DNA from: an archaeon | GTDB lineage: Archaea > EX4484-52 > B79-G9 | Length of the DNA: 41,055 nucleotides | Direction: 5' to 3' | Assembly (NCBI GenBank): GCA_043813875.1 | Contig: JBDRKP010000039.1 | Coordinates: 1 to 41,055, forward strand | In this document: piece by piece, positions 1 through 41,055 of the stretch | Layout of the letters: every line of letters begins with the position of its first letter | Position numbering within the stretch: the stretch's first letter is position 1 | The notes under the pieces: generated by a model | Told to the model about the DNA's origin: nothing | Seen by the model: only the letters and a program-made list of their open reading frames with translations | The model's database searches: none | Made by a program: the position numbers and the translations under genes

Positions 1-109
1 CGCGTACGGCTTCGTCGCAAAAAATACGTCGTCTGTATGCAGGCGTAAACTGCAAGTGGTAGTTGGCTTCGCCAACTGTATGGCTTGAGCTAAGTAATTC
101 GATTTTCAT
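1..109 (-). CDS. tnpA: IS200/IS605-family HUH (Y1) transposase TnpA, N-terminal part (runs off the window start)
   Basis: Not in the ORF track. Manual translation from ATG at 109 gives MKIELLSSSHTVGEANYHLQFTPAYRRRIFCDEAVR, matching the TnpA N-terminal pattern H-x-V..NYH-x-x-F-x-P-x-YRR-x-x-F. AGGAGG lies at 122-117 on the minus strand. Confidence 0.8.
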   Translation of the reverse strand, partial: MKIELLSSSHTVGEANYHLQFTPAYRRRIFCDEAVR

Positions 110-307
110 AGAAATTCCTCCTTATACTGATTGTTTTATAATGAGCAAAGTGCAACAGTAAAACTAAGTCATTTCTTCAAAGGGTGCACTTTGCACCTCT
201 TCTTTATTTTTGAATTTCAATCGAGAAATAGTTAATGCAGGATTAGGCTCGCCTTTTGAAGTTGGTTCGCAATTCAATCTTCGGCTTAAAAGCCGAAGGG
301 TTTCTTG
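1..307 (-). mobile_element. Left end of an IS200/IS605-family element
   Basis: Minus strand 307-270 reads CAAGAAACCCTTCGGCTTTTAAGCCGAAGATTGAATTG, a subterminal hairpin (279-298) upstream of tnpA that resembles IS605-group left ends. The boundary is inferred. Confidence 0.6.
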
Positions 308-391
308 CTAGGCTCGCCCTAAAAAGAACTAATCAACGACAATAGCTTAATTTTTTAAAGTTAAGTACAACATATTAGGTATAAATCTAGT

Positions 392-492
392 GCCCCGGTA
401 GCTCAGCAGGTAGAGCGCATGGCTGTTAACCATGTTGTCGCAGGTTCGAGAAATCAAACACAAAAATTGATTAGAAAATCCTGCCCGGGGCG
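392..492 (+). tRNA. tRNA-Asn(GTT) with a 28-nt intron (451-478) at position 59/60 in the T-loop
   Basis: Acceptor stem GCCCCGG/CCGGGGC, D-stem GCTC/GAGC, anticodon arm CATGG-CTGTTAA-CCATG, T-stem GCAGG/CCTGC. The insert forms a bulge-helix-bulge motif; its removal restores the loop TTCGAGT. CCA is not encoded. Confidence 0.93.
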
Positions 493-562
493 CTCTTAAC
501 CTAAAATAGCCGCTACTTCTCGTCAGGCACACAAATATAACTTTAAACCGCAAAATAACTCT

Positions 563-1480
563 ATGGAAACACATTATCTGACAAACGAACTGCGGGAAGA
601 ACTCAAAAAACCCATAGGAACCGCAATAATCGGCAAAGAAGAGGACGTAAAACAAAGGTTCAACAACATCATAAAAACAATACCTCACAAAAAACTCATA
701 TCAGTAGGCGATGTGACCTCAAGACTATTCGACGCAGACATAAAGATCTTCGACGGAAGGATCCTAAGAAACATACACGTAGATACAATAAAACCGACAA
801 TGACAGCGCTCAATCCACCGGCATCAATCGACAAAGGCATCTGGGATGTATTAAGACACGCCCTGAAATGCAACAAAAAAGAAAAGATCATGATAGACGG
901 CGAAGAAGACCTCATCGTCCTGCCGTTGATTCTTCTGTGCGACACAGACACAATAATCGTCTACGGCCTCCCCCACCAGGGCATAGGCTACGTCATCCCG
1001 GACAAAAATACAAAATCCAAAGCAGAATCGATACTCCAAAAAATGCGCACCCAAAAATTCAAAAAAATAGTAGTCGGCGGCACATTCGACCATCTCCATG
1101 ACGGCCACAGGTATCTCTTGAGGATGTCAAAATATTACGCAGAAAAGACATTCATAGGAATAACATCAGATGACATGGCAAGAAAAAAGCCCCATCCCGA
1201 AAAGATAGAGTCATACGAGACAAGGAAAAAATCAGTTGAAGATTGCGCAAAAAAAATCAACCTCAACTACGAGACAATAGAGATAGACGACATCTACGGC
1301 CCCGCTGCAGTTGACAAAGAACTGGACTCCATCATACTGACAGAAGAGACAATCAAAAACGGCATATTAGTAAACAAAAAAAGAAAACAAAATGGACTGA
1401 AAGGACTCAACTACATCATCCTCCCATACATCCTTGGCCCCGGCAGAACAAAAATAGACAGCACCAGCTTCAGAAAATAA
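563..1480 (+). CDS. Fused GTP-dependent dephospho-CoA kinase (DUF359) + phosphopantetheine adenylyltransferase
   Basis: N-half has ISVGDVTS, IDGEEDL and YGLP motifs (DUF359); C-half has VVGGTFDHLHDGH (HxGH), DIYGP and a terminal STSFR as in archaeal PPAT. Confidence 0.88.
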   Translation: METHYLTNELREELKKPIGTAIIGKEEDVKQRFNNIIKTIPHKKLISVGDVTSRLFDADIKIFDGRILRNIHVDTIKPTMTALNPPASIDKGIWDVLRHALKCNKKEKIMIDGEEDLIVLPLILLCDTDTIIVYGLPHQGIGYVIPDKNTKSKAESILQKMRTQKFKKIVVGGTFDHLHDGHRYLLRMSKYYAEKTFIGITSDDMARKKPHPEKIESYETRKKSVEDCAKKINLNYETIEIDDIYGPAAVDKELDSIILTEETIKNGILVNKKRKQNGLKGLNYIILPYILGPGRTKIDSTSFRK

Positions 1481-1527
1481 CGCATTGAAAAAAAAGATAT
1501 TTATACTAAGAAAATCATAGATAAAAC

Positions 1528-1854
1528 ATGAACAAAAAAATACTCATTGTTGCCCTATCAATAATCTTAGCTATCTTACTAATCTTTCTCGCCTTTAATA
1601 ACATGAATTCAGATAAAACCGGTTGCAATTGGAAACCGCCAAAAGGATACATCGGTCCCTGCCCGATGAATGCTGGCTGGTACTTCGATGGAAGAGGATG
1701 CGTTTCCTTGGGTGCATGCGTTGACGAAAAAAACTATGAACTTGTAGAAAAAGGAATCCCATTCAAAACAGCACAAGAATGTATCGCTGCATGTACAATA
1801 AAAAATCCGACAAACTCAAATCCTAGAAAGCTTCTCCCACTTCTTGAGCTTTAA
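1528..1854 (+). CDS. Membrane-anchored/exported protein with a Kunitz/BPTI-like six-cysteine domain
   Basis: N-terminal hydrophobic helix, then C..KP..GPC..WYFD..C..GAC..F.T.QEC..C. TATA-like TTTATA about 25 nt upstream. The 3' end overlaps the convergent gene by 39 nt. Confidence 0.65.
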   Translation: MNKKILIVALSIILAILLIFLAFNNMNSDKTGCNWKPPKGYIGPCPMNAGWYFDGRGCVSLGACVDEKNYELVEKGIPFKTAQECIAACTIKNPTNSNPRKLLPLLEL

Positions 1855-3117
1855 GACACCCGAAAGCGTCCCGCCTTTCTTTATCTCCCCACGGATACGA
1901 TTCTCATTTTCAAACACACTCATCGCGCGATTAGCAACCTCAACCGCATCCTTCCTCGGAACAACAACAACCCCATTATCATCCCCGACAATATAATCAC
2001 CATCATTCACAACCTGCTCACCACAATTCACGCGAACGCCTATCTCACCAAACCCCTTGGCCTCCCCTGCATTCGGCCTGACATACCTAGCAAATGCAGA
2101 GAATTCAAGACCCCTAATCTCATCGATATCCCTGATAGTCCCATCGATAACCACACCGGCAATCCCACGATTGACAGCGCTATGACTCGCAAGCTCACCC
2201 CAAAGCGCAACATCCCCCCCATTCGCATCAATCACAATGACATCCCCCACTTTAGCCACATCAATCGCCTCGACAGGCTTCGACCAGTCCCCGTTCATCG
2301 CCCTGACAGTAACCGCACGCCCCACCATCTTTCGGCCCGGCGTCAGCGCAACAATACCCTTCATCGCCCCAAGCCCATGCATCGCATCGCTGATATTCGG
2401 CGTCGAGACCTTCGAAAGTATCCCAAAAACCTCGTCCTCCCTGTGAGCGCGCCTGTCAGCCTTCAGAGAAGCGCCAGCAATAGCCGCAAACACCCGGTCT
2501 ATAGCCACCCCGACATCAGCCTGCTTCGTGATTGCGCTCCCGATAATCAGTATATCCGCCCCGTTCTCACATGCAAGAGCAACATTATCCTCATCCAGAC
2601 CCCCTGCGACAGCAAGCGGTATGTTCACCGCATCCCGAAGCAGAGCAAGCCTCTCATCAATGACCTGTCCCTTCATCTGCTCATCAATGCTCAGGTGAAA
2701 AACAACATAATGCACACCCATCCGAGCGATTTCCACAGCCCTCTCAATCACCCTCTCCTTTGGAACCCCCAGCATATCGATCATTATCTTGGTCCCGTAC
2801 CTCTCCGCCTCCTTCACAGCATCAACAATAGTAGAATCATCAGACACCCCAAGAAGGATGACAACATCAGCACCGGCCTTAGCCGCAATCTCTACCTCGA
2901 CCGCTCCCGTATCGACAGTCTTCATATCAGCGACAATCGTATTTTTCGGAAAAGCGCGCCGGAACTTCCTCACAGCATCAAGACCCTCCGCCTTGATAAG
3001 CGGCGTCCCGACCTCAATCCAGTCAACACCCTTATCGACACAAATCTTCGCAACCTTCATGGCCCTCTCAAAATCAACAAAATCAAGCGCCACCTGAACA
3101 ATCGGCTTATCATCCAT
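1816..3117 (-). CDS. 3-hexulose-6-phosphate synthase fused to an RraA/HMG-aldolase-family domain
   Basis: QVALD, WIEVGTPL and VADMKTVDTG motifs (HPS); C-terminal STPNISDAM, WGELA and GVVIDGTIRD motifs (RraA family). Start placed at ATG 3117, which follows GGTGA and overlaps the upstream stop. Confidence 0.88.
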   Translation of the reverse strand: MDDKPIVQVALDFVDFERAMKVAKICVDKGVDWIEVGTPLIKAEGLDAVRKFRRAFPKNTIVADMKTVDTGAVEVEIAAKAGADVVILLGVSDDSTIVDAVKEAERYGTKIMIDMLGVPKERVIERAVEIARMGVHYVVFHLSIDEQMKGQVIDERLALLRDAVNIPLAVAGGLDEDNVALACENGADILIIGSAITKQADVGVAIDRVFAAIAGASLKADRRAHREDEVFGILSKVSTPNISDAMHGLGAMKGIVALTPGRKMVGRAVTVRAMNGDWSKPVEAIDVAKVGDVIVIDANGGDVALWGELASHSAVNRGIAGVVIDGTIRDIDEIRGLEFSAFARYVRPNAGEAKGFGEIGVRVNCGEQVVNDGDYIVGDDNGVVVVPRKDAVEVANRAMSVFENENRIRGEIKKGGTLSGVLKLKKWEKLSRI

Positions 3118-3886
3118 CCATATCACCACACGCAATAACATCAAGCCTCTCTTTCATAAAAAGAAGCACAGAAGAAAGATTCTTCCCATTATCGAACCCA
3201 TCGAGAATATCACGCAGCTCGGACTCATCAAGACCCTTCATCCTCTCAACCTCATCGCACAGACGAGGATAGCACCGGACAATATTATCGACTATAGTGA
3301 CATCAGCTGCCCGGGCGCTCCTAGAAAACGGCGACAAATCGACTGTGACGACCTTCTTTCCCATCCGGCAAAGCGCCTCTGTCCTGTCCCCATCCTCAAG
3401 CGGGACAAGCACGACATCAGCAGTGAATATGCCAGCCGGACTCACCTTCCCGCGTTCATGCAGAAGACCGGGGATGCGTTCCGTTGCATCACCACCTACA
3501 CCAAGCACTGCTGATTCAGCGCCCGCATCAATAAGAATCTTCTCGATAACCTTCTCCCTCTTACTGTTCCGGTAAAACAGATTAACCTCAAGGGGGCAGT
3601 CAAGAAGGCGTGAAAGCCTGACAGACTCAGCCGCAACCAGAGCCGCCGCATTTCCGTTGACCGAGATGACCGGCTTCCTTGCAAGAAGAAGCATGGCAGC
3701 TGCTGCACGTATAGCAGAAAGCGCAGCATCCCCGGTAGCCTCGCCGATAATATAATCAAACGCCTCGCCCCTCCCCTGCGCAATAAGTCCCTCCGGGACG
3801 ACAGCCCCGTTCCTGAATCCCAGGACCAGCCTTTCGCGTATCATAAGCGATTCATATCTCGGATGCGACTTAGGGATGGTAGTCAT
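3110..3886 (-). CDS. 4-phosphopantoate--beta-alanine ligase (phosphopantothenate synthetase, PPS)
   Basis: IPKSHPRYESL, GRGEAFDY, ISVNGN, LEVNLFY, VPLEDGDR and IVDNIVR motifs. Confidence 0.93.
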   Translation of the reverse strand: MTTIPKSHPRYESLMIRERLVLGFRNGAVVPEGLIAQGRGEAFDYIIGEATGDAALSAIRAAAAMLLLARKPVISVNGNAAALVAAESVRLSRLLDCPLEVNLFYRNSKREKVIEKILIDAGAESAVLGVGGDATERIPGLLHERGKVSPAGIFTADVVLVPLEDGDRTEALCRMGKKVVTVDLSPFSRSARAADVTIVDNIVRCYPRLCDEVERMKGLDESELRDILDGFDNGKNLSSVLLFMKERLDVIACGDMDG

Positions 3887-4758
3887 AATATCAGTCCAGG
3901 CTTCCTGTAGCCAACCTTCGTCTCAAAAACATAGTTGGCATCATTTAATTCGCGAAGCACATTTTTATTCATATCATCTAAAAGAAACACAAATCCGCTC
4001 TCACCAAGCATAGTCTGCGAAGCACGGCATCCCGGGATTGCATTAAGCCGCAAAAGAACCCTCCTGAGCCTTTCAGTAAGGAATCCTGCCTTCCCTGCAA
4101 ATTCAATAGAACATGCCATAAAATTATCAAACGTAGGATCAAAGAAAAGCTTCTCCAAAATCACATCAGCAATCCTGTTCAACTCCACGTATCCTTCACC
4201 GCTGATGACCTTTTTCGTATCAACGGCACCGAACGAAAAACATATCAGATGAACCGCATCACTCTTGATATTCTCAATCAGAGAACGTCCAGGCGCACCC
4301 TCCCTCTTCCTCATCTCGATGCCGCCGACAAGCATAGGCGAGACATCCCCTAGACCCGTAGCGCACTCAATTTCAGCAGCATGCGCAACCCCCCCGACCT
4401 CACCAAGCGACATGCCCAAAGAATATATCTCATTAAGACACAATCCCGCTCCCACGGCACACGCACCCGAAACACCGAACCCGGCACCAAGAGGCATCTT
4501 CGTAGTATGCCGGAAAATGACCTTCCCATGTGAATCAGGCGCCATCCTCTTCAGCACAGCAAAAGACGGGGCAAAATCCATCATATTGCCATTGAAATAT
4601 ACCAAAGAACCGGAACCGGGAACAGTTTCAACCTCGGTCACCACACCTTCATCTATGACAATGCCCGCCCCCCTGGAACCGGAATCAAGCGGATCATCAT
4701 GCATGCATACCCGAAAGATAGTCGAGATATGCCCGGGACAGTAAGCCCTGACCTTCAT
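3883..4758 (-). CDS. Pantoate kinase (PoK, GHMP kinase family)
   Basis: PGHIS, GSRGAG, PLGAGFGVSGA, AHAAEI..TGLGDV and REGAPG motifs; 4-nt overlap with PPS. Confidence 0.92.
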   Translation of the reverse strand: MKVRAYCPGHISTIFRVCMHDDPLDSGSRGAGIVIDEGVVTEVETVPGSGSLVYFNGNMMDFAPSFAVLKRMAPDSHGKVIFRHTTKMPLGAGFGVSGACAVGAGLCLNEIYSLGMSLGEVGGVAHAAEIECATGLGDVSPMLVGGIEMRKREGAPGRSLIENIKSDAVHLICFSFGAVDTKKVISGEGYVELNRIADVILEKLFFDPTFDNFMACSIEFAGKAGFLTERLRRVLLRLNAIPGCRASQTMLGESGFVFLLDDMNKNVLRELNDANYVFETKVGYRKPGLIL

Positions 4759-4767
4759 AGAATCACA

Positions 4768-5109
4768 TCACTTCAAACGATTACTCTCATCAACAAAAAC
4801 AATCTTTGGCACAATGTTTTTCGAATCCTTCTCATCATACATCGCAAAAGACGCGATTATGACCACATCACCAGTATAGCAGCGATGTGCAGCGCTCCCG
4901 TTGACAGAAATCTCCCCGCTCCGGCCTTCGATTGCATACGTCACAAACCGCTTCCCGTTAGTGACATTCCACACATGGACCTTCTCATAAGGCAGGATAT
5001 CCGCGAAAGTTAGCAGCTCCCGATCAATAGAGATACTTCCTTCATAATTCATATCCGTACCGGTAACAACAGCCCGGTGTATCTTGGATTTCAACATAAT
5101 CCTTTCCAT
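4768..5109 (-). CDS. panD: Pyruvoyl-dependent aspartate 1-decarboxylase
   Basis: [18 protein letters not shown] (Gly24-Ser25 autocleavage site), NGKRFVTY and NGSAAH motifs. Confidence 0.95.
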
Positions 5110-5282
5110 ACCAAAAAGAATTCAGCAACCTACTTTTTAAACCTTCCGAAAACAGGCTACAATAATACGACAAACGCCGAAAACAGCCAATAAATCACAC
5201 TCATTTATATAAACCACAGCAATCCATTGAATAAGTCATACCCATAAGAAAAAGACCAGACGAACATATCGGAGGAATTCTA

Positions 5283-6455
5283 ATGAACATCGGTTGCCTA
5301 AGAGAGATAAAAAACAACGAGAACAGGGTCGGAATAACTCCCGACGGCGCAAAAAAGCTGACAGAATCAGGCCACAGCGTATTCATAGAACACGACGCAG
5401 GAAAAGAAGCCGGATACGAAGATGATGCCTACATATTCAAAGGCGCAAAGATACTCTCAAAAGAAGATATATACTCAACATCAGACATACTCGTGAAAGT
5501 AAAAGAACCGCTACCCGAAGAATACCCCCTTCTTGAACTCCTTAAAGGAAGAACTTTGTACACGTATCTCCACCTTGCTGCTGCAGAAAAAGAGCTTACA
5601 TCACGATTGCTGGAAAACAGCATAACATCCATCGCCTACGAGACCGTGATCGACGAAAACAACCGCCTGCCGCTTCTTGCCCCGATGAGCGAGATAGCAG
5701 GCGTGCTTGCGATACAGTACGGCGCCCAATACCTCCAGAAAAAATACAATGGCAAAGGAATAACACTCGGCATAATAACAGGGACACCGAACGCCAAAGT
5801 CGTAGTCGTTGGCGGCGGGACTGCCGGAGCGAAAGCAGCCATGACAGCAGCAGGCATCGGATCATGTGTGACCCTGTTCGAACTAAGCGACAGAAGAATC
5901 GAAGAGCTAAGAGACATGTTCAGGAACCATAGGAATGTCAAGATAATAAAATCAACGCCAGAAGAACTCAAAAAATACACCCAGGCAGCAGATCTCCTGA
6001 TAGGCGCAGTGCTTGTGCCAGGCAACAAGGCACCGACAGTAGTCACAGAAGACATGGTCCGCTCGATGCAGAAAGGATCAGTCATAATAGACATAGCAAT
6101 AGACCAGGGTGGCTGCATCTGGGGCTCAAGGCCGACATGCCACGACAATCCTATATTCGGGATAGACGGGAAGATATACTGCTGTGTGGCGAACATGCCC
6201 GGGCAGGTATCGCACCAGTCGACAAAAGCCCTGACAAGCGCCACGATAACATACCTGAAAAAAATGGCAGACAACGGAGTGATAGAACTGGCGATGAAAG
6301 ACAGGAACTTCATGCACGGCATAAACACAATAGCAGGTAGACTCACAAACAAAGCCGTAGCAGAGGCGCTATCACTCGAATACACCCCGACAGAAGATGT
6401 CTTAAGCGAAGCATTGATAGTGCGCGAAAGAACCAGAAACACCAAAATAGATTAA
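5283..6455 (+). CDS. ald: Alanine dehydrogenase (bacterial AlaDh/PNT type)
   Basis: EIKNNENRV, KVKEP, YLHLAA, LLAPMSEIAG, DIAIDQGGC and VANMPG motifs. Confidence 0.93.
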   Translation: MNIGCLREIKNNENRVGITPDGAKKLTESGHSVFIEHDAGKEAGYEDDAYIFKGAKILSKEDIYSTSDILVKVKEPLPEEYPLLELLKGRTLYTYLHLAAAEKELTSRLLENSITSIAYETVIDENNRLPLLAPMSEIAGVLAIQYGAQYLQKKYNGKGITLGIITGTPNAKVVVVGGGTAGAKAAMTAAGIGSCVTLFELSDRRIEELRDMFRNHRNVKIIKSTPEELKKYTQAADLLIGAVLVPGNKAPTVVTEDMVRSMQKGSVIIDIAIDQGGCIWGSRPTCHDNPIFGIDGKIYCCVANMPGQVSHQSTKALTSATITYLKKMADNGVIELAMKDRNFMHGINTIAGRLTNKAVAEALSLEYTPTEDVLSEALIVRERTRNTKID

Positions 6456-6486
6456 TACCTTGGATGCAATAATATAACCACTGATT

Positions 6487-7029
6487 ATGTCAAAACAAAA
6501 ATCAATCCTGATTTTAGGATTTGTGATCCTGGTAATTTTGATCAGCGGATGCACTCAAAAAGATCAGGATGAAACCAGGTGCGGTATAGAGAACTGCCAT
6601 GGCACAGACATCACCTGCGGACCTGATGTCCCGGATGCATGCACAATGGAATACGCATTCGGCGACAGATGCAGGCAATACGCAATCTGCACGATGATAG
6701 ATGACGAATGCAGGCTCCTGAAAAACGAAAAATTCGACGCATGTAAATCATGCGCAGAAAAATGCGAAACAAAGTACAAGGATGATATAAGTAAGGCATT
6801 TGAATGCGAAAGCACATGCCCAGAGACACAAATGGCATCCGAAACATCCTGCGAAAAGGACGAAGACTGCGCCTGCGGTGTCCACAAGACCACAGGAGAC
6901 TGCTTCTATGGGAACAGAGATTATGTAGACACAGATAAGCAGTGCCCTGACTTCTGCACAGGCATAGCCGGTAACTTAAAGATCAGATGCATAGAGAACA
7001 TCTGCACACAGACTGTAACCTCACAATAA
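6487..7029 (+). CDS. Cysteine-rich putative lipoprotein
   Basis: Signal peptide ending in ISGC (lipobox-like), followed by 20 further Cys in blocks of 12 and 8. Confidence 0.75.
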   Translation: MSKQKSILILGFVILVILISGCTQKDQDETRCGIENCHGTDITCGPDVPDACTMEYAFGDRCRQYAICTMIDDECRLLKNEKFDACKSCAEKCETKYKDDISKAFECESTCPETQMASETSCEKDEDCACGVHKTTGDCFYGNRDYVDTDKQCPDFCTGIAGNLKIRCIENICTQTVTSQ

Positions 7030-7061
7030 ATAAATCGAAAAAAGAACTAAGCAGACAAAAC

Positions 7062-7172
7062 AACCTGTTTTTGTCCAGAATCAGAAATAAACATTAATAA
7101 GTGCGCCTTTTGTCCAGAAACAGCGCATAAAGAAGAAAAAGTGCGTTTTCCCGCCCAGATGAGCGCATAAAG
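7062..7172. repeat. Three degenerate tandem units of about 40 bp
   Basis: TTTTGTCCAGAA occurs twice and AAGTGCG...AGCGCATAAAG occurs twice; CCAGA cores lie at 7075, 7114 and 7156. Confidence 0.5.
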
Positions 7173-7286
7173 CCGACAAATACTTGTAATATTTATTGAA
7201 ATATATAAAAATATTATATAAAAAAAGAACAAAAAACAAACAACAACGCAAGTAAATTTAAATATATAATCTTACCATAAAAGCAT

Positions 7287-7499
7287 ATGGCAACATTTAC
7301 CGCAATATTGGAAAAAGAGGAAGATATGTACGTAGCCCGTTGCCCTGAAGTCGGAACAGTAAGCCAGGGCAATACAATAGAAGAAGCACTCAGAAACCTG
7401 AAAGAAGCCACAGAACTATATTTAGAAGAATTTCCTCTAAAGGAAAAAAAGCATCCTCTTTTAACCACTTTCGAGGTCGCTGAAAGTGCCAAAATTTAA
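7287..7499 (+). CDS. hicB: HicB-family antitoxin (short form, no DNA-binding domain)
   Basis: YVARCPEVGTVSQGNTIEEALRNLKEATELYL. Confidence 0.9.
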   Translation: MATFTAILEKEEDMYVARCPEVGTVSQGNTIEEALRNLKEATELYLEEFPLKEKKHPLLTTFEVAESAKI

Positions 7500-7716
7500 G
7501 AAAATCTCCGGCAAGGAATGTATTCGAATTCTCTGCAACAAATTCGATTTTAACGTGATACGCCAAAAAGGAAGCCATATAATTCTTTCAAAAAATACAC
7601 CAAATGGCAAAATCGGCACCGTGATACCAAATCATAAAGAAATAAAAATCGGTACTCTTAAATGTATTCTTGAACTCGCAAAAGTCAAGGAAGAAGATTT
7701 TGCAAAATATCAATAG
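7486..7716 (+). CDS. hicA: HicA-family mRNA interferase toxin
   Basis: RQKGSH catalytic motif, VIPNHKEI and GTL motifs; GTG start overlapping hicB. Confidence 0.9.
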   Translation: MPKFKKISGKECIRILCNKFDFNVIRQKGSHIILSKNTPNGKIGTVIPNHKEIKIGTLKCILELAKVKEEDFAKYQ

Positions 7717-7853
7717 CTTCCGAATCCAATTGCAGCTGAAATGAAGAATCCAACACCTGAAAGCCGCGAGTAATGATACTTTATTTTTTCAAAGAAACAT
7801 TCAATAACAAACCACCCGCTAAATATAAAAAATCAGAGCAAGAATAATTACCA

Positions 7854-9572
7854 ATGGCAACAAAAGACATAACTTACGCGCACGAACTCCTCAGAAGCGA
7901 AATACAATCCCTCTTAAAAAAGCACAGCATTGTTGGCGCCACCCTCGAAATCCCTCCCGCAAACATAGATGCAGACCTCGCCATGCCGACATTCCCATTA
8001 GCAAAGGCGATGAAAAAAGCCCCACAATTAATCGCAAAAGACCTCGCATCACAACTCAATATCCCAAAAGGCTCACTGATAAAAGAAATAAAAGCAGAAG
8101 GCCCATACCTCAACTTCTACATAGACTTCAAAAGATACACAGGACTGGTCATCGGAAACATCATGAAGACAAAAGACGAATACGGCAAAAAACAAAAAAA
8201 GAACGAAAAGGTCATGATAGAATACTCGCAGGCCAACACCCACAAGGCATTCCACGTAGGCCATGTGCGCGGCACATCGCTTGGCGAATCCCTCGCACGC
8301 ATAATGAAAGCAGAAGGCCACGAAGTGATACAGGCCAACTACCAGGGCGACACCGGTGCCCACGTCGCAAAATGGCTCTGGTGCTACCAGAAATACCACA
8401 AAGACGAGACCCCGCCAGAAAAAGACAGCGAAAAATGGATTGCGTCCATATACGTCGAATCAGTAAAAAGGATAAACGAAAACCCCGACCTCCAGAAAGA
8501 GGCAGACGTAGTAAACAGCGCCCTCGAGAACGAAAAAGACAAGGCACTGACAGGCCTCTGGAAAAGGACAAGAGAATGGAGCTTAAAAAGCTTCGAAGAC
8601 ATCTACCACGACCTCGACGCGCATTTCGACCACTACTTCTTCGAGAAGCAGATGGAAAAAAGGGCAAAAGAGGTCTCAAAAGAGCTTGTAGAAAAAGGCA
8701 TAGCAAAGATAGACAACAGCGCAACAATCATCGACCTTGAAAAATACACCCTCGGAATATGGGTCCTCTTAAGAAAAGACGGCACCTGCCTCTACTCGGC
8801 AAAAGACATAGCGCTCGCAGAAAAGAAATTCAACGAATACAAGGTCAAAAAAAGTATCTACGTCGTCGGCGCAGCCCAGTCACTCCACCTAAAACAGCTA
8901 TTCAAGACCTTGGAACTCATGAAATTCAAGAACGCAGACAAATGCCATCATCTTTCATTCGCCGAAGTCCGCCTCCCCACCGGCAGGATGAGCTCAAGGA
9001 CAGGAGAGAACATATTATACTCAGACATGAAAAAAGAGCTTCTCGCCTATGCAAAAGAAGAAGTAAACAAAAGACACCCCGAATGGACAGGAAAAGATAC
9101 AGAAAAATCAGCAAAAAACATCGCGATTGCAGCCCTAAAATTCGGGATGCTGAACCAGAACCCAAACAAGCCGATAACATTCGACCCAAAAGAGGCACTG
9201 AACTTCGAAGGGGACACAGGCCCCTACATCCAATACACACACGCCCGTGCGCACTCGATTTTAAGGAAGACAAAACCCGCCAAAGTATTCGACCCGGCTC
9301 TCCTAAAAGAAAAAGAAGAGCTGGACCTCATAAAAAAGCTGTCATACTTCCCAAAAACCATAACAGAAGCAACCGAACTCTACGACCCTAATCACATAGC
9401 GACCTACCTCCTGGAACTCGCCCACGATTTCAACACCTTCTACCACAGGCATCAGGTCCTGAAAGCTACGCCACATCTCAGGAACGCAAGGCTGGCGCTT
9501 GTACACTCGACGCTCCAGGTCTTAAAAAACGGCCTCTACCTCCTCGCGATACCTGCACCGAAAAAGATGTAA
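7854..9572 (+). CDS. argS: Arginine--tRNA ligase
   Basis: GPYLNF, EYSQAN..HVGH.R, RMSSRTG, FEGDTGPYIQYTHAR motifs and the C-terminal PKKM. Confidence 0.97.
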   Translation: MATKDITYAHELLRSEIQSLLKKHSIVGATLEIPPANIDADLAMPTFPLAKAMKKAPQLIAKDLASQLNIPKGSLIKEIKAEGPYLNFYIDFKRYTGLVIGNIMKTKDEYGKKQKKNEKVMIEYSQANTHKAFHVGHVRGTSLGESLARIMKAEGHEVIQANYQGDTGAHVAKWLWCYQKYHKDETPPEKDSEKWIASIYVESVKRINENPDLQKEADVVNSALENEKDKALTGLWKRTREWSLKSFEDIYHDLDAHFDHYFFEKQMEKRAKEVSKELVEKGIAKIDNSATIIDLEKYTLGIWVLLRKDGTCLYSAKDIALAEKKFNEYKVKKSIYVVGAAQSLHLKQLFKTLELMKFKNADKCHHLSFAEVRLPTGRMSSRTGENILYSDMKKELLAYAKEEVNKRHPEWTGKDTEKSAKNIAIAALKFGMLNQNPNKPITFDPKEALNFEGDTGPYIQYTHARAHSILRKTKPAKVFDPALLKEKEELDLIKKLSYFPKTITEATELYDPNHIATYLLELAHDFNTFYHRHQVLKATPHLRNARLALVHSTLQVLKNGLYLLAIPAPKKM

Positions 9573-9576
9573 AACA

Positions 9577-12500
9577 TTAGTCCTTCTTCTCATCCTCATC
9601 CATCTCAGAAACCGCCTTCTTCAGCCTCTCGATGGCCTCCCTGAGTTCTCCATCCCCTGAATTGCTTTCCTCCTTTTTCTCAAAAGAAACCTCTGGTTTT
9701 CCGTCATTTTGGCGCACCATCTTGTTCAAAGAATCATCAGCTCTCTCCTGAGGCTGGCCCTTCCTCATCATCCGCCTCAGCCTTTCTACAAAGAGCATCA
9801 ACTTACTGTTTTCAAGCTTCTCCCTCATGAAATCAGCCGTAGACTTATTCAAAGCGCGCTCCATAGCCTGCATCTTCGAAACATCCTTACGCCTTTCTTG
9901 CCTCTCATGTTTAAGGCGCTTAAACCCGCTGACACTCCCTTTCTTCAACACAGCCATATACTCCTCAATCTCTGCAATCTCGCTTCTCGTCTTCATCAGC
10001 TTATCCTGCTCAGAAGTCATTATCCTGTTGAACACCTCCTCACTTATCTTGCGCATAAAATACTGCTTCTCAGTCGCTTTTTTCGTCTCCTCGATAATTC
10101 TTCGCTCCCTGTTAAGCCTGATAAGAGCATCCTTCAGCTTGAAATAAGGAAGAATTATTTCAAAAATCAGATAAACCGAGAAAGAAAGCATTGCTAAGAA
10201 CAATAAAATCATCCACTTATTATCAACCACAAATTTCTCGGCTTTGATATAGAAAAGTGAAGATAGAATAGATTCTGTATTCATTTGCAATGGAGAAATA
10301 ACATCATTCAGTCCGGAAATATCATCATTCTCAATCGCATTTTCTCCTGAAGAAATCAACCTTTCAGCCTCCCTCAATTTAATCTTCAATTGAACAACAT
10401 CAAAACCATCCGACTCATACATTTCAATCTCGGCCTTAATATCATTCACAATATTCCTTAATCTCTCCAGTGCCAATACATTCTGATTTGTGAGAACTAG
10501 TAACCGGATTGTTTTCAATTTCTCCTGAGAACCACCCACAAGCAGGATGCCTATATTATACTCACCCTCAGATTCATTCAAAGGAACATGAACGCTTATA
10601 GGAAAATCAAAAGCATTCCCGGCAGGCAACACAAACTCATCATCCAGAGAAACAGCACAACATTCCTTTGAAATCCTTGAGTTTACAACCAGCGGTTTTT
10701 CACCTATATTTTCTACATATCCATAGAACGTAATATTAAAGCCACTATAAACTTCAATATCAGTATCTTTCAGCGTAAATTCAAAAGCCTCGCGTGGCAT
10801 CGCCACCGAACCAGGCTTGCTTTCACCCCCGGTTTCACTCGCATTACCGATAACAATATCCACCTCACCTGAACCGCCGCCAGCGCCAGAATCAGAAGGA
10901 CCTGAAGATAACACCGGTTCGAGAGTCGTAAGAAGCACCTGGCTGAATCCGCCATTCTTTGAACTGTCTATCGCATCAAACCCAAACCCGAATGACGGAT
11001 TTTCAACTGGTGAAGGTGCAAGAAAATCATCCATGTATACATACATATTAGAAGTGACCCGCTCAAGCTCATATACTGTAGATATATAAGTAGCAGTGAC
11101 CCTGGCATCCGTCACGCCTTCACCCCTCTTATTTGAGACAGTCACATTTATCGGCACAATATTTCCGGGCTTAAAGTAATCCCCATATGAAAAAGTCGTT
11201 ACTTTTGTAACGAGAATATTAGATACAGTAAAATTCAGAGAATTAATACCGCTATTACCGTTCTTCAAAACAGATGCATTGACAGTGTAGGTTGCGTCAG
11301 TACTATAAATTACCGGCATATCAGTACCCAGTATCTCCCTGTAAGAACTGCTCTTGATTTCATCATCAACAAGATACACCAAAGAAGAAGAATCATTCAG
11401 GATGAGAGTCAGATTATATCCATCAACCGTCTTATTATTGACATTATTCGCAGCCACCGTGAAATATATGGTCTCTCCCTTGTTATACACAGCATGGTCT
11501 GTAGAAACCGAAACATCATACATGTCCGTGGCATTGAAAGTAAACGAGCAGTCGGAGTACGCCAGATTTCCAGAGACATCATAAGCATATATCTTGCAGG
11601 CATATTCACCAGTCTCATTGATGCCTGGGAAATCGAATTTATATAGTCCGGGGCTGACAATCTCAGCCGTATGATTTATAACAGCACCCATCGGATAATA
11701 AATCTCAAACGATACATTATCGATCAGCGAATTATCAGAAACATTTGCATATACCGGATTTACCTCATACAGATTAACAAGCTGATATTGAGCATAAGAC
11801 CCGGTGATATTAGGAGAAACAACATCCTCATCAGTTACATTCAGAATAATATTATCGCTATCCACGCCGCCCATAACCCCTGACTCGGCAATCAGGGTCA
11901 TATTACTCAAACCGATGCCTGAAGAATTGATAGTCCAGCTCATCTTACGGCCATAAGGGTAATCCTCAATATTTATATCCCCGACAGACACATTGAAATT
12001 CCCGTTTGTAAGATTAATCACCGAAAGATTCTCAATAGATAGCGATGAATTTATATCTAAAACATCACCACCCGCAGGAACAACAAACCAGGTTATATTA
12101 AATATTCGATTGACAGGCACAACAATAACAGCATCAGACCCAGAATACATCACATCGACAGCACCGAAATTCACAGAGAAATTCTCAAGAGAGGATACAG
12201 CACTTCCAGAATAAACAGTAACATTCACCGAATAATTCCCTGAGCGCGAAACATTGCTATAATCCAGTTCATAAAAATAAGTTCCATTAGAGCCGTCACC
12301 CTTATAGCTCAGTGTCCTGACATCAACCGCTCCCCGCGGCTTGCTGATGACCGCTTCAACCTTCCCGATAGTTGTAGCATTCCCGGACACATTTGCATAT
12401 ATAAAGAGATTATTGGTGACATTCAAAACAGTATCGGAAAAACCAATCAGAACAGACAGATTGAGTACATTGAATGCATGACCCCAAGGCAACCGTGCCA

Positions 12501-15500
12501 TATTCCCGGAAGTATCATTCGAAAATATATCAGTGACATTATAATTGCCGACCAGGACAGTCTGATTATATTTGAGTCTCCACAAACCCATATGATGACT
12601 CCCAATATCCAGATAGAATGACTGGTTTTCATACGTACCGTTCGGCATCAAGACAGGCGCCCATACACCGGAGATATTAAGATTATCACTCACCCAGACA
12701 CCCGCTGAAAAGCTCTCACCTATATAGACGCTACTTGGGCCATCCGCGAAAGGATTGATGATAGTTGGCCCTTCTGTATCCTTGACTTCCAAAGAGACAT
12801 TCAGGACAGACGAATTATATCTGGACATAGCATCTCTTGCGACAAGCGAAACAGTGAAATTACCGGCGCTTGTGACATTGACCGCGAGCGCAACACTTCT
12901 GCCCGACCCGGAAGCAATATCACCCAAAGTATCATTCAATTGCAGAACAGACCCGATACTCGTATAAATAACCACTCCATAAGCATCCCCCGTATTATTC
13001 CCCACGCGATAGACATTATCCAACGTGACATTCAAAGCAAACTCATCACTCTGGTTCACCACACAACTCAAAGCATCATTACACATAACAGAACTCAGAT
13101 TAAGATAGGGTGTCCGAATCAGCGTACTGTTTGAATAGACACGATCCGAAACCTTCAGATACCACGTGACATTAGAATCATTCAACGGATACAGAGCAGA
13201 GAGAGATGCAGAATAAAGAGATACAAGAGATCCGGTCGAATTACCTGAAACATTCATATACGCAACCCTGGAAGAGCCATCAACACCGGTACTGATACCG
13301 CACCCCTTGACCCCGTACGCACAGGCAAAGACAGAATTATTCAAAAAATAGACATCCTTTGAACTGTTCCATGGACTGTTCAGAGGTACATACACAGTCA
13401 GGTTTGGATAATTCAACGTCCTGTTAAAATCGATTGAGATATTAACTGATCTGTTCTGGTTCGCAGATATATAACTCGCCCCGCCAAGCGACACAAAAAA
13501 TCCGCCGCCTACGACAATAAACTCATCCTGATCCGAAGTGACATTCACATTGCCCAAAGCATCAATGGCATATACCAGAGATACCCTGTAAATCCCGGTC
13601 ATATTAGTATTATATAACGTAAAATTCCATCCATCATCCGAATAATTTCCATTAAGAGGCAAAAGAGAATAATTAATCGCACCATAAGGCGCATCAACCG
13701 TCGCGACGACACTGCTGACCAGTCTGTCACTCACATTGACCATAAATCTGACACTCTCATTCGTATACAGCCTCCTGTCAAGATAGAATGAATCATAAGC
13801 AACATCAAAAGCAGCATTATAGATAACCGGAGGCAGATTATCAACAACAACATCCAACGAACCATAGCTGGTCCAGCCAACAGTATCATTCACAGAAACA
13901 TTCAGCGTGTAATTTCCAGTATCCACGCCGTTGATTACAACAGTCCCCCGATAAACCTTCAAAGATGAAGAATAATTCAGCTTTACCCGACCAACATACT
14001 GCCTTGATGTATTCAACACATCAACAAACACAGAATCAACACCACTATATCCATCTGTAGCGTTGACCGAAACAAGGACATGACTGCCATCCTTCACAGC
14101 AGTTGCATTGACCCACGCCTTATTTATGATTGGCGCGCTATCGTCAACCACATACTTATACAACACAATCCTCATATTGCCAAAAGAATCATTTGCATAA
14201 AATATCATTTGTTTACTCCCTTCACTGACCCACCCCGGATTAAAAGAGACACCGGTAACAAAACTATTATTTGAACCCAGACCACTATCATACCAGCTGG
14301 AATTCACCCCGACACCCACATCCTCCACATAAGCAGTAATATTATCAAGAGACCTCAGATAGCTGCCATTCAAAAGAGAAAGAGATACATTCGGTGCAAC
14401 CGTATCAACAAAATACCTGATGACCGTATGATTCAGGTTGCCTAAAGAATCCTTAAGCCACAAATCAAGAGTCTTGTTCCCTCCCGAATCCCACGGGTCA
14501 AATCCCGCATTATCTGCAAAAGACTCATTGACAATAAACTCATTGTTATCGAACTTAAGCTCCCCGATACCCGCCCCGTCATCTGCCACATCAACAGTGA
14601 CATTCCCGTCCAGCTTCATACTCGACCCGTTGACAGGACTGATCGAAGCAATATACGGAGGCGTATCATCAACAAAATAAGACAACACCGTATAATTGAT
14701 GTTACCGGCAGCATCTGCCACCCAAAGATTAAGAGACCTATTCCCTCCGCCCGTCCAGCCGGGATTGAAATACACATTATCCGTTGCCGCCTTTTCCAGT
14801 CCGCTGCCATTGTCATACATCAATTGCGACACACCGGAAAGCGAATCATTCACATCAACCCTGATATCGGTGCTCGACTTCAAAAACGATCCATTTGGGG
14901 GACTTACAGAAACAAAATAAGGCGCAACAAAATCGATAGAATAATTCCTGCTCACAGTCACGGCATCACCGACATTATTAGTCGAATTCACATACACAGT
15001 ACAGACAGACACACCTTCATCTGAACAATAAGAACTCACAACAACAGAAAGGACACCATTGCAGGCAGTTCCGGCCCATGGACTATCATCCGAACCGCTG
15101 ATTCGATAGCCACAAGTCTGCCCCTCGGGGTCGATTTCAGAATGAGAAACACCAAAAGTACCATTAAACCAGGCATCCGCTAAAGGATCCAATATACTCA
15201 CAACCGGCGGCGAATTATCAACATTGAACGAAACATTAACAATATTCGAATTGCCTGCTTTATCACTGGCATTCACTTCAATCAAACAATCCGAATTTTT
15301 CGTATCAGAGCAATAAGCTGCTGTATCAAAACTAAATCCCAACAAACTCCCGCAATCTACCGAATAATATCCGCTGAAAGGATTCAGTCCGTCTTTATAT
15401 CTGTAATAACACAAATCAATATACTCATCTGTTGTTGAATAATTAACACCGATCTCGCCTTTAGTCCACTCATCGCTCAAAGGACTATTAACATAAATCA

Positions 15501-18500
15501 CAGGGCCATCAACATCAAAAACAAGCCATTCAGAATCAGTAGCATTATTGCCGATCCCATCATGAGCAGTAAAGTTGATTGAATAATTACCAGTGGCCCA
15601 CAAAGACGTATCAACCACCCATGAAAAATTACATTGAGAATCACTGACAAATTTTACAGAAGAATTTAAAACATCTGTAGAATTGTAAATATAATAACTG
15701 CAATTAGTCAGATTCCCGCCAACCCTCGCCGCCCGCAAATCAAGGCTAAAATCGCCGTTAATATACACTTCTCTTGGATAATGTATCACCACATTCGGCA
15801 AATTATTATCTACCTTAAAAAGAACCGAAACTGAACGGGTATATCCAAAAGAATCATTAGCATAAATAGTCAGATTATAATCTCCATCAGGATCATCCGA
15901 ACTGTTCCAGACTGCATCCCACCCAAAGCTATTATTCAAAGTTCCATTAGCGACAGTCACATTAATATCATACCATGACGCATTGACACCAATCCCCGAA
16001 TCAGAAACCTCACTTAAAATATCAACCATTCCCGAAACAACCTGCATGTTCGCTGGATTCTGGATCGTTATTAAAGGCGCCCCTCTATCAATGTTTATAA
16101 CACTGGTCTGATTAACAGGTCCGACATTACCAAGCGAGTCATTAGAAAGAAAAGAGAGATATTTACGGCACGTACTCCCGATAGCACATGTCACAGATAC
16201 CACATCAAGCTCATAATACGTTAGACACGTTGCAGAACCATAATCCCTCAGACAAGAACGCGTGACACTGCATCCCACGCCACCTCCGTCATCACATATC
16301 AACAGAACATCCTGATTCTCATTTACCCAGCCAGAATAAGTATAATTACTGCACGTATTTGGTCCGGTCATATCTACATAAAATCCATAGGTAGTATAAT
16401 TGATATTCCCAAGCGTATCATTCGACCACACATAGAGAGTATAATTACCGTCAACACTCCATCCCGGCACAAAACCTGTGCCAATAGAAACCGTCTTATT
16501 TGCTCCGCTCCCGTTGGAATACCACAATTTATCAACCCCTATACCAGCGCCATCTGTAGAACTTAAAACAACCATATCATCACTTTGGATAAAACTGCCG
16601 TTTGGCGGTGAGCTAACGCTGATAAGAGGGGGAGACTTATCCAGTACAAAACGATAATAAGTCCCATTGACATTCCCTGCAGAATCATTCGCCCAGACAT
16701 AAAGATCATTGCTCCCTTCAACACTCCAACCCGGATTGAAGCTGAAGAGAGAATCGAATGTATAATTCAATGACCCATTATTATACCACGACCAGGCAAC
16801 ACCATTTGAGTCATGGATCCCTATACTGATATTAGTCCTCAAAGAGACATAAGATCCGTTCTGAGGGCTCACAAAAGCAAATACAGGAGGCGTATTATCA
16901 ACAACATATGAATAATAGCTATAATTCACATTCCCAAGAGTATCATTAACCCATATAAACAGATATCTAGTGCCTTCAACAGACCACCCCGGATTAAAGC
17001 CGGCATTATCACTGAACGTCTTATTCATAACACTTCCGTTGTTATAGACAAACCCTGAAACACCGACGCCCGGATCATCTGCATCAATGGTGATATTAGA
17101 AACAGACCGTATCACAGACCCGGGCGAAGGCACAACCGAAACAATTGACGGCGCTGTATTATCAACAAAATAAGAATACACCGGATGATTGACATTTTGG
17201 GCCCCGTCAATCACCCATAGCAACAAGTCATTCCATCCCTCATCTATCCATCCCGGCACAAAAGGCACAAGATCATTAAATGTCCCGTTAAGAGCACCAG
17301 AACCATTATTATAATACCTGAAATATACTTCTTGATTGTCCGTCGTATTCAATACAAAAGAAAAGACAGACGTAACATTCGATTTATTCTCATAGGATAT
17401 GCTGAATATTCCCGGCAAAGTATTATCGACAACAAACCGATACATTTCATGATTCACATTTCCCGCAGAATCATTTGCCCAGACATCGATAATATGCTCT
17501 CCTTCACTTGTCCAGTTCGGATCAAAACTCGAATTCACATCAACAGAAATATTACCAAAACCATTATTAGCATTATACCAAAATGAAGATATACTATAAT
17601 CATCACTCACATTGACAGTCACATTATCAGCAGTCTTGAGGTAAGAATTATTCATCGGCTCGACCGGATCAAAAAAAGGCGCATTCACATCAACAATATA
17701 GGTAAGAGACGTATGATTCACATTACCGGCCTCATCATAAGCCCAAAGAGCAAGGTGTTTCTCACCTCCTGTTGACCACCCGGTCAGTATAGAGCCACTG
17801 CTTGAAAATATCGTCACATTACTATTCCCGGCATTATATGTCAAATGATGAAAACTCCAGTCATCAGTGATATTATAGTTGATTCCCACATTGACAGGAA
17901 CATAAGAATTATTCATCGGATAAAAATCATCAGGAACGTACTTAGGAGCCAGCCTGTCAAGAATAATATCATCAAATTTCACTTCCGTCTGGATATTCCC
18001 TACATAATCCTTCACACGTACATACACGGACCTGATACCATCACCTAAAGAGCATCCATAAAAAGGATCAGCGACATTAAAACTGGCAAAACTACCGCCA
18101 AAAACAATCCAATCAGTATAGTTAATGTTATCGCATGAAAATCCCATAAAATCAGGAACATTATATGTTGGCGGCACAATTGTAATATCCGGGAATGCCT
18201 TATTTGTATAAGGATCATTATTTTCGGCAACAACAAACAATGGCGGTTCCGGTGGCGTCTTATCGACAGTAAAAGTAAAATTATCAAACTTGCCCCAGTA
18301 TCCGGACTTATCCCGGCAATGAACATAGACAGTATAATTCCCATCATCAAGACCCGAAATATCAATCGTCCCATTTACAGCTTCAACTGCCTCATCAAAA
18401 CCCCCGTCATCCGGATTCAATGCAATTCCATTACCATATTCTGATTTCAGAGGCGAATCAGCACCATAGCTCTTGACAAAATACTCCGAAGCATTGATAT

Positions 18501-19434
18501 GAGAATAAAGCTCATTATCCTGACAGGTCGCATTAAGAACTGGATTCGAATTTGTGGTAGAAGGATTGATAACTGCACTTTTCGACATTGGAGGAGATAG
18601 ATAATTAACAACTCGCTGCATAACCGCATTTCTATCATTATATCCCAGCGCCTCAAATCCGAATGCAAAATAGACTAATTTATATGTGCCATTGTTTACC
18701 CTCATGGCAGCATTTAAAAGACTCGGAAAGTATCCATAAATCCACGAATTGGAGATTGAACTTCTCTGCTTCAGATAAAAAGAGTAATAAAATGACGGAT
18801 TTGCATATGAACCTGATGGCGCAATTTCTGATGGATATCTTTGATTATTCGCCCCCTCAGATGATATTATGCTTAAATCCATTAGACCTCCTGTAATGGG
18901 ATCATCATTTATACCGCGCGGTAGGGCTTCAAGAACATCCAGATAATAAGAATCATAATCATATAAAACATTATCAACTACAAAACTAGAGCCCATATAA
19001 TCACGATAAAACGTTTCATCACTAATATCATATCCAATATCCTGACCTGTCAAAAACAAAAATCCTCCGCCATCTAAATATTTTTTCAGATTAGTTCTGT
19101 CGTCCGAAGTCAAAGTATTACTATAAGTATTACCAGTAAACCATATAACAATGTCATAGTTCTTCATAGTATCATAACCAGGACCATTATACGGCGAAAA
19201 GAGAACTGACAGAACAATATCACAATCCCCCGTACCAATATCCGTATCACACGAATATCCAAGAATCTGAATAGCGCTCTTAAAATAAGATATATAATCA
19301 CCACCGATGTTCACATCATCGTCGACCAGAAGTATCTTCGGCTTCGGTGAATCAGCATGAACAGCGCCGATAAGTATAATAGAAACCATCAAAAATACAA
19401 TTAGAAACACAATCTTTCCTCGAGAATAAACCAT
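9577..19434 (-). CDS. Giant (3285 aa) membrane-anchored surface protein with about 20 Ig-like repeats
   Basis: Signal peptide; N-terminal alpha/beta domain (ILLVDDD, YDIVIWFTG, YLDGGGFLFLTGQDIG); repeats of about 90 aa ending xNDxxGN...VDxTxP; dense N-x-S/T sequons; Gly/Ser linker; coiled coil; one C-terminal TM helix; charged cytoplasmic tail. Confidence 0.85.
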   Translation of the reverse strand: MVYSRGKIVFLIVFLMVSIILIGAVHADSPKPKILLVDDDVNIGGDYISYFKSAIQILGYSCDTDIGTGDCDIVLSVLFSPYNGPGYDTMKNYDIVIWFTGNTYSNTLTSDDRTNLKKYLDGGGFLFLTGQDIGYDISDETFYRDYMGSSFVVDNVLYDYDSYYLDVLEALPRGINDDPITGGLMDLSIISSEGANNQRYPSEIAPSGSYANPSFYYSFYLKQRSSISNSWIYGYFPSLLNAAMRVNNGTYKLVYFAFGFEALGYNDRNAVMQRVVNYLSPPMSKSAVINPSTTNSNPVLNATCQDNELYSHINASEYFVKSYGADSPLKSEYGNGIALNPDDGGFDEAVEAVNGTIDISGLDDGNYTVYVHCRDKSGYWGKFDNFTFTVDKTPPEPPLFVVAENNDPYTNKAFPDITIVPPTYNVPDFMGFSCDNINYTDWIVFGGSFASFNVADPFYGCSLGDGIRSVYVRVKDYVGNIQTEVKFDDIILDRLAPKYVPDDFYPMNNSYVPVNVGINYNITDDWSFHHLTYNAGNSNVTIFSSSGSILTGWSTGGEKHLALWAYDEAGNVNHTSLTYIVDVNAPFFDPVEPMNNSYLKTADNVTVNVSDDYSISSFWYNANNGFGNISVDVNSSFDPNWTSEGEHIIDVWANDSAGNVNHEMYRFVVDNTLPGIFSISYENKSNVTSVFSFVLNTTDNQEVYFRYYNNGSGALNGTFNDLVPFVPGWIDEGWNDLLLWVIDGAQNVNHPVYSYFVDNTAPSIVSVVPSPGSVIRSVSNITIDADDPGVGVSGFVYNNGSVMNKTFSDNAGFNPGWSVEGTRYLFIWVNDTLGNVNYSYYSYVVDNTPPVFAFVSPQNGSYVSLRTNISIGIHDSNGVAWSWYNNGSLNYTFDSLFSFNPGWSVEGSNDLYVWANDSAGNVNGTYYRFVLDKSPPLISVSSPPNGSFIQSDDMVVLSSTDGAGIGVDKLWYSNGSGANKTVSIGTGFVPGWSVDGNYTLYVWSNDTLGNINYTTYGFYVDMTGPNTCSNYTYSGWVNENQDVLLICDDGGGVGCSVTRSCLRDYGSATCLTYYELDVVSVTCAIGSTCRKYLSFLSNDSLGNVGPVNQTSVINIDRGAPLITIQNPANMQVVSGMVDILSEVSDSGIGVNASWYDINVTVANGTLNNSFGWDAVWNSSDDPDGDYNLTIYANDSFGYTRSVSVLFKVDNNLPNVVIHYPREVYINGDFSLDLRAARVGGNLTNCSYYIYNSTDVLNSSVKFVSDSQCNFSWVVDTSLWATGNYSINFTAHDGIGNNATDSEWLVFDVDGPVIYVNSPLSDEWTKGEIGVNYSTTDEYIDLCYYRYKDGLNPFSGYYSVDCGSLLGFSFDTAAYCSDTKNSDCLIEVNASDKAGNSNIVNVSFNVDNSPPVVSILDPLADAWFNGTFGVSHSEIDPEGQTCGYRISGSDDSPWAGTACNGVLSVVVSSYCSDEGVSVCTVYVNSTNNVGDAVTVSRNYSIDFVAPYFVSVSPPNGSFLKSSTDIRVDVNDSLSGVSQLMYDNGSGLEKAATDNVYFNPGWTGGGNRSLNLWVADAAGNINYTVLSYFVDDTPPYIASISPVNGSSMKLDGNVTVDVADDGAGIGELKFDNNEFIVNESFADNAGFDPWDSGGNKTLDLWLKDSLGNLNHTVIRYFVDTVAPNVSLSLLNGSYLRSLDNITAYVEDVGVGVNSSWYDSGLGSNNSFVTGVSFNPGWVSEGSKQMIFYANDSFGNMRIVLYKYVVDDSAPIINKAWVNATAVKDGSHVLVSVNATDGYSGVDSVFVDVLNTSRQYVGRVKLNYSSSLKVYRGTVVINGVDTGNYTLNVSVNDTVGWTSYGSLDVVVDNLPPVIYNAAFDVAYDSFYLDRRLYTNESVRFMVNVSDRLVSSVVATVDAPYGAINYSLLPLNGNYSDDGWNFTLYNTNMTGIYRVSLVYAIDALGNVNVTSDQDEFIVVGGGFFVSLGGASYISANQNRSVNISIDFNRTLNYPNLTVYVPLNSPWNSSKDVYFLNNSVFACAYGVKGCGISTGVDGSSRVAYMNVSGNSTGSLVSLYSASLSALYPLNDSNVTWYLKVSDRVYSNSTLIRTPYLNLSSVMCNDALSCVVNQSDEFALNVTLDNVYRVGNNTGDAYGVVIYTSIGSVLQLNDTLGDIASGSGRSVALAVNVTSAGNFTVSLVARDAMSRYNSSVLNVSLEVKDTEGPTIINPFADGPSSVYIGESFSAGVWVSDNLNISGVWAPVLMPNGTYENQSFYLDIGSHHMGLWRLKYNQTVLVGNYNVTDIFSNDTSGNMARLPWGHAFNVLNLSVLIGFSDTVLNVTNNLFIYANVSGNATTIGKVEAVISKPRGAVDVRTLSYKGDGSNGTYFYELDYSNVSRSGNYSVNVTVYSGSAVSSLENFSVNFGAVDVMYSGSDAVIVVPVNRIFNITWFVVPAGGDVLDINSSLSIENLSVINLTNGNFNVSVGDINIEDYPYGRKMSWTINSSGIGLSNMTLIAESGVMGGVDSDNIILNVTDEDVVSPNITGSYAQYQLVNLYEVNPVYANVSDNSLIDNVSFEIYYPMGAVINHTAEIVSPGLYKFDFPGINETGEYACKIYAYDVSGNLAYSDCSFTFNATDMYDVSVSTDHAVYNKGETIYFTVAANNVNNKTVDGYNLTLILNDSSSLVYLVDDEIKSSSYREILGTDMPVIYSTDATYTVNASVLKNGNSGINSLNFTVSNILVTKVTTFSYGDYFKPGNIVPINVTVSNKRGEGVTDARVTATYISTVYELERVTSNMYVYMDDFLAPSPVENPSFGFGFDAIDSSKNGGFSQVLLTTLEPVLSSGPSDSGAGGGSGEVDIVIGNASETGGESKPGSVAMPREAFEFTLKDTDIEVYSGFNITFYGYVENIGEKPLVVNSRISKECCAVSLDDEFVLPAGNAFDFPISVHVPLNESEGEYNIGILLVGGSQEKLKTIRLLVLTNQNVLALERLRNIVNDIKAEIEMYESDGFDVVQLKIKLREAERLISSGENAIENDDISGLNDVISPLQMNTESILSSLFYIKAEKFVVDNKWMILLFLAMLSFSVYLIFEIILPYFKLKDALIRLNRERRIIEETKKATEKQYFMRKISEEVFNRIMTSEQDKLMKTRSEIAEIEEYMAVLKKGSVSGFKRLKHERQERRKDVSKMQAMERALNKSTADFMREKLENSKLMLFVERLRRMMRKGQPQERADDSLNKMVRQNDGKPEVSFEKKEESNSGDGELREAIERLKKAVSEMDEDEKKD

Positions 19435-19512
19435 ACATAATATTTGATTTTACTACATATAAATCTTACAGAAACATAAAACACCAGATGCAAAAACATA
19501 ATGAAAAATAAT

Positions 19513-19696
19513 TATAGTTCATGTCGTTAAAAAATGGACAAATTGACCGAAAAACAAAACGACATTAACTAGATGTAAATGTCATCAGTCCATTTTGAGA
19601 TATGCTCAAAAGCCTGATACGTCAGGATCATGATTTTGAACGTAAGTTCAAAAGCTTGACACTCAAAGCCTTGAAAAAGTTATGACATTTACTATA
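19513..19696 (+). repeat. Dispersed modular hairpin element, copy 1 (MITE/REPIN-like or structured ncRNA)
   Basis: Ends TATAGT...ACTATA. Stem A TAGTTCATGTC/GACATTAACTA; stem B GTAAATGTCAT/ATGACATTTAC enclosing two hairpin pairs. Homologous to the elements at 27965 and 38579. Confidence 0.78.
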
Positions 19697-19756
19697 TTTT
19701 AAGATAAGAGGCCGATTCAAAAAGCTTCATTTAAATATCGGGAAGAAAGCCATTAC

Positions 19757-20659
19757 TCAAAACTCGACCAGTCTCTCAAACTCCTTATACCGCTTCAAGA
19801 TATCATCCCTGGTAATCTTCTTCAGCTTGTTCAGGCTGAAATCCTCTGCATTGAAAGACGCTATAGAGCTCCCGAATATTATCGCCTTCCTCATATTCTC
19901 GACAGAGACATCATCAGTGCTGGCAAGATATCCCATGATTCCTCCCGCAAACGAATCACCCGCACCGGTCGGATCCTTCAGGTCCTCAAGCGGATAAGCA
20001 GGCGCAGAAAAGCACATGCCGTCAGTGAAAAGAAGCGCTCCATGCTCTCCCTTCTTTATTATGACCGCATCCGGCCCCACTTTCAACAACATGCGCGCAG
20101 CACGCACAAGATTTGGAGTATTCATAAGCTGCCTTGCCTCAGCATCATTGATCAAAAGAAGATTGACTTTGCCGATGATCTTCATCAGCTCATCCCTCTT
20201 GGTACTGATCCAGAAATTCATGGTATCCAGCGCAACAAACTTCGCATTCTTCAACTGTAAAAAGACATCAAGCTGCAGCACAGGATCGATATTGGCAAGG
20301 AACAGGTATTTTGCCTCAAGATACTTAGGCGGTATCTTCGGCCTGAAACTGGAAAACACATTCAGCTGGGTATCAGTCGTATGCGCCTGATTCATATCAA
20401 ACTCATAATATCCAGACCACCGAAACGTCTTTCCGGGAACGACCTCAAGGCCGTCTGTCGCGATATTCCTCTTGTTCAGAAAATCAATATGCTCGCGCGG
20501 GAAATCCTCACCCACAACACCGACAAGCCCAGGCCTGCAGAAGATGCTTGCAGCGACAGACGAGTAAGTGGCAGCGCCACCCAGGATATCCTTCACATCA
20601 CCGAACGGCGTCTTGACAGAATCAAGAGCAATCGAACCCACAACAACCAAGTCAACCAT
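19757..20659 (-). CDS. PfkB/ribokinase-family carbohydrate or nucleoside kinase
   Basis: GSIALD, LGGAATY, INDAEA, KKGEHGA and DPTGAGDSFAGG motifs. Confidence 0.9.
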   Translation of the reverse strand: MVDLVVVGSIALDSVKTPFGDVKDILGGAATYSSVAASIFCRPGLVGVVGEDFPREHIDFLNKRNIATDGLEVVPGKTFRWSGYYEFDMNQAHTTDTQLNVFSSFRPKIPPKYLEAKYLFLANIDPVLQLDVFLQLKNAKFVALDTMNFWISTKRDELMKIIGKVNLLLINDAEARQLMNTPNLVRAARMLLKVGPDAVIIKKGEHGALLFTDGMCFSAPAYPLEDLKDPTGAGDSFAGGIMGYLASTDDVSVENMRKAIIFGSSIASFNAEDFSLNKLKKITRDDILKRYKEFERLVEF

Positions 20660-20665
20660 ATCACT

Positions 20666-21181
20666 CTACTCCCCGTACTTGACAAGACTATAGACAGGAT
20701 ACTTGATCTTATCCTTCCCTTTGAGCGCCGCAAGCTCGATCAGGACACAGATCCCGACAATCTTTCCTTCAAGCTTCTCGACAAGCTCGACAGTAGCAGC
20801 AAGAGTGCCTCCTGTTGCAAGCAAATCATCAACTATAAGCACATTCTGGCCGGGAGTGATCGCATCCTTGTGGATCTCAAGCCCGTCGTCTCCATATTCC
20901 TTCGTGTAAGTCGCCCGGATAGTCTGTGCAGGAAGCTTTCCCTGTTTTCTTACAGGCACAAAGCCGGCAACAAGCCTGTCCGCAAGCGCCCCGCCGAGCA
21001 TATATCCCCTCGACTCGATGCCGACCACAAGATCAATCTCTCTGTCCTCATAATGCTTCTCAAGCTTATCGAGAGCCATTTTAAATGCGCGCCCGTCTTT
21101 AAGAAGCGTTGTGATATCATAGTAGAGTATCCCCTTCTTCGGATAATCCGGTATTTTCCTTATCCTCGAATCAAAATTCAT
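20666..21181 (-). CDS. apt: Adenine phosphoribosyltransferase
   Basis: PDYPKKGI.YYDIT, GIESRG, VRKQGKLP, EYG and VDDLLATGGT motifs. Start placed at the ATG after AGGTGA. Confidence 0.94.
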   Translation of the reverse strand: MNFDSRIRKIPDYPKKGILYYDITTLLKDGRAFKMALDKLEKHYEDREIDLVVGIESRGYMLGGALADRLVAGFVPVRKQGKLPAQTIRATYTKEYGDDGLEIHKDAITPGQNVLIVDDLLATGGTLAATVELVEKLEGKIVGICVLIELAALKGKDKIKYPVYSLVKYGE

Positions 21182-21284
21182 ATACATCACCTAAAAACCA
21201 ATATATACTGCACAATAATTATCTTGATAACTTTATAATAATAACCATACAAATTAAACAAAAAAGTTAAAAGAGGGATCTCAG

Positions 21285-22070
21285 ATGAATGCAGAAATTG
21301 GTATCATTGGCGGCACAGGAGTATACGACCCCAAGCTCCTGAAAGACAAGAAAGAAATAGAAATAGACACACCTTACGGCAAACCGTCAGACAGGATAAT
21401 CATCGGAACACTCAGAGGTAAAAAAGTAGCATTTCTCAACAGGCACGGTCCAGGCCACAAGATCCCCCCGCACATGGTGAACTACCGCGCAAACATCCAC
21501 GCGCTAAAAGAACTAGGCGTCACCCGCATCCTCTCAGCGACAGCAGTAGGATCCCTCGTAGAGGAATACATGCCCGGAGACCTTGTGATACTGGACCAGT
21601 TCATAGACAGGACCCACGGCAGGGCATCCACATACTATGATTTAGGACAGGTATGCCACATATCAGTCGCAGACCCTTTCTGTGAAGACATGCAGAGCCA
21701 CCTCATAAGAATAGGAAAAGAACTGGACTATCCCGTCCACGAAAAAGGCACCCAGGTATGCGTAAACGGCCCGCGCTTCTCGACAAGGGCAGAATCGCTG
21801 ATGTTTAAGGCATGGGGCGCCCACACCATCAATATGACGCTCGTCCCTGAATGCGTCCTTGCAAGGGAAAAAGAGATATGCTACGCATCGATCGCCATGG
21901 TGACCGACTACGACTGCTGGAAAGACCACAACGTCTCCATAGAAGACATAATAAACACGATGAAACAGAACGAACAGAAAGTAAAAAACCTGCTCATAAA
22001 AGCGATCGAAACGATACCCAAAGAACGCACCTGCGCATGCAGAGACGCACTGAAGAACGCGCTCATCTAA
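21285..22070 (+). CDS. mtnP: S-methyl-5'-thioadenosine phosphorylase
   Basis: GIIGGTG, TPYGKPS, RHG..H, NYRANI, GPRFSTRAES and VTDYDCW motifs. Confidence 0.92.
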   Translation: MNAEIGIIGGTGVYDPKLLKDKKEIEIDTPYGKPSDRIIIGTLRGKKVAFLNRHGPGHKIPPHMVNYRANIHALKELGVTRILSATAVGSLVEEYMPGDLVILDQFIDRTHGRASTYYDLGQVCHISVADPFCEDMQSHLIRIGKELDYPVHEKGTQVCVNGPRFSTRAESLMFKAWGAHTINMTLVPECVLAREKEICYASIAMVTDYDCWKDHNVSIEDIINTMKQNEQKVKNLLIKAIETIPKERTCACRDALKNALI

Positions 22071-22113
22071 GAGAAATAAGAGAACTCTAGCGCAATCTGC
22101 AAATCGTTATATT

Positions 22114-22800
22114 CTAGCAACTGAACTCATTACCCTCAGTCTCTGAACAGACTACCCGGTTATTCACGACATTGTAATACCTAAGCGCAGGATTGCTCAA
22201 CTGCTTCAGCGTGCAACACACACCGCTTGCATAATTCGAAAGGATAGCCGCCTTCTCGACCTCAAGCTGCCTCAATTGCGCCTCCTTATCATTCAGGTTT
22301 GTATTGCAGACACCAAGATTGACACCTGTGCTCGACTTCTCTGAATTGCACGCATCAAGATCAGATTTCAGGGAAGCCGAAGCACTCTGGCAAGTATTAT
22401 AATTATCATTCATTATCTGCAGCTGGCCCGTAACATCAAGTTTCTGCGTATTGCACGTATTATAAAGCTCCTGCGCACTGGAAAGGCCGGATTCACAGCC
22501 GTCGAAGCGCGACTGGAGATTAGAATAACCATCCCTTAGCTTATACAGCTCAATATTCGCATTCTGCTTTGAGAGGTGAGGAAAATCTGGATTCTGTGAT
22601 AGCATTGTATACTCCGGATCTTCATAAAACAGATTTCCTGTAATCTTAGGCCCGACAGAGACGACAAGCGCAAGCAGCACAAGAACAATCGCGACACCCA
22701 GCTTGTTTTTCGATAAAGGCTCAAAAAAATGAGATACTTTATCCTCAGAAGAACCTAATTTGGTCTTCTTCTTATCAGGATTATAATGATACTCAACCAT
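22114..22800 (-). CDS. Single-TM protein with a Cys-periodic coiled coil and a C-terminal 4-Cys cap
   Basis: TM helix near residues 34-49; Cys at 14/21/14/14-residue spacing; ends CC...C...C. Confidence 0.75.
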   Translation of the reverse strand: MVEYHYNPDKKKTKLGSSEDKVSHFFEPLSKNKLGVAIVLVLLALVVSVGPKITGNLFYEDPEYTMLSQNPDFPHLSKQNANIELYKLRDGYSNLQSRFDGCESGLSSAQELYNTCNTQKLDVTGQLQIMNDNYNTCQSASASLKSDLDACNSEKSSTGVNLGVCNTNLNDKEAQLRQLEVEKAAILSNYASGVCCTLKQLSNPALRYYNVVNNRVVCSETEGNEFSC

Positions 22801-22897
22801 ACCATAATTACATAGTCAAACGTTTATATAAATTAGCACACCCACACAAAACATTAATAACTTGAAGCGATAAATAAAGCTATCACGTAGTGATAAC

Positions 22898-23812
22898 ATG
22901 AAAACAAAAATCATATTCATATTGGCATTGCTTGCATTAATATCCTCCGTCCAAGCGTCCAGCATAGAATCTTACAAAATAATAACTGAAGTCATCGACG
23001 AAAATACAGTAAACGAGAACATCGTAATCACGCTTGCCAACAACATTGACCACGATATAGACTCGGCAACAATCTACCTGCCAAAGGAATCGGCAATAAC
23101 CTCAATCCGCGACACCTACGGCCCGCTCAAATACGACGTTTCAAAAAGCGACAATATTGCGGTAAACCTCTATTTCAAAAAACCGCTATCCTCGAACAGC
23201 AAGAGAACACTGATGATAGAAATAGAGACAAAAGAACTTGTAACATACAAAGGCGATTACTTCGAATATCTCTTGGTTTTTACACCAAAAGACAACATCT
23301 CTGACTTCGAGCACCTCCTCAAACTGCCGCAAGACGCAAAACTTTATTCGTCTGAAAGTGACTTAAGAATCATCTATCCCGAAGCAGTACAGGACAAAAA
23401 CTACGATACATTGGCATACATCTGGCACCTCGACTTAAAAGAACGGGAACCGCAGGTATTTCTGGTCCGTTTTCGGCTACCATACACAGACTGGCTGTCA
23501 ATGGCAATACTCACAGCCGAAATAATTATGGCTCTGATAATAGTGGCGACTCTCTTCCTTTACATCTCAGGTAACTACAGCAAACAAAAATTGCTAGATT
23601 CAGTAAAACTATTAAGCGAAAACGAAAAGAATATTGTCAGTTTCATAATCAAAAATGAAGGGATATCCCAACACAAACTTCAGGATGAACTTGGCTATAA
23701 GAAATCCGCAATAAGCAAGATTATAACAAGACTTGAGATAAGAGAAATCATAACAAGGAAAAAATACGGAAAAACGAATAGATTATATCTGGGAAGACGC
23801 GCAAAAAAATAG
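22898..23812 (+). CDS. Membrane-tethered winged-helix transcriptional regulator (COG2512-like)
   Basis: Signal peptide, beta-rich external domain, TM helix, then LSENEK.IV...GISQ..L...LGY.KS.ISKII.RLE.R.II.R.K.GKTN (wHTH). Confidence 0.8.
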   Translation: MKTKIIFILALLALISSVQASSIESYKIITEVIDENTVNENIVITLANNIDHDIDSATIYLPKESAITSIRDTYGPLKYDVSKSDNIAVNLYFKKPLSSNSKRTLMIEIETKELVTYKGDYFEYLLVFTPKDNISDFEHLLKLPQDAKLYSSESDLRIIYPEAVQDKNYDTLAYIWHLDLKEREPQVFLVRFRLPYTDWLSMAILTAEIIMALIIVATLFLYISGNYSKQKLLDSVKLLSENEKNIVSFIIKNEGISQHKLQDELGYKKSAISKIITRLEIREIITRKKYGKTNRLYLGRRAKK

Positions 23813-23959
23813 CCCATTTATTAACACATCGCATCTATTGTTCTCGGTTTCCATAGTTTCTCCAACAAGTAGTTATATTGTTTCCACCTATATCAGACTA
23901 CAGGCTTTGTTTCCGGGTGATATAACGCCCGGATCAGGCCAAAATAAGAGGTGAGAAAT

Positions 23960-24430
23960 GTGAATATAAAAAAAATAAGTTGTTTGTCCCTTCTGGCAGT
24001 ACTTGCAGTTCTGTTAATAACACCGAATGCAAGTGCATGGAGAGGCGTTATAGGTGACGGAGACAAGGCAATAACCTTTAACAAGGGTTTTGTATACATA
24101 CCGCAAAACGGAGTTAAAGAAGTATATCCATTCTTGGATGACTTAACAAATTACGGATACATGCCAGAAAAAGCGAAAATACACATGTATGTAACAAACC
24201 CGACATGCAGGACGCTCGAGTTTACCTACTTTATAAACGGCAAAAAATACCAGACTGTATATGTAGGCCCAGGAAGCGCGAGATTAATTGAATCGCCTGT
24301 TGATCATGACGACCTGATATATGGGGAAAAGAACACAATAACATTCGAAACATCTGCAGACCCGATAGTATCCGGCTACATGGCAACAAAATGGATAAAA
24401 ACATCATATATCGCAGAATCGACAGAATGA
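23960..24430 (+). CDS. Exported hypothetical protein
   Basis: GTG start after GAGGTGA; signal peptide ending ASA; beta-rich mature region. Confidence 0.7.
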   Translation: MNIKKISCLSLLAVLAVLLITPNASAWRGVIGDGDKAITFNKGFVYIPQNGVKEVYPFLDDLTNYGYMPEKAKIHMYVTNPTCRTLEFTYFINGKKYQTVYVGPGSARLIESPVDHDDLIYGEKNTITFETSADPIVSGYMATKWIKTSYIAESTE

Positions 24431-24485
24431 ACATATCAGAGCCAGAATTATCAAGAATTTGAAGCAGAGCAACCTGCTTTTTAAA

Positions 24486-24598
24486 ATTTTTTATTGTACA
24501 TAAAGTATATTCCAAGACAATAAAAAAGCTTGAAATTCCCCAACAGCATCTAAATTTCATGATTTTTTATTGTACATAAAGTATATACAGGCAATAAA
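24486..24598. repeat. Two exact 25-bp direct repeats, each starting an inverted repeat
   Basis: ATTTTTTATTGTACATAAAGTATAT at 24486-24510 and 24562-24586. TTTTTTATTGT (24487) pairs with ACAATAAAAAA (24517). Confidence 0.8.
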
Positions 24599-24667
24599 TC
24601 AGTACACAAAAACTATATAAACCAAGAAAAATATAAAGAACTATTAATAATTTGGAGGTGCAATCAA

Positions 24668-25684
24668 ATGAAAAGAATAACAAAAATTCTTTTTTCTGTT
24701 ATTATGCTACTCACCATGATAACAGCAATACAGCCAGTGTCTGCACAAAACCCAGGTTCTCCGCAACCGGTCCTCGAAACAACAAAAATATGGGTAAACT
24801 ACAACTACGCACTTGTGCGTATAGAAGAAGCCGAAATCGGAATGGATGCACTCATAACCTATATCGGGACTGATTTGGGAAAAGACACGGCAAAACTGGA
24901 GGCATACAAAAACGACTTGATCTCAAAACAGGACGAACTTAAAACAGTTGCAGAAAATAACCAGCCCTTAAGCCCGGTCATATCCGACATGAAAACTATC
25001 GTAAGAAGCTTCAGGGACGAAGCAAGAATCCACGTTGGAGAAAACAGGACTGGCGCATTAAATGCAATAAAAAACGCGGTTGAAGAAAACGAGAACACAA
25101 TCTATGACATGATCGCGAGTGCAAGAGCAGTACACAAACAGCACAACCTGGAAGCATTTGACTACCTGAACGAAAAAGCTCAATCAAAATTGGATGAAGG
25201 AGTATCGAAAGGAATTGATGTCACCGAGCTTCAGGCAGCACTGGACGAAATAAAACAAAAGCGGACTGAATTTGTCCAGGTAATGGATGACGCTATTGAT
25301 TCCTGCAAAGATCGCATCAGACTCCGCTGCAACACAACACAAACCCAGGAATACTTTAGAGTACGCGACGAGATAATACAGGACTACAAAGACTTAAGGG
25401 AACTTGCAAAAAACGTCGGCATGAAATACAAAATAGCAAATGCCATCGAAAACGGGAGAAATATCATCGCAAATGGGAAAACAACACTCGAGCGTGCAGA
25501 AAGCCGTAATATCGACGTGAGTGTCGAAAAAGCAAAACTGGACGAGATCTCAAAACTCGTGGACAGTGCCGAAAACAATAACAATAACGGCGACTACGAG
25601 GCAGCAATAGCCGACATGGAATCTGCAAAAGAGGCGTTCCAAGAACTGCGCGACTCAGTCAAGACAAGGAGGGGATCAAGATGA
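24668..25684 (+). CDS. Exported all-helical/coiled-coil hypothetical protein
   Basis: GGAGGTG RBS, signal peptide, amphipathic helices with an internal repeat (KGIDVTELQA.LDEI / RNIDVSVEKA.LDEI). Confidence 0.8.
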   Translation: MKRITKILFSVIMLLTMITAIQPVSAQNPGSPQPVLETTKIWVNYNYALVRIEEAEIGMDALITYIGTDLGKDTAKLEAYKNDLISKQDELKTVAENNQPLSPVISDMKTIVRSFRDEARIHVGENRTGALNAIKNAVEENENTIYDMIASARAVHKQHNLEAFDYLNEKAQSKLDEGVSKGIDVTELQAALDEIKQKRTEFVQVMDDAIDSCKDRIRLRCNTTQTQEYFRVRDEIIQDYKDLRELAKNVGMKYKIANAIENGRNIIANGKTTLERAESRNIDVSVEKAKLDEISKLVDSAENNNNNGDYEAAIADMESAKEAFQELRDSVKTRRGSR

Positions 25685-25920
25685 AGAAAGCAATGATTAT
25701 CCTGATTGTGTTGCTGGTATTCGCTGTCATGGTCAGCGGCTGCGCATCAAAAAAGCCTGTAGCACCAACGTCGGCTCCCGCAGCCCCTGAGACTAAACCT
25801 GCTTCGGCCGTGAGCATGCCAACTAACGATATCCCAACAGTCATCCCGCAAGAAGGCATTGCGATAGACGAGCCAGACTTGAGTGCAGAAACAGACGTAG
25901 ATCTTGGTTCATTGATATGA
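25681..25920 (+). CDS. Small putative lipoprotein
   Basis: VSGC lipobox-like motif, Pro/Ala linker, acidic tail ending DLGSLI; ATGA overlap with the upstream gene. Confidence 0.72.
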   Translation: MKKAMIILIVLLVFAVMVSGCASKKPVAPTSAPAAPETKPASAVSMPTNDIPTVIPQEGIAIDEPDLSAETDVDLGSLI

Positions 25921-25928
25921 ACCAGCTC

Positions 25929-25963
25929 TTTCTTTTTTTATTTCATCTTTTTTTTATTTTATT
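25929..25963 (+). terminator. Oligo-T archaeal intrinsic terminator
   Basis: Several T runs immediately after the stop at 25920, between convergent genes. Confidence 0.55.
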
Positions 25964-25980
25964 GGCCAAACAATCACAAC

Positions 25981-27072
25981 TTAAAACAATCCACGAATCG
26001 ACTTCTCATTAGCCTTTATAATACCTTTTTCAGTAATAATCCCAGTAACATACTTCGCAGGCGTCACATCAAAAGCAGGATTAAGCGCACGACTCGTCCT
26101 CGGCGCAATCCTCACCCTGGACATCCGACCAAGCTCATCCGACCACCCGAACATATAAAGCACCTCATCCTGAGAGCGCTCCTCAATCGGGATACCATCC
26201 CCATTCTTGCAGCTAATATCAATCGTAGACATAGGCGCCGCCACATAGAACGGAATCCCATTCTCATGCGCAAGAACCGCCTTCTCATAAGTACCGATCT
26301 TATTGGCCACATCACCATTAAGAGCAATCCTGTCCGCCCCCACGATAACAAGATCGACATCTCCTTTCCTCATATAATATCCTGAAGCATTATCCGCAAT
26401 CACAACGTGATTGACCCCTTCCTGCCCGAGCTCCCACGCAGTCAGGCGCGCTCCCTGGCATCTCGGCCTCGTCTCATCCGCATACACAAACACACCCTTA
26501 CCCTGACGCTTCGCCGCATAGATCGGCGAAAGCGCCGACCCCCAATCGACAAAAGCAAGCCATCCCGCATTGCAATGCGTAAGGATACGCATGTTATCAT
26601 GTATCAGCTTCTCGCCATGTCTGCCTATCATCTCGCAGGCCGACGCATTCTCATCAGCGATCTTCTGTGCCTCAGCAATCGCCGCCTTCCTCGCATCCTG
26701 CGCATCCTTCTTAGACCTGATGGCACGAGCCACCCTCGCCGTAGCATAGAAAAGATCCTGGGCAGTAGGCCGTGTACAGTTGATAACCGTCTCCGCCCGG
26801 GAGACATCATCAAGAAAATTATCTTCAGACGCCTCAATCGCAGCCTGAGCCATCGCAAAACCACCTGCAGCCCCGATCGCGCCGGCACCCCTCACAACCA
26901 TATCCTTGATAGCGCGCGCAGTATCCTGATAGCGCTTAAGCTCGACAATCTCGAAACTGTGCGGGATCTTGGGCTGATCTATCATGAAAACAGACGCACC
27001 CTCCATCCACAAAGTCCGGTACTCCCTGATATTTCCATCTAAATTCACACGGATAAAAACCACCTGACACAA
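25981..27072 (-). CDS. mtnA: S-methyl-5-thioribose-1-phosphate isomerase (start codon uncertain: 27072 TTG, 27054 ATC or 27048 GTG)
   Basis: MVVRGA, RPTA, LTHCNAG.LA, DETRP..QGARLTAWEL, GADRI..NGD.ANKIGTY and NPAFDVTP motifs. Confidence 0.92.
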   Translation of the reverse strand: MCQVVFIRVNLDGNIREYRTLWMEGASVFMIDQPKIPHSFEIVELKRYQDTARAIKDMVVRGAGAIGAAGGFAMAQAAIEASEDNFLDDVSRAETVINCTRPTAQDLFYATARVARAIRSKKDAQDARKAAIAEAQKIADENASACEMIGRHGEKLIHDNMRILTHCNAGWLAFVDWGSALSPIYAAKRQGKGVFVYADETRPRCQGARLTAWELGQEGVNHVVIADNASGYYMRKGDVDLVIVGADRIALNGDVANKIGTYEKAVLAHENGIPFYVAAPMSTIDISCKNGDGIPIEERSQDEVLYMFGWSDELGRMSRVRIAPRTSRALNPAFDVTPAKYVTGIITEKGIIKANEKSIRGLF

Positions 27073-27074
27073 GC

Positions 27075-27830
27075 CTATTTATTGAAAAGCGCTTTATTAG
27101 AAAAAAGATAGCACAATATCAATAAATATATAATCCCGCTAGGTACAAGAGAAAAATCACCGGCATAGGCAATCATAGAAATACCCACAACATCAAAAAG
27201 ATAGAACCCGAACGCGGCATAAAGACCCCACTTCTTAAAATAATACAATCCAGCCGATATCGCCACCATCACAAACGAAAAAAGCACAATGACCCCGGCA
27301 AACTCATTGACCAGCCCCAAAGCGGTCTCAAGCACAGAAAAAGCAGCAGAAAACACAGAAAACAATACAATCAAAAGCAAGCCGGACGGTCGCTTGAGCT
27401 TGGCAATGACTTTCCTTCTCACAAGATAACCATAAGCAGCCCCGATAACATAACCTCCAAGAACCACAGTCAGCAAAACATCAGCAAGAAAAGCATAAAT
27501 AGAACTATACATCTCCATCATATTATTCCATGTGGACGGTACAAAAAACAGGATCATGATGCTAATCATCTCGAAAAGCGCAATAAACACCATTCCCCGA
27601 AATACACATCTTTCACACAGGATAAACTTCTCTCCATATGCGAACAAAAGACCAATCACAGCACCCATAAAAAAAGCAGAAAACAAAGACGTGAACATAT
27701 ACTCGACAAGCGGCGTCCTGATCTGTATGAGACCCGCTTCAATCTCAAGAAACATAAGTATCCATACAACAAAAAATGCCGCTAATCCCGCGACCAATCC
27801 CTCTATCCAATGACTTTTCATCCTCTCCAT
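27075..27830 (-). CDS. Multi-pass membrane protein of unknown function
   Basis: About 8 hydrophobic segments; stop lies immediately upstream of mtnA. Confidence 0.72.
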   Translation of the reverse strand: MERMKSHWIEGLVAGLAAFFVVWILMFLEIEAGLIQIRTPLVEYMFTSLFSAFFMGAVIGLLFAYGEKFILCERCVFRGMVFIALFEMISIMILFFVPSTWNNMMEMYSSIYAFLADVLLTVVLGGYVIGAAYGYLVRRKVIAKLKRPSGLLLIVLFSVFSAAFSVLETALGLVNEFAGVIVLFSFVMVAISAGLYYFKKWGLYAAFGFYLFDVVGISMIAYAGDFSLVPSGIIYLLILCYLFSNKALFNK

Positions 27831-27964
27831 GATATCACGAAATCACAATAATTCAACAATGTACGTAATACACTTATACAGTCAGACTTATATATATTCT
27901 CAAAAGAACTTAAACCTTCAGAGAGGGATAAAGTTATATTCTTTAATCATAACAATAAACATAG

Positions 27965-28125
27965 TATAGTTGACATCGTTACCCATTGGACAAATATGGC
28001 CAATAAACCCATAGATGTCAATCTATTCTGGCGAATCCAAAAGATTCGCTGAATCCTAAAATTGCAAAACAATTTTAAGGATATGTAAAAGTCACATATT
28101 CCAAAAGGCTATGACTTTTACTTTA
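27965..28125 (+). repeat. Dispersed modular hairpin element, copy 2
   Basis: Stem A TTGACATC/GATGTCAA, one H1+H2 hairpin pair (28025-28080), stem B GTAAAAGTCA/TGACTTTTAC; ends TATAGT...ACTTTA. Confidence 0.75.
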
Positions 28126-28148
28126 AAATGAAAATGAGGGTGACTCAC

Positions 28149-29435
28149 ATGAAAATATTCATAGAGACATACGGGTGTGAAAGCAACCAGTACGCAACAG
28201 AGGTACTGGCGGCGCTCCTGACAAAAGCAGGCCATAAGTTGGTCCCGAAAGATGAGTCAGAACTGACCATACTGAATACATGTGCACTCGAATCAAAAAC
28301 AGAAAAGAAGATAATCACAAGACTAAAAGAACTGGATGACAGCAAACAGAAAATACTCGTCGCCGGATGCCTCACAGAAGTCCAGAAAGATAAGATACAG
28401 GAAGCTGCGCCAAGAGCATCGATCATGGGCACAAACTCAGTCACAAAAATCAACGAGATAATAGAAAAGATCCAGAACAACTTCAAAGTCACACGTATAA
28501 GAGACAACCCCAACCTCCTGATAAACCAGCCACGCTTGAGGATATACCCCACGATAGCGACAATCCAGATAGCAGAAGGCTGCCTTGATGCCTGCAGCTA
28601 CTGCGTTGACAGGACAACAAAAGGAAGCCTCATAAGCTACGAACCTGAACAGATAATCAGAGAAGTACAGAATGCACTAAAAGACGGATGCGTCGAGATG
28701 CAGCTGACCTCCCAGGACATCGCATCATACGGGCATGACAAGGGAGTAAAACTACCCGCCCTCATAAGAAAAATCTCATCCATCCCTGGAAACTTCAGGA
28801 TACGCCTGGGACAGATGAACCCTGCAAACGTCATTCCCATCCTTGACGACCTGATACTGTCATACAACCACCCGAAAGTCTACCAATACCTGGACATACC
28901 CGTACAATCCGGCTCCAACAGGATACTAAAAGAGATGCAAAGGAAGTACACAAAAGAAGAATACCAGATGATAGTCTCAGCCTTCAGGAAAAAATACCCG
29001 GAAATCACAATCTCAACAGACGTCATGATAGGTTATCCGGGCGAGACAGACGACGACTTCGGAAAGACCATAGAACTGATAAAAGAGACAAAACCAGACA
29101 TAATCAACACCTACACATATAGCGCAAGACCATTCACAAAACCAGGCCAGTCACAGATACCCCCGTGGAAAATCAAGACCTGGGCAATTGAACTCGACCA
29201 GGTCTACGACAAGATCAAAGAATCAAGAAAAGAGTCATGGCTCCACTGGCAGGGAGAAGTGGTCGTCACCCAGAAAGTCATGGGCATGTATCTTGCAAGA
29301 AACTACACATACAAGCCAATCATCCTGAAGAAAGCGACTCTGGGCGAGACAAGAATAGCAGAAATAATCGAAGAGAAACCAAGCTATTGGCTCGGCAGAT
29401 CAAACGAGGCAACAACAAAAACCACCATGTCTTGA
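28149..29435 (+). CDS. MiaB-like radical-SAM tRNA methylthiotransferase (archaeal e-MtaB type)
   Basis: ETYGC, LNTC and VAGCL (UPF0004 domain); GCLDACSYC (CxxxCxxC); PVQSGS and GYPGET; TRAM-like C-terminus. Start placed after GGGTGA. Confidence 0.88.
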   Translation: MKIFIETYGCESNQYATEVLAALLTKAGHKLVPKDESELTILNTCALESKTEKKIITRLKELDDSKQKILVAGCLTEVQKDKIQEAAPRASIMGTNSVTKINEIIEKIQNNFKVTRIRDNPNLLINQPRLRIYPTIATIQIAEGCLDACSYCVDRTTKGSLISYEPEQIIREVQNALKDGCVEMQLTSQDIASYGHDKGVKLPALIRKISSIPGNFRIRLGQMNPANVIPILDDLILSYNHPKVYQYLDIPVQSGSNRILKEMQRKYTKEEYQMIVSAFRKKYPEITISTDVMIGYPGETDDDFGKTIELIKETKPDIINTYTYSARPFTKPGQSQIPPWKIKTWAIELDQVYDKIKESRKESWLHWQGEVVVTQKVMGMYLARNYTYKPIILKKATLGETRIAEIIEEKPSYWLGRSNEATTKTTMS

Positions 29436-29476
29436 CAACCTTCACTATAAACTTATAGCATAGGATGATGATTTGA

Positions 29477-30286
29477 TTGAAACTGGGCGTTAGCACAACA
29501 ATTTCTACCGGCGAGATATATTCACAGGAATATCTCACCATGAAAGAAAAATTATTCCTGACACAGCAGATTGCCCTGGACTTCGCAGAAAAGCACAAGC
29601 TGAAATACGTAGAATTATCGATACTCGATCCCTACAGCATAAAAGACATAGACCAGTCCGGATTCAAAAACATGCTTTCAGCGTACAGTTTTAGATACAC
29701 ATACCACGCACCCATATTCGAGATAAACCTCGGAGCGACAAACCAAAGCTGGAGAAAGCTGTCCGTAAAACTGCTGAACGAACACATCCGGTTCGCAAAG
29801 GCAATGGATATAGAAAACATCGTCATCCACGCCTACAGGCCGATGGGCCTTGACATGTTTTTCCTCGAGCGCATCATGGAAAACACAATCCAGTCCATGG
29901 CCGAGATACACAGCAAAAACGACACTGGGGTAAAAATCCTCATAGAGAATCTCCCGAACCCCGGCGACCTTTTCAGCAGCCCGGAAACACTAGCGCTCAT
30001 GGAAAACACATGCTACTGCTACGACACATCCCATGCGAACTGCGCAGGCTACGAGCAAAAAGACTTCATCGCCCATCTTGGAAAAAACATAAAAGAAGTC
30101 CATGTCATTGACGGCATAAAAAACCACCCAGACATGCACCTTCCCATCGGCAAAGGCGACATAGACTTCAAAGAGACCCAAAAGGCCCTGAAAAACATAA
30201 ACTACACCGGCCCTGTGATTCTTGAAGCATTCTCCCTGGAAGACGCCACGACAAGCATAAAGAAACTGAAAGACATCTTCAGATAA
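29477..30286 (+). CDS. Sugar-phosphate isomerase/epimerase / AP-endonuclease-2 family TIM-barrel protein
   Basis: YHAP..INL, IVIH, LIEN, YDTSHA, VHVIDG, DMHLPIGKGDIDF and ILE metal-binding motifs; TTG start. Confidence 0.85.
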   Translation: MKLGVSTTISTGEIYSQEYLTMKEKLFLTQQIALDFAEKHKLKYVELSILDPYSIKDIDQSGFKNMLSAYSFRYTYHAPIFEINLGATNQSWRKLSVKLLNEHIRFAKAMDIENIVIHAYRPMGLDMFFLERIMENTIQSMAEIHSKNDTGVKILIENLPNPGDLFSSPETLALMENTCYCYDTSHANCAGYEQKDFIAHLGKNIKEVHVIDGIKNHPDMHLPIGKGDIDFKETQKALKNINYTGPVILEAFSLEDATTSIKKLKDIFR

Positions 30287-30323
30287 AATAATGGCTGAAG
30301 CCACTCATTCTTAAGCGCTCCAT

Positions 30324-30635
30324 TCATCCAAGTATCTTCGCGATATCCATCAAAAGAGCCGGAAGCGCCTTGATAAGTATTATCACCATCAGTATTCCTT
30401 TGATAGAAGCCAAAGGGACAGCCGCAAAATAAAGAAGCAGGACAGCAAAGACATCGGTGAGGCTCATGACAATCCCGGGTATGAAAAGGAAAGGCATATA
30501 CACCAAAGACACAGCGCCCTTAGCCAAAAGCAGGAAGATGATAGCATTGACAAGAAACGACGGCCCCGGGACATCGCCGAAATAAAGCAGCGCCGCAACA
30601 AAAATATCGATAACCCCAAAAATCTTATGAATCAT
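30324..30635 (-). CDS. Small 4-TM membrane protein with an internal duplication
   Basis: DIFVAALLYF...LLAKG resembles DVFAVLLLYF...ILIKA. Start placed at the second ATG after AGGTGG. Confidence 0.7.
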   Translation of the reverse strand: MIHKIFGVIDIFVAALLYFGDVPGPSFLVNAIIFLLLAKGAVSLVYMPFLFIPGIVMSLTDVFAVLLLYFAAVPLASIKGILMVIILIKALPALLMDIAKILG

Positions 30636-31024
30636 GACCATCCACCTTTCCTTCTTTTATCCGCATCATTTCAATTTGATTGATCTGATTAGATTAGATT
30701 TAATATAATCGGATTGCTTTCATTTCCAAAAAAAATCAAAATCAATCAACCACATCTGGTTAAGTTAACCAGCATAATGGCAATAAAACTAATGCCAAAA
30801 TAAACTTTAAATATCTTTGCAAAACTGAACTTTTGCATTTTTTGCCTTGAGACACCGTATTTAAGCCATAGCAAATCGTTTTTAAAATAAGTTACGGCAT
30901 TACAATCCGTATGAACTGTTTCAATAATAATATACTGATTTAACTCTAAAAACGCAAACGGAAGGATACACACTCAAAATGGTAACAAAAACATTTATAT
31001 ATGTAAGTATGTATCTTAACTAAT

Positions 31025-31519
31025 ATGCATTGCATAAATCATCCAAAAATTAAATCAACTGGAGCTTGTGTAGAGTGTGGCAAGTTATTCTGTGACCAAT
31101 GCATCCTTTTAGTTGGGAGAAAAAGATACTGTAAAGAATGTGCTGCTGAAATATTGAAAGAAGGGGACGAATCAAATAGTTTAACATTAAATAAAGTAAA
31201 ACATAATGGGATTGTAATAACGCAACAAACAACCAATATTCAAACACCCTCATCACACACTGAAGATATAGAAACCCACATGAGCAAAGAAACTATGGAA
31301 AAAATATTCAAATATTTTGTTAGTATTTTCTATGCCATTTTAACTTTTACTTATCTTGAGCAGGGAACACCTATTTTTTTATTCTTGTTATTAGTTTCAC
31401 TAATTTGGTTACCACCTTTTGAAAGTTGGATAAATGAAAAATTGAAGATTACTATTCCATTATGGCTTAAAATAATATTTATAATATTATCTTTTATCTT
31501 AATTGGAATTTCAGGGTGA
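31025..31519 (+). CDS. B-box-like zinc-finger membrane protein
   Basis: CxxH...CxxCG..FC..C...YCxxC, IVITQQTTN, about 3 C-terminal TM helices. Confidence 0.78.
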   Translation: MHCINHPKIKSTGACVECGKLFCDQCILLVGRKRYCKECAAEILKEGDESNSLTLNKVKHNGIVITQQTTNIQTPSSHTEDIETHMSKETMEKIFKYFVSIFYAILTFTYLEQGTPIFLFLLLVSLIWLPPFESWINEKLKITIPLWLKIIFIILSFILIGISG

Positions 31520-31525
31520 ATATAA

Positions 31526-31849
31526 ATGAAATGTCAAAATCATAAAAATAAAGATTCAGTAGCTACTTGTACTGGTTGTGGAAATCCATTCTGTGACGAT
31601 TGCATGATAAAAGTCGGAAGAAAAAATATGTGTAAAGAGTGCGCTAGTGAAAAGCTAAAAGATAATGAAACAGAATCAAAAAAGAGTTCAGCACAACCAA
31701 ATATAGTAATAACCCAACAGACAACAAATCAGCAGTCTGCTCATACAGACTCAGATAAACCTCGAGGAAGTGGATTTTGGCTGTGTTTTTGGATACTTGT
31801 TTTTTGGCCTGTTGCGATAATCTATTATTTTATGCGCAGATGGAAATAA
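31526..31849 (+). CDS. B-box-like zinc-finger membrane protein (paralog of the upstream gene)
   Basis: CxxH...CxxCG..FC..C...CxxC, IVITQQTTN, C-terminal hydrophobic WILVFWPVAIIYYF. Confidence 0.78.
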   Translation: MKCQNHKNKDSVATCTGCGNPFCDDCMIKVGRKNMCKECASEKLKDNETESKKSSAQPNIVITQQTTNQQSAHTDSDKPRGSGFWLCFWILVFWPVAIIYYFMRRWK

Positions 31850-31852
31850 TAT

Positions 31853-32278
31853 ATGACCCACATTTTATTAAGTCATCACTATCCTAAGGAGTATAATCAT
31901 TGTATTACATTTAGATTAAAAGGAAAGGTTTATCATCTATGCGCACGGTGCTTAGGGTATTTTTCATCTTTCTTTATTTTCTTAGGGTTATACATCTTTA
32001 TTAATGAATATTTGCTACCTGTTGACGGAATGATTATCTATTTACTTCCTTCTTTTGCGTTTATTGATTGGGGTTTGACTAAGACTAAAATATATAATGG
32101 AAATAACCAGATAAGATACACAACTGGTTTTTTATTGGGCATCGCAGGTTCTAGATTGATTTTTTTGTTTTTTAACAACCCTTATAATTATGCCATATAT
32201 ATTAGTGTAGCAATATATTTTATGATAACTACAATCATAATTTATTTAAGCAAATTTTTATTGAAAGTGTCTAAATAA
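31853..32278 (+). CDS. DUF2085-like membrane protein
   Basis: LSHH, LCARCLG, P...IDWG and N..RY.TG.LLG motifs; about 4 TM helices. Confidence 0.72.
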   Translation: MTHILLSHHYPKEYNHCITFRLKGKVYHLCARCLGYFSSFFIFLGLYIFINEYLLPVDGMIIYLLPSFAFIDWGLTKTKIYNGNNQIRYTTGFLLGIAGSRLIFLFFNNPYNYAIYISVAIYFMITTIIIYLSKFLLKVSK

Positions 32279-32391
32279 CCTGAACTATTACATTTTTTGC
32301 CCTGAAAATGACGATTTGCGCCACAACACATAATTTCTAGAACAAGTTACGATATCACACGCGTCTACAAAAAAATATCTAAAAACAGCTC

Positions 32392-34239
32392 CTATTCACC
32401 CATCTCATCCTTGATGATCTCAACAATCCTCTTGTTATCGATCTTCCCGCGGAGCGCTCCCATGCACTTCCCGATGATCTGCTTCATCTGCGCACCCTTC
32501 TCCTTCCTAACCTTCTTGATGATGCCCTTGATCACATCCCGCGCCTCATCCTCGCTCATAAGCCCAAGACCCTTGCTCTCTACAACCTCAAGGACAGAAT
32601 ACTCAGAACCGGCAATATAGCGAAGGATTACAGGAATCACATCCTTCGTGATCTTCCCCTCGCGCACAAGACCAAAAATCTCAAAAAAGACATCATCCCG
32701 TATGCTTCCGACATCCACATTCTCCCGTGTCTTCAGATCCGAAAGCACATTCACAAACACATTGCATGCAAGCTTCGGCTCTGCGCCAAGAAGAACACTC
32801 TTTTCAAACAATTCAAGATACTCCGAATTCACAATCTGCATCGCAAGCTCCTTATTCAGCCCAAGCACCTTCTGGAACCTCTCCTGCTTCTCATCCATAG
32901 TCTCAGGCATCTTTATCCCGGCAATCATATCCCTGGGAATAGCGACATACCTCACATCAGTCTCAGGATACATCCTGCTCGCGCCGGGAAGCGGCCTCAT
33001 ATATTCGCTATCAGCATTAGGAAGCGCTCTACGCGTCTCCTCAGGCACGCCAGAAGCAAGCCCGTTCACCCGGTCACATACAGCCTCAAGCGCACGCCTT
33101 GCCGTATCCTTATCAGCCGCGACAATGACAAGCATATCATCCCTGCCCGCCTTCAGCCTGCTTTCGAGCTTCTCGAACTCAGTAACAAGCCCGTAATTAT
33201 CAATATCCTCATCAGTATGGATAATGCCCTTCACATGCGCCTTCACCCTCGCATAATTCGCAACCTCGTTGCCCAAAGTCCTGTGCGCATGAAGCTTCTT
33301 CTTGAAAAACCCGGAAAATCCTGCAATCTTCATGCCATAGACACTCTTGCCGCGCACAATCTTGGATTGCGACTTGGAAAAAATATCAGTGACATCAGCC
33401 ATATCGCACTTATGCCCGCCAAGTTTCAAAGAAGCAAGTTCATCGCGTAAATCAACAAGACTCTTCTGCCGCTCAACCTCGAGGCGCACAAGCTCAGGAA
33501 TCATACGCAGATCCTGCGCTCCCTTGACCTCGACCCTCGCCCCGTCCCTGATGGAAACATTCACATCCTGCCGGATAGTGCCGATACCCCTTTTGACTTT
33601 GCCCGTGCTCTTAAGGATCATCCCAAGCTTCTCTGCAACCTCGCGGCAATGCTCAGGCGACACGATATCAGTATCCGTACCTATTTCCACAAGCGGCACA
33701 CCCAGCCGGTCAAGCCTGTAATGGACAGACTCACCCTCTTCAAGAACCTTGGGCGCAGAATCCTCTTCAATGCTCAGGTTGACAATACCCACGCGCCCCT
33801 CGCTGGTCTCAATATAGCCATCATAAGCAAGAAGCGCAGTCCTCTGGAACCCGGAAACAGAACTCCCATCGACAACAGTCTTCCGCATCACATGCATCTC
33901 ATCAACAACCTTCATATTAAGCATAAGCGATATCGTAAGAACAATTTCAAGCGCCTCCTTGTTTATGTTCGAAGGCGGCTCATCGTCAAGCTCCACAAGG
34001 CAGGATGTATCCGGATTGTAATTATAGACAAAAGTCTTGCCCTTCATCATCTCATGGAGAGCAGCCCGGTCGACCTTCCCAAGCTCACCTGCGACAGCCC
34101 GAAGATTCCGGGTTATCTTGAAAGGAAAACTATCGCTCTTCTCATTGGCACAGCGGCAGAAAAGCTTCTTTTTAGACGCAAGCTGCCTGTGTATCTCGAT
34201 CCCGCACCTGAACCCCAGTTTCTTATAATCAATATCCAT
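32392..34239 (-). CDS. gatE: Glu-tRNA(Gln) amidotransferase subunit E
   Basis: GIEIHRQL, KLFC, CLVELDDEPP, MRK.VVDGS..SGFQRT, GTIRQDVNVSI and RPLPGASRMYPETD motifs. Confidence 0.96.
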   Translation of the reverse strand: MDIDYKKLGFRCGIEIHRQLASKKKLFCRCANEKSDSFPFKITRNLRAVAGELGKVDRAALHEMMKGKTFVYNYNPDTSCLVELDDEPPSNINKEALEIVLTISLMLNMKVVDEMHVMRKTVVDGSSVSGFQRTALLAYDGYIETSEGRVGIVNLSIEEDSAPKVLEEGESVHYRLDRLGVPLVEIGTDTDIVSPEHCREVAEKLGMILKSTGKVKRGIGTIRQDVNVSIRDGARVEVKGAQDLRMIPELVRLEVERQKSLVDLRDELASLKLGGHKCDMADVTDIFSKSQSKIVRGKSVYGMKIAGFSGFFKKKLHAHRTLGNEVANYARVKAHVKGIIHTDEDIDNYGLVTEFEKLESRLKAGRDDMLVIVAADKDTARRALEAVCDRVNGLASGVPEETRRALPNADSEYMRPLPGASRMYPETDVRYVAIPRDMIAGIKMPETMDEKQERFQKVLGLNKELAMQIVNSEYLELFEKSVLLGAEPKLACNVFVNVLSDLKTRENVDVGSIRDDVFFEIFGLVREGKITKDVIPVILRYIAGSEYSVLEVVESKGLGLMSEDEARDVIKGIIKKVRKEKGAQMKQIIGKCMGALRGKIDNKRIVEIIKDEMGE

Positions 34240-34244
34240 AGCAA

Positions 34245-35888
34245 TCACAAAAGACCAAGCTTATCGATCTGTATCTCAAACGCGCTGACAGGCGCCTCAA
34301 TATTGAAATTATTAAGCACCTGTGGATGCACCTCCCCAAGATACCCGACACTCTTATCATCAACAATTACCTGGGCGCACCTGCCGTCAATATAAGACGG
34401 GCAATACGCTTCCCTGATCGTGAATGTCACCCCGAGATTATCAAGAATACCAGAAAGCACAGCCTTGATCTCAGTGAATTCGGCAGTAGTGTCCGCGATC
34501 ACAACAGAAAGGCTCAGCATCTCACGGGCATTAGTCTCACTCGACTTATCAGGCACTATGACCTTCCCGGCCTCAAACAACCTCTGCGGATATTCATAGC
34601 GCGTGTTCTCGGAAAGTATCTTAAAAAGACCAGGAAGAAGCGCATTCCTCAGCGCATTATATTCAACATTCACCGCATTGGCAGTCGTAATGATGCCATC
34701 GTCTTCCTTTCGCACGAACCGCGTAAGATGCTCCTTATTCACCAGGTGATACGATATGCACTCAAGCAATCCAAAACCGATTGCCGCATCTGTCACCTTC
34801 CTCACAAGTATAGTCTCTTTCGACTCCTCGCCGACAGTCGCAATCTTAGGCATATCCTCCCTGAAATTCTCATAACCATAAGCGATAGCTACATCCTCCA
34901 CAAGATCAATCGGATGCAGTATATCAGTCCTGTAAGCAGGAACAAGAACAGACAGCATGCCGCCAGCAGACGGCTTTACTCCGTAGCGCATCTTAAGAAG
35001 CAGTCCGGCGACATCATCCCCTGATAGCCCAAGCCCCAAAAGCTTATTGACGTAATCCACAGATAGCCCCATTTCCGAAGGCATAAGTCGGGGGCTGATA
35101 GCACCATCAAGCTTCACAGAATAGAGCTTTCCGCCCTCATCTGCAAGCGCAGTCACCAGAATATTCAGCGCCTGCTCAGTAGCCTTCCTATCAAGGCCAG
35201 TGACCTCGATAAAGAGATTCCTGGTCTTTGCCGTGACAATAGTCTTCGCCGCATTGATGATGGGCGGGAACGACAGGACCTCGCCATCTGCATCAAGCCA
35301 CACAGGATACTTTTTCCCGAGAGCAAGGTGCCGATAAGCCTTTCCTTTAGGATGCTTAAGAAGTATCTCACCAATAGTCATCTCCTTGGTGAAATCAAGC
35401 GGCACGAACTTGAAATCCCCGCCGACAGTCGTATAAGTGACAGGGAACTTCACAGCATCAAGATCATGCACCCCGATAGACGCATTCTTCCTGTTCCGCG
35501 AATGAGTCATATGAAGCTTCTCCTGCATCTGCATGAGCGCAACTATCAACTCATCATCAATATCAACATCCTTCACGACCGCACACATCGTATGCTCCCG
35601 GACATCCTTGACAGATGCATCCACTTTTGCAACATAACTTTTGTCACTATATATCTTGCACTCCAAAAGACCCGTCTCAATATCCATAAATCCGCGAAGC
35701 GCACGCGCCATGCCTGCCTCAGACATCAGGTCAGGCCTGTTCGGGAACACCTCGACAACAATCTCATTATCAGTAATCCCCTCAAGATCAGTCCCAAGCA
35801 TAGAGATCTTCAGAGCAAGACTATCGTCATCTAGTTTTTTGCCCAGGATCAGAAGAACCTGTTTCTTATTTAACGTCACAGTCGGCAT
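34245..35888 (-). CDS. pheT: Phenylalanine--tRNA ligase beta subunit (archaeal type)
   Basis: PNRPDL, QEKLH, IGVHDLD, SFPPIIN, YRTDILHPIDLVEDVAIAYGY and GEVHP motifs. Confidence 0.96.
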   Translation of the reverse strand: MPTVTLNKKQVLLILGKKLDDDSLALKISMLGTDLEGITDNEIVVEVFPNRPDLMSEAGMARALRGFMDIETGLLECKIYSDKSYVAKVDASVKDVREHTMCAVVKDVDIDDELIVALMQMQEKLHMTHSRNRKNASIGVHDLDAVKFPVTYTTVGGDFKFVPLDFTKEMTIGEILLKHPKGKAYRHLALGKKYPVWLDADGEVLSFPPIINAAKTIVTAKTRNLFIEVTGLDRKATEQALNILVTALADEGGKLYSVKLDGAISPRLMPSEMGLSVDYVNKLLGLGLSGDDVAGLLLKMRYGVKPSAGGMLSVLVPAYRTDILHPIDLVEDVAIAYGYENFREDMPKIATVGEESKETILVRKVTDAAIGFGLLECISYHLVNKEHLTRFVRKEDDGIITTANAVNVEYNALRNALLPGLFKILSENTRYEYPQRLFEAGKVIVPDKSSETNAREMLSLSVVIADTTAEFTEIKAVLSGILDNLGVTFTIREAYCPSYIDGRCAQVIVDDKSVGYLGEVHPQVLNNFNIEAPVSAFEIQIDKLGLL

Positions 35889-35891
35889 AAT

Positions 35892-36611
35892 TCACACCTT
35901 GTCACAGACAAATACCTGATAACCTGTCTTCTCATCAGGCTTCTCATGTCTGACTAATTTAAACCCTGCTTCCTTAAGCATAGACTTCAACTTAAGAGGA
36001 GTCTCGACATATTCCCCGTCCCTGTAATATACATCCCGCATGCCCCTGAAAGCAGCATCAACTGCCCGCGGACCAATATACTTCAAAGCATTCTGCGCTT
36101 CATAGCTCCATCTGTCGATAATATGTTTAAGGCGCCTCACGCTTCCGATATCACCATCAACTGCAACAGTAACATCAGCAAGTATGAACCTGCCGCCACC
36201 CTTAAGAGAGCGATATATCCGCCTGAATGCCTCTGCCTTAGCATCCTCCTTTAGATGATGGATAGAAAATGCAGCAACAGCAAGGTCGAAAGTATCCTCA
36301 AGGCCTATTTCAGAGGCGCATACATTGACAAACTCCATATCAGCGCCAATAGCCTGTGCTTTTTTTCCCGCGATTTTCATCATCTCGCAAGAGACATCAA
36401 TCCCCGTAATTTTGCAGGGAATCATATTGAATATTCTCAGACTGACATTCCCGGTACCGACACCGACATCAAGCACTTTTGCGCCGGAGGCGATAGAGGT
36501 ATTTTTAAGAATGATATCCATTACTTTATCATATACAGGAAAACGAGGAAGATACTCATCATATCCTCCAGCGCACATGTCAAACAATTCCTTCGCTTTA
36601 GCATCAGCCAT
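35892..36611 (-). CDS. Class I SAM-dependent methyltransferase
   Basis: VLDVGVGTG, GIDVS..M, FD...AAFSIHHL and LKGGG.FI..D motifs. Confidence 0.88.
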   Translation of the reverse strand: MADAKAKELFDMCAGGYDEYLPRFPVYDKVMDIILKNTSIASGAKVLDVGVGTGNVSLRIFNMIPCKITGIDVSCEMMKIAGKKAQAIGADMEFVNVCASEIGLEDTFDLAVAAFSIHHLKEDAKAEAFRRIYRSLKGGGRFILADVTVAVDGDIGSVRRLKHIIDRWSYEAQNALKYIGPRAVDAAFRGMRDVYYRDGEYVETPLKLKSMLKEAGFKLVRHEKPDEKTGYQVFVCDKV

Positions 36612-36644
36612 TTAATTCACACATCCACTTGCAGTCTTACAACA

Positions 36645-36845
36645 TCACATATTCGCCATTATCTTAAGAAAATCCTTGTCTTTTTTAAGCAGTTGGTTTA
36701 TTTCAGATATTGCCTTTCTCTTACTTATTTTCTGCTCCGTTATTTTTCCATTTTCCAATACAAACTCAGTGAAATATTCTCTTTTCATTTTCATCTCTCG
36801 TTTAGGACCAGTACTTGGAACAATTATTTTTCTCATCTCATCCAC
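36645..36845 (-). CDS. Small basic hypothetical protein
   Basis: 66-aa ORF overlapping the pheS stop and filling the gap; AT-rich. Confidence 0.5.
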   Translation of the reverse strand: MDEMRKIIVPSTGPKREMKMKREYFTEFVLENGKITEQKISKRKAISEINQLLKKDKDFLKIMANM

Positions 36846-38331
36846 GCATCCACTGCCTTGATTCCCTCAATTGCTTGACATCATTCTTGTAAAGATCGCG
36901 TATATCCGTAATCTTATAATACTCAGACAAAATCCGCCCGAACCCGAGCCCCCACGCAAGGACAGGTATATCACGCCCAAGCAGCGGCTTCACAACCTCC
37001 GGCCTGAATATGCCTGCTCCGCCAAGCTCAATCCACACCTTCTTGACCGGATGGAACACCTCAATCTCAGTCGACATCTCCGTATAAGGAAAATAAGCAG
37101 GCCTAAGCCGTACCCTGTCATAACCCATCTTCCTGTAGAACTCCTTGAGATAGCCGATAAGATGCCTGAAATTCGCATTCTCGTCTATGACAATGCCCTC
37201 GCTCTGATCGAACTCGAACAGATGCTTCCAGTCCATCGTCTCATTGCGGAACACTGACCCGAGCGAAAAATATTTCGCAGGAAGATCACTCTCTTTAAGT
37301 GCCGCAAGCGTCCTTGCAGAAAGCGCAGTCGTATGAGTCCTCAGAACTACCTTCCGTGCAATCGGCTCTGACCACTTGTATCCCCATCCGCTCGACTGGT
37401 CGTCACCCGATTCATGCATCTTCCTCACGCTATCGACCAGCCTTTTCGCCGGCAACTCACCGGGAGCCGCATTCAGGAAAAAGGTATCCTGCATATCGCG
37501 GGCAGGATGATCCTGCGGTATGAACAAAGCATCAAAATTCCAGAAAGACGTCTGGAATATCGGTCCCGTCATCTCCCTGAACCCAAGTTCAAGCCACAGC
37601 TTTCGCGCATACTCCCGCGCCTGATTCATGAAATGGCGCTTCCCGGGATACACCGGCTTGACAGCCGCAGCAACATTATACCTGCGCAGCCTGGCATTCT
37701 TCCACTCCCCTGACTTTATAAGCTCAGGAGTAAGCCTCGATACCTCTTTATCAATCTTGATCAGTCGCGCAACCTCCATTCCTTTGGGTGTCGCTTTCAC
37801 GCTCCTGATGATCCTTGACCCGTACTCGATAAGCCTTCGCGACTTCAAAAGCTCAAGCTCTTCGCGCGTCACTTTCTGCGTAGTGACTGCCCTCTTCAAA
37901 AGAAGCTCCTCAGGGCTGGGCTCTCCTGCAGCTTCTGTGCCTTTTTTCGTGATTTTTACGATTATTCCCTTGTTCGTGTTATCAAGATCAATATACCCCT
38001 TCCTCTTGGCATAGCCGATCGCCACATTCTTTCCGTCGAACTTGATGAACTCAAGCTTTGCTTCAGGCCCGATCTTGATTATCTGCTGGACCAGCCGTCT
38101 TTCCGGAAGACCGCTCCGTAAAGCCTCTTCCCCCTCTTTCGTGAGTTTTGCGATAAACGTCTCCTTCTCAATCATATCCGCAAGCTTTTCCTTCTGCAGC
38201 GTAAGAGATGCCCGGACAAGCGCAGACTGATCGTACTTTAAGAGAAGAGCAAGCTCATCCAGCGTCCTTTCCCTGCCATCCTGCACAGCCTTCAGAAGGA
38301 CTGCTTCATGGCTTTGAAGATTAAGAGTCAT
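36838..38331 (-). CDS. pheS: Phenylalanine--tRNA ligase alpha subunit (archaeal type)
   Basis: GLPE, FWNFDALFIPQDHPARDMQDTF, LRTHTT, FRNE, PAYFPYTE and GAGIFRPEV motifs. Confidence 0.97.
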   Translation of the reverse strand: MTLNLQSHEAVLLKAVQDGRERTLDELALLLKYDQSALVRASLTLQKEKLADMIEKETFIAKLTKEGEEALRSGLPERRLVQQIIKIGPEAKLEFIKFDGKNVAIGYAKRKGYIDLDNTNKGIIVKITKKGTEAAGEPSPEELLLKRAVTTQKVTREELELLKSRRLIEYGSRIIRSVKATPKGMEVARLIKIDKEVSRLTPELIKSGEWKNARLRRYNVAAAVKPVYPGKRHFMNQAREYARKLWLELGFREMTGPIFQTSFWNFDALFIPQDHPARDMQDTFFLNAAPGELPAKRLVDSVRKMHESGDDQSSGWGYKWSEPIARKVVLRTHTTALSARTLAALKESDLPAKYFSLGSVFRNETMDWKHLFEFDQSEGIVIDENANFRHLIGYLKEFYRKMGYDRVRLRPAYFPYTEMSTEIEVFHPVKKVWIELGGAGIFRPEVVKPLLGRDIPVLAWGLGFGRILSEYYKITDIRDLYKNDVKQLRESRQWMRG

Positions 38332-38402
38332 ATCATCACATGAAAAACTATATACGCATAGGTTTTTAAGTGTTTTATATGAATTGACATAATATACCGC
38401 AT

Positions 38403-38475
38403 GGGCTCGTAGATCAGTTGGCAGATTGCTGCGTTCGCAACGCAGAGGCCGCGGGTTCGAACCCCGCCGAGTCCA
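38403..38475 (+). tRNA. tRNA-Ala(CGC), intronless
   Basis: Acceptor stem GGGCTCG/CGAGTCC with G3-U70, anticodon arm CTGCG-TTCGCAA-CGCAG, T-arm GCGGG-TTCGAAC-CCCGC, discriminator A. Confidence 0.96.
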
Positions 38476-38578
38476 TCCATCACACCCGCATTCTCTGTGC
38501 CCAGTCCATTATACCACTAACCAGTATACAGCGCATCATATCGAAATCATTATATACTCCATAAGCACAATATATGTC

Positions 38579-38891
38579 TATAGTTCACGCCGTTACTACA
38601 TTAACAAATATAACCCAAATACAATAGGTGTTAACTATCCGGGCAAACCAAAGGTTTGCTGGATCCTAAAATCGCAAGGTGATTTTAAGGATTCTGGCAA
38701 ACTCTCGAGTTTGCTGAATCATAAAAATCGTAAAACGATTTTTAATGATCCGGGCGAATCTCAAAGATTCGCTGGACAGTAAAAATAGCATCTCTATTTT
38801 TACATGTATGGCAAAGACATTAGTCCATTTTGAACGTCAGTTCAAAAGCTTGGCATGTAAATGCCATGAAAAAGTTATGTCTTTGACTATA
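38579..38891 (+). repeat. Dispersed modular hairpin element, copy 3 (longest)
   Basis: Stem A TAGTTCACGCC/GGTGTTAACTA, three tandem H1+H2 units (starts 38637, 38691, 38748), stem B CAAAGACAT/ATGTCTTTG enclosing one hairpin pair; ends TATAGT...ACTATA. Confidence 0.82.
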
Positions 38892-38915
38892 ATCAAATCA
38901 TAATAGGTGAAACAT

Positions 38916-39134
38916 ATGGGCAAAATTAACATTGAAGTGGAATTCGGCGAAAGCGCAGGCAAAGTCTGGACTGCACTGAACAGCAAAGGCGACAAATCAG
39001 CAACAGAGCTTGCAAAAGAGACAAAACTCAAACCAAACGACGTCTACATTGCACTAGGCTGGCTAAGCCGCGAAGGAAAAATCACGGCAATCAAGAAAAA
39101 AACCGGAATAACATACGGCCTTTCAGAGATATAG
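38916..39134 (+). CDS. Small winged-helix protein (DUF2582-like)
   Basis: GE.AGKVW.AL and ALGWL.REGKI motifs; AGGTGA RBS before ATG 38916. Confidence 0.82.
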   Translation: MGKINIEVEFGESAGKVWTALNSKGDKSATELAKETKLKPNDVYIALGWLSREGKITAIKKKTGITYGLSEI

Positions 39135-39219
39135 CCAACATTTCCATATCTCAAAACGCACAGTTAGAAGAAATGCCATCTTCTCTAGATATAAATAGAG
39201 TAATCCAGATAATAACTCC

Positions 39220-40080
39220 ATGGACATCTCGACAGGCATACTATTCGGCATAATCGCGATGATCAGCTGGGGAGCAGCCGACATCTTCGCCGCAAAAGCA
39301 TCAAGAACCGCAGGCGTATTCAGGACAGTATTCTGGAGCCAGGCAATCAGCGCAATCATCTATCTTCTCGTATACCCATTCATGTTCAAAGCACCATCAA
39401 TATCAGAAACCACAATCATCCTGATCCTCATCACGGGGCTTCTTAGCGTCGTCTCATATCTTGCATTCTACAAAGGCCTCGAAGTAGGAAAAGTATCGAT
39501 AATCAGCCCGGTTGTCGCATGCTGGGCAGCAGTCACAGTGATCCTGAGCCTGATCTTTCTCAACGAATCACTCGCTTATCATCAGGCAATAGGTGTCTTC
39601 TTTGCGATACTGGGCGCGATACTCTCATCATTCCGTCTGCGCGACATCCTGAAACTGAAAGCAAGGAAATTCGAGACAGGCATAAGATACGCATTATTCA
39701 CAATGTTGGGAACTGCAATAATATTCATATTGATGGATATCATCGTAGCAGAACTTGGCTGGTTCCTGCCAATGTTTCTAATAAGGGCAGCAGCAGTATT
39801 TTATTTACTGGCATACGCATTCACGGTAAAAAAAGACATATCATTCCCAAAAAACAGCGCATCCTTTCTCGCCATCATAGGCATTCTTGAAGTCATCGGC
39901 TTTCTCGCCTACGGGATCGGCATCACCAAAGAATACACTGCAATAGTCGCCCCGGTTGCAGCATCATTCCCCATGGTCACGATAATCCTTGCAAGAATAT
40001 TCTTAAAAGAGACACTAGAACTCAACCAGAAGATAGGAGTTGTCTCAGTCGTATGCGGACTCATCCTCTTGTCACTCTAA
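39220..40080 (+). CDS. EamA/DMT-family transporter
   Basis: About 10 TM helices in two repeats; FYKGL..G.VS..SP and LA.IFLKE motifs. Confidence 0.9.
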   Translation: MDISTGILFGIIAMISWGAADIFAAKASRTAGVFRTVFWSQAISAIIYLLVYPFMFKAPSISETTIILILITGLLSVVSYLAFYKGLEVGKVSIISPVVACWAAVTVILSLIFLNESLAYHQAIGVFFAILGAILSSFRLRDILKLKARKFETGIRYALFTMLGTAIIFILMDIIVAELGWFLPMFLIRAAAVFYLLAYAFTVKKDISFPKNSASFLAIIGILEVIGFLAYGIGITKEYTAIVAPVAASFPMVTIILARIFLKETLELNQKIGVVSVVCGLILLSL

Positions 40081-40083
40081 AAT

Positions 40084-41055
40084 TCACTTGACAAGAAACT
40101 TATCAATCTGCTCTTTGGCCTTCTCTCTTTTCTTCTGGTGCTCTTCCAAAAATCGGGCAGTATAATCAATGCAGCGCTTCTTGCATTCGCCGCACATGAT
40201 CTTGCCACTGGCGCATTCATCATATATCCTGCCAAGCTCCGCATCATCATCCACGAGATGGAACTTGTAGAGATCAAAAATAGTGCACTTCTGTGGCTGC
40301 CCTCCAAGCCGCTTCTGCTCCTCAAGCGTGTCCCGCCCGCCTGTAAGCGCCCTCTTCACCTTGCTCTCCACATCTTTTCTCGTATCAGTAAGAGCTATAT
40401 AGGTCGTCGGGTCGCTGGAACTCATCTTCGCGCCGGTCAGCCCTTTCTGGTACTTGTGATAAGTGGACGAAGGCAAAATGAAATTATACTCGCTCTTGAA
40501 CCGCGCAGCGATATCCCGCGTCAGCCTGAGATGCGGGTCCTGGTCAGTCCCAACAGGAACGACAGTAGGCGTAGGCTTACCCATATCAATCTGCGGATAG
40601 AGGATGTCAGCAGCCTGGGTGAGCGCAGAGACGATCTTCCCGGTAGTAAGCTCCCCATAAATCGCGCGAAGCTCATTGAAAGTGACCTTCTTTGCGAAAT
40701 ACTTTGAAAGCACATTGTAATCATTCACAAAATCGCTCTGGAAATAGAAAGTGCACCTCTCAGGCTTCAAGCCGAGAGCAATATAATTCAGCAGATACTC
40801 ATTGACAGCAAGCTCCTTCATCGTCTTCGCATCCATCCCCCGCGTAAGATAAGCCTCCACATCAGCGACACACACATAGCAATGCGCCCCCATCTCCTGG
40901 AAATACACCATCTCGTCAGCCACCATCTTATGCCCAAGATGCATCTTCCCCGACGGCATAAGCCCGGTAAGCATGATAAACGGCTTCTTGTTCTTCATCG
41001 CTTGAGCGATACGCCTGAAATCCCGGTGACCGTATATGATTCCCCTGCGCATATA
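40084..41055 (-). CDS. trpS: Tryptophan--tRNA ligase (N-terminus lies outside the window)
   Basis: TGLMPSGKMHLGH, QAADIL, VPVGTDQDPH, KMSSS, ALTGG and CGECK motifs. Confidence 0.95.
   Translation of the reverse strand, partial: YMRRGIIYGHRDFRRIAQAMKNKKPFIMLTGLMPSGKMHLGHKMVADEMVYFQEMGAHCYVCVADVEAYLTRGMDAKTMKELAVNEYLLNYIALGLKPERCTFYFQSDFVNDYNVLSKYFAKKVTFNELRAIYGELTTGKIVSALTQAADILYPQIDMGKPTPTVVPVGTDQDPHLRLTRDIAARFKSEYNFILPSSTYHKYQKGLTGAKMSSSDPTTYIALTDTRKDVESKVKRALTGGRDTLEEQKRLGGQPQKCTIFDLYKFHLVDDDAELGRIYDECASGKIMCGECKKRCIDYTARFLEEHQKKREKAKEQIDKFLVK

Follow-up and report, generated by a model that had tools for sequence, protein, structure and literature searches.

A hexulose-6-phosphate synthase-RraA fusion as a candidate replacement for ketopantoate hydroxymethyltransferase in an archaeal pantothenate operon

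Organization of the locus

The window (the whole stretch of archaeal DNA analyzed here, 41,055 nucleotides) carries four contiguous or overlapping open reading frames on its minus strand, encoding PanD, pantoate kinase (PoK), phosphopantothenate synthetase (PPS) and a fusion of 3-hexulose-6-phosphate synthase (hereafter HPS) with an RraA domain, in the arrangement described in the sequence-only reading that preceded this work. The features considered are:

563..1480, plus strand: GTP-dependent dephospho-CoA kinase (DPCK, DUF359) fused to phosphopantetheine adenylyltransferase (PPAT); PF04019 and PF01467, NF001985 above cut-off
1816..3117, minus strand: HPS-RraA fusion, 433 aa, candidate ketopantoate-forming enzyme; PF00215 and PF03737, NF005442 E 8.5e-169
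1819..2436, minus strand: RraA / HMG-CHA aldolase-fold domain of the fusion, residues 228-433; PF03737 E 1.3e-44, 3NOJ E 1.3e-19
2497..3099, minus strand: HPS domain of the fusion; PF00215 match, TIGR03128 198.5 bits (cut-off 200)
3110..3886, minus strand: PPS; PF02006 E 3.7e-66, NF010324 342 bits (cut-off 227)
3883..4758, minus strand: PoK, a GHMP kinase; NF040725 E 5.5e-46, NF041122 E 3.6e-41
4768..5109, minus strand: panD, pyruvoyl aspartate 1-decarboxylase of the bacterial type; PF02261 E 1.3e-45, TIGR00223 135 bits (cut-off 106)

A gap of 9 nt separates panD from the PoK gene, which overlaps that of PPS by 4 nt, and the PPS and fusion genes overlap by 8 nt. PanD, whose role is the supply of beta-alanine, retains K9, H11, G24-S25, R54 and Y58, which we take to be its functional residues. 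Both PoK model scores lie below their cut-offs (380 for NF040725), and the identity of this gene is supported by homologues that sit in matching operons of other genomes. The DPCK-PPAT gene (DUF359 plus CTP_transf_like) reported next to the operon is present and belongs to the CoA pathway too, but it forms a convergent unit on the opposite strand, with a 108 aa ORF between it and the fusion. It had no match in the four same-genus loci with downstream DNA (L030, L031, L009, L021) and was therefore discounted as a neighbor; a divergent alanine dehydrogenase, scoring above the alaDH equivalog cut-off and seen in the same genus only, was discounted as well. Scans of the locus for promoters and terminators gave chance-level signal.

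Domain composition and catalytic residues of the fusion

The fusion protein spans positions 3-429 of the 430 in NF005442 (PRK07028, [quoted passage not shown]), with HPS at the N-terminus and RraA at the C-terminus of a single chain, a two-domain build shared over the full length with members such as Mhun0647. That such fusions were already on record is correct, under the names PRK07028 and "HPS-MenG." The score of 561.7 bits is under the NCBIfam cut-off of 593, as are those of further clear family members (567.5 and 591 bits), and judged by sequence the protein falls outside the curated model while belonging closely to the wider PRK07028/HPS-MenG family. Every full-length member seen joins HPS to RraA, and the fused RraA domains group into a single clade. 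The predicted structure (pLDDT 91.5) comprises two domains matching 3AJX/9LJ9 and 3NOJ, respectively.

Alignment to 3AJX and 9LJ9 places the HPS domain on a TIM barrel with D12, E35, D64-x-K66, D69, D114, H141 and the phosphate-binding glycines, to which we assign their presumed roles by analogy with the KGPDC/HPS enzymes. This set is conserved in 153-154 of 154 fusions, with E35, D64, K66, D69, D114 and H141 invariant (154/154). As for activity, one study (PMC5241800) reports HPS activity for a single methanogen orthologue, Mhun0647, the M. hungatei fusion reaching 0.21 μmol/min/mg vs. 6.05 for Fae-HPS.

The RraA domain superposes on 3NOJ with an rmsd of 2.1 Å over 206 columns. At 26% identity, and joined to HPS, it differs from that protein, but it shares its fold, and R123, D124, E199, K147 and the G101-D102 loop of 3NOJ correspond to R329, D330, E405, K354 and G307-E308 of the fusion. 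R329, D330 and E405, the equivalents of the enolate-stabilizing arginine and metal ligands of class II aldolases, are kept in 154/154 fusions together with G307, the K147 equivalent is also conserved, and the GTIRD motif is intact as first read (residues 326-330). The N71/H75 pocket of the HMG/CHA aldolases LigK/PcmE is absent; in an alignment read with gaps closed, N71, H75 and T145 of 3NOJ become W278, V282 and E/D352, and K280 is invariant in the fusions. Low scores were obtained against models of HMG/CHA aldolase proper (89.5 vs. a cut-off of 304.5 for TIGR02798; 99.6 vs. 179 bits for NF006731), and the same was seen for the RraA regulator of RNase E (61.2 vs. 136 for NF006875; 35.9 vs. 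241 bits for TIGR02998), while the PanB family model PF02548 did not match the fusion protein. No function is assigned to the RraA half in the literature searched.

Much weaker scores (E 1e-34 at best) are given by stand-alone RraA proteins, which are found both in genomes with panB and in genomes without it, and they were therefore left out of the counts of the enzyme. Stand-alone relatives of the RraA domain, when sought, were short proteins only, mostly fusion fragments on short contigs, and an Atlas search with the domain returned only generic HMG aldolase clusters.

Pathway content of the host genome

The lack of panB noted for the window extends to the whole genome (91.5% complete), in which PF02548 found no match at E ≤ 10, and to five out of five congeneric genomes (80-89% complete). 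The host genome encodes ilvB-ilvN-ilvC-ilvD, 6-phospho-3-hexuloisomerase (PHI, hxlB), coaBC, serine hydroxymethyltransferase (SHMT) and another HPS, which is part of an AOR fusion. For panE, only weak Rossmann matches and no genuine gene were found in the genus, so that ketopantoate reduction would have to be carried out by IlvC, the candidate reductase.

Exclusion with panB and linkage to pantothenate genes

The anticorrelation with panB that had been proposed as a check is borne out as near-complete exclusion in four separately sampled groups. Genomes with both genes, the fusion only, panB only and neither number 0/10/112/109 in Thermoproteota, 1/8/125/7 in Desulfobacterales, 1/153/42/5 in Halobacteriota and 0/11/81/9 in the Thermococci phylum. 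Pooled over the 674 genomes, fusion and panB coincide in 2 (182 have the fusion alone and 360 panB alone) vs. about 55 expected under independence, although these genomes are kin and each group represents few switches, so that Fisher P values overstate the significance of the exclusion. In 50 further carriers panB was found once, so that three genomes in all (G047, G377, G619) hold both genes. Carriers keep the later steps of the pathway: panC is kept in 9/9 Desulfobacterales carriers, 8 of which lack panB, and in 5/6 other bacterial carriers, and PPS in 10/10 Thermoproteota carriers. In five small panB-bearing Halobacteriota genomes, mcrA was looked for and found in none.

In 10 of the 11 genomes fetched that have PPS and neither enzyme, PPS is followed by an ECF S-component-like gene, and none of the 11 fetched stretches shows panE; the transporter-like gene and the missing panE fit salvage. 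Methanocaldococcus jannaschii has PPS and lacks PanB, and the fusion cut-off was passed by no more than 1 of 14 control genomes; Methanococcales and Methanobacteriales may therefore need another answer.

Linkage to pantothenate genes, suggested earlier for PoK and PPS, recurs across the fusion tree, in no fewer than four distinct clades. The fusion lies immediately 5' of panE in 10/10 Thermoproteota carriers and 2/2 Asgard loci, and panE-panB is found in like operons of 12 selected panB genomes, Thermoproteota relatives among them. In the Thermococci phylum it is directly 3' of PPS (11/11 carriers), and in an anaerobic actinobacterial clade it adjoins panC in 11 and DUF2520 in 10 of 27 metagenome loci. 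The linked partners are non-homologous: panE or DUF2520, PoK/PPS or panC, and panD or an MfnA-type decarboxylase. A PoK, PPS, panE or MfnA gene was present within 8 kb in just 8 of 80 GTDB loci, the other 72 being without a pantothenate neighbor. In Halobacteriota, none of 30 loci, each read to 1.5 kb, showed such linkage, nor was any seen in methanogens. On gene order and genome content, the fusion has the operon position and the panB exclusion of a ketopantoate-forming enzyme.

Proposed role and alternatives

We consider it very probable that the fusion supplies ketopantoate, and the best overall explanation, which we regard as likely, is that it stands in for ketopantoate hydroxymethyltransferase (PanB) without being homologous to it. 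We infer what the RraA domain uses and makes, the direction of flux and the formaldehyde hand-over as follows. PHI would convert fructose-6-phosphate to hexulose-6-phosphate, which the HPS domain would split into ribulose-5-phosphate and formaldehyde. The RraA domain, as a metal-dependent class II 2-oxo-acid aldolase, would enolize 2-ketoisovalerate and add formaldehyde to form ketopantoate. Its reduction to pantoate by PanE, a DUF2520 reductase or IlvC would pull the aldol step, and PanD, PoK, PPS, CoaBC, PPAT and DPCK would account for the remaining steps to CoA. That the fusion performs this formaldehyde-aldol chemistry in full seems probable; true channeling of formaldehyde between the domains is less likely than not. 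The label "folate-independent" is to be read as presumptive, SHMT still being encoded in the host genome.

With somewhat better than even confidence, we further suggest that the dedicated task of HPS-RraA is hydroxymethyl transfer from a sugar to ketoisovalerate, with C1 of fructose-6-phosphate passed as formaldehyde between its two active sites, and that it forms the main pantoate route in its carrier lineages (Methanosarcinales, Methanomicrobiales, ANME, Archaeoglobi, many Thermoplasmata, some Asgard, Bathyarchaeia and DPANN archaea, and several anaerobic bacterial groups). Where carriers lack hxlB, an adjacent YjbQ (UPF0047) protein may replace the isomerase. The idea that the fusion fills the PanB gap in archaea is supported but has to be widened, as several bacterial groups carry it instead of panB.

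The source of the one-carbon unit is where an alternative, although improbable, survives best: RraA might make ketopantoate using methylene-H4MPT, methylene-folate or free formaldehyde, with HPS mopping up excess or serving pentose synthesis. The low HPS rate of the M. hungatei fusion, the host SHMT and a folD gene near the fusion at locus L067 are in its favor, as is the failure to find hxlB in 13 of 48 carriers (many are incomplete MAGs), bacteria making up 8 of the 13. Yet hxlB accompanies the fusion in Desulfobacterales (9/9 carriers vs. 0/32 non-carriers, directly 5' in 8/9), a low HPS rate would suit vitamin-scale flux, and the constant joining of the two domains in a single RraA clade also argues against a separate donor.

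It is less likely still that the fusion is a ribulose-monophosphate (RuMP) enzyme only, for pentose supply or formaldehyde capture, with an unrelated job for RraA and with operon position and panB pattern due to shared ancestry. Here RraA could be another aldolase, an oxaloacetate decarboxylase or an RNase regulator. The measured HPS activity (PMC5241800), the 72 loci without pantothenate neighbors and the adjacency of hxlB are all compatible with plain RuMP function, and other chemistry is known on the RraA fold (the dehydratase/decarboxylase FlDet, PMC8563752). This explanation leaves unaccounted for, however, that in separate clades the fusion adjoins pantothenate enzymes forming three non-homologous pairs, that panB is lost with retention of panC in bacterial carriers and that the fusion swaps with panB inside like operons, and the host already has its second HPS. 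A reverse role, in pantoate breakdown or damage repair, is very unlikely. The fusion would then split ketopantoate or a related 4-hydroxy-2-oxo acid, and the released formaldehyde would be trapped by HPS. Both reactions are reversible in principle and the HPS equilibrium favors formaldehyde capture, but the operons are biosynthetic (PoK, PPS, coaBC, panD or MfnA), carriers would be left without a ketopantoate source, and genomes without both enzymes mostly have a transporter-like gene instead.

Relation to known systems

The formation of ketopantoate from ketoisovalerate and formaldehyde is the reaction of 2-dehydropantoate aldolase (ketopantoaldolase, EC 4.1.2.12), the same as proposed for the fusion. 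To our knowledge, this is a low-affinity activity of E. coli extracts without a pathway gene, whereas the fusion would be a dedicated, formaldehyde-supplied enzyme. With PanB (EC 2.1.2.11, PF02548), described as a class II aldolase requiring metal (PMC4814558), the fusion would share the product and the 2-oxo acid substrate, and it takes the slot beside panE in like operons; it is unrelated in sequence and fold, and its proposed donor is sugar-phosphate formaldehyde instead of methylene-THF. The archaeal reverse RuMP pathway likewise has fusions, Fae-HPS and HPS-PHI, in which HPS is joined to a partner handling its substrate or the released formaldehyde (PMC5241800; 9LJ9), but the RraA partner would use formaldehyde to build a vitamin precursor rather than pass it to H4MPT. 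In a full-text collection with few subscription journals, nothing was found that links HPS-MenG or any RraA protein to ketopantoate, and an earlier report may exist; term searches of GapMind 2026 (PMC13759103), an M. maripaludis RB-TnSeq preprint and PMC3087415 returned nothing on a ketopantoate-forming step.

Implications

Cells cannot live without CoA, and in many archaea that use the pantoate kinase/PPS route no first enzyme can be recognized for it; 153 of the 201 sampled Halobacteriota have the fusion and no panB. The fusion thus offers one candidate gene with which many methanogens, as well as other archaea and some anaerobic bacteria, could fill the missing first step of vitamin B5/CoA synthesis, and a candidate function for a domain long labeled "MenG" and "ribonuclease regulator," and it would tie the toxic by-product of the reverse RuMP pathway to vitamin B5. 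If this is true, carriers would make CoA from a by-product of pentose synthesis with no pterin carrier, which would provide a pterin-free pantothenate route usable in strain engineering and a step of the methanogen pathway not common to folate-using bacteria.

Pantothenate genes in the window and the host genome

Four genes adjoin or overlap on the minus strand, as the sequence-only reading had described; 9 nt separate the first two, and the following junctions overlap by 4 nt and 8 nt:

4768-5109 (-), panD, first of the run
3883-4758 (-), pantoate kinase (PoK), second
3110-3886 (-), phosphopantothenate synthetase (PPS), third
1816-3117 (-), HPS-RraA fusion (433 aa), last

The fusion consists of an HPS barrel (3-hexulose-6-phosphate synthase) and an RraA-like domain and matches NF005442 (PRK07028) end to end, with a score (561.7 bits) slightly below the cut-off of 593; its closest relatives among the best 80 of 578 GTDB loci are 76-77% identical. 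A convergent gene for the dephospho-CoA kinase/phosphopantetheine adenylyltransferase fusion (DPCK-PPAT) lies 336 bases past it, with a 108 aa ORF in between; this previously reported neighbor is indeed present in the window, but the adjacency was not found in four loci of the same genus. Divergent from panD is a bacterial-type alanine dehydrogenase (5283-6455, +), whose position is kept in loci L030 and L036.

That panB would be missing elsewhere in the genome was borne out: no PanB (PF02548) match was obtained at E<=10 in the host genome (G000, 91.5% complete), nor was PanB found in any of five other genomes of the genus. The only RraA domain of G000 is that of the fusion. Genes for ketoisovalerate supply (ilvB-ilvN-ilvC-ilvD), PHI (the hxlB product) and coaBC are present, the latter as two coaBC-like genes (contigs C67 and C30), one within a longer frame. 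A true panE was not found in G000, where weak Rossmann matches fell in longer or unrelated frames and phmmer gave no match; IlvC is described as taking the place of panE in Corynebacterium and Thermotoga (PMC7883664). An SHMT gene was found, so the cell may have pterin C1 chemistry. With its branched-chain amino acid operon, SHMT and near-complete CoA pathway, G000 is biosynthetically rich for a probable DPANN archaeon.

Further features of the window include a tRNA-Asn(GUU)-like gene (392-492, +) whose T loop is interrupted by about 28 extra nt, seen by eye and not detected by ARAGORN or Rfam. Since ARAGORN gave no other tRNA-Asn in G000, it is probably the genuine gene, with a non-canonical intron. 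The first part of an ORF that runs off the contig end (1-109, -) looks IS200 transposase-like by eye, with palindromic stretches upstream (240-300) and no Pfam match for its 36 aa. The 3285 aa product of 9577-19434 (-) contains bacterial Ig-like repeats and is probably a surface protein.

Mutual exclusion of the fusion and panB

The RraA domain and PF02548 served as queries against identical genome sets. Matches of the fusion type had E<=1e-58 and, where listed, frames of at least 364 aa; stand-alone RraA proteins (E 1e-34 or weaker) were left out of the fusion counts. Group names follow partly what we take to be the GTDB taxonomy.

Table. Genomes with both genes; fusion only; panB only; neither
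Thermoproteota (phylum of a Nezhaarchaeales genome), n=231: 0; 10; 112; 109
Order Desulfobacterales, n=141: 1; 8; 125; 7
Halobacteriota (phylum of a Methanococcoides genome), n=201: 1; 153; 42; 5
Phylum of a Thermococci genome, n=101: 0; 11; 81; 9

The proposed anticorrelation was thus found: of 674 genomes, 2 have both genes, where independence would predict about 55. Because kin are not independent, the counts may reflect five to ten switches rather than hundreds. Overall, three genomes hold both genes; among carriers of the best 80 of 578 GTDB loci, panB occurs in 1 of 50 genomes. Carriers still require pantoate, as they keep PPS (10/10 in Thermoproteota) or panC (9/9 in Desulfobacterales, 5/6 other bacterial carriers tested). 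In four small Halobacteriota genomes (L270-L273), in which mcrA was not found, an apparent mevalonate gene cluster ends with HMG-CoA reductase and then panB.

Gene neighborhoods

Recurrent linkage to PoK/PPS, expected from the window, holds in several clades but not across the family. Among the best 80 of 578 GTDB loci, PoK, PPS, panE or an MfnA-type decarboxylase adjoins the fusion in eight (L036, L037, L040, L042, L045, L072, L100, L101) and in none of the other 72, and linkage was seen in 0/30 methanogen and Archaeoglobi loci read to 1.5 kb. In the Thermococci phylum, however, the fusion follows PPS in 11/11, and in Thermoproteota panE lies directly downstream of it in all ten carriers, eight of these pairs sitting inside a PoK/PPS/coaBC/decarboxylase cluster; both Asgard loci read fusion-panE-MfnA. 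Twelve panB genomes of Thermoproteota, hand-picked (11 for panB near PPS; panB of L262 located by PF02548 match coordinates), carry PoK-PPS-panE-panB or panE-panB, often with MfnA, coaBC and PPAT. As similar operons read fusion-panE versus panE-panB, the two genes swap places beside panE, on opposite sides.

Sixteen genomes have PPS and neither enzyme. In the 11 whose loci were examined, no panE was seen in the stretch, and in ten a small membrane ORF directly follows PPS; both its features and its fold resemble those of an ECF transporter S component. It has no Pfam or NCBIfam match, and it fits salvage. The ORF stands after coaBC-PoK-PPS in L165-L172, L174 and L175, where relatives have panE-panB, and is a candidate archaeal pantoate transporter.

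A metagenome scan gave 27 fusion loci, with panC in 11 and a DUF2520 reductase, which we take to be the PanG ketopantoate reductase, in 10, in the order DUF2520-yjbQ-fusion facing panC-peptidase S58. These linked fusions form one clade, two members of which are named Actinomycetota. The peptidase S58 (DmpA-like) gene precedes panC in L282, L284, L287, L289, L292, L295, L299 and L303, where no panD was seen, and is a possible beta-alanine source. In a FastTree phylogeny (midpoint root, deep nodes weak) pantothenate-linked fusions fall into four separate clades: the window genus, Thermoproteota plus Asgard, a Thermococci-phylum group and an actinobacterial group.

Proposed formaldehyde supply

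In Desulfobacterales, hxlB occurs in 9/9 carriers versus 0/32 non-carriers, directly upstream of the fusion in eight of the nine; the pair is a two-gene cassette making hexulose-6-phosphate that arrived where panB was gone. The pairing is not universal, since 13 of 48 carriers, eight of them bacteria, gave no hxlB match. In four of these eight (L051, L054, L063, L070) yjbQ adjoins or lies near the fusion. yjbQ (UPF0047) is directly upstream in L051, L063, L070, L112 and L282-L301 (Omnitrophota, one planctomycete, the actinobacterial clade); searches of the three Omnitrophota genomes and of the Solincola genome gave no hxlB. YjbQ is a possible stand-in for PHI.

The second HPS of G000 is part of a 994 aa fusion with aldehyde:ferredoxin oxidoreductase and could carry bulk RuMP flux. 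This protein (G000:C64:4560-7541, L035; also L010, L011, L016, L017, L019) has two HPS domains: in 6/6 copies the first retains D69 but neither D12 nor the GG loop, while the second retains the main site but not D69. Such complementary decay resembles that of a dimer joined in one chain and keeping a single active site, which may pass formaldehyde to the oxidoreductase.

Active sites and proposed reaction

Older work on E. coli reportedly described an aldolase activity for ketopantoate that needs no folate (EC 4.1.2.12). The predicted structure of the fusion (pLDDT 91.5) resembles known structures of HPS and, at an rmsd of 2.1 A, the HMG/CHA aldolase 3NOJ, for which Arg123 is described as stabilizing the enolate, Asp124 and Glu199 as binding metal, and Lys147 and Asn71 as important for turnover (PMC5065237). 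Over 154 fusions R329, D330, E405 and G307 are invariant, E405 corresponding to Glu199 only after a two-residue alignment gap is closed; K354 is kept in 153, and the HPS residues are intact in 153-154. Family-specific positions are W278 (152/154), K280 and E/D352 (both 154/154) and V/I282, none of them conserved in 37 shorter RraA sequences (two being cut fusions). Judged from the alignment, the pocket may be more hydrophobic and hold a fixed acidic residue, features in keeping with a branched 2-oxo acid and a very small acceptor.

PanB is reported to be a class II aldolase that uses methylene-THF (PMC4814558), and YfaU, another class II aldolase, as joining formaldehyde to pyruvate (PMC7918591); the RraA fold also performs other chemistry (PMC8563752), and the Thermococcus pathway is given as including KPHMT (Shimosaka et al., 2019; PMC6650551). 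The protein family is already known, and HPS activity is reported for its member Mhun0647 (PMC5241800); in the searchable literature outside subscription journals, we found no earlier proposal of a ketopantoate role.

We consider it likely from the sequence data that the fusion's own HPS feeds formaldehyde to an aldol reaction of the RraA domain, while channeling within the protein is a tentative suggestion. Three mutually independent lines, namely exclusion with panB, archaeal and bacterial gene neighborhoods with non-homologous pantothenate enzymes next to the fusion, and intact aldolase and HPS sites, support the fusion as a candidate PanB replacement, and it very probably fills this role.

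Follow-up and report, generated by a model that had tools for sequence, protein, structure and literature searches.

Small mobile elements with covarying end hairpins and stackable hairpin cassettes in a DPANN archaeon, probably derived from IS630

The window analyzed here is the whole of a 41,055-nucleotide stretch of archaeal DNA (contig JBDRKP010000039.1, forward strand), in which archaeal housekeeping genes are accompanied by a 3285-aa Ig-like gene. A first-pass annotation, made from the letters alone, had recognized three non-coding hairpin elements in it, and all three (E1, E2, and E3) lie where it had placed them, on the + strand. They are listed here with their parts and context, J and M denoting types of double-hairpin cassette.

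19513..19696, + strand: element E1, with two M cassettes; pfkB on one side, the 3285-aa Ig-like gene on the other
24487..24562, + strand: M-type double hairpin standing free, after which a second unit begins
27965..28125, + strand: element E2, with one J cassette; located between a TATA-like box and the start of a radical-SAM gene
38403..38475, + strand: tRNA gene (Rfam RF00005, 65.3 bits), upstream context of E3
38579..38891, + strand: element E3, both TA copies included (38579-38580 and 38890-38891); body of 309 nt
38579..38608, + strand: left terminal inverted repeat of E3, about 30 nt and imperfect; positions 6-13 double as the outer arm of stem A
38627..38638, + strand: inner mirror copy of the left end of E3, forming the 3' arm of stem A; the central junction begins here as well
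38639..38692, + strand: junction cassette J1 of E3 (hairpins 38639-38662 and 38665-38690)
38693..38749, + strand: junction cassette J2 of E3 (hairpins 38693-38717 and 38720-38747)
38750..38807, + strand: junction cassette J3 of E3 (hairpins 38750-38775 and 38777-38806)
38810..38820, + strand: inner mirror copy of the right end of E3 (5' arm of stem B)
38828..38869, + strand: cassette M of E3, in the loop of stem B (hairpins 38828-38847 and 38851-38866, flanking AGCT)
38870..38891, + strand: outer part of the right terminal inverted repeat of E3; 38877-38887 is the 3' arm of stem B
38916..39134, + strand: DUF2582 winged-helix gene, downstream context of E3

Cassette M of E3 splits the inner part of the right terminal repeat. 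The fold of E3 has z = -10.9 as DNA and -10.4 as RNA, equalled by none of 100 shuffles, and the opposite strand folded as RNA gives z = -6.7. Contigs from public sequencing runs cover E2 fully and E1 and E3 in part with zero differences, an agreement that only argues against an assembly artefact, as these runs are possibly the source sample itself.

Other features of the window are recorded for their own sake. The segment 9577-19696, with the Ig-like repeat gene and E1, is an accessory insertion of about 10 kb: it is missing in the related genomes G002 and G005, where the ArgRS gene adjoins pfkB. A pair of 83-nt direct repeats with 71% identity (30822-30904 and 32277-32359) flanks three small genes. 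In an ortholog of the tRNA at 38403-38475 (L108, G004:C17), the T-loop is interrupted by about 30 extra nt, which may be a non-canonical intron.

The common plan described in the first-pass annotation is borne out: in E1, E2, and E3, TATAGT is followed by stem A, by 0, 1, and 3 junction hairpin pairs, and by a stem B with 2, 0, and 1 inner pairs, up to ACT(A/T)TA. The individual stems it had listed are likewise all present, with the qualifications that stem A of E3 includes one G-T pair and that the second-type inner hairpins of E1 are degenerate. To this account can now be added a terminal inverted repeat, the free stem-B cassette in the window (24487-24562), and about 80 copies genome-wide.

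Reduced to its core, the element opens with TATAGT and closes with ACTATA; between these, a central CTATATG separates stem A, whose loop spans about 37 nt, from stem B, whose loop spans about 18 nt. We aligned 44 cores, of which 24 are distinct cores found in relatives and 20 belong to the 33 cores of 99-107 nt in the window's genome (G000). Pairing in the two local hairpins reaches 97.7% in this alignment, compared with 29-43% in slid controls, and 14 of the 18 pairs show compensatory double changes (140 double-change cells), which supports the covariation first noticed among three copies. The local-hairpin score is reached by 0 of 500 shuffles, a test that is inflated by the relatedness of the copies. 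The two ends also form an imperfect terminal inverted repeat of about 30 nt, paired at 75.5% over 29 end-to-end pairs versus 28-46% when slid, and its breaks fall mostly at positions that vary within the stems. Because local pairing (97.7%) exceeds end-to-end pairing (75.5%), each end fits its inner mirror copy better than it fits the opposite end.

Across 132 copies, perfect stems come in 15 variants for A and 16 for B, joined in 30 combinations, a tally in which a few B stems are mis-parsed. Imperfect and chimeric stems occur too, and some of these have multiplied, stems with one mismatch included. The earlier proposal that selection acts on a single-stranded fold rather than on sequence stands only in part: the stems covary, but sequence hardly varies at end positions 1-6 and 9, and covariation could arise without selection if one arm is copied from the other.

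Long copies bear double-hairpin cassettes, with J at the central junction, K inside J, and M in the loop of stem B or at the junction, and 99 of 101 pattern matches lie on the strand of the element. The M cassette is found at 24 free sites and 22 times inside copies (0 in a shuffle); outside copies, J- and K-type patterns give few and weak matches, most of them coding. The free double hairpin at 24487-24600 of the window is one of about 24 outside MITEs, which are frequently tandem and apparently constitute a repeat family of their own. At two pairs of orthologous loci (L067/L085 and L103/L104, 93-95% identical), the same insertion is present with and without one J cassette, and it therefore follows that cassettes are gained or lost after insertion. 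An integron attC reading was set aside on inspection, as stem B has no inverse core.

Individual copies show further variation. A nested cassette at G000:C13:19321-19794 contains a paired palindrome, and the same type lies beside a Y1 gene in L025. The copy at G000:C70:6918-7662 (L206) holds in its stem-B loop, in reverse, a 123-aa ORF with no Pfam match, which is a passenger, together with other small hairpins.

The first-pass annotation knew three copies and proposed a covariance model scan for more. By BLAST, profile, and structure scans combined, G000 contains 78 complete copies of 84-745 nt (33.5% GC), a count that leaves out 12 partial copies and two others that a further copy interrupts. 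Nearly half (38 of 78) are no longer than 108 nt, four subfamilies comprise 46, 17, 12, and 3 copies, and location is mostly intergenic (crude ORF calls are overlapped by 5 of 78). A scan for structure only gives 45 genomic matches, against 0 in each of two local shuffles. With the covariance model of the 44 cores, matches appear in 21 of the 42 genomes that represent the phylum: all eight of the genus, at 21-88 matches each (80 in G000), six of the eight remaining family genomes, and 7 of 26 in other families. When the end pattern was sought among GTDB genomes, 67 of 78 loci were labelled Nanohalarchaeota or Nanohaloarchaea, and the others carried the labels Methanosarcinales (5), archaea (3), and bacteria (3), some of them possibly mis-binned. 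Searches of viral contigs with two patterns of the element and two IS630 queries found no matches, and plasmids and phages gave one chance-level match each (E = 0.9 and 0.3).

Comparison of sites shows that the element is mobile and duplicates TA on insertion. Empty sites, which the first-pass annotation had suggested looking for, were found for E2 and E3. E2 is absent from the orthologous region of G001, G002, and G005 and from a short stretch of G003. In G004, which lacks E3, the TATA-like box and the ATG are 62 nt apart, exactly the distance in the window once E3 is removed and one TA kept. Comparison of L058 with G000:C67 likewise reveals a single TA at the empty site, and TA stands at both ends of 73 of the 78 copies in G000. 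Subfamily S4 is intact at three sites; elsewhere its internal TA has been filled by an S2 copy in reverse or an S1 copy in forward orientation, each between two TAs. Two tandem copies on C53 have one TA in common, and three pairs of identical copies occupy different sites. With empty sites, TA duplication, and identical dispersed copies at hand, the non-autonomous mobile element that had been one of the candidates of the first-pass annotation is now well founded.

The target extends beyond TA. The flanks of 124 copies are partly symmetric, with C at -2 in only 2 and 3 of 124 (background, 16-17%), and favor A at -3, but they are lopsided at -6, where T is found in 90 of 124 left flanks versus 49 of 124 mirrored right flanks (P = 2e-7). 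Transcription-start targeting, a reading prompted by the positions of E2 and E3, is not general, as it applies to 3 of 77 copies. Damaged copies are seen as well. In one of them (G000:C14:23704-25800), a pair of adjoining transposase-like ORFs cuts the copy off close to its right end, and solo halves with stem A or stem B alone (L086; G000:C79 near 24425; G000:C64 near 20331) suggest occasional cutting or deletion at the central TA.

IS630 enzymes target TA, and it is with this group that the ends of the element can be linked. In G018, a genome of the same order and another family, a multicopy, frameshifted IS630 with HTH and DDE_3 domains is visible at 12 ends. Like that of the element, its left end starts with TATAGT, contains CCAAAAACCAA as its loop motif, and has an ATG near position 60; its right end resembles that of subfamily S2. 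With the first 6 nt excluded, its left and right ends are equalled or outscored by only 2 and 0, respectively, of 600 intergenic controls. Its copies lie mostly at contig ends, and one of them (L135:924-2003) appears to interrupt another ORF. Among metagenomic IS630 matches, 6 of 9 are relatives at 49-79% identity, and the nine visible ends of these six all open with TATAGT, although only 2 of the 9 ends rise above background (3 and 0 of 600 controls). The IS630 ends from G000 and from G005 stay within background (46-134 of 600 controls). A likeness between the left end of the G005/G006 IS630 and subfamily S3, seen by eye and in a lenient shuffle, was rejected when 54 of 600 natural controls scored as high with subfamilies pooled.

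No intact transposase of the TATAGT clade was found in 16 family genomes, which are 59-91% complete and in which repeats are often unassembled. The element model gives 0 matches in G018, and T stands at -6 in only 2 of 12 flanks of the G018 IS. For these reasons, the G018 IS630 is a relative of the partner transposase and not the partner itself. G000, which is 91.5% complete, has one IS630 with different ends and one IS200-like fragment. When contigs were aligned to a core, the sequence at their loose ends was known cassette or flank throughout, with no transposase start. On G000:C56, a left end is separated from a right end by 1.65 kb, but what lies between is an ordinary oxidoreductase gene, and the two ends seem to belong to two truncated copies. 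On G000:C20 (L218), two copies have between them an intact transposase-like ORF of 413 aa, presumably an ISAzo13-type transposase by its look, which has no TATAGT ends of its own.

Taken together, we consider it probable, at roughly three chances in four, that the family is an IS630-type MITE: gene-less, TA-duplicating, and likely both derived from and mobilized in trans by an IS630 transposase of the TATAGT clade. Such a transposase would bind the fixed end bases (positions 1-6, position 9, and a few inner ones) and insert the element at TA. The 103-nt core would combine the right end of the IS with its left end as far as about the start codon, an inner mirror copy having been added to both. 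The mirror copies may stay matched mainly through intramolecular template switching, with selection on folded single strands perhaps helping. The J, K, and M cassettes would be separate hitch-hikers at fixed sites and would spread from copy to copy by recombination or gene conversion.

It fits poorly with an IS630-type MITE that the local hairpins outdo the terminal repeat, as a transposase binding duplex DNA needs no such hairpins. We regard as unlikely a two-tier system in which an IS630-derived MITE moves only with its ends folded on their inner mirror copies and is both vehicle and landing pad for several families of double-hairpin cassettes; a further archaeal enzyme would insert these, always at the same sites and in the same orientation. 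To our knowledge, no single-strand step is known for IS630/Tc1 enzymes.

Distinctly unlikely, in our view, is that ends derived from IS630 are now moved as a folded single strand, in the manner of REPINs, by an HUH enzyme (Y1/RAYT-like) or another hairpin-reading enzyme cutting at TA, with the apparent TA duplication illusory. The near-perfect hairpins with conserved bulges at both ends, the 30 combinations of A and B stems among perfect-stem copies, the lopsided target, and the single strand preferred by the cassettes would all suit such a mover, and an HUH-handled REP-like system had been a candidate of the first-pass annotation. That candidate is disfavored by ends that fit the IS630 clade, by a single TA site that accepts either orientation, and by the multiplication of one-mismatch stems. 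The genes that it calls for are scarce as well: RAYT-like genes were not found in the 16 family genomes, of which only three have Y1 genes, IS200-like in look and not flanked by element copies, and G000 gave no match to IS110, TnpB, or reverse transcriptase. An Ssn-type gene was not seen, GIY-YIG matches being either long (UvrC-like by length) or weak, and the published Ssn motif has 0 matches inside copies.

It is more doubtful still that IS630 mobilizes the element while its hairpins are kept by selection on transcripts, for instance, through stabilizing or protecting neighboring mRNAs. Such a role has precedent in ERIC, Correia, and BOX elements, for which effects on co-transcribed RNA are described (in the parts of PMC2229807 and PMC3049150 that bear on them), and both E2 and E3 sit between a TATA-like box and a start codon. 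However, such a box lies 18-34 nt upstream in only 3 of 77 copies, against a background of 6%, and insertion sites are not conserved across species. G-T exceeds A-C among distinct stem types (22 versus 10; P = 0.05), but in cassettes the figures are 14 and 9 (P = 0.40), and one-sided (G-U) changes occupy only 5 of 792 stem cells compared with the 140 double changes. Read-through would be in sense for 27 copies and antisense for 39 (P = 0.18). Selection at the RNA level is thus weakly supported at best. A multicopy functional non-coding RNA, as the first-pass annotation had also entertained, is hardly credible despite strong covariation and low folding energy, since a mobile element is indicated by the empty sites, the duplicated target, the nesting, and the range of copy numbers (0 to 88), G-U pairs are few, orientation relative to neighboring genes is unbiased, only the tRNA reaches the Rfam gathering level in the window, and six cores gave a single sub-threshold Rfam match (E = 0.32).

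As a class, the element is ordinary selfish DNA; what is unusual is the combination of end hairpins with matched mutations and stackable inner hairpin cassettes. Its CIR-like two-arm architecture, the mover of which is given as unresolved in the account of PMC2229807, is here tied to IS630 ends and a proven TA duplication. A DPANN genome of 1.6 Mb can evidently bear about 80 MITEs with recent activity, which occupy 13.2 kb (0.8%) and in some cases lie in gene leaders, and many copies lie at contig ends in assemblies of these archaea. The 15 and 16 perfect stem variants form a natural data set for weighing selection against template switching behind hairpin covariation in mobile DNA, and a new mechanism would be at hand if movement does need folding or if an enzyme for the cassettes is found.

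In the searchable full-text literature, where most subscription journals are not represented, no description of this family was found. REP, REPIN, and BIME repeats, associated with RAYT, are sequence-tagged hairpins that form doublets and mosaic arrays. The ends of subfamily S2 may resemble pneumococcal repeats. MITEs as such are already known in archaea, including DPANN, and the family may be an unnamed entry in the MITE catalogue of PMC11602168. The literature considered also includes PMC10664404, PMC10969869, and PMC13343696.

The closest precedent for the link to IS630 is RUP of Streptococcus pneumoniae (IS630-Spn1), which also illustrates TA targeting by IS630 enzymes in the account of PMC2229807. 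As described there and in the relevant parts of PMC3049150, RUP is similar in being about 105 nt long, intergenic, and AT-rich, with TA termini, IS630-like terminal repeats, and about 100 copies. It differs, as outlined in PMC2229807, in being simple and folding end to end, whereas in our element the folding partner of each end is an inner mirror copy, and a matching IS was detected only in another family of the order. In shape, the element is closer to CIR1-4 of Caulobacter and Brucella, which the survey section of PMC2229807 presents as about 110 nt long and intergenic, with TA termini and two independent stem-loop arms joined by a linker. The same listing gives them GANTC and no terminal repeat and leaves their target duplication and mover unresolved, whereas our element, compared by description only, has a terminal repeat, a TA duplication, and a link to IS630. 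Correia/NEMIS of Neisseria and ERIC of enterobacteria share with it the character of TA-flanked MITEs with size classes set by an optional internal segment; they are depicted in PMC2229807 as one end-to-end stem, and covarying inner mirror copies do not figure in that depiction.

For the J, K, and M cassettes, a fair analogy is offered by REP/REPIN/BIME repeats and by Ssn-related motifs (as introduced in PMC11893778), with the difference that here neither a RAYT-like nor an Ssn gene was found and the copies have no Ssn motif. BOX of streptococci comes nearest in modularity: according to the sections of PMC3049150 on its structure, it has terminal repeats, a target duplication, and independently folding internal modules in variable number (67-637 bp), and one site can differ between strains in module number. 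BOX modules, by that account, are of one type and form a tandem array at one site, whereas the element described here accepts several unrelated double-hairpin cassettes, nested at several fixed sites, one type of which also stands free in the genome.
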